Positions 1-33,112 of a DNA stretch of 33,112 nucleotides are shown here, piece after piece. Every line of letters starts with the position of its first letter. The first letter of the stretch is position 1. The notes under the pieces are model-generated. The model saw nothing but the letters and a program-made list of their open reading frames with translations, ran no database searches and was not told where the DNA came from. The position numbers were made by a program, and so were the translations under genes. Source of the stretch: a virus. Location of the stretch: IMG/VR virus record IMGVR_UViG_3300001865_000264; one strand, given 5' to 3'.

Positions 1-765
1 TTATCTTCTAATTACTATTAAGCTTGGCTGTGATAATAGGTCAAGTCCTTTTTTGAATTCATTTAGGGTGTAAGTGATTACTCCTTTGGTTGGGTCTGCT
101 ATGGTTATTGTCTTTTTGGTTAGGCTGATGCTGATTGGGAAGACGTAGTGACCTCCTTTGTATTGTGTATAGTATTTCCAACCTGCACATATGCCATGTG
201 CTATGACTGAGATTTTTGGGTCCTGAATCCACTCTGCAAGTTTCTGCCAGCCCACATCTATGAATTTAGCTTCACTAACAAGCAAGGTTATTCCCACTTT
301 GGATCCTGCTTTACGGATCCCACTCATCAAAGTTGCATGACCGGTTCCATTCTTTGTGGTTTCTTCCAGGGCAGTCATAGTGGCTTCAGTGGTTTGTATT
401 CCCAATTCTGAGAGAGCCATTACACTTGAAGATGGGCCGCAGGTGTAATCTGTGTCTTGTTTCTCATATTTGTAGGAAGGTACACTGTAAATCTGTGAGT
501 TTGTTGTTGAACTTGTTGTTTTGATAGTGTTAGATGTAGATGTACTATTCAATAAACCCAAACTTCTTAGTGTTATAGGTCCTACTATTCCATCCTGGAC
601 CAATTTCTTAGATTTTTGATATGCGATCACAGCTGCCCTAGTAACAGGTCCAAAAGATCCATCAATCTTACCTTTATAAAATCCAAGACTTTGCAGTCTT
701 AACTGCAATGCTTTTACATCAAGTCCTTTACTTCCAACTCGCAGTATTGTTTTTTCATTTATCAT
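1..765 (-). CDS. Endolysin: N-terminal PG_binding_1-type wall-binding domain plus C39-like cysteine peptidase (candidate pseudomurein endoisopeptidase)
   Basis: LRVGSKGLDVKALQ..L..LGFY.GKIDGSFGPVTRAAVIAYQK....DGIVGP.T is the PG_binding_1 pattern; S/T-rich linker; Q-x5-C (KQDTDYTCGPSS), GGHYV and IADP give a Cys-His-Asp triad; GGAGG RBS at 775-779. Confidence 0.85.
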   Translation of the reverse strand: MINEKTILRVGSKGLDVKALQLRLQSLGFYKGKIDGSFGPVTRAAVIAYQKSKKLVQDGIVGPITLRSLGLLNSTSTSNTIKTTSSTTNSQIYSVPSYKYEKQDTDYTCGPSSSVMALSELGIQTTEATMTALEETTKNGTGHATLMSGIRKAGSKVGITLLVSEAKFIDVGWQKLAEWIQDPKISVIAHGICAGWKYYTQYKGGHYVFPISISLTKKTITIADPTKGVITYTLNEFKKGLDLLSQPSLIVIRR

Positions 766-808
766 ATTTTGTATCCTCCAAACGTGTTTTTAAGAAATAA
801 AGAAAAAA

Positions 809-816
809 TTTAATAA
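809..816 (+). promoter_or_regulatory. Putative TATA box for the plus-strand cargo gene
   Basis: TTTAATAA preceded by purine-rich AGAAAAAA (BRE-like), upstream of the GGTGA RBS at 839-843. Confidence 0.4.
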
Positions 817-848
817 TATATGCACTGATAATAATCACGGTGAAAAAA

Positions 849-1292
849 ATGGGAATGTTTGATTTATATCGATGTCCAAATACAGAGTGCTGGTGGAATG
901 AATACAGTTCAAAGGAAGGGGATTGCCCTGAATGTAAGACTCCTTTAAAAAAAATGGGGGCTCGTGAAAGTGGATCTCTCATCAATGCAAAGAAAGCCCT
1001 TTTAAAGAACCCAGAAACAAAAAAACGTGCTGAAGAAAATAAACGTTTAAACCAATTATTATTCCACACAGAGACTCCAGATGAAGATTTAATCAAATCG
1101 ATTGAGTCAGATATGAGTAATCTTGCGATGCATGAGGCAGGTACAAAATGGATGAGAGCAGGGACATTATTAACCTTTAATCCAACTCAACAGATGATCG
1201 GGGCTGGTTTCAAGGCGTTGATGGATCAAAATAAGATCCTCATCAAACAGAATGAGCTTATCCTTCGTGAACTTAAAAAATTAAATGAATAA
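849..1292 (+). CDS. Cargo protein with N-terminal Zn ribbon and C-terminal coiled-coil helix, function unknown
   Basis: CPNTEC...CPECKTPL; C-terminal GAGFKALMDQNKILIKQNELILRELKKL; start moved to ATG 849 because GGTGA lies at 839-843; opposite strand to both neighbours. Confidence 0.75.
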   Translation: MGMFDLYRCPNTECWWNEYSSKEGDCPECKTPLKKMGARESGSLINAKKALLKNPETKKRAEENKRLNQLLFHTETPDEDLIKSIESDMSNLAMHEAGTKWMRAGTLLTFNPTQQMIGAGFKALMDQNKILIKQNELILRELKKLNE

Positions 1293-1296
1293 CCCT

Positions 1297-3045
1297 TTAC
1301 ATTTTTCCATACAATTCTAACCAACCATAAACAGTTCCTGATGATACACCCACCCCTACGCTTGAGGGAGCACCATTGTTGGACATTAAATATCTTAATC
1401 CTTGACCACCAGCACCTGTTTCATAAGCACTGGTATATTGCCAAGACGTGGCTTTCATATTGATTTCTAAATTCATTTGAGCTGTTCCCGAAGAATCTAA
1501 GGTGTTTGACATATTGGGTGTTCCATATCCTCCCGTTACACCCAATCCAGACCTATAATCTATATAAGAACATCCAACATTATTTCCGCCTTGTTTAACT
1601 ATAAAATTACCTGTCGTAGTCCTGTTACTGTAAATACATCCTTTTAAGATATATTCTTCATACTGTGGAATAGAACTAATTGTCATCATAGTAACAGCAC
1701 TTCCACTGGTTACATCTATTCTTCCAATGAGTTTGTATCTTAACCCCTTATATGATGCATTATCAATTTGGTTGTAGATAGATTGTAAGGTAGGAGTATC
1801 CATCCCTGATCGTGCAATACTATTTTGTGCAGAATAAACCCTTGAAACAGTGTTACCTATCTTTATTTTAGATTCACCAATTAATCTGGGATTTTTCTCA
1901 GTATCTGTTACTTTTGATTCTACGAGTCCAGAACGGTGAGGCAACCGGACATAAACTGTATCCCCAGCACAGTAACTAGATTCTATGCCTTGTAATCGTC
2001 TAAGGTCTTTTACTTCTGCAGTTATATTCAAAACAGGGTCTTGTTTATCCATTAGGGCAAGTGCACAGAGATTATAAATCACATACTTATTTGTTTCACT
2101 TGTTTCAATATTCCCTGTTTTATTTAAAACAGAGGATGAAGCTTCTTTTTTTCTTATATGTGTATAATTAGATTTAGTGTAATCCGTACTGTACACTTTA
2201 TAACTGCCAGCATCCTTTTTAAACGGAGCATTCCAATAAGCAGTCACTACCTCTGTTCCATCCTCTTTTTTTTCAATAATCATAGGGATATTATCCCCAA
2301 TATTCACAGCTAATGATTTAAAATTAGATAATATTTCAGCTGCAGTTACAGTATCCGTGGTCACTGCATTATCACTACACTTAATAATAGGTGCAATAGC
2401 AGTGTAAGTGTCCTCTTCATTAATTTCGAGTTCTATTTTATCAGTGTTTTCCCCTATCTCAATCGGCACGTCATGAGTAACTCCAAGTGATTGTTTAAAA
2501 TCAAGATATCGATGTATGACATTACTACTTGTGTCTTTTTCGTATCTTGTTATGAAATAGTTTCCAGTATCCTTTTCAATCTGCCGGAGCAATGCCATGG
2601 GGTTAATTGTACCTGTGAAACTAGTAGTATTAGCTTTATTTCCAGTTTCAATTGTTCCAATATTAAATAGATCACCAAACCACGTGTTTAATTGAGTTGA
2701 ATTAATGGTGATTGGATCTGCATCACTATTCTCAATAGGTTCCAGGTTATTTAGTTCTACTAGTACTTCCTCAGCAGTTATAATGATGTCATCCTGATCT
2801 ACTGTTTTCTCAGCATTAATCACATACAAACAGGATTTCAGGTCTTCAGTTTCACTGATCCAGATTTTATTTCCATGTTCAAGCCAGGAATCATAATCGT
2901 TTTTGGTGTCATCATTAACGGGATGGGTTAGTTTAATGTTTTGTAACCCTGAATCATCATTGTACTCTGTTATATCAACTAAACTTGGATTTAACCATCC
3001 TATTAGGGTTTCATCATTATTTAGTACAAGAATATCAATGTCCAT
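1297..3045 (-). CDS. Tail tip/baseplate hub (Tal-like minor structural protein) with C-terminal receptor-binding-like extension
   Basis: Position after Dit; N-terminal ~400 aa has the prophage tail-protein pattern (DILVLNNDETLIGWL, GENTDKIELEINEEDTYTAIAP, GDTVYVRLP..LVESKV..EKNP...KIKIGN); G/S/T-rich C-terminal ~170 aa. Confidence 0.75.
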   Translation of the reverse strand: MDIDILVLNNDETLIGWLNPSLVDITEYNDDSGLQNIKLTHPVNDDTKNDYDSWLEHGNKIWISETEDLKSCLYVINAEKTVDQDDIIITAEEVLVELNNLEPIENSDADPITINSTQLNTWFGDLFNIGTIETGNKANTTSFTGTINPMALLRQIEKDTGNYFITRYEKDTSSNVIHRYLDFKQSLGVTHDVPIEIGENTDKIELEINEEDTYTAIAPIIKCSDNAVTTDTVTAAEILSNFKSLAVNIGDNIPMIIEKKEDGTEVVTAYWNAPFKKDAGSYKVYSTDYTKSNYTHIRKKEASSSVLNKTGNIETSETNKYVIYNLCALALMDKQDPVLNITAEVKDLRRLQGIESSYCAGDTVYVRLPHRSGLVESKVTDTEKNPRLIGESKIKIGNTVSRVYSAQNSIARSGMDTPTLQSIYNQIDNASYKGLRYKLIGRIDVTSGSAVTMMTISSIPQYEEYILKGCIYSNRTTTGNFIVKQGGNNVGCSYIDYRSGLGVTGGYGTPNMSNTLDSSGTAQMNLEINMKATSWQYTSAYETGAGGQGLRYLMSNNGAPSSVGVGVSSGTVYGWLELYGKM

Positions 3046-3048
3046 GAG

Positions 3049-5766
3049 TTAAAACCTCTCTTTGAAACTTATTGATTGAATAGTTGCACCTGTGGTATTT
3101 GAAAAATTATATTGATTATTCAGTACTAACCTGTCCGAGTTCATATCAATATATTCAGTATAATCATTCCCGTCTGTATCTATGATTTTTTTTGTTTTTG
3201 CATCATAAATTAGGGCTGTGCCCCTTGTGAATTCATAATGTATCGTCATGGTCTGATTTTCAATGGATTCAGTTATAACAATCTCTGAACCAGTAGTTAA
3301 TAATTTTATCACAGGGAAAACTCGAGTTAAACCATTATTAGTTCCAACCATACCTGTTATTTTAGTATCAACAGATTCTGCTACTCCATCAGGTATTATG
3401 AGTTCCGCTTCACATTCAAAATCTTCAAAGTTACGGTCTGCCGTAATCGGTTTTTCAAGAATATAATTATATTGTTTATATGGTTCTAAATCAAATATAA
3501 TTCCTTTAGAAATTGGTTTATTATATTTATCCCTTTCATTACTTATCCATTGGATTATTCTATCCATCAAATTATCTGATTCAGTTAAAGCTTCTGATAT
3601 TACATTGAATTTAAGTTTAATTGTTTTTTCTTTAATATTACTTCTTGTAGGATATTTTCCATCAGCACCTGTCACATCAGAATAATTCACATCATTGTTT
3701 GCTCCACGAGGTATGCCATCCTCATCTAACATAATACCAAATAACTTTGAATGTGTACCTTCAATCATAAACCCTGGGGCCCCGCCCGTTTGATCTATAG
3801 TGTAAAAAATAGTAAGTTCTAAATTATTCAATAATACGTTCAATGAGTCTGTAGTCATGTTTTGTAATTGCAGATAAAATTTTAGATCTGCAATATTGAT
3901 CTGATTTAGATTTAATCCCCAATTATCATAAGTGCCCCCTATACTGATTTGTGTAGTATCTGAATCTAAAACACATGATTGTGGACTAGATTCATGAAGA
4001 AGCTCGTCTTTTAATGAATATATCCCTGCAGTGATTATAGTATCTCCACTGAGAATACAGTCCCCGGTTATCTTGAAGCCAGTTACTAAAATTGTTTCAT
4101 CTGTTTCTAATCCTGCTGTGTTAATATCCTCAAATACATACGATCCACTTTTTTGTAACGCTTCCAGATTTAATTCAGCAAAATCACCATTAATGATTAG
4201 GAGGTTTTTGTCATTGAATAATTCCATTGGATCTTCAAAGCCTTCAAAGTATTCAATAGGCACAATTGTGGGTTCTTGACTGAATTCAACACTTATATCA
4301 TTTTCATAATACCCCACATAACCCGCATAAAACTTAAAATTATATGTTGATTCTGAATCATAAATAAAAGAAGCAGTTAATAATTGAGTTTCACCAATTG
4401 CACTTATCTGATTTGAAAATATTTCTTCTGTGTCTTTTATTATACTGAAACGATTATTTAATGGCCCATTAAATAATGGGTGATTTTGAGCATCTACTAT
4501 TTTTGCATAGAAAGCAACTACATACTCTCGACCATTTTCAAGTTCTGAGAGTATATCCTGACTAAATGGTACCGTGATAGTATAAGTTTCTGTTAGCGTG
4601 GCAGCAATAACGTAAATATTATTTACATTACTAATCTGAGTGTCACCAGTGCCATGTGTTATTGTCTGTGTTAATGTACCAGTACTACTTGCAGATGCTG
4701 TGATTGTGAGGGTTGCCTCACGATTTACGAAACTCACAGCCCATATTCCCGTGCTAATATTATATGTCCCGTTTCCTGTGCTACTAATATAGTCCAACCC
4801 GGCGGGGAATGGTATATTTACTTCAGTAGTGGTTATGGCATCACTATTAACTGTGATTTTGATTTGATAATCAAATTTGTTTAACTGAACCTCATTTGCT
4901 GGTAAAGTACTACTAAGAACATAAGTAGGATTATTCACCGTCACTGAACGAGTAATATTTACTCCAGTACTTGCCTCAGTAGCTTTTAAGCTTTTAGAAC
5001 CTACACTCGTAGTATTAAATGTTAAGTATAGTTTAGCCGTACTATTTGTTAATTGAGCAGCCCAAACACCACTACTATACGTACCAGGACCACTATGAGA
5101 CATATAAACTAAACCAGATGGAATGGTAATGTTAACAGTCACCGTGCCACCAGGGTTAATCGCATTAGTATTATTCACTGTTATTTCAAAAGTTACGGGT
5201 TCACCAAGGACCTTAGCCTCTGGTGTGGTCATATTTACACTGTAAGTAGGTAGAGTGTAATTAACTGTGACTAAGATATAATCTAATGCCAAATCCCCAG
5301 GATTTGTACTAGTATTTTTAGGGTAGTTAATTCCCACACCAAAATTACCACTATTCACCATTGCAGGGGTAGGTTGCCAAGTACTAGACCTAGTCCATGT
5401 TTTGGAATATGCTGTCCTGCTTGTAGGTGGAGCGTTACCAAGTTGTGAAGCTGCTCCAACATTGTACAGAGTCAGTGTAGGAGCTGCTATGCTCATATGA
5501 GCAGTTGAACTACTATGACTTATCTTATAATGTTCATATGTGACTACTATTGAATCAATACGAGCATTACTAGGGATACTAAACCCAAAACCAGTTGCTT
5601 TTAATGGTCCTGGCCGGTTATATGTACCGCTGGCCGTTGCAATGTCATTACATCGAGCATCAATGTTATCATTTGCTCGAGCATTACTCAAACTAGACCA
5701 ATTTCTGAAAGGGATACCAGTACTCGTTTGTGTTATCGTACTAGGATATTTAGTTATTGCAACCAT
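3049..5766 (-). CDS. Distal tail protein (Dit) with long N-terminal extension containing two DUF11-like Ig domains
   Basis: C-terminal ~245 aa is Dit-like (GFMIEGTHSKLFGI, VTGADG, IKEKTIKLKF, FDLEPYKQY, ELIIPDGVA); two repeats of V(T/K)ITV...V.I.(I/F)P.GL.Y.S.(S/T)G.GTY..G(V/I)W resemble DUF11. Confidence 0.75.
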   Translation of the reverse strand: MVAITKYPSTITQTSTGIPFRNWSSLSNARANDNIDARCNDIATASGTYNRPGPLKATGFGFSIPSNARIDSIVVTYEHYKISHSSSTAHMSIAAPTLTLYNVGAASQLGNAPPTSRTAYSKTWTRSSTWQPTPAMVNSGNFGVGINYPKNTSTNPGDLALDYILVTVNYTLPTYSVNMTTPEAKVLGEPVTFEITVNNTNAINPGGTVTVNITIPSGLVYMSHSGPGTYSSGVWAAQLTNSTAKLYLTFNTTSVGSKSLKATEASTGVNITRSVTVNNPTYVLSSTLPANEVQLNKFDYQIKITVNSDAITTTEVNIPFPAGLDYISSTGNGTYNISTGIWAVSFVNREATLTITASASSTGTLTQTITHGTGDTQISNVNNIYVIAATLTETYTITVPFSQDILSELENGREYVVAFYAKIVDAQNHPLFNGPLNNRFSIIKDTEEIFSNQISAIGETQLLTASFIYDSESTYNFKFYAGYVGYYENDISVEFSQEPTIVPIEYFEGFEDPMELFNDKNLLIINGDFAELNLEALQKSGSYVFEDINTAGLETDETILVTGFKITGDCILSGDTIITAGIYSLKDELLHESSPQSCVLDSDTTQISIGGTYDNWGLNLNQINIADLKFYLQLQNMTTDSLNVLLNNLELTIFYTIDQTGGAPGFMIEGTHSKLFGIMLDEDGIPRGANNDVNYSDVTGADGKYPTRSNIKEKTIKLKFNVISEALTESDNLMDRIIQWISNERDKYNKPISKGIIFDLEPYKQYNYILEKPITADRNFEDFECEAELIIPDGVAESVDTKITGMVGTNNGLTRVFPVIKLLTTGSEIVITESIENQTMTIHYEFTRGTALIYDAKTKKIIDTDGNDYTEYIDMNSDRLVLNNQYNFSNTTGATIQSISFKERF

Positions 5767-5783
5767 ATTTTTGTACTCCTAAT

Positions 5784-5960
5784 TTATGAGCTAGAATATG
5801 AAACTTTGAACATAGTAATTGTTTTACCATCAACAAGGAGTGTTAAATCCTTTGTTACATTTGCATGGGTTTTTACAATCGTGGAATCATCAATCAAGTT
5901 ACCTTTGAATAAATTTCCTTTAACTGTTGCTTTACCAGGATTTATTTTAAATTCACTCAT
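5784..5960 (-). CDS. Small 58-aa tail-module protein missing from the ORF track
   Basis: MSEFKINPGKATVKGNLFKGNLIDDSTIVKTHANVTKDLTLLVDGKTITMFKVSYSSS; ATGA overlap with the TMP stop; GGAGGAG RBS; fills the TMP-Dit gap. Confidence 0.8.
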   Translation of the reverse strand: MSEFKINPGKATVKGNLFKGNLIDDSTIVKTHANVTKDLTLLVDGKTITMFKVSYSSS

Positions 5961-8900
5961 GCTATTGCTCCTCCACGACTAATTCGATTATCCCTTATTC
6001 TAAGGTTTTTAACCAAAGCATTAAGGAAATTACGATTGTTTAATAATTTTTTAAAGAAATTTTCATCATCTGCTGCTTTATTTATAAGCTCAGCAATTAA
6101 TGCTTCATCTAAACCAGAAGGTACATTCTTTAAATCATGGACAATCGTAAATTCACCACTTATAACCACAGAATCCTTATTTTCACTGTTTTCATCTCGA
6201 GTATACCCAACAGGTCCCGGACCTGCAAAACTAACACCTGGTGAACCTCTCCATACCCCACGATTCTGGCGTTGAGTAGTATCAAATATCTTACCCCCAA
6301 CCATTGCTGCCATGTGCCCAATATTTCCCCAACGGCCATGAATCATATGGGCTGGTATTCCCATAGCATTCGCAAGTCCCACCATGATCTCGGCTCCATC
6401 CCAACAATTGAACCGACCACGTTTTAAGGCTTCAAGATTTCCATAACGTCCATTATAATAGAACTCATAACTTGTTGGTGCGATTAGTTTTTCTGCCACA
6501 GCCTCGAATAATTTCATGTTTCCCCGGAGGGGGTTTGTTGTATTGCTGAAATCTTCAACTTTCAAACCACTGATATCCGGCATGGTAACATTGTAATTGT
6601 AGAGTTCATCACGTATTTTATTGTTGTTAGGTGTGCTATAGCTCCATCCTCCCGCATAACAGTTAGTACATGGTGATTCATTAATCAGGAAACTGTCAAG
6701 CAACTCTTTAGAGGATCTTGCAGAACCTGCAAAATTAGTTGAAAACATAACCCTTCTATGTATAGGTCCTGGTCCTGCAAACCATTTGGTTGGATGGGTT
6801 AAACGATCATAAAATGTCCTGATATTAACACTCAAATTACTGATTTTTCCGGAACTTTGAGATCGGATTTTTTCAGCACTGTTCACAATACCATTTTTCA
6901 TAGTATCCCATGCAGAAATCATCTGCCCAGTTACTTGTTTGGTACTGTTCCTTATGCTTTTTAACTGACTATCAGTGTTTCCTTTGATTTTAAGCCATGC
7001 GGATTTATCATTATTCACCATACTGGTTAAACTATTAGTTACTGTGGTCCCCATGGAATTATAAGCAGTTGTTACTCCATTCTTTGTCATATTAGCTGCA
7101 TCAATTGCTTTTGTCGCCTGTTCTGTTAAAACCTGAGTGTTTCCCATGTTTTCAGATACATCTGGAATTTTAGCTGTTAAATTAGCTTTTACATCTAAAG
7201 ATGGAGAACCAAAACCAGATTGAATAGCATCACCCAAAGTGGCAGCCTTATCACCCAATATACTTTTATTTTCATCTAAAACCATATCAAGCCGGTTTAA
7301 TTCCCCTACCATTGCCCAGTACATATGACCCGGTGATGCAATTCCCAACCCTTTTTTAAGGTTATTCACAATGTTTGCACCGAGGTTTCTTGCAGTATTA
7401 TAGAGTTGTCCACCTATACTAAGCATACGCCCCACAATACCTGATAATTCATTATATACAACACCAGGAGCTTGTGAAACCGCAGTTCTTAAACCACTAA
7501 CGATCCTACTACCCGCAGATCGTGCATAATTTGCTGCAGATCCGGCAAAACGTGTGATCCTACTCAATGTTGAGAGTAAATAAGCCCATACTTTACCAGG
7601 TAAACTTGTAACGTATGATATTATACCATTTACAAATCCAAGTGCTGCATTTTTACCTTTTACAAGTAACTGTGCCGCCCACGAACCAACACCAAGGATA
7701 ATAGACATCAATATTGTTAACAACATTGATTTAAAGCCGTTCCAGATGAGACTTGCGAATTGACTGAATGTAATCTGACCTGAAAGGAGCTGTGCAAGTG
7801 CATTGATGAACAGGACAATATAGTTAATTACTGCCCTAATTGAACCACCAATTGTAGTCCAAACAGCTGAAAAGAATCCTCCTATGAAGTTTGCAACCTG
7901 AACAAGTACACCATAAAGGTTCTGGAAGACAGGGAGTAATGCAGATGAAATCACAGCCCATAATGCTGTAATAACATTTCCAATTTGGTTAAATGTACTA
8001 TTTGCCTGTGCAGCTTGACCACCAGAAAATGCACTCCACACCACACTAAGTGCAGTCCATAAATTGCCCAGGGCAGAAGTAATAGGAGACAATGCCTCTC
8101 TTATACTTACCCATGCTGCTATAAATGTTCCTACAATAAAAGAACCAAGTTTTACAAATATTCCCCATATCCAGGAAAGAGCACCACCAACAGCATTCCA
8201 CGCAGCCATCAAACCACTTACAATATAACCACCAAGGACTTTTAAACCATTCCAAAGGGCATTTATGGCGTTGCGGACTGTTTCATTCTTATTATACAAA
8301 TAAGCAAGAACAGCAACTAAAGCCACAATAGCAATTATAACAATTCCAATAGGATTTGCATTCAGAGCAGCATTTAAAAGCCACTGGGCTGCTGTTAAAA
8401 CCCCAGTTGCTGCAGCAGCAGCACCCGAAGCAACTCCATGAGCTATCCTAGAAGCAGTACTAGCAACCGTGGCTCCAACACTACCATTTGTAGCAAAAGT
8501 ATAAGCCGTATTTGCAGCTGTTAAAACTCCGTTTGCTACTGCTGCCGCCTTAGATGCTACCGCACTTGCCTTTGTAGCAATAGTCTTCCGTATTGTTGCA
8601 ATTGTTGTTGCATTTTCAGCTCCTTCAACAAGGCCCAGGAATATTAAGAATGCTTTGAAACTACCAATTATCGACTCCATCACAGGTAAAAGTAAAGCAA
8701 ATCCTGAAATCAAAGCTGCCCCAACAATCATTAATTTAAAAACAAGGGGATGAGTCTTTTTAAGAGCCACCATGAAACTTAAAATTGCTTTAATAGCAGG
8801 TAAAAAAGCCTCACCTATCTGTCGACCAGCTGTACTAAATCCTTTCTTAACAAGTTGGATCTGTCCAGTGGTGGATTGTAACATCCCCTCCATAGACCCT

Positions 8901-9907
8901 CCCTTGGCAAGAACTTTCTGTAGTGCAGCGTTGTATCCTTCAACATCTGTTGATGCACCACTCCAACCGGCATCTAACAGACTTTGTTTTGTTATACCAA
9001 AATTGGCTTTCAGCATATCAAATTCGCCATTTAATCCTCTGAAAGAGGCAACCATAAGATCTTGAGCTTCACCTGTACTTTTACCCATTAAGAGAGCACG
9101 TTGACCTATATCATTCACAGTTGGGGATATAAGTTTGAGTTGATCATTGGTCATCCCTGTGCTCATTTTAATCTTTGACATTGCATTTCCCAGGTCGTTG
9201 AGGCTGACAAGGGAATTGTTTGTCATCTGATCCAAATAGCTGACAAAGCTTTTTGCAGCTGCACCGGATCCCATCGTGGCAGTCATGAGTGTGGTCATTT
9301 GTTCACGAACCATACCCAGGCCAATGGTAGCATCATAGATGCTTCCCATACCCAGGGCACCGAAGGCACTTGTGATTGCTGTTCCAAGTTCACCCATGCT
9401 ATTGGTGAGGTTCCCAACTTTGGTTTTTGCAGTGTCAAGTCCTTTTCCAAGGGCTGTGCTTATCTTTGACCCAACGGATGATGCTTTAATGCTTAACGAG
9501 TCAAAACCCGCTATCAGTTTACTACCGACGGTTGTGCTTTCAATCTTCTGTTTTAGAGTGTCCACACCTGTTTTGACTCGTGTGATAGCAGAGTTAGCCT
9601 TATCTATCCCTGTTGATAAGAGGTTTCCGGCTTTTGTACCGCTTATTCCCAGTCTGTCGGTGAGTTGTTGTCCCTTGCTAAGTCCTGTGAGATATGCTTG
9701 TTGTTTTGCTGTGAGTTGTGCATATGCACTCATTCCATTGTTCCCCACTTTTTGCAAGGATTCTGTGAATTTGTCCCCGGATTGACTTGCTTTGTCAAGG
9801 GCTCTGGAGGCTTTGTCTCCCATTCCTTTGAGGTTGCTTTCTACTTTTTTAGCAACATCGGAGGATTTGTCTATTGCTTTGATGATAATTTCCATGAGTG
9901 CAGACAT
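5957..9907 (-). CDS. Tape measure protein with C-terminal transglutaminase-like (Cys-His-Asp) domain
   Basis: 1316 aa, Ala/Gly-rich helical repeats, tape-measure core, hydrophobic segments (NPIGIVIIAIVALVAVLAYLY), position after the chaperone; FNCWDGAE, GHMAAMVGG, IFDTT near the C terminus. Confidence 0.92.
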   Translation of the reverse strand: MSALMEIIIKAIDKSSDVAKKVESNLKGMGDKASRALDKASQSGDKFTESLQKVGNNGMSAYAQLTAKQQAYLTGLSKGQQLTDRLGISGTKAGNLLSTGIDKANSAITRVKTGVDTLKQKIESTTVGSKLIAGFDSLSIKASSVGSKISTALGKGLDTAKTKVGNLTNSMGELGTAITSAFGALGMGSIYDATIGLGMVREQMTTLMTATMGSGAAAKSFVSYLDQMTNNSLVSLNDLGNAMSKIKMSTGMTNDQLKLISPTVNDIGQRALLMGKSTGEAQDLMVASFRGLNGEFDMLKANFGITKQSLLDAGWSGASTDVEGYNAALQKVLAKGGSMEGMLQSTTGQIQLVKKGFSTAGRQIGEAFLPAIKAILSFMVALKKTHPLVFKLMIVGAALISGFALLLPVMESIIGSFKAFLIFLGLVEGAENATTIATIRKTIATKASAVASKAAAVANGVLTAANTAYTFATNGSVGATVASTASRIAHGVASGAAAAATGVLTAAQWLLNAALNANPIGIVIIAIVALVAVLAYLYNKNETVRNAINALWNGLKVLGGYIVSGLMAAWNAVGGALSWIWGIFVKLGSFIVGTFIAAWVSIREALSPITSALGNLWTALSVVWSAFSGGQAAQANSTFNQIGNVITALWAVISSALLPVFQNLYGVLVQVANFIGGFFSAVWTTIGGSIRAVINYIVLFINALAQLLSGQITFSQFASLIWNGFKSMLLTILMSIILGVGSWAAQLLVKGKNAALGFVNGIISYVTSLPGKVWAYLLSTLSRITRFAGSAANYARSAGSRIVSGLRTAVSQAPGVVYNELSGIVGRMLSIGGQLYNTARNLGANIVNNLKKGLGIASPGHMYWAMVGELNRLDMVLDENKSILGDKAATLGDAIQSGFGSPSLDVKANLTAKIPDVSENMGNTQVLTEQATKAIDAANMTKNGVTTAYNSMGTTVTNSLTSMVNNDKSAWLKIKGNTDSQLKSIRNSTKQVTGQMISAWDTMKNGIVNSAEKIRSQSSGKISNLSVNIRTFYDRLTHPTKWFAGPGPIHRRVMFSTNFAGSARSSKELLDSFLINESPCTNCYAGGWSYSTPNNNKIRDELYNYNVTMPDISGLKVEDFSNTTNPLRGNMKLFEAVAEKLIAPTSYEFYYNGRYGNLEALKRGRFNCWDGAEIMVGLANAMGIPAHMIHGRWGNIGHMAAMVGGKIFDTTQRQNRGVWRGSPGVSFAGPGPVGYTRDENSENKDSVVISGEFTIVHDLKNVPSGLDEALIAELINKAADDENFFKKLLNNRNFLNALVKNLRIRDNRISRGGAIA

Positions 9908-9929
9908 GCTTATCTCTCCATAAAATTTT

Positions 9930-9942
9930 AAAAAGAAAAAAA
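9930..9942 (-). terminator. U-rich tract (archaeal terminator/attenuator) upstream of TMP
   Basis: Minus strand reads TTTTTTTCTTTTT just after the stop of the chaperone extension frame. Confidence 0.45.
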
Positions 9943-9947
9943 GGTAT

Positions 9948-10100
9948 TTATTCAGTTTTATTCATCTCATTATGTAGATCCATCCTACCTTTTGAGATGA
10001 AATAGGCTTGAATAGGAGTTAACTCATTTTGACATACTGTCAAATGGTAGCCGCAGTAATCAAGCCATATAATTTCGGCAGCTTCTTCAGTCTTCAGGAA
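9948..10100 (-). CDS. Frameshift extension (gpT-like) of the tail assembly chaperone, +1 frame
   Basis: Open 50-codon frame FLKTEEAAEIIWLDYCGYHLTVCQNELTPIQAYFISKGRMDLHNEMNKTE overlapping the chaperone end, no clear RBS/ATG, fills the gap to TMP. Confidence 0.75.
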   Translation of the reverse strand, partial: FLKTEEAAEIIWLDYCGYHLTVCQNELTPIQAYFISKGRMDLHNEMNKTE

Positions 10101-10554
10101 AGGAATCAATATCTTTTTTCAGATCTTCTTCATTGTCAATGTCAATACCTGAAAGTTTTTGAACAGCTGTGAATATTTCATCAAAAGCATTTGATTTAAG
10201 CTGTTGTATTTCCTCTTTTGTCCAGTCACTAGCTTCTTTGTGGTTGTTGTTCATTGAAAGATATAGGGCTTCTGTTTTTCCTTCAAATTCTGCTTTTGTC
10301 TGTTTTTCAAGGTCGATTATGCCCTTTGTGTGCATCTTTGATTTGCCTTTTGCCTGTCTTTTACCTTTCTGTGCTGCTCTGATTGCTTCCTCGTTAGCCT
10401 CAAATTTACCATAGGCTTTGGCTTCAATCTTCTCGATTTTATGCCATTCGTTCTTTGAAAGGGGACGGAGGGGAATTTCTCCACCTAAAGATTCTATTTC
10501 TACCAGTTCAGGGTCATTTACTCCACGTAATATATCTTCTTTTGATAAAACCAT
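10087..10554 (-). CDS. Tail assembly chaperone (gpG-like)
   Basis: Between tail tube and TMP; LSKEDIL....ELVEIESLGGEIPLRPLS pattern; acidic C terminus followed by an overlapping frame. Confidence 0.85.
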   Translation of the reverse strand: MVLSKEDILRGVNDPELVEIESLGGEIPLRPLSKNEWHKIEKIEAKAYGKFEANEEAIRAAQKGKRQAKGKSKMHTKGIIDLEKQTKAEFEGKTEALYLSMNNNHKEASDWTKEEIQQLKSNAFDEIFTAVQKLSGIDIDNEEDLKKDIDSFPED

Positions 10555-10571
10555 GCTTTTATCTCCTTAAA

Positions 10572-11861
10572 TCAGTCTTTTACCTTTATTACAAATGTTT
10601 CAGGTGTTTCATTTACAGACACAATTAAAGGTGTTATATTTAACACATCATTTCCAGAACTCTTTACTTCAACATTATAACTTCCGAGTGGTACTGTTGC
10701 AATAGAACAAGCTCCAGATGCACTTGTTGCGGAACTAGTTAATTTTGCATCTGTAATTCTGTTAGTAATAGTCACAGTAGCTCCTTGCACTGGAACTGGT
10801 GTTGTATCATCACTTTGAACTGTGAAATTCACATTAGCTGTTCCGGGTGCTCCGGGTTGGATTTTAGGCTGGTTATTCTGAAGTTTTACATACATATCTG
10901 TGACAACTTCTGTAGTGCCATCTGCAAGTGTGACTTTCTTTGTTGCCATTGTTTGAAGTTCAAATTTCACATCTATTTCATCCGCATCACTGGCTTCATA
11001 GTCCACGCTGAAAATACATTCAGGGAATAATATTTCCATGCTGTCGGTTGCATCTTCACAGAAGTGTATTGTAAGTTTTAATGGCAATTTGTAGAGTTTA
11101 CATTCACTCGGAGAATCTGCAACCTCTCCATACTCAGCCTTTGCAATCAGATCAAGGGTTTCCTGGACAAGTGTTGATTCAATACTAAGTGTGACCTCTC
11201 TTTTCTGTGCCTTTGCCTTGGTCTGAGGCTTACGACTACCCAATCCTATAGTTTTATCAATATTAAGATTGTTTTTACCTTCAAAACTGAATTTAGACAC
11301 TATACCTGGAGGTGTTGCACTATCTAAGAGTATGGCTATGTCATAGAATGCTATGAGTGTGTCATCTGGGATCATTTTTTGATCTGCAGGTTCAGGAACT
11401 TCTAGGATTCTTGTTTCATCTTTGTATTTCCACTCGACAGATCCGTCCATGAACTCATCACCAACTTCGAGTTTTAGACTATCGCAGAGCATTCCAACAA
11501 GTTTTTTCATTACTATGTCAAATGTGCTCCATCCTGTGAAGCTCGGTAGTTCAGTGTTTTCACCTCCCCAAAATTCGTGTATGTTTGTGTTGTTTCCACC
11601 AGCTGTGAAGACATAGTTTCCCAGAAATGCTTTCATATAATGTCCTATTCTTTTCAAGTCACATTTCATATCATAACTAGCTTCAGGTTTCATTACTCCT
11701 GCTTTTGCCTTTTTAACACTCCTTGAACCTCCGGAGTAGGTCATTGGTTTAGTGTTTGGTGTGGCTTTGGCTTTGCTTACTTCTTGATGCCAATCAGGTA
11801 CATTGTCTGATGCTGTCCCATATTTGGCTTCTTCTTTTAATCCTAATACTCGATTTGCCAT
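10572..11861 (-). CDS. Major tail tube protein with C-terminal Ig-like appendage
   Basis: LGLKEEAKYGT N terminus, FSFEGKNNL, REVTLSIE tube motifs; after a PGAPG linker a ~90-aa beta domain (FTVQ..VQGATVTI..VPLGSYNVEV). Confidence 0.82.
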   Translation of the reverse strand: MANRVLGLKEEAKYGTASDNVPDWHQEVSKAKATPNTKPMTYSGGSRSVKKAKAGVMKPEASYDMKCDLKRIGHYMKAFLGNYVFTAGGNNTNIHEFWGGENTELPSFTGWSTFDIVMKKLVGMLCDSLKLEVGDEFMDGSVEWKYKDETRILEVPEPADQKMIPDDTLIAFYDIAILLDSATPPGIVSKFSFEGKNNLNIDKTIGLGSRKPQTKAKAQKREVTLSIESTLVQETLDLIAKAEYGEVADSPSECKLYKLPLKLTIHFCEDATDSMEILFPECIFSVDYEASDADEIDVKFELQTMATKKVTLADGTTEVVTDMYVKLQNNQPKIQPGAPGTANVNFTVQSDDTTPVPVQGATVTITNRITDAKLTSSATSASGACSIATVPLGSYNVEVKSSGNDVLNITPLIVSVNETPETFVIKVKD

Positions 11862-11873
11862 GAGTTTTACCTC

Positions 11874-12380
11874 CTATTTTTTGCATTCCAGCCAACTTAT
11901 TGGATAAATAAAGTCAAAAATTATTGATGCAACTGGAACTGATTCGTTATTTCCCTCCACGTTTACCTCTCCGTCAGGAATTAATTCGTTGAAGTTCACG
12001 AATTGAAAGATACGGTTAGGGTCGTTTGGGTTTTCCTTTAAAATGTTAAAATGAGTTATTATACATGCACCCACCCGGGTTGCAAGGTTTTTAGCTTTTT
12101 CTGTTGCTATTTCTGGATCCTTATCATATTCAACACAAACAAACTCAAAAGATGTTTGTAGATAATTTGTTCGACTTAGGTTCGCTTTTGAACCTGGTTG
12201 TGGTATTGTAGGGTGCTCAACAATCCAAACAAGAGGAGTGTCAACACCAACATCACTCTTAGGTCCTACGATAACGTTTTTAACATCTTCTAATATTCCT
12301 CCAGGTTTAACCTCATATTTTATGTAGTTGGGAACGGTTCTTGAAACAGTATCTAATCCTTTGACTATTCCCTGGGCCAT
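11874..12380 (-). CDS. Tail terminator/completion protein
   Basis: Position before tail tube, 168 aa, P.VWIVE and beta-rich C terminus; mainly synteny. Confidence 0.65.
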   Translation of the reverse strand: MAQGIVKGLDTVSRTVPNYIKYEVKPGGILEDVKNVIVGPKSDVGVDTPLVWIVEHPTIPQPGSKANLSRTNYLQTSFEFVCVEYDKDPEIATEKAKNLATRVGACIITHFNILKENPNDPNRIFQFVNFNELIPDGEVNVEGNNESVPVASIIFDFIYPISWLECKK

Positions 12381-12386
12381 TAGTAT

Positions 12387-12830
12387 TCATCCTCCCTGTG
12401 TTTCCCTCACAGCTCTTATTGTGAATTCAGGCACTCTTCTCTCTGTTTGTTTTATACTTTTTTCAACGAATTTCCGGGGTTTCATACCACGAACCCATGG
12501 TACTGCAATCATCCTACCCTTGTATTTGAAAGGTCCAAGTAGTCGAGCAGTTTTCGGTCGTATTAACTGGCCACGTGGCCCATATATTCCAGTACCATCA
12601 TTAACCCATTTTGTGTAGATTGCACTGCTGATGATTTTCTGATTTAATTCTCCACTGAATTGGCCGGAGATTAACCAGCTACCTTGCATCTTTCCATGAT
12701 CAACAGGACTGTTTCTTTGAAGATTTCCACGTAATTCCATCACTGATAAATCAACAGTTCGTCTGACAGCTTTTTGAGTCATCTTTGCAGGACTTTTATC
12801 TAATTTAACTGTCACTCCCAAATTAGACAT
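12387..12830 (-). CDS. HK97 gp10-like neck/tail completion protein
   Basis: SPVDHGKMQGSW, SAIYTKWVNDGTG, VRGMKPRKFVEKSI; start moved to ATG 12830, overlapping the upstream stop by 8 nt. Confidence 0.8.
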   Translation of the reverse strand: MSNLGVTVKLDKSPAKMTQKAVRRTVDLSVMELRGNLQRNSPVDHGKMQGSWLISGQFSGELNQKIISSAIYTKWVNDGTGIYGPRGQLIRPKTARLLGPFKYKGRMIAVPWVRGMKPRKFVEKSIKQTERRVPEFTIRAVRETQGG

Positions 12831-13230
12831 TGTATAAGTCAGCTCCTGTAACTGCTGAAAAATCAACATTATCTGATTTGGTGGATTTGTCAACAACAAA
12901 AGGATTTAAATCTGCTTTAAGTGAATCATTGAATACATTATCATCACTGATTTTGATAGTCCAATCATTGACTTTTACCAGGGCGGTTTCACGTCTTGCA
13001 ACAGCCAGGGCAACCATATTAGCCACCAATCTTAAACAAACATTGCCCACTGCTCCAGGGACATTATCTGTCCAGGAAGTGTGACAATAACTGTCAATTA
13101 GACTTTCAGCTTGTGAAATCCATTTAGTGAGTAAAGTGTTAAGGCCTTCATTGTCATCTCCATCCAGTTTTAGCTTCTTAGGGGTAACACCGGTTAATCC
13201 TATTACTTCCTCAGTGGTACAATATGTCAT
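12823..13230 (-). CDS. Head-tail adaptor (gp6/gp15-like)
   Basis: MTYCTTEEV, L..WISQAESLIDSYC, VP.AV..VCLRLVANM; directly after MCP. Confidence 0.8.
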   Translation of the reverse strand: MTYCTTEEVIGLTGVTPKKLKLDGDDNEGLNTLLTKWISQAESLIDSYCHTSWTDNVPGAVGNVCLRLVANMVALAVARRETALVKVNDWTIKISDDNVFNDSLKADLNPFVVDKSTKSDNVDFSAVTGADLYNV

Positions 13231-13249
13231 GTTGAATCACTATCCTGTC

Positions 13250-13264
13250 AAAAAAAGAGAAAAA
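13250..13264 (-). terminator. U-rich terminator after the capsid gene
   Basis: Minus strand TTTTTCTCTTTTTTT about 20 nt after the MCP stop. Confidence 0.55.
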
Positions 13265-13282
13265 TGTGCTAAGTTAACCAAT

Positions 13283-14263
13283 TTATACTGGTTTTGTCTG
13301 GTCTGAGAGTGCAATTACATTCACAGCGGGGTTCTCATAGCCCTGGTCCGTTTCCTGGGTTAAGACATAATCAGTTCTGCGTAGTTTTGGAATCCTGTCA
13401 GGCTCAATGGTAACGTTGTAGAATATACCAAATGTAATGTTGTTAATGTCTTGTAACATAGAAACATTACCATATCCATTAGTAGTGTCTAATATTTCAC
13501 TGTCATTCAAGACTGATGCTTCACGAACAGGGATCCCTTTGTAGGGTCTTGCTACGTTGTTGCTGATTGCATCATCACCTGCAACAGTGGGTCTTTCACC
13601 AACTTCATCAATGTAAGTATCAAACTGATCACTGTTCAAGTAGAATCTAAGATTTGAACGGTTTTTCAGGTAGTTCCTGGGATAAGCTTTTAGCATGGCT
13701 TTCATCATGTCGGTGACTTTTCCTGCTTTGTCAAATGCTTTACCTGTTCCGGTTCCGTAGATTTTATTGGTTGATTTTTTAATCCAACCGTCCTGGCTTT
13801 CGAGTAAACTACCTGTAGTGTACTTATCTTTGTCCCCACCTACTGCAAGGGACTCCCAGTCTTCACCGGCCTGCTGACCCATCATTGAAACAAGAGTAGT
13901 ATTAAAAGAAGTACCTTCTACATTTCTTCGCAGTGATTTATCAGTTATTCCTACTGTGGCAATGAATTCTTCGGCTTTTAACTGTTCCTGTGCAAAGTCA
14001 GGACTCTTGGTGGTTCCTTCCTGGTTTTCAACTGCTTTTTCAAGTATTCTACCACTGAATCCTACCCTGTCAATATTCTGTACCTGGGCAGTCATCTTAA
14101 TTAGTCGGGCTTCGGAGAGTATTGTTTTATCACGAGTAGCAGCTAAAACATATTTGTTGAAATATGCAGGTTGTAATATGCTTGCACCTAGCTTATCTGT
14201 GGTGGTTATGTCTTTAAATGCAGCTGAAAGCTGATTTAACATGTTTGTATTATCTTCTGTCAT
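13283..14263 (-). CDS. Major capsid protein, HK97 fold
   Basis: GASILQPAYFNKYV, KAEEFIATVGITDKSLRRNVEG, SQDGWIK, RPYKGIPV, NITFGIFYNVTIE; start moved to ATG 14263 behind GGAGGT (14271-14276). Confidence 0.88.
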   Translation of the reverse strand: MTEDNTNMLNQLSAAFKDITTTDKLGASILQPAYFNKYVLAATRDKTILSEARLIKMTAQVQNIDRVGFSGRILEKAVENQEGTTKSPDFAQEQLKAEEFIATVGITDKSLRRNVEGTSFNTTLVSMMGQQAGEDWESLAVGGDKDKYTTGSLLESQDGWIKKSTNKIYGTGTGKAFDKAGKVTDMMKAMLKAYPRNYLKNRSNLRFYLNSDQFDTYIDEVGERPTVAGDDAISNNVARPYKGIPVREASVLNDSEILDTTNGYGNVSMLQDINNITFGIFYNVTIEPDRIPKLRRTDYVLTQETDQGYENPAVNVIALSDQTKPV

Positions 14264-14281
14264 TTTATTTACCTCCAAATT

Positions 14282-15295
14282 TTACATTTTGCAACCGTTT
14301 AAATCACGGCCTAATTCTTCTTCAAAAGATTTAATCACAGGAGTGGGGTTTTTTTCTCCATTAGGTTTTAGAGATTTAGATGCTCCTTTACTTTCAGGAG
14401 TTTCCTCTTCATCTTCCTCTTCTTTTGATTTTTTACTTGAACTGGTGAGTTTGGTTCCGCAGCTGCTACAATATTTATCATCTGTTTTAACTACCGCACC
14501 ACAGTTAGAACATTTTGTTGGACCTCCTCCTGAGGAAGATTGTTTCTGGGCTTTCATAGCTTTGTCAACAGCCTTGTCAACAATTTCTTCAATGTCTGAT
14601 TTTTCAACATATTCCTTAGTTTCATTTTCTTTTTCTTTAGTCACATTAACGCCTCCATTTTCTGATTTTGGGTTTATAAAATTTGTTAAAAGATTTATAG
14701 CTTCTTGAATCTTATTTTTAGATTGTTTTGAAATCACTCTACCCTCTTTACCTACAAAATTGGGATTGCTTTTAGTACTGCATGAATTATCCACACAAGG
14801 GTTTTTTGTCAAAGTCAATGTGAAAGCAACAGGATTATTAATATCCTTGATTAAAACTCGGCTTTTCAGGGATGCCATAACCTTATCAGCATCTTCTTTT
14901 GATAAAACTGAAACTGAATAAGCTATTTCACCTTTTAATGCTGCTTCCATCATTTCAGGGTCAGTTATTTTACTCTTTACCACCCAGGTTCCTGCAGGAT
15001 ATTCACGTTCTTCACCTTTGATGTTTTTCATCACTTTGGGGGCATCAAGTAGATATGATTCCACGGGATCCCCCATGTTTTTCTTAGTTACAAGGAATTC
15101 GTGTTCTTTGTCGATTATCCTGTAATTCATGAATTCATGTGCTATTTTTGCAACTTTTTCTGCCGTGAGTATTTCTTCACCATTTGCAGCGTCACAATCT
15201 GGTTCTCCTGGGATGAGGGCTGTTCCTGTGAACATGACATGGTCTTTTGCTTTTTCAACTGCTAAAACACTTGATTTAGAATTAGATATTCTCAT
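14282..15295 (-). CDS. XkdF-like prohead protease fused to a scaffold region containing a Zn ribbon
   Basis: GTALIPGEPD..GEEILTAEKVAKIAHEFM...IDKEH, PVESY, PAGTWVV..KI.D, YSV pattern; charged C-terminal half with CSNC-x11-CSSC; GGAGGTGA RBS. Confidence 0.78.
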   Translation of the reverse strand: MRISNSKSSVLAVEKAKDHVMFTGTALIPGEPDCDAANGEEILTAEKVAKIAHEFMNYRIIDKEHEFLVTKKNMGDPVESYLLDAPKVMKNIKGEEREYPAGTWVVKSKITDPEMMEAALKGEIAYSVSVLSKEDADKVMASLKSRVLIKDINNPVAFTLTLTKNPCVDNSCSTKSNPNFVGKEGRVISKQSKNKIQEAINLLTNFINPKSENGGVNVTKEKENETKEYVEKSDIEEIVDKAVDKAMKAQKQSSSGGGPTKCSNCGAVVKTDDKYCSSCGTKLTSSSKKSKEEEDEEETPESKGASKSLKPNGEKNPTPVIKSFEEELGRDLNGCKM

Positions 15296-15324
15296 AAAAA
15301 TTCACCTCCAAAAAATTAGTTTTA

Positions 15325-15474
15325 TTATTCTTCAAAAATTTTGATTAACTTCTTTTTAACTCTATAACGTTCAATACCTTCTTTAAATCCTTTAAAAAAT
15401 GGTATGATAACTAATTCTAAGAAAAGGATTAAGAAAGCTAGAGCTAAGAAGAGATAAAGTAATGCAAAATTCAG
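15325..15474 (-). CDS. Candidate 49-aa single-pass membrane protein (CTG start)
   Basis: (M)NFALLYLFLALAFLILFLELVIIPFFKGFKEGIERYRVKKKLIKIFEE; GGGGGTGA RBS 6 nt before CTG; hydrophobic N-half, basic tail. Confidence 0.5.
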   Translation of the reverse strand: MNFALLYLFLALAFLILFLELVIIPFFKGFKEGIERYRVKKKLIKIFEE

Positions 15475-15568
15475 AGGACATCACCCCCTATAGAAATTGG
15501 TTTAAAGCTAAAGCTAAAGGTCTAAAACAGAAATGAGTTTAAATAAAAAGAGAATAGTAAAAATTAAT

Positions 15569-15865
15569 TTATAATGTATTTATACCCTGTTTTTCATCAT
15601 CTTCTAATGTTTTTTTAACAGCTTCGTCAAATTCTTTCCAATGCTCTGATTCTTCATATTTGCCCCTGTAAGGATTTTCTTTTAATTCCTCATTTACAAG
15701 AACACCATTAGAATCATAGGTTTGTATAAGCATGTTACGAGCATCTAATGAATATTTTTCACTAAAATCTCCATTTTTATCTAAATAGCTTATAACATGT
15801 TTTCCACCATTTTCTAACTTTGTTGTTTCTTGCTCTATATTCCCGGGCATAGTTATCATAATCAA
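15569..15865 (-). CDS. Small acidic protein, candidate immunity protein for the MuF C-terminal domain
   Basis: Starts directly after the MuF stop with AGGAG RBS inside the MuF end; 98 aa; start could be TTG 15865 or ATG 15859. Function inferred from position only. Confidence 0.7.
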   Translation of the reverse strand: MIMITMPGNIEQETTKLENGGKHVISYLDKNGDFSEKYSLDARNMLIQTYDSNGVLVNEELKENPYRGKYEESEHWKEFDEAVKKTLEDDEKQGINTL

Positions 15866-17437
15866 TCAAACTCCTAACAATGTCTTAATAAATTCAGCAC
15901 GATTTGGGAATAATCTTCTAAAATTTAATCCTTCATCAGATTCAGGTAGTAAATATAATCTTATTGATTCTGCGAAATCATCACTAAAAGCTGATTCGGG
16001 ACTTGTTACTGCTCTATTATAAAACGATTTTTTCGCATAAGATGAAGGCCATCGCTCTCCATTTAATAGATTATCTGCTCTAACTGCATTTAAATATTCA
16101 GTACTTGATGAATATTTGTACAGATGAGTTGAACTATCAAGTATGTGTGCAGCTTCATGAGGAATAGTTACATTCTTGATATAAAGCGCTGGATTTCGAC
16201 CACCAGGAGGTAACAAACACATCCAATCTCTTCCAGAGATAGTAAACCCGGTTGTATATCCTTCTCCTCTTTGGATTGTCTGATCTTCTATGAAAATACT
16301 TTTAACTGGGCCTTTTAACTTCTGAGGTAGATTACTGTAACCCTTATAAACATCATCATGACTTACAAAAGGAGTTCTATCCCTTATTGTATTAAATATT
16401 GTGATTGTGTTGTTTGCACCGTCACCATGCCTGTAACTTACACCAACATACCTTTTACGACCTAATTCTGTTCTTAATTCTCGTGTTCTTCTGATATTAC
16501 TCTTAACAATTTCTCTATCAGAATCATCAACAGGATAAAAAATACCTTCCTGGTCAAATCCAGGAATAGGAATCAAATCACCTTCAAAGAAGGTAGTTTC
16601 ACCTGGAGGAGCCATCATGCCCAAAGGCATCAAATAAGGTACAGTAGTACACCTACAGTGGATCCATTCCTTCTTAGGACCACTACGGTCACCAGGCCTT
16701 GTGAGGCTATTGCTGAATTGTGATCCTACCTTGGTAATCTGACCATGGATGGCCCGATGACTATCACGGACCCGTGCATCCTGACCAGTCCACCACTGAT
16801 GATAACTGATATCAAAATCATAGTAAGCCTGAAAAGCCCCTTCATTCTGTGCACTGTTAATCTCTGTCCTTGCTATACGTGTTGCTTCATATCCACTAAG
16901 TTTGCTAAATTCCTTCTGCAGACTCCGGGCAGCATTATCAATACCAACACCGTCATTATAACTCTGAGCAAGGTTTTTGGATATGTTATGGTTAACCCTG
17001 TCCATCACTCCCTGTGATGCTACGAAAGATTTATTCTTGATATTTTCACGGGTTGCCTTATCAATGCCAAAGAAATCATTTCCACGAGTAATATTCAGGG
17101 CTTTGGTTGCAATATTCAGATTAAATTCCTCCTCCAATAATTTAATCAACGTTGCATTCCTACCATAACCCTGTATGAAATGTTTTTCATTGGTTTGTGC
17201 TATTAGTTGACTGTAAACAACCCGTAAATCATCCAATGGAGATATAATGGAATAAAAATCAGTAGGTATCTCATCATAAGATTGTAAATTTTTAAGGATC
17301 TGTTTTTCAGTGACAATGAAAAGGGAGGATAATTCATTAGATAGTTGTGTTTCAGCAGCTAAACGATCATCATAATTTTGTTTTAAGACGTTTAAAAGCT
17401 GCTTTGACTGCTGCAACTGTGCTTTCACTGCTAGCAT
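15866..17437 (-). CDS. MuF/SPP1 gp7-like head morphogenesis protein with C-terminal HExxH metallopeptidase domain
   Basis: ATRIARTEINSAQNEG, WWTGQDARVRDSH.AIHGQ, PGD..GP.KEWIHCRC MuF motifs; then ~245 aa with IPHEAAHILD and DDFAESI; start ATG 17437 behind GGAGGGG. Confidence 0.88.
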   Translation of the reverse strand: MLAVKAQLQQSKQLLNVLKQNYDDRLAAETQLSNELSSLFIVTEKQILKNLQSYDEIPTDFYSIISPLDDLRVVYSQLIAQTNEKHFIQGYGRNATLIKLLEEEFNLNIATKALNITRGNDFFGIDKATRENIKNKSFVASQGVMDRVNHNISKNLAQSYNDGVGIDNAARSLQKEFSKLSGYEATRIARTEINSAQNEGAFQAYYDFDISYHQWWTGQDARVRDSHRAIHGQITKVGSQFSNSLTRPGDRSGPKKEWIHCRCTTVPYLMPLGMMAPPGETTFFEGDLIPIPGFDQEGIFYPVDDSDREIVKSNIRRTRELRTELGRKRYVGVSYRHGDGANNTITIFNTIRDRTPFVSHDDVYKGYSNLPQKLKGPVKSIFIEDQTIQRGEGYTTGFTISGRDWMCLLPPGGRNPALYIKNVTIPHEAAHILDSSTHLYKYSSSTEYLNAVRADNLLNGERWPSSYAKKSFYNRAVTSPESAFSDDFAESIRLYLLPESDEGLNFRRLFPNRAEFIKTLLGV

Positions 17438-18950
17438 TGGACCCCTCCATACCATCAATTATTGACTCTTCCAAACCATCCAAAACTGTAGAGGTTCCAG
17501 GTGGATCCGCACTGGTGGAGGGATTCCAAACAAGGTCCAGAGGCTGGCCATTCAGGTAATATTCATCAAGATAAATATTATCAGGGTCATCTTTAAGACC
17601 AAAACGTTCCCCAAAGTATTGAATTAATTGTCTAGGAGTCATACTAGCCATATTGAACATTTTTTCAGCAATATTAACCTCACCTGCAAAATCAACTATA
17701 TCAATTTCTTTAAGTTGAAATTTGCAGTCTGTAAATCCAAACTCTTCCCTGATAAGCCAGTTCATATCATACTCATCATCACTTTGAAGGGGTTCAAGTA
17801 CACTAGTTTTGTATATTTTATCTGCATCTGCACTGTTAGAGCCACCGAGGGATCCTGTTTCATTTATACCTAACCGATAAGCAGGTACTCTGTGAGTTGC
17901 TAACACTTCATCCCGGTTATCTTTACGGTAAAGCCTGAAACTAGCCTCTTTAGTCTCAATGCTAAGTGGCTGAATCTTAACCTCAACATTACCTTCCTCA
18001 CCTTCTGAAGGTATTAAAATTGTAACTGCACTATGAGGGTTTTTGATGACTTCTTTCAACTGTTGAGATATTCTGTATCGAAGGGTTTTGGTTTCATCAT
18101 AACCCTCATCTCCAGGACGTTTATCATAATCTTTAAAATCTCCCACTACTGTCACGGCAAATGCAGGCATACCATAGTTTCGGAAGAAGGAACTATTATA
18201 ATCTCTACGACTAATGTCTCCATATATAGCCCCTATGGCTGGGATTACTTTGGGCATTCCATAGAAGTGAGATTTTGGGGTGTAGTCAAGATTCCAAAGA
18301 ATTTCATTAGCTAATTCTTCAACTGGTAATGAATTTGCAGGTTCTTTGTCTCCAGTGTTACAGTTCACATCAAAAAGAATATTCCCATTGTGATCTTTAT
18401 TTGAGCCATATAATACAAACCAGACCTCTTTATTTCCCACCTTTTGCTGAACTCTTATACCATCCTTATGTCTTCTGAGTGTTTGGCTAGGAATATGTTC
18501 TAAACTTGTTAATTTGGTCTTATATCCTCCTTCCCTGATTATTTCAATAGCACCATAACCTATACTTCGCCTATCATACTGACGCCTGTACAGTACATCA
18601 TTAACTTTGAAACTATTGAAAAAATTAGTTAAAACCCGTTTATGTCCCTCATTAATATCTTCCTCTTCACTCACAGGTTTAATACTAAAACCAAGACCAC
18701 CCGACTCCCGGGCCACCACATCACAGCACTGAGCATGATAAGTATTTCGTTCTAGCAAATCTGTGAGTTGTTCTGGATTATAAAGAGGCTCGTGAAGGTT
18801 TTCATAATCCCAACCATCATCTTTAATCTGTTTACTTTCACCTTCACCTTGAGCGGATTTAATGACATATCTGTCAAGGACATCTTTATTGACAACATCC
18901 CATTTGTCATCCATCTTCACTATAAAAGCATCAGGTTCTTTACCACTCAT
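17370..18950 (-). CDS. Portal protein (PBSX-like)
   Basis: After TerL; YGMPKVIPA, FFRNYGMPAFAVTV, EASFRLYRKDNRDEVLATHRVP.YRLG, TPRQL. Confidence 0.9.
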   Translation of the reverse strand: MSGKEPDAFIVKMDDKWDVVNKDVLDRYVIKSAQGEGESKQIKDDGWDYENLHEPLYNPEQLTDLLERNTYHAQCCDVVARESGGLGFSIKPVSEEEDINEGHKRVLTNFFNSFKVNDVLYRRQYDRRSIGYGAIEIIREGGYKTKLTSLEHIPSQTLRRHKDGIRVQQKVGNKEVWFVLYGSNKDHNGNILFDVNCNTGDKEPANSLPVEELANEILWNLDYTPKSHFYGMPKVIPAIGAIYGDISRRDYNSSFFRNYGMPAFAVTVVGDFKDYDKRPGDEGYDETKTLRYRISQQLKEVIKNPHSAVTILIPSEGEEGNVEVKIQPLSIETKEASFRLYRKDNRDEVLATHRVPAYRLGINETGSLGGSNSADADKIYKTSVLEPLQSDDEYDMNWLIREEFGFTDCKFQLKEIDIVDFAGEVNIAEKMFNMASMTPRQLIQYFGERFGLKDDPDNIYLDEYYLNGQPLDLVWNPSTSADPPGTSTVLDGLEESIIDGMEGSNASSESTVAAVKAAFKRLKTKL

Positions 18951-20413
18951 GCAATTATTCTCCTTTTAGGTCGTAACCAATACCTAGCTGTTCCTGTACA
19001 CGTATCAACAATATCATCTTCTCCACCCTCTTCACCTGTAAAAGCAACTAACTGATCAACAACTTTTTCATTCCATTGAGCTTTAACCATCTTAATACGT
19101 CTATCTTCAGCTAAACCTTCCAAATCAAATGCCCTAACCTTTTTACTTTTATTCACTTTATCAGAACGAATGGAGTAACCTTTTAATTCTTCATCCCGCC
19201 GGAATTTATCTATTAAAATTTTAGAACCACTTCCAGGTTCCTGTTCAACTCTTATCACAGTTCTCTTACCATCTTTGTGAGCTATGCGTGGAAATGTTCT
19301 AAGAAGTTTAGAACTTGTGTATTTACCATGAATTAAGTCTAAAAAATAGAGGATATTACCATCCCAAGATGAAAGCAAGCCACTTGTACCATCACCTGCA
19401 TCTCCACTAGCTCCAAAGTCCCAGTAACGTAAAGTTGGCAGGTCTTTTGGAAGTTTAGATAAGGGGATAGTGCATGTGAGTTTACGTGTGGTGGGGTCTT
19501 CAAACCATTCACGTTTGAAGATGTCTCCATCTCTTTCGGCTGGATTTCCTTGGTAAATAGCATTAAAAAGATAGCTGCCCATTGCTTTTTTCTCAGCCAT
19601 GAGCCAGTCATAGCTTCTTTGTTCAGGCCATAATACATCTCCAACCCTTCGACCTAATAGGTCCTGTTCAGGGTCTTCACAGATTGCAGGTAAGTTAAGA
19701 TCCACCCACACATTAGGATCTATACTGCCCCCATTTCTGAGGATTTTAAGGGCTTCTTTAGCAGAAATGGTTGGTTCAGTTTCTTTAATGATACCATGAA
19801 GATCTTTTAAGTGTAAACGTTGTGCAATAACAATCATGATCGGTGGCAGACCATTAGTCCGTTTCTCTAAACGGGTTTTAGCTGTTCCACCAATCCATTC
19901 ACGTAATTTTCTTTGTAAAGTTTTACTTTCAGCCTCAGCAACACTTTTAATCGGATCATCAATAATGAACAAACCTGCACCAAAACCAAGAATACTACCT
20001 GCAGCTCCAACACTGAGCATCCGGCCACGGTACGGTTTTTGAATGTTAAAACGATTATTTGCTTTACTATCATCAGCTAATCTGACATTATATGGGCTTA
20101 AGTGCCCATACATGTTGATTATGTCTTTAACTTGCCTACCAAATTCACTGGCAAGCTGTTGACTGTAACTAGATAAAATTATATTGTCATCAGGAAAATG
20201 AGCTAGAAAATAAGATGCAAAATTTTTACTTACCAAGGTACTTTTCCCATGCCTGGAAGGAACCCCCAAGAGGATTTTACTAACTCTACCCTGAAGAGCA
20301 TAATTTAAAAATTCAATAATTAAAATATCAAAATTTCGAGGTTGCCAACGTCCCTCATTAATCAATATTGACCATCGAGGGAGTCCTAAGATGCCATGTT
20401 CCACATCTAACAA
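18947..20413 (-). CDS. terL: Terminase large subunit
   Basis: Walker A-like VPSRHGKST, Walker B IIDDPIK, AIYQGNP, RYWDFG, VEQEPGSGSK, EDDIVD nuclease motif; 4-nt overlap with portal. Confidence 0.95.
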   Translation of the reverse strand: MLDVEHGILGLPRWSILINEGRWQPRNFDILIIEFLNYALQGRVSKILLGVPSRHGKSTLVSKNFASYFLAHFPDDNIILSSYSQQLASEFGRQVKDIINMYGHLSPYNVRLADDSKANNRFNIQKPYRGRMLSVGAAGSILGFGAGLFIIDDPIKSVAEAESKTLQRKLREWIGGTAKTRLEKRTNGLPPIMIVIAQRLHLKDLHGIIKETEPTISAKEALKILRNGGSIDPNVWVDLNLPAICEDPEQDLLGRRVGDVLWPEQRSYDWLMAEKKAMGSYLFNAIYQGNPAERDGDIFKREWFEDPTTRKLTCTIPLSKLPKDLPTLRYWDFGASGDAGDGTSGLLSSWDGNILYFLDLIHGKYTSSKLLRTFPRIAHKDGKRTVIRVEQEPGSGSKILIDKFRRDEELKGYSIRSDKVNKSKKVRAFDLEGLAEDRRIKMVKAQWNEKVVDQLVAFTGEEGGEDDIVDTCTGTARYWLRPKRRIIA

Positions 20414-20422
20414 ACCCCTATT

Positions 20423-21034
20423 CTACCCTTTTCTCTTTTCAATAAGCTTTTTAGCAAATTCCAATTCTTTATCCATCAGATTAGGATCAAGTATAGAACC
20501 CTCAACACCATCAACACGAACATCATTATCACTCTTAGTAATCTCAGAAGGCTCACCAGCTGCTAACTTACTCACCTTCTGAGCAGACTCCAAAGCCTTA
20601 CCCAAATTCATAAGCTGATAACCAGCACTCTTAACACCCTTAATAACAGTTCCATCATCCAAAACCTTAAGGATCTGATCACCATCAAAGATCTTCTGGA
20701 TCTCACGTGTAGCAGCACGACGCAACAGGTTAGCTGCTCTGTTGAACTTAATGTCTTCAACTATGATCTCTTCAGCTTCAAGATCACTAATTTCCTCATC
20801 TTTCTTTTTAGCCGCAACCTTCTGTGACACCTTCCGCTTGTAATCTTCCCTTCTTTGCCTCCAATTCCATTTTCTCGCTTTTTGCTTTAAACTATCATAA
20901 CTAACGTTATAATACTCTGAAGCGTCTTTAAGGGTTGGATATACCTTTACACCGTCATCATCACGGTATCCTCGGACCATATCATTTTCTATCTTCTCAG
21001 CAATATCCTGAGAAAGAGTGTTTTTGGCAGCCAT
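20423..21034 (-). CDS. terS: Terminase small subunit
   Basis: Directly upstream of TerL; HTH PTLKDASEYYNVSYDSLKQKARKWNW then helical oligomerisation region. Confidence 0.75.
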   Translation of the reverse strand: MAAKNTLSQDIAEKIENDMVRGYRDDDGVKVYPTLKDASEYYNVSYDSLKQKARKWNWRQRREDYKRKVSQKVAAKKKDEEISDLEAEEIIVEDIKFNRAANLLRRAATREIQKIFDGDQILKVLDDGTVIKGVKSAGYQLMNLGKALESAQKVSKLAAGEPSEITKSDNDVRVDGVEGSILDPNLMDKELEFAKKLIEKRKG

Positions 21035-21087
21035 TTAGTGATCACTTTTTGAAAATTTAGTGAAAAATTAGTGAAGTATCTTAGTGA

Positions 21088-21369
21088 CTATTTTATCAGC
21101 ACGGTTACGAAGGTTATTAGTAGTCCTGCTATGATGTACCATAATCTGTTTTCTAGTCCTGTGAGTCTTTTTTCTAGTTTACTATCTTCTAGTTTGAGGT
21201 TGCCATTGGTGGTTCTTTTTTCTGCCATGAAGTCTATGACTTTTTCTTTCCAGGAGAAAAATGAATCCCATCGTTTTTCATGGATACAGATATGTTCTGT
21301 TCCAGTGTAATGACTGTTTTGTGTGTAGTTACGTGAGTTTCCTGGTTCGTCTTTGAGTCGAGGAGCCAT
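21088..21369 (-). CDS. Coiled-coil protein with C-terminal TM helix (XhlA/holin-like architecture)
   Basis: KLEKRLTGLENRLWYIIAGLLITFVTVLIK; AGGAGGAG RBS. Confidence 0.7.
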   Translation of the reverse strand: MAPRLKDEPGNSRNYTQNSHYTGTEHICIHEKRWDSFFSWKEKVIDFMAEKRTTNGNLKLEDSKLEKRLTGLENRLWYIIAGLLITFVTVLIK

Positions 21370-21386
21370 AGGTTAACTCCTCCTTT

Positions 21387-21536
21387 TTATGCTGTTTTTA
21401 GTTGGTTTGCACCAAGGAAACCTATGAGTCCACCAACTCCTGCTGTTGCAAGTTCTGCCTGACCTTTGAGTAATGCTACTGCACTTATTATTCCCACTAT
21501 GGCCACTATTTCTATCTGTACTTTTACGTCCATCAT
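21387..21536 (-). CDS. 49-aa two-helix membrane protein, holin candidate, missing from the ORF track
   Basis: MMDVKVQIEIVAIVGIISAVALLKGQAELATAGVGGLIGFLGANQLKTA; GGAGATGA RBS; ends just before the next RBS. Confidence 0.75.
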   Translation of the reverse strand: MMDVKVQIEIVAIVGIISAVALLKGQAELATAGVGGLIGFLGANQLKTA

Positions 21537-21902
21537 TTTCATCTCCATTTTTTTGTTTAGATAAAAGGTTTAAATTGTGAAAAATTGTGGAAAAATAGGA
21601 TTTAACTGAAAAATTAGGTTCTTTTAAAAAAAATATGGGAAGGTAAAGTTCATGCTTCAAACTTCATGAGATCCTTACCATTTAGGTGTTCGAAAGGTTC
21701 AGCCCCATAATTTTTTTTCTAATCAAATACTAAAATGATTTGATTAACGTGAAGGTTTTAAAGGTCCCATACTGTAAAAAGAAGTCCCATTTCAAGTTTT
21801 GGTGATATACAATAATTTCTGATGGAAGTTTTACTCATATGGCTAATTGAAGATAAGATACAATTTCCTTCATTTTCACAGTACAGGACCCAATAAAAAA
21901 TT

Positions 21903-22436
21903 TTATTTTATGTAACTTGTGAGTTGATGAGGATCCTTATAATAACGTGGTGTATAATAAAATCCAATAACACGTGTTCCACTCTTTCTAAAGCTGAACA
22001 CTAATTCAGAGTCAAAATTATAACCAAAAGGATAATTCAATTTAATGTTTTCTGGAATGAATCCTGGAGGTCCGTCCAAAACAAGGCCACATCCTCTGCA
22101 GATAGTTTCATCATGCTTAAAATCATGCTCAAAAACTGTGGATCCACATTCAGGACACTTATCCTTACGTTCAACTTTAGGATCTTCCTTTGTCAATTCC
22201 TTCAAAGTATAAGATAATGCACCTGCAGCTCCTTTTAGGTAAAGTCCACAGTGTGGGCAAGTCCATATAATAGCTCGGTGAATAAATGGTTTCTTACAAT
22301 CAGGACAATAACCAGCTTTTACGGTTTTTATCCAGTCTTCATCCCATTGATACTTGTAAACTTTTTTAGTAAGGAGGTGGATGCCCGGGGTGAGGACATC
22401 CACATTGTTGCTCTGGGGACATTTAGACTCCATCAT
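21903..22436 (-). CDS. Double Zn-ribbon protein including a TFIIB/TFB-type ribbon; candidate late transcription regulator
   Basis: CPDC..CPHC and KCPECGSTVFEHDFKHDETICRGCGLVLD, which follows the TFB N-terminal ribbon pattern; last gene before the late operon. Confidence 0.75.
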   Translation of the reverse strand: MMESKCPQSNNVDVLTPGIHLLTKKVYKYQWDEDWIKTVKAGYCPDCKKPFIHRAIIWTCPHCGLYLKGAAGALSYTLKELTKEDPKVERKDKCPECGSTVFEHDFKHDETICRGCGLVLDGPPGFIPENIKLNYPFGYNFDSELVFSFRKSGTRVIGFYYTPRYYKDPHQLTSYIK

Positions 22437-22801
22437 TCATGTCCGTCTCCACTGAATACAGGATCTAAGGTTGAGGAATTATGGTATAGTTCTTCCTCAA
22501 TTATAGGTCTAGACACTATTTTCTTCAAACCAAGACGATTCATCTCCCTACGAATCAACACTAATTCCTCTGTAAAACTCTCTTTTCTATGAATAGAAGA
22601 ACCTGAACCACTGGACCCTAATTTTTTAAGATTTATCTTCTCATGATTTTTACGATAATATTCATTCCAATATTGCCGTTTCACTTCCTTCCTATGCTCC
22701 TTATAACACTCAACACCATCATCATTAACCACATGATAACGCTGATTACCATGCCTCAAAACAGTTATAGGCTTACCACACCACTCACAAATCCTCTCCA
22801 T
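22433..22801 (-). CDS. Hypothetical Zn-finger-like protein
   Basis: ICEWCGKPI...RYH...C then charged helix; ATGA overlap with the next gene. Confidence 0.7.
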   Translation of the reverse strand: MERICEWCGKPITVLRHGNQRYHVVNDDGVECYKEHRKEVKRQYWNEYYRKNHEKINLKKLGSSGSGSSIHRKESFTEELVLIRREMNRLGLKKIVSRPIIEEELYHNSSTLDPVFSGDGHE

Positions 22802-22918
22802 AAATAAAAATATAGAATTAAAAAGAATAAATAAAAATACGAGAAGAAAAATAGAAAAATAATAGGTTTAAAGATTGTTTTTTAGGATGCATTTTTAGGA
22901 AATATAAAAATGGAATTC

Positions 22919-22930
22919 TTTATTAATATA
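22919..22930 (+). promoter_or_regulatory. Putative TATA box giving a leaderless transcript of the RM gene
   Basis: TTTATTAATATA centred about 25 nt before ATG 22950, no RBS. Confidence 0.45.
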
Positions 22931-22949
22931 ATCAATATTAGTTGATATT

Positions 22950-25664
22950 ATGCCTATTAGTTGGAATGAAATCAAAAGTAATGCATTAGAATTTTCTAAA
23001 GAATGGGAAAATGAAACCCGTGAACATGCTGAAGCTAAATCATTTTGGGATGATTTTTTTAAAGTTTTTGGATTACCCCGAAGAAGAGTAGCAATATTTG
23101 AAAAACATGTCAAAAAATTGGGAAATAAAGATGGTTTTATTGACTTATTTTGGCCAGGGACCTTATTAGTAGAGCATAAATCCAAAGGAAAAAATTTAGA
23201 TAAAGCTTTTGATCAATCTATAAACTATTTTGAAGGAATAGAAGAATATGAACTTCCAAAATATGTGATAGTAACTGATTTTTATAAAATGAGAGTTTAT
23301 GACCTTGAAGAAGATACTGAAAAAGAATTTAAATTGAAAAACTTAGTAGATAATGTTCATTTATTTGGTTTTATTGCAGGATACCAAAAAAGGACTTATA
23401 AAGAATCGGATCCTGTTAATATAGATGCTGCAGAATTAATGGGGAAATTACATGATCGCTTAAAAGATAATGGGTATACAGGTCATCATCTAGAAGTTTA
23501 CTTAGTAAGATTGTTATTCTGTTTATTTGCAGATGATACAGGAATATTTCAAAAAGATATATTTTTAGATTTCATTCAAAATAGAACAGCTCCCGATGGA
23601 TCTGATTTAGGGAGTAAATTAACAGAATTATTCCAATATTTAAACACTCCTGAAGATAAACGCCCTAAAACGTTAGATGAATCAATAAATGAATTTCCTT
23701 ATATTAATGGAGGGTTGTTTGAAGAACAATTACCTGTAGCTTCTTTTGACAAAAAGATGCGTAGGGTACTCTTTGAATCCTGTTATTTAGATTGGGGTAA
23801 AGTTTCACCAGCTATCTTTGGTTCCTTATTTCAGTCAGTCATGGACACTGAACTTAGAAGAAACTTAGGAGCGCATTACACTTCTGAAAAAAATATATTA
23901 AAACTAATTAATCCACTATTCATGGATAGTCTCTGGACTGAATTCCATAGCGTTAAGCATAATATTAATCGTTTAAAAGAATTTCATGAAAAAATATCCA
24001 AATTAAAATTCTTTGATCCTGCATGCGGATGTGGAAACTTTCTAATTATTGCTTATAGAGAACTGAGATTATTGGAAACAGAGATCATTAAAATTTTATA
24101 CTCCCATCCAGATGGAGATATTCAGCAGTCATTCCATAGCCAAGATCTTTCAAAAATAGATGTGGATTCATTTTACGGCATTGAAATAGAAGAATTTCCT
24201 GCCCGTATAGCTGAAGTATCCATGTGGATGATGGATCATCTAATGAATCGGGAACTATCACTTGCGATAGGACATAATAATGTAAGATTACCTCTTAAAA
24301 ACTCAGCTAATATCTATATTAAAAATGCTTTAAGGGTTGATTGGAATTCAATTATTCATCCATCTGAATTGTCTTATATTATTGGTAATCCTCCATTTTC
24401 AGGTAAACATCTTCAGGATATTAGTCAAAAAGAGGATATGGATCTTGTTTTTGAGGGTGTTAAAGGATATAAAGTGTTGGATTATGTGGCTTCATGGTAT
24501 ATTAAAGCAGCTAAATACATACAAAACACAGATATCAAAGTAGCTTTTGTTTCAACTAACTCGATAACTCAGGGGGAACAAGTGGGTATTTTGTGGAATG
24601 AGCTTTATAATTATAATATTAAGATTCATTTTGCTCATAGAACTTTTAAATGGACTAATGAAGCTCGAGGAAATGCAGGGGTTTACGTAGTAATTATTGG
24701 ATTTGCTAATTTTGATACAAAACAAAAATTTATTTTTGAATATGAAAAACCTACATCAGACCCTCATGAATTAAAAGTTAAGAATATTAACCCATATCTG
24801 TTAGAAGGAACTGATTTAATCATCCTTAAAAGGAGTAAAACTATCTCCAATGTTCCTAAAATCATGTTTGGGAGTAAACCTGTAGATGATGGAAATTTAT
24901 TATTAAATGAAGAAGAACGGTTGGAATTGATAACTAAAGAGCCAAAATCTGAAAAATATATAAAACCTTTACTTAAAGGAAAAGATTATTTGCATAATAA
25001 AAGTAGTTGGTGTTTATGGTTGTTAACTATCTCTCCAAAAGAATTAAAAGATATGCCCCTAGTTTATGAAAGAGTTAAAAAAGTGAGAGATTTTAGATTA
25101 TCAAGTAAAAAAGCAAAAACCAGAGAAAATGCGGATAATCCCACAGTTTTTGCTGAACTACGTCAACCAGAAAGTAATTTTATAATAATTCCTTTAACTA
25201 CTTCTGAAAATAGAAAATATATTCCCTTATCATTCTTTAGCAAAGATTATATTGTTAACAATACTGTTAGTTATGTCCCAAATGCAAATCTTTACCATTT
25301 TGGAGTTTTATCATCAGTAATGCACATGACATGGATGAGATATGTTGCAGGAAGATTAGAAAGCAGATATAGATATTCTAACCAGATTGTGTACAATAAT
25401 TTTCCATGGCCACTAAATCCAACTCAAAAAGAAATTGAAAATATTAAATTAAAATCTCAAAAAATATTAGAGATTAGAAAAGAATTTCCAGATAGTTCTT
25501 TAGCTGATTTATATGATCGAATAGCTATGCCTCCAAAGTTAAGAAAAGCTCATAAGGAATTAGATAAAGCTGTGGATAAAGCATATGGGAAAAAATTTGA
25601 TAATGAATTTAATCGAATGAAATTCTTATTTGAGCTTTATGAGAAATACATTGAAATGAATTAA
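22950..25664 (+). CDS. MmeI-family type IIL restriction-modification enzyme (fused endonuclease, m6A methyltransferase, specificity domain)
   Basis: MPISWNEIK..A..FSKEW N terminus; GFIDLFWPGTLLVEHKS (D...ExK nuclease); FPYINGGLF; GAHYTSEKNI; FFDPACGCGNFL (motif I); IIGNPPF (motif IV); WMRYVAGRLESRYRYSNQIVYNNFPWP; LADLYD..MP..L.KAH..LD.AVD.AYG. Confidence 0.95.
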   Translation: MPISWNEIKSNALEFSKEWENETREHAEAKSFWDDFFKVFGLPRRRVAIFEKHVKKLGNKDGFIDLFWPGTLLVEHKSKGKNLDKAFDQSINYFEGIEEYELPKYVIVTDFYKMRVYDLEEDTEKEFKLKNLVDNVHLFGFIAGYQKRTYKESDPVNIDAAELMGKLHDRLKDNGYTGHHLEVYLVRLLFCLFADDTGIFQKDIFLDFIQNRTAPDGSDLGSKLTELFQYLNTPEDKRPKTLDESINEFPYINGGLFEEQLPVASFDKKMRRVLFESCYLDWGKVSPAIFGSLFQSVMDTELRRNLGAHYTSEKNILKLINPLFMDSLWTEFHSVKHNINRLKEFHEKISKLKFFDPACGCGNFLIIAYRELRLLETEIIKILYSHPDGDIQQSFHSQDLSKIDVDSFYGIEIEEFPARIAEVSMWMMDHLMNRELSLAIGHNNVRLPLKNSANIYIKNALRVDWNSIIHPSELSYIIGNPPFSGKHLQDISQKEDMDLVFEGVKGYKVLDYVASWYIKAAKYIQNTDIKVAFVSTNSITQGEQVGILWNELYNYNIKIHFAHRTFKWTNEARGNAGVYVVIIGFANFDTKQKFIFEYEKPTSDPHELKVKNINPYLLEGTDLIILKRSKTISNVPKIMFGSKPVDDGNLLLNEEERLELITKEPKSEKYIKPLLKGKDYLHNKSSWCLWLLTISPKELKDMPLVYERVKKVRDFRLSSKKAKTRENADNPTVFAELRQPESNFIIIPLTTSENRKYIPLSFFSKDYIVNNTVSYVPNANLYHFGVLSSVMHMTWMRYVAGRLESRYRYSNQIVYNNFPWPLNPTQKEIENIKLKSQKILEIRKEFPDSSLADLYDRIAMPPKLRKAHKELDKAVDKAYGKKFDNEFNRMKFLFELYEKYIEMN

Positions 25665-25672
25665 TATTCCAA

Positions 25673-25972
25673 TTAAATATTTACATATCTCCAGTGTATA
25701 CGATCTTGTTTTGTTCTTTTATCATATTTCTTAGTGGGCTTGAACCATGGATATTCTGCCATTTTTCTCCCTATACGTTTTGGATTTAGTTTATAATCCT
25801 CATGGAGGCATCCTTTGTCTTTTAGGGATTGGAGTATTTCTTTTGCTGTGGCTTCTCCGTGGCGGGCTTCGTTTTTTAGGTAGTATTTTTCATATTTTTC
25901 CAGGGTTTTCTCATTTTTAACTATTTGGTTCCAGGTTTCCTTGGGTTGTAAGAGTTTTTCCTGCACTTCCAT
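25673..25972 (-). CDS. Hypothetical basic protein, possible winged-helix DNA binder
   Basis: ATAKEILQSL...LNPKRIGRKM...F then a beta-hairpin-like tail. Confidence 0.6.
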   Translation of the reverse strand: MEVQEKLLQPKETWNQIVKNEKTLEKYEKYYLKNEARHGEATAKEILQSLKDKGCLHEDYKLNPKRIGRKMAEYPWFKPTKKYDKRTKQDRIHWRYVNI

Positions 25973-26107
25973 GATTAAACAACTCCTAAAATAGTATTTA
26001 AAAGTTCAAAAATGGTTTTATAAAAAATTAGGCTAAATAAAAAATAAAATTTTCTAAAAAAATAAAACAATTAACTAAACTTCTTATCTTAACTAGTCAC
26101 GGAAATA

Positions 26108-26116
26108 TTTAATATA
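26108..26116 (+). promoter_or_regulatory. Putative BRE/TATA, leaderless transcript
   Basis: GGAAA followed by TTTAATATA starting 26 nt before ATG 26134; no RBS. Confidence 0.45.
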
Positions 26117-26133
26117 AAAACATAAAATTAATT

Positions 26134-27105
26134 ATGAACTCCTATCTTGAACCACTAAAAAATGATGAAATTAAAGATTCAATTAAAGAACTTGCTAAAA
26201 TTGATGAATATTCTGTAGTTATTACTCTTATTGATGGCAAACTTTTGTTTGGAGATTTGAGGCCTAACTTCCAATTTTTTGATGAATTACCCGATGAAAA
26301 CAAGTGGTGGGTTGCAAAAGAAGAAGATAATTATTATATAGCAATTGAACTTCAGCCTAAATTGTTATTTTTTAACACAGAAGCTGGTGAAAAATTTGGG
26401 TCTTCATATTGTATAAACTTAAATACGGATATAATTTCAGATATTAAACCGTTAAATTGGGTAAAAAATTTAATACCTCTACGGTGGATTCCAAATCCTT
26501 ATGCGAAATTAATTTGTAAAAATAATATTGAAGTTATAGAGCATCATGGCCTAGAAATATTGTATTATTCTGAAAAAAGTTTATCTCCATCACAAATTCC
26601 TCCTGAAGGAATTCAGTTTAATTTAGATGAAATTATTTATGTTGATTGGGAATTTCTCTCCAGAATATCAGGGGGTAGTAATGGTTCGATAGGTGCAATG
26701 GGCATTGGTTTTAAACCTGCAAGAACTCTATACCAATTAGCCGCAGATAAACTTAAAAATGGAAGTATTGAAAAAATAATTAATTTTCTCCCAACAAACA
26801 CAAATCTCACAGATAAAAGAATATGTGGTTATATAGTAACATTAAATGAAGATATAAGTACTGTTATAGAAGGTGAAGAGGGTATAATTATTTTATGTTG
26901 TGAAAAACAAAAGTTTAGTAAAGAAGAGAAATTTTTACCCATATTCCTGAAAAAAAAATCTATTTGCTACCCCAGAGAGTATTTACCTTACATAAAATCA
27001 AAAATGGTTTTTTATGGGGAAATAAAGCAAATACCATTTAATGAACAAAAAATCTCATCAAACACGATTTTAATGGCAAGAGCAATTGGATATGTTAAAA
27101 AATAA
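26134..27105 (+). CDS. AT-rich cargo protein of unknown function, possible Sm-like N-terminal domain
   Basis: 323-aa open frame with own promoter; VVITLIDGKLLFGDL resembles Sm motif 1. Confidence 0.75.
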   Translation: MNSYLEPLKNDEIKDSIKELAKIDEYSVVITLIDGKLLFGDLRPNFQFFDELPDENKWWVAKEEDNYYIAIELQPKLLFFNTEAGEKFGSSYCINLNTDIISDIKPLNWVKNLIPLRWIPNPYAKLICKNNIEVIEHHGLEILYYSEKSLSPSQIPPEGIQFNLDEIIYVDWEFLSRISGGSNGSIGAMGIGFKPARTLYQLAADKLKNGSIEKIINFLPTNTNLTDKRICGYIVTLNEDISTVIEGEEGIIILCCEKQKFSKEEKFLPIFLKKKSICYPREYLPYIKSKMVFYGEIKQIPFNEQKISSNTILMARAIGYVKK

Positions 27106-27135
27106 ATATAAAAAATAAGCAACACCCCCAGAAAA

Positions 27136-27588
27136 TTAAATGGTTACTTGGTTTAGTATTTCTGGTTGTGGGTCTGTGTGGTACTTCACAAATTTCTCAT
27201 GGTATTCCATGGGGATTGCTTTTTTAAGCTCTGCCAAACTTACGTCATGGAGCTCTGCAATTGTTCCCATTTTGTCCAGTCCTATGTATCCTAGGTTTTC
27301 TATGATGTTGATGCAGATTTCTGCTACTTCTTCTATGGTTTTGTTATCGTTTATGTTGATTTGTTCTTGTAGTTCTAGTTCTGTGTCGTATTCTTTCATG
27401 AGTGCTTTTCTGCGTTCATCAAGTTCTTCTATTTCTAGTTTGAGGAGTTCTGCCCTGTTACTGACGGTGATTCTTCTGCGTAGATAGTTTTCGTAGTCCT
27501 TTGTTCGGTCTTTTATTATGGCTTTAGATTTTCTGTAGAGATCGTAGTCAATTTTCATGTAGATTCCTTTGTATTTTTTATTTGCCAA
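27136..27588 (-). CDS. Putative ribbon-helix-helix plus coiled-coil protein
   Basis: KGIYMKIDYDLYRKSK strand-helix pattern; TTG 27588 behind GAGGAGG; coiled coil ELLKLEIEELDERRKALMKE. Confidence 0.65.
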   Translation of the reverse strand: MANKKYKGIYMKIDYDLYRKSKAIIKDRTKDYENYLRRRITVSNRAELLKLEIEELDERRKALMKEYDTELELQEQININDNKTIEEVAEICINIIENLGYIGLDKMGTIAELHDVSLAELKKAIPMEYHEKFVKYHTDPQPEILNQVTI

Positions 27589-27901
27589 CCTGTAATGCCT
27601 CCTCAACTATAGATCCTAATGTGCCTTGTGTTCCTATTTCTCGTAGTTGTGATAATTTGAATAGTGCGGCGTAGCAATGGCTGCAGAGGAAACTGCCACC
27701 CACTTTTGCTGCATGCTTCCACCTGTAATGCCAATCTTCACATACATTACATTTAATTCCGTCTTCATTGATGGATACTAGGTACTCTGTTTTGCCTGAT
27801 TTTACATTGAATTGGATTTCATTTTCATCCTGGAAGATCAGATCCACATTGCCCCTTCGGTATAAAGTGAATCCTTTTTGGATACGATTGAGGGTAGACA
27901 T
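27578..27901 (-). CDS. SWIM-like Zn-finger protein
   Basis: FNVKSGKTEYLVSI...IKCNVCEDW...CSHCYAA. Confidence 0.7.
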   Translation of the reverse strand: MSTLNRIQKGFTLYRRGNVDLIFQDENEIQFNVKSGKTEYLVSINEDGIKCNVCEDWHYRWKHAAKVGGSFLCSHCYAALFKLSQLREIGTQGTLGSIVEEALQVGK

Positions 27902-27903
27902 GC

Positions 27904-28482
27904 TTATCTACCCTCATTCTTGAAAGGATTTTTATCCAGGGCTGCTTTGATTCTCTCAAAGTCCTTTGGATCTAATCTTTCTTCACGTGCCCATCTATTC
28001 GCTCTCATGAGGATGCTCTTGTTATCAACAGGTCCCACGGTAATGTCTGCTGCAATTTCCTCGATTAATTGCCATGTTTTCATTTCTTCTTCTGATGCGA
28101 ACATTTGTGGTTTGTCTTCGGTTACTCTCTCCACTATTGGTTGTGTTCCTGGTGCTGGTCTTTTGTAGACTTTGAAGATTTTGAATGGTTTTTTGGGTGG
28201 TTTGCTGGGTTTACTTCCTTGGAATACAATTCCTACTTCATAACCAATGGGTATGTGTTCAAATTTACGGTTGAGGTCTTCTGTTCCAAAGACTATCCAT
28301 TCTTTCTCTTCACCTTGGATAATGTTGGTAATGAAATAGGCATTTGCATGATTTTTACCAACATCCTCCTTTTTATCAACATATAAACCTACAAGTTCAT
28401 CTCCAGGTTTTTCAGGACACCATCTTTCAGCATCACTGGCCATTATCTCTTCCCATCCTTCTGATTCCTTAAACTCAGTCAT
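27904..28482 (-). CDS. Putative OB-fold ssDNA-binding-like protein
   Basis: W.P..GDELVGLYV, WIVFG..DL..KF..IPIGYEVGIVFQG, FKVYKR resembles viral SSB-like proteins; ATG 28482 behind GGGGTGA. Confidence 0.6.
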   Translation of the reverse strand: MTEFKESEGWEEIMASDAERWCPEKPGDELVGLYVDKKEDVGKNHANAYFITNIIQGEEKEWIVFGTEDLNRKFEHIPIGYEVGIVFQGSKPSKPPKKPFKIFKVYKRPAPGTQPIVERVTEDKPQMFASEEEMKTWQLIEEIAADITVGPVDNKSILMRANRWAREERLDPKDFERIKAALDKNPFKNEGR

Positions 28483-28487
28483 ATAAA

Positions 28488-28634
28488 TCACCCCATGTTA
28501 TAGATTTCAATCGGTTCCATAGCTCCAAGGATGCTCAGGGCCATGGTTAAAAAGATTAATAAAAGAATAATAAACAACAATCTACGACGCTCCACCGTCC
28601 AGAAAGGTTTCTTACGTGGATATAAACTGTTCAC
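28488..28634 (-). CDS. 48-aa single-pass membrane protein, missing from the ORF track
   Basis: MNSLYPRKKPFWTVERRRLLFIILLLIFLTMALSILGAMEPIEIYNMG; GTGA overlap with the upstream stop; GGAGG RBS. Confidence 0.7.
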   Translation of the reverse strand: MNSLYPRKKPFWTVERRRLLFIILLLIFLTMALSILGAMEPIEIYNMG

Positions 28635-28852
28635 TTTGAATCCTCCATATATCTACGCAGATACACTGGAAATGGTCCTCTTCTCTTGTTAGGGTCCTTC
28701 GGATATGATTCCATAGGAATCTCTCCTGATAGAACTCTCCATGCACTGGCAGGTGAAACACCCACTATTCTCCCTATTTCACGGTAGGTTTTACCCTCAT
28801 CACGGAGCCTCTGGATCCGTTCCCCTTTCTCCTTTAGGATTTTACTAACCAT
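28631..28852 (-). CDS. Small helix-turn-helix protein
   Basis: IQRLRDEGKTYREIGRIVGVSPASAWRVL; start moved to ATG 28852 behind AGGAGTGG. Confidence 0.8.
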   Translation of the reverse strand: MVSKILKEKGERIQRLRDEGKTYREIGRIVGVSPASAWRVLSGEIPMESYPKDPNKRRGPFPVYLRRYMEDSK

Positions 28853-28865
28853 GAAAAACCACTCC

Positions 28866-28961
28866 TTAGTAAGTATTGAATCTGCACTTTGAACAAAACC
28901 ACAACAGAATAGTTCCCAGTTGCGCAGATTCCAGTTTAGCACCACAGAATGGACAGTTCAT
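28866..28961 (-). CDS. 31-aa CPxCG Zn-finger microprotein, missing from the ORF track
   Basis: MNCPFCGAKLESAQLGTILLWFCSKCRFNTY; GAGGTGA RBS; ATGA overlap with the upstream stop. Confidence 0.75.
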   Translation of the reverse strand: MNCPFCGAKLESAQLGTILLWFCSKCRFNTY

Positions 28962-29233
28962 TCTTTCACCTCAAATCCACTACAAGATATTAACCATAGT
29001 GGGTCGAAGTTCCAGGGCCACATAAACCATCCACCTTGGATGCCCTGCTCAGCTGCTTCAACTTTGATATTTGTTACCTGGTTAACTCTTGAATTCTTCA
29101 CATAGCCTTCCATTAAAATGAAAAGCAGTTCCCCTGACTGTTCAACCTTCAAAGCTTCAGGATGACAACAGGAACTATGCCTACTGTTCACCACAGTTCC
29201 ACGATGCTTGCATTCATAACATGTATCCCTCAT
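28958..29233 (-). CDS. Hypothetical Cys/His-rich viral protein
   Basis: CYECKH..HSSCCHP...GWFMWPWNFDPLWL.SC; tight operon spacing. Confidence 0.75.
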   Translation of the reverse strand: MRDTCYECKHRGTVVNSRHSSCCHPEALKVEQSGELLFILMEGYVKNSRVNQVTNIKVEAAEQGIQGGWFMWPWNFDPLWLISCSGFEVKE

Positions 29234-29234
29234 C

Positions 29235-29450
29235 TTATCCCCTCACACAGCATATTTGAAAATATTCTCCACCAACACAAAGCAGGACCTGATCCTGGAT
29301 CTTCAGTTTGTGGTCCAGGTAAGGTAGGTCCTCAAAGTTTCCAGGCATGAATTTTTTAAGATCCTGAATAGGTGTGACATGGAGTTTCTGACCTTTACTG
29401 GGAAAAAGACTGTATAAGCCCATTTCTGGGTTGAATCTAAAAACTCCCAT
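29235..29450 (-). CDS. Hypothetical protein
   Basis: Likely start MGVFRFNPE behind GGGGAGGG; operon packing. Confidence 0.6.
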   Translation of the reverse strand: MGVFRFNPEMGLYSLFPSKGQKLHVTPIQDLKKFMPGNFEDLPYLDHKLKIQDQVLLCVGGEYFQICCVRG

Positions 29451-29685
29451 CCTTGAATCCCTCCCTTTTTTTGTGAAGACATTCCTCACCATTTTTAACA
29501 AAATTACATGGTTCTAAAAATTTATTCACACCACGTAATGCTGCAGGACAAAATACCACATTCTCCGAAGCCCCCAAGGGTATGTGAAGAATATTATCAA
29601 TATCCTCCAAAGCCTGTTCTAAATCATCTGTTTCCTTATAATGTTTCAAAACCTCTGATAATGCCAATTTAACAATCTCATCCAT
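29437..29685 (-). CDS. Hypothetical protein (82 aa)
   Basis: Start MDEIVKLALSE behind GGGGGGA; the longer track ORF overlaps the ParB gene. Confidence 0.6.
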   Translation of the reverse strand: MDEIVKLALSEVLKHYKETDDLEQALEDIDNILHIPLGASENVVFCPAALRGVNKFLEPCNFVKNGEECLHKKREGFKDGSF

Positions 29686-29701
29686 CACTAATTCCCCCCA
29701 A

Positions 29702-30568
29702 TCATCTTTTACTAGGCATTTCCAGTGCCCTTCTAATATCCGATTCACGTATAGTTTTACGACCCTCACGCTCCGCAGCCTTATACGCTTTGATTGTGAT
29801 GCGTTCAGTCTCACCCTCTAAATACTGCTTTAACAACTCCGCAGCCTTGTCACCAACCTGACAAACATTGGTCTCAAAGAAATCCAACTTCGTCTGAACC
29901 AAACGCTTCACAGTCCCCTGAGCCAAACCCTCAACCTTCGTACCCTGTGGTCGACCAGGTTTACCCTGACTCTTCTTAATCTCTTGATGTGCCCTGTGAA
30001 CACTCGTCTTCTTACTGTCTAACTTCTGAACCTGTTCCACTGCAACCTTCCTGACATTTGGATCTTCACTCTGAGTAGCAGATAGGATCCTACGAGCCTC
30101 CTCATACTTACGAGGAGACATCTCTGCATGACTTGCTACACGGTCCCGCACACGACCTACAGGTTCACAAACCTCTTTCTCAAGGGTTTTACGATACTGC
30201 TTCAAACCTGATAATCGGTTCTTATCTGCCCGTTCCCTGTAAATCTCCTCTAATGCCTTGCATTCATTCATGAGTTGTGAGAAGGTTTTACGACGCTGCC
30301 TGTTATGCTCAATCACCGCCTCCTCCTCAGCCAGCTTATCCGGATATCCCACAATGTTACAGGGCAGTTTAGGAGGATTTTTCATGTCCATTGCAGCTCT
30401 CCATCTGCGATGACCACTAATAATCGTCCCATCCTGTAAAACCGTTAAGGGTACAAGAACACCATGTGTTTTAATGCTTTCAATTAACTCCACATCAGGC
30501 TCTTCCTTACCATACAAAGCCTTATTCAATGGATGGGCCTTCAAATCCAAGACCGTTAACTTCCGCAT
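29702..30568 (-). CDS. ParB/Srx N-terminal domain, HTH-like middle, C-terminal archaeal histone fold
   Basis: LIESIKTHGVLVPLTV..GTIISGHRRWRAA (GxxRxxA box); RVRDRVASHAEMSPRKYEEARRI; VKRLV...VGDKAAELLKQYLE...KAAEREGRKTIRESDIRRAL; ATG 30568 behind AGGTGA. Confidence 0.85.
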   Translation of the reverse strand: MRKLTVLDLKAHPLNKALYGKEEPDVELIESIKTHGVLVPLTVLQDGTIISGHRRWRAAMDMKNPPKLPCNIVGYPDKLAEEEAVIEHNRQRRKTFSQLMNECKALEEIYRERADKNRLSGLKQYRKTLEKEVCEPVGRVRDRVASHAEMSPRKYEEARRILSATQSEDPNVRKVAVEQVQKLDSKKTSVHRAHQEIKKSQGKPGRPQGTKVEGLAQGTVKRLVQTKLDFFETNVCQVGDKAAELLKQYLEGETERITIKAYKAAEREGRKTIRESDIRRALEMPSKR

Positions 30569-30580
30569 CAACCATATCAC

Positions 30581-30865
30581 CTATTTACCTGTGAATTCGT
30601 CCATAGTCACCTGATCCACAACACTCAAAACCGCAGATTTCTTATGACACCAAGCACATAGACTCAACCCTTCGGTTGTGTCCGTATGCCAAATATGCTC
30701 AGGTTTCATCATATTGATGGCCCTGCAACCTGCACGGTGAACCTTACCAGTATTCGTATTAACAATCAAATCACCCTCCTGGACCAGGTCCAATTCTTCA
30801 CCTGGAAGATCCACCTCTAGTGCAGCTGGTAAGGCAAAATGAAAAATAGAAGGGAGGGCAATCAT
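30581..30865 (-). CDS. Protein with Ada-type Zn-binding-like domain
   Basis: VNTNTGKVHRAGCRAI..M...LCAWC. Confidence 0.6.
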   Translation of the reverse strand: MIALPSIFHFALPAALEVDLPGEELDLVQEGDLIVNTNTGKVHRAGCRAINMMKPEHIWHTDTTEGLSLCAWCHKKSAVLSVVDQVTMDEFTGK

Positions 30866-30978
30866 TTATCCTCCCTCCTATCACGCCTTCGCAGATATTC
30901 CTCCCGGTCTAGTTCATCTGTTAATTCTTTGAAATCATCCTCACTCAACCATGGAGCCACATGTTTACCAGAAACCAT
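30862..30978 (-). CDS. 38-aa highly charged early microprotein
   Basis: MVSGKHVAPWLSEDDFKELTDELDREEYLRRRDRREDK; GGGGTGA RBS; ATGA overlap. Confidence 0.65.
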   Translation of the reverse strand: MVSGKHVAPWLSEDDFKELTDELDREEYLRRRDRREDK

Positions 30979-30979
30979 T

Positions 30980-31096
30980 TCACTCACCCCTCTTGTTCTT
31001 ATTAACCTCTTTATTCTTCTTTTCTAACTCCTCAACCCTAAAAAAGGAATTTTTTAACTTATCCAGTGCTAATTCACCCTTTGATTTCTCACTCAT
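30980..31096 (-). CDS. 38-aa basic early microprotein, first gene of the leftward operon
   Basis: MSEKSKGELALDKLKNSFFRVEELEKKNKEVNKNKRGE; AGGTGA RBS; stop abuts the next start. Confidence 0.65.
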   Translation of the reverse strand: MSEKSKGELALDKLKNSFFRVEELEKKNKEVNKNKRGE

Positions 31097-31133
31097 TTTC
31101 ACCTACAAACACCTCAAAAACTTCTTAACAACC

Positions 31134-31256
31134 TTGTCATGTAGGTTGTCATGTATGATACTTGTCAGTCATCATATAAATATATTTGGCATGATTTGAT
31201 TCATATAATCATGAATGTTTATATACATGAAAAAATAAAGACTAAATACATGAAAA
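31134..31256. promoter_or_regulatory. Divergent promoter/operator region (genetic switch)
   Basis: TTGTCATGTA at 31134-31143 and 31146-31155; inverted variants TACATGAAAA at 31224-31233 and 31247-31256; leftward TATA TTTATATG (31173-31180, minus) and rightward TTTATATA (31218-31225). Confidence 0.7.
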
Positions 31257-31277
31257 CACATAGGAGTGGATATGCTT

Positions 31278-31466
31278 ATGAAATACGAAAGCAAACTAGG
31301 CAAATCTGATACAAAAGGAAAATCCACAAGAACAATCGTTCCTAAAGAAGTTATGCAATTCCTAAATCTAGAATGGGGCGATAAACTAGTTTGGACTGTA
31401 AATATCGAAGGGAAAGATGAAGTAACAGTGTGCATATCCCCTAAAAAAGAAGAAAAACGAGAATAA
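31278..31466 (+). CDS. AbrB/SpoVT-type swapped-hairpin transcription regulator
   Basis: STRTIVPKEVMQFLNLEWGDKLVWTV; GGAGTGGA RBS; start ATG 31278 or 31272. Confidence 0.82.
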   Translation: MKYESKLGKSDTKGKSTRTIVPKEVMQFLNLEWGDKLVWTVNIEGKDEVTVCISPKKEEKRE

Positions 31467-31900
31467 TCTCTATTAATCCCTTTATTCTTACTAATTTTAA
31501 TTGATTCTGAACTGCTTTTTATGTCTATTTTTTCCAGGTTGTGTTTTTTGTCAAAAGTTTTATAGCATCTGCTAACCTTATTATCCATGGGTACATCATG
31601 CCTCCCGGTTTTAGGTGTGTATTGTATCCAAGGGGTTTGGAGATTGAGGAGCAACCTTTTATCCTAGTATTTTATCCGAAAATTTGTTTTGGGCCACAAA
31701 AATTCGTTCATAATACACCAAACGGATAAAAAGGTTATCCTTCTTCTCCTCCCCTTCTTATTTTCACAAGGATTCTGGTAGATAATTAACCGTAACAATA
31801 GCTAAAAAGCAACCCCAATGACCGCACCTGAGAAGTAATAGAGAAAAAATAGACAAATCAACAACCAATATAAACCAAAAGAATAAGACTCACACAGTAC

Positions 31901-31936
31901 CCCCACCGTGTGGGCAAAATTGCCCACACGGTGGGG
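31901..31936. repeat. GC-rich perfect inverted repeat, 17-bp arms with 2-nt spacer
   Basis: CCCCACCGTGTGGGCAA-AA-TTGCCCACACGGTGGGG, 12 nt past the integrase stop. Confidence 0.95.
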
Positions 31937-31948
31937 TGACCACACATT

Positions 31949-33112
31949 TCATTTTTGGTTCATGTATTTTTTGAATCGTTCCTGGGTTTCAGGGTCCTGC
32001 ATGAGAAATTCCATTAATGGTTTAGCATCTTCGTAGAATTGGTTTTTTTCTTCAAGGAGGACTAATCTTTCTTTATCTTCCGTTGTGAGAACATTTACTT
32101 CTGTGTTTTCTAGGCTGAGGTGTGGTAGTGCTTGCAGGTATCTTTCTTTTAGATCTGTGGGATCTACGAACCAATATGCTCTGTCGTTGGAGCTGATAGT
32201 GTGACCTGCAAGGTAATCTGCTAATTCTTTGTCGTGTAGTTTGTTCATGATTGTGGATATGAAGTATTTTCTGAGGGAGTGGCTTCTCCAGTATCTATAG
32301 GATCCAAATTCGTGTTTGAATCCTGCTTTTTTACCTAATTCTCTGAAGCTGTTGTTAATGGAGCTTCCGGTTATTGCTGTTCCCCCTTCACGTAGTATTA
32401 AAGGTTGGTTCAGGTCTTCCATGAGGTCCCCCTTTGCATGGTATCGTTGGCGTAGGTAGATGATTATTTTCTTGATTGTTTCTGGTGGTATGAATGTGAT
32501 GTATCTGTAATGTTCCTTTTCTCTTACTATTTCAAGGGTTAGTATTGTATTTTGTAAATCCTCTTCGTATTTGAAGAGTTCTTTGATGGTTTCTATGTTT
32601 TTATCAAGTTCCTTGTTAATTGCATTAAGGAATGTTTTAAGTGTCATTCTTCTTAATTCATTTTGACTTGTACCCGACATTGCCATGATATAAATAATAG
32701 CAGTTTCACGTGCATCCGCAACATCCACCATCTGATTAATCTCTTTTTTAGATAAAAGCTTTCCACGATTCTTTTCAAGAGTAACATCCCCCTTTTCACG
32801 TGTTACACGTGGAGGTTGAATACCATGAGCATCATAAAAACCTACAATAGCATTGATACTCACATTCCTTGTATTAGGAGATTTACCCTCTTCTCTAAGA
32901 TGTTTTAGAAACTTAGATGTATAAAACGAATATCTTCTCTTTTTAAGTCGTATCCCCTTTTCTTCCTCTTCATCTGCCTCCTCATACAACTCAACAATAC
33001 TCTTACCATTGAAAGCTGCATACTGTTTAATAATCCTCTTATATGTCTCCCGTGAATTTTTACTTAGTGCTTTATCCTCAAACCAAAGATCCAACAATTC
33101 TTCCTCATCCAT
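31949..33112 (-). CDS. int: Tyrosine recombinase/integrase
   Basis: N-terminal SAM-like domain (LSKNSRETY), HSLRKYF (HxxR), LAGH, RAYW nucleophile Tyr; first catalytic Arg position reads SGTSQNEL. Confidence 0.88.
   Translation of the reverse strand: MDEEELLDLWFEDKALSKNSRETYKRIIKQYAAFNGKSIVELYEEADEEEEKGIRLKKRRYSFYTSKFLKHLREEGKSPNTRNVSINAIVGFYDAHGIQPPRVTREKGDVTLEKNRGKLLSKKEINQMVDVADARETAIIYIMAMSGTSQNELRRMTLKTFLNAINKELDKNIETIKELFKYEEDLQNTILTLEIVREKEHYRYITFIPPETIKKIIIYLRQRYHAKGDLMEDLNQPLILREGGTAITGSSINNSFRELGKKAGFKHEFGSYRYWRSHSLRKYFISTIMNKLHDKELADYLAGHTISSNDRAYWFVDPTDLKERYLQALPHLSLENTEVNVLTTEDKERLVLLEEKNQFYEDAKPLMEFLMQDPETQERFKKYMNQK

Follow-up and report, generated by a model that had tools for sequence, protein, structure and literature searches.

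The DNA analysed here (the window, 33,112 nucleotides, IMG/VR record IMGVR_UViG_3300001865_000264) was shown to come from a temperate siphovirus of Methanobacteriaceae (Methanobacterium-type methanogens) that is related to Methanobacterium virus Drs3. Near the start of a leftward operon, adjoining the switch region and the integrase gene, it carries a gene that is missing from Drs3 and that we refer to as the ParB-histone gene. We read the leftward operon as the early operon and the ParB-histone gene as an early gene. The features of the locus are as follows.

29702..30568, minus strand: ParB-histone gene, 288 codons plus stop, ATG at 30568.
30284..30568, minus strand: ParB/Srx N-terminal nucleotide-binding-type domain, residues 5–99 (Pfam, phmmer, Foldseek).
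30395..30415, minus strand: GHRRWRA, the Box II GxxR P-motif, residues 56–62, aligned to GERRWRA of M. xanthus ParB.
30293..30307, minus strand: HNRQR, Box III (ENLQR)-like motif, with N93, Q95 and R96 invariant.
30077..30151, minus strand: helix-turn-helix (HTH) of the central domain, helices 144–151 and 156–168 (AlphaFold2 model).
29924..29965, minus strand: flexible basic linker with an AT-hook-like GRP motif, KPGRPQG (low pLDDT, conservation).
29717..29926, minus strand: histone fold, α1 221–235, long L1, α2 244–271, L2, α3 279–285 (Pfam and model).
29738..29761, minus strand: RKTIRESD, the L2/α3 RxTxxxxD 'R-D clamp', R274...D281, aligned to HMfA and HPhA.
30581..30865, minus strand: Cys-rich 94-aa gene, conserved neighbour directly upstream (tblastn).
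31901..31936, no strand: perfect 17+2+17 palindrome, candidate loading site.

In the ORF list the ParB-histone gene is one uninterrupted frame at window positions 29702-30568 on the minus strand, and the preliminary description was right to treat it as a single gene, with ParB_N and PF00808 both scoring above their cut-offs. The GTG-initiated version of the frame spans 29702-30580 (minus strand). Since in the relative L001 (95–96% identical) the third codon of this longer frame is a stop, we take the ATG at 30568, which is preceded by GGTGAT, as the true start, and the product is 288 aa long. Residue numbers are counted from the GTG; those of the real protein are lower by 4. The full-length AlphaFold2 model (pLDDT 80.8) comprises a ParB N-domain, an HTH domain, the basic GRP linker and a three-helix histone fold. 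From sequence matches and model together, one protein really does join a ParB-type module and an archaeal-type histone fold as a single-chain fusion.

The Cys-rich gene had no family match and is homologous to the N-terminal half of the gene upstream of P0004 in the related element L032 (tblastn E 4e-19). As had been remarked earlier, no ParA is visible: none of the window ORFs of at least 190 aa encodes a ParA-type ATPase, and none was found in related loci. An AspA adaptor was likewise not found in the window, and PADLOC returned no meaningful match.

Several searches assigned the N-terminal domain to the ParB group. Pfam ParB_N (PF02195) matched residues 26–91 at E 2.3e-7 (31.2 bits against a cut-off of 26.3), phmmer matched ParB/Noc structures at 1e-5, and a family-profile search of PDB sequences reached M. 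xanthus ParB at E 2.6e-6. With the full-length model, Foldseek returned ParB-CDP, Noc, KorB and pNOB8-like ParB-N at E 1e-6 to 1e-4, and the alignments to ParB, Noc, KorB and pNOB8 ParB-N covered ~230–275 columns; at its C-terminus the full-length model matched HPhA. PHROG ParB-like families matched residues 30–208, the best of them being labelled 'ParB-like partition nuclease'. The canonical partition ParB model TIGR00180 scored 33.3 bits, under its cut-off of 58.45, and the ParB C-terminal dimerisation domain PF23552 gave no Pfam match, the C-terminus matching PF00808 instead. The N-terminal ParA-binding motif (L/F/I)G(K/R)G(L/F/I), as defined in PMC12704722, is absent from the protein sequence by eye.

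The preliminary description had located a ParB GxxRxxA box and proposed a CTP-gated clamp. The box is present as GHRRWRA at residues 56–62 (30395-30415), is invariant across the family and retains the Box II P-motif arginine (G56-H-R-R59, aligned to GERR). The clamp proposal was not supported when read against the roles of ParB residues in NTP contact and catalysis (PMC13229309): in the alignments the NTP-contact residues S35, G40, R59 and N93 equal M. xanthus S68, G73, R95 and N127, but the catalytic Glu of GERR (M. xanthus E93) is His57 in every family member, M. xanthus Q52 is Asn19, and the TIGR00180 score falls short. 'CTP-gated clamp' is an extrapolation, and a CTP-hydrolysing clamp is unproven. 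We infer from the alignment that HNRQR is the counterpart of ENLQR. Where M. xanthus ParB has the Box I arginine (R54), Ala stands in the window copy and Arg or Lys in relatives, L001 at 96% identity among them; given this Ala, nucleotide binding could be weakened in the window copy. In at least one phage ParB, mutating the NTP residues did not abolish function (PMC13229309), and since the GERR Glu is also His here, the N-domain may be structural and not a switch. The nucleotide specificity of the ParB-CTPase fold is unreadable from sequence (PMC12704722).

The HTH-like segment that had been seen in the middle of the protein corresponds to helices 144–151 and 156–168 of the AlphaFold2 model, and Foldseek alignments to ParB/Noc N+DBD constructs cover 221–236 columns. 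Residues 5–215 were shown to be a unit of ParB N-domain and helical/HTH part, which in viruses also occurs joined to DNA methyltransferases and to further C-terminal domains; the closest N-module relatives carry MTase domains, and the Atlas structural neighbours of this segment are ParB_N+N6_N4_Mtase, ParB_N+DruA and ParB_N+HTH_3. In the linker, pLDDT is <50 at residues 208–217, and the GR(P) is kept in the close family (RGRPKG in P0047).

Judged by profile matches and model comparison, the protein ends in a true histone fold, of the kind seen in nucleosomal histones of archaea. Pfam CBFD_NFYB_HMF (PF00808) matched residues 240–286 on profile positions 19–65 of 65 (E 4.5e-5, 24.1 bits against a cut-off of 21.4; 25–33 bits in relatives), NCBIfam archaea_histone (NF043032) gave E 5.4e-10 with 39.5 bits, below its cut-off of 50, and the family-profile search of PDB sequences reached HPhA at E 4.2e-6. 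For the predicted model of the histone domain alone (pLDDT 85), all top matches in Foldseek and VIA were histones, with a VIA Z of 9.2 against archaeal histones. HPhA aligned with TM 0.88 and rmsd 1.3 Å over 69 columns at 32% identity; across HPhA, HMfA and HMfB the rmsd was 1.3–1.6 Å and the TM 0.86–0.88 over 66–69 residues, and the domain is 29–34% identical to these three. The HMf likeness first proposed by eye is thus borne out as a three-helix histone fold lying 1.3–1.6 Å from HPhA and HMfB.

The single features read from the letters also recurred. In helix 1, 'VKRLV' supplies the equivalent of HMfB R10 (R226), helix 2 is indeed long (28 residues, 244–271), and RKTIRESD, with its proposed R-D salt bridge (R274...D281), aligns with GRKTIKAEDI of HMfA and GRKTVKVEDI of HPhA, the D standing at +7 as in the definition of the RxTxxxxD R-D clamp (PMC13260811). 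Loop 1, described earlier as longer than in HMf, has 8 residues in the model and exceeds that of HMf by 6–7 residues; a free paralogue has a 7-residue L1 insertion in the HMMER alignment. The HMf tetramerisation His is absent, as had been stated: L46, H49 and L62, which we take to be the four-helix-bundle interface in HMfB numbering, map by alignment to Ala268, Arg271 and Arg284. The L1 minor-groove arginine (R19, 'RV') is replaced by Gln241-Val, and Gln occupies this position in all seven members that have the loop. The pI of the histone fold ranges from 8.3 to 10 across the family. Since the L1 Arg and the tetramer-interface residues are missing, nucleosome-like wrapping is argued against, and the residues of the histone fold suggest a module that dimerises and contacts DNA non-specifically rather than one that builds nucleosomes.

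Dimerisation through the histone fold, which the preliminary description had suggested, was also predicted by modelling. The handshake homodimer reached an ipSAE of 0.75, against 0.00 for the best control; the ipSAE mark was reached by 20 of 30 solved homodimers and by 1 of 23 monomers. The homodimer runs share at least 90% of their contacts with a partner pLDDT of at least 78, and the predicted contacts (α2–α2 and L1–L2) are handshake-like. This pass may owe something to likeness with solved histone dimers.

About ten distinct relatives, 32–96% identical and drawn from independent assemblies of several studies, all keep the single ORF, and all reside in integrase-bearing elements. In the GTDB genome scan, the architecture search proposed earlier found the fusion in one Methanobacteriaceae MAG only, with two copies there; the element L041 is embedded in a Methanobacteriaceae MAG contig of 205 kb. 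In a JGI metagenome scan, 0 of 80 ParB-N relatives had a histone fold. With the histone domain alone as the query, eight further proteins of the same architecture were recovered (E 1e-55 to 3e-8). Because the domain recovers same-architecture proteins and its top fold matches are all histones, chance resemblance is excluded. A word-based search, which is insensitive, found no short stand-alone relatives of the histone domain, and a 'near'-length search, also insensitive, found two fused members only. In one related element, a free paralogue of the same histone lineage is encoded beside the fusion gene. In L033 the neighbour of the fusion protein P0003 is a free histone plus Zn-ribbon protein (4916-5398). 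The ParB-histone gene is under purifying selection, with dN/dS of 0.03–0.16 across comparisons (gene 0.09; histone domain 0.03–0.11). This small family occurs only in Methanobacteriaceae viruses and proviruses with kinship to Drs3; as Drs3 can be cultivated, experimental work in Methanobacterium is conceivable.

The palindrome has a 28-bp core at 31905-31932, ACCGnnTGGGC-n6-GCCCAnnCGGT, and lies ~1.3 kb upstream of the ParB-histone gene in the window. L032 and L033 contain the same motif 1.4–1.8 kb upstream of the homologous gene, so that sequence and position are conserved in three elements; L041 has palindromes of equal 13+2+13 geometry, and the motif is absent upstream of P0005 in L143. Scanning 2.9 million viral contigs of IMG/VR gave two matches, on GC-rich contigs without a ParB-histone gene, which were taken as chance. 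We consider the palindrome a candidate parS-like loading site for the ParB-histone protein. It sits directly 3' of the integrase gene, between convergent genes and with T-runs on both flanks, and could alternatively be a bidirectional terminator or the operator of another protein. A tyrosine-recombinase core site needs a 6–8-bp overlap region; the 2-nt centre leaves none, and this assignment is unlikely. The palindrome can as well be attributed to another conserved gene as to the ParB-histone gene.

The best explanation overall, to which we assign a probability of roughly 0.55, is a histone-dimerised ParB-type protein for early genome organisation or transcriptional control. The histone fold would replace the usual ParB C-terminal dimerisation domain and form a permanent handshake homodimer with a basic surface, the GRP linker would add non-specific DNA contacts, and the HTH would recognise a specific site, for which the 28-bp palindrome ~1.3 kb upstream is the candidate. 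The N-domains would bind nucleoside triphosphate and engage each other, giving a clamp-like or bridging nucleoprotein complex. With His in place of the hydrolytic Glu and Asn in place of the Gln, the switch probably turns over slowly or works without hydrolysis. Lacking the L1 arginine and the residues of the tetramer interface, the protein should act as a dimer without nucleosome-like polymers. For such a protein, organising viral or host DNA early on, or regulating its transcription, would be more likely than ParA-driven partition, the orphan ParB-like regulators KorB, VirB and HerB serving as precedent.

The host family has HMf-type histones, and the histone fold might heterodimerise with these or sit at the end of host hypernucleosomes as a non-extending 'capstone', while the ParB/HTH part tethers viral DNA to host chromatin or both host and viral chromatin are locally remodelled. 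Identity of 29–34% to HMfA, HMfB and HPhA and retention of the dimer core and R-D clamp are consistent with such pairing, the changed tetramer interface (L46 Ala, H49 Arg, L62 Arg) is what would be expected of a chain-terminating histone, and the free paralogue beside the fusion gene in one element indicates that partner histones can exist. However, the homodimer is confidently predicted, ~30% identity speaks against recent capture of a host histone, and the L1 Arg used by host histones for DNA contact is missing; tethering of an episome is moreover not needed, because the elements carry integrases. We regard this pairing with host histones as unlikely. Quite unlikely is the proposal that a site-loaded ParB clamp with a chain-terminating histone fold plugs into, caps or displaces host histone polymers. 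After loading at the 28-bp palindrome, such a clamp would spread along the viral genome as it enters, and that genome would stay clear of host hypernucleosomes or be wrapped by them selectively.

An enzymatic role, in which the ParB-like domain is a nuclease or another NTP-using enzyme and the histone fold its DNA anchor, for example in attacking host DNA or countering a defence system, appears improbable. The PHROG label points this way, as do the fusion of relatives to DNA-modifying enzymes and the departure of GHRR from the GERR of CTPases, but the label is an annotation and not a test, no nuclease motif was identified, PADLOC had no match of note, and the HTH and clamp-like architecture are retained. 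We put little faith in a partition-type ParB that marks a centromere-like palindrome and segregates the viral episome with a host or unrecognised ATPase, as in pNOB8. In its favour, ParB N-domain and HTH occur together with a C-terminal dimeriser and a nearby palindrome, pNOB8 offers a precedent for a histone-like ParB C-domain (PMC5120986), and the full model aligns to pNOB8-like ParB-N over ~275 columns. Against it, the window and related loci contain neither ParA nor AspA, the ParA-binding motif is absent by eye and the TIGR00180 score is under its cut-off, the elements carry integrases with L041 within a 205-kb MAG contig, and archaeal ParB-like proteins are seldom linked to ParA (PMC12704722). 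That two genes were joined by an assembly or frameshift error, or that a helical tail resembles a histone by chance, might be suspected from the modest single-sequence scores (PF00808 24.1 bits; NCBIfam below cut-off), but is refuted by the uninterrupted ORF in independent assemblies at 32–96% identity, the family profile that lifts the HPhA match to E 4e-6, the fold match spanning the whole histone at 1.3 Å and the histone-domain dN/dS of 0.03–0.11.

To our knowledge, how methanogen viruses handle host chromatin is largely unexplored. Histone-fold proteins of archaeal viruses are untreated in the histone surveys PMC11390915 and PMC13260811. The ParB-histone protein unites two of the best-understood DNA-organising modules. 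If its histone fold only dimerises, closure of a ParB clamp can be left to a dimeriser of unrelated origin, and the pNOB8 observation is extended from structural resemblance to a histone recognisable in sequence. If the fold also contacts host histones, it offers a handle on virus-chromatin conflict in archaea; were capping of host polymers true, no earlier viral chromatin manipulator would have been described for an archaeon with histones, and ParB-type switches would be linked directly with histone-based chromatin.

The combination of ParB and histone fold is rare, and the preliminary judgement that it is undescribed agrees with the surveys: histone folds are not named among the fused domains in the main text and supplementary text files of the ParB-fold survey PMC12704722, and 'ParB' was not found in the main texts of PMC11390915 and PMC13260811. 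Among the nearest known systems are the orphan ParB-CTPase-fold fusions, which mobile elements frequently carry (Kaljevic et al. 2025, PMC12704722). Viral ParB_N+HTH+DNA-methyltransferase proteins of this kind are 34–47% identical over the N-terminal 200 residues and also structurally nearest, and they share the lack of ParA, the provirus location and a modular C-terminal partner. That partner is predicted to be a dimeriser and DNA binder in the ParB-histone protein, whereas the methyltransferase-type fusions carry an enzyme.

HerB (YfjB) of conjugative plasmids consists of a CTP domain, an HTH and a dimerisation module of a new kind. It binds the host chromosome, and its expression begins as soon as the mobile element has entered, outside any ParABS system (PMC13370423). 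On paper HerB, KorB and VirB resemble the ParB-histone protein in their CTP-type N-domain, HTH, non-canonical dimeriser and clamp-like dimer. HerB, however, is bacterial, its dimerisation module has no sequence relationship to the histone fold, and its nucleotide binding and DNA loading were shown, while the ParB-histone protein is known from sequence and models. The ParB of the Sulfolobus plasmid pNOB8, also a ParB of an archaeal mobile element, has a C-terminal DNA-binding domain with a CenpA-like histone-type fold (PMC5120986), and its N-domain structure is among the Foldseek matches of our model. It acts with AspA and ParA, neither of which is in the window, and its C-domain was not among the top Foldseek and VIA matches of the histone-domain model. 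Unlike the structural resemblance in pNOB8, the fold of the ParB-histone protein can be recognised in its sequence and comes nearest to the nucleosomal histones of euryarchaea.

With the archaeal nucleosomal histones (HMfA/B, HPhA, HTkA) it shares the three-helix fold, the 28-residue α2, the R-D clamp and a predicted handshake dimer, but its fold sits behind 215 residues of ParB and HTH. Fused histones of prokaryotes, including the Rab-GTPase, ZZ and phage histones (Schwab et al. 2024, PMC11390915), likewise use the histone fold as a module in a larger protein, some on tailed phages. They are α3-truncated and the phage histones of that survey have no RxTxxxD motif, whereas the ParB-histone protein combines a nucleosomal-type α2 and the RxTxxxxD motif with a ParB partner.

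The ParB-histone gene occupies a single open frame in the ORF listing of the window (29702-30580, minus strand), which opens with GTG. In L001, an IMG/VR relative about 95-96% identical, codon 3 of this GTG-extended frame is a stop, so the true start is the ATG at 30568, which stands 8 bases past GGTGAT and gives a product of 288 residues; the gene end placed at 30568 in the preliminary description was thus exact. Residue numbers of the window product follow P0001, the 292-aa version counted from the GTG, and are four more than in the real protein. The fusion of a ParB domain and an archaeal histone fold in one frame, proposed in the same description, is borne out by two Pfam matches above their cut-offs: ParB_N at residues 26-91 (E 2.3e-7; 31.2 bits versus 26.3) and the archaeal histone family CBFD_NFYB_HMF at residues 240-286, covering positions 19-65 of the 65 in the profile (E 4.5e-5; 24.1 bits versus 21.4). 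Residues 30-208 match ParB-like families in PHROGs. In the PDB sequence search, structures of CTP-binding ParB and Noc came up at about 1e-5, and residues 240-288 hit HPhA and HMfA; a profile built from seven members of the family improved the HPhA match to E 4.2e-6. The NCBIfam model archaea_histone gave E 5.4e-10, yet under its strict cut-off, and the protein scores well below the cut-off of TIGR00180 (canonical ParB).

The full-length AlphaFold2 model (mean pLDDT 80.8) contains the following parts:
N-terminal region: alpha/beta domain
Residues 100-128: long helix
Residues 144-151 and 156-168: helix-turn-helix within the helical region
Residues 208-217: disordered linker
Residues 221-235, 244-271 and 279-285: three C-terminal helices

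Using Foldseek, 220-275 columns of this model aligned to ParB-CDP, Noc, C. crescentus ParB, KorB and a pNOB8-like ParB N-domain, while the last 69 residues aligned separately to HPhA. Modelled alone, the C-terminal 87 residues (pLDDT 85) formed the three-helix fold claimed for them, and their top structural matches were all histones: against HPhA, HMfB and HMfA, TM (by target) was 0.86-0.88, rmsd was 1.3 Å over 69 columns and identity was 29-32%, while VIA-align gave Z 9.2 and rmsd 1.6 Å with 66/66 residues aligned. The suggested homodimerisation through this fold is also predicted, as two domain copies gave an ipSAE of 0.75 (best of three controls, 0.00), with at least 90% of contacts shared between runs, partner pLDDT of at least 78, and the alpha2-alpha2 and L1-L2 contacts of the histone handshake. 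Of 30 solved homodimers, 20 reach the mark applied, as does 1 of 23 monomers; because the PDB is rich in histone dimers, a pass indicates likeness and is not proof of binding.

HMMER alignments with HMfA and HPhA agree with the residue-level reading of the preliminary description. The R-D clamp, a motif described in PMC13260811, is kept in GRKTIRESD (R274 to D281, +7), and the helix-1 arginine is retained within VKRLV. Arg271 stands where HMfB has its tetramerisation residue H49, Ala268 and Arg284 occupy the L46 and L62 positions, and L1 exceeds that of HMf by 6-7 residues, close to the 6 estimated by eye. Gln241 replaces the arginine of the L1 'RV', as in every member having the loop. The histone domain is basic across all members (pI 8.3-10), and the linker carries a conserved, AT-hook-like GRP (RGRPKG in the family protein P0047). 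We read the histone fold as dimer-forming, probably DNA-binding, and unable to make the four-helix-bundle contacts required by nucleosome-like polymers.

For the ParB domain, we used the M. xanthus ParB residue roles listed in PMC13229309. The base and phosphate contacts S68, G73, R95 and N127 are invariant (S35, G40, R59 and N93), and the hydrolysis residues Q52 and E93 are replaced family-wide by Asn19 and His57. The Box I arginine (M. xanthus R54) is Ala in the window (30518-30520, codon 21 from the GTG), Arg in L001, and Arg or Lys in other close members; judged from these residues, the window copy may bind nucleotide less well than its relatives. The same fold may bind CTP, ATP or GTP, and sequence does not predict which (2025 survey, PMC12704722). 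Since the hydrolysis residues are changed and the nucleotide cannot be predicted in this way, we treat the proposed CTP clamp as a hypothesis and not a finding.

Searches of 5.8 billion clusters and 1.84 billion representatives gave thousands of relatives of the N-module, the close ones mostly fused to N6/N4, MT-A70 or D12 methyltransferases. The C-terminal domain, by local phmmer, recovered P0002, which is the window's own product, and otherwise only P0003, P0004, P0005, P0036, P0174, P0037 and P0047; L001 and L041, a second copy, are further fusion members. All members are single ORFs (32-96% identity), and dN/dS was low:
Window versus L001: whole gene 0.09, histone domain 0.03
L032 versus L041: whole gene 0.16, histone domain 0.11

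The fusion is a genuine family and no artefact. None of the ESM Atlas clusters of at least 50 members has this architecture, and the structural neighbours of residues 5-215 there are viral ParB_N+MTase, ParB_N+DruA and ParB_N+HTH_3 proteins; therefore, the N-module is a cassette common among viruses, on which the histone fold is an unusual passenger. The architecture search of GTDB genomes suggested in the preliminary description returned the fusion in one Methanobacteriaceae MAG only, in two copies, one of them inside a 205-kb contig.

As the genome of a tailed virus, the window encodes terminase, portal, MuF, protease, capsid, tape measure, Dit and tail proteins, a C39-type endolysin, and a tyrosine integrase at its right end. 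Its terminase is 83% identical to TerL of Methanobacterium virus Drs3 (Anaerodiviridae), which lacks the ParB-histone gene and, by annotation, an integrase; the window is a temperate relative of the lytic Drs3, its early module is different, and it carries an integrase and, as cargo, an MmeI-type R-M gene (22950-25664, opposite strand). The early region has no recognised replication protein, whether polymerase, primase, helicase or initiator. A leftward operon starts beside an AbrB-type divergent regulator and has the ParB-histone gene as its fourth ORF; the related loci L038, L143 and L032 are organised alike, with an integrase, a small divergent gene and an operon in which the ParB-histone gene lies close to the front. 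As already noted for the window, no ParA-type ATPase is present, nor is one in the related loci, including these three. Upstream, a 94-aa protein (30581-30865) without a family match has an HxxGC...CxxCH cysteine pattern and is conserved beside the gene in L032 and L041, there fused to a further zinc-ribbon half. Downstream, a listed 125-aa ORF (29437-29814) overlaps the 3' end by 113 nt; this gene more likely starts at an internal ATG (29685), 17 nt past the stop, giving 82 aa.

Palindromes precede the operon in several elements:
Window 31901-31936: perfect 17+2+17 palindrome, 12 nt past the integrase stop and ~1.3 kb upstream of the gene
L032 8554-8581 and 6761-6794: palindromes
L033 3632-3659 and 3686-3713: palindromes
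L041 8667-8694 and 8709-8736: a pair of 13+2+13 palindromes, related in sequence and equally far upstream
L038 about 1330-1405: a different pair, past its integrase

They form a 28-bp (13+2+13) family, and three elements have the core ACCGnnTGGGC-n6-GCCCAnnCGGT; in L032 and L033-35 it lies 1.4-1.8 kb ahead of the homologous gene and is accompanied by a degenerate second copy. L143 has no such palindrome upstream of its gene. Among 2.9 million viral contigs, the core pattern occurred only twice, in unrelated GC-rich DNA. Sitting between convergent genes with T-runs on its flanks, the palindrome would also be well placed as a terminator. Conservation of the core in elements whose proteins are only 52-60% identical suggests a candidate protein-binding site. 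The recognition helix varies from element to element. Different palindrome sequences occur in L041 and L042, two elements of one MAG, which would fit element-specific recognition. Separately, a lone half-site with one mismatch (ACAGTGTGGGCAA), not palindromic there, lies at window 22248-22260 within a TFB-type zinc-ribbon gene (an estimated ~0.04 matches expected by chance).

Directly upstream of the gene for P0003 lies a gene for a 160-aa protein in which a free histone fold is followed by a C-terminal zinc ribbon; the protein exceeds the cut-offs of both PF00125 (27.9 bits) and PF00808 (21.9 bits):
L033 4916-5398: free histone gene
L034 4632-5114: free histone gene
L035 9482-9964: free histone gene

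This histone shares 37% identity and the long L1 with the fused domain, so we recognise a small viral histone lineage, free and ParB-fused. The free form could be a dedicated partner of P0003; the window has no equivalent. Between the palindromes and early genes of L033 (4240-4760) are tRNA T-arm/3'-end-like sequences, e.g. GGTTCAAATCCCACC, which may represent tRNA genes or attachment-site remnants.

ParB-CTPase-fold domain fusions on mobile elements are well documented, and no histone partner is named in the survey text or its text-form supplementary files (PMC12704722); 'ParB' is absent from the main text of two prokaryotic histone surveys (PMC11390915, PMC13260811). The impression that the architecture had not been described thus holds for these sources, and we regard it as real and rare. 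Most likely, the product is a DNA-binding protein that would act as a dimer, with the histone fold standing in for the ParB dimerisation domain, would be modulated by an NTP and would load at a DNA site. Action on host chromatin is possible and, if true, would be an exciting outcome. As a precedent, pNOB8 ParB comes nearest: the fold of its C-domain is CenpA-like and histone-type (PMC5120986), although this ParB works in an AspA-ParB-ParA machine that the window virus lacks. In function, HerB comes closest: this orphan ParB-like protein of plasmids is expressed early, binds the host chromosome and combines a CTP domain and an HTH with a novel dimerisation module (PMC13370423).
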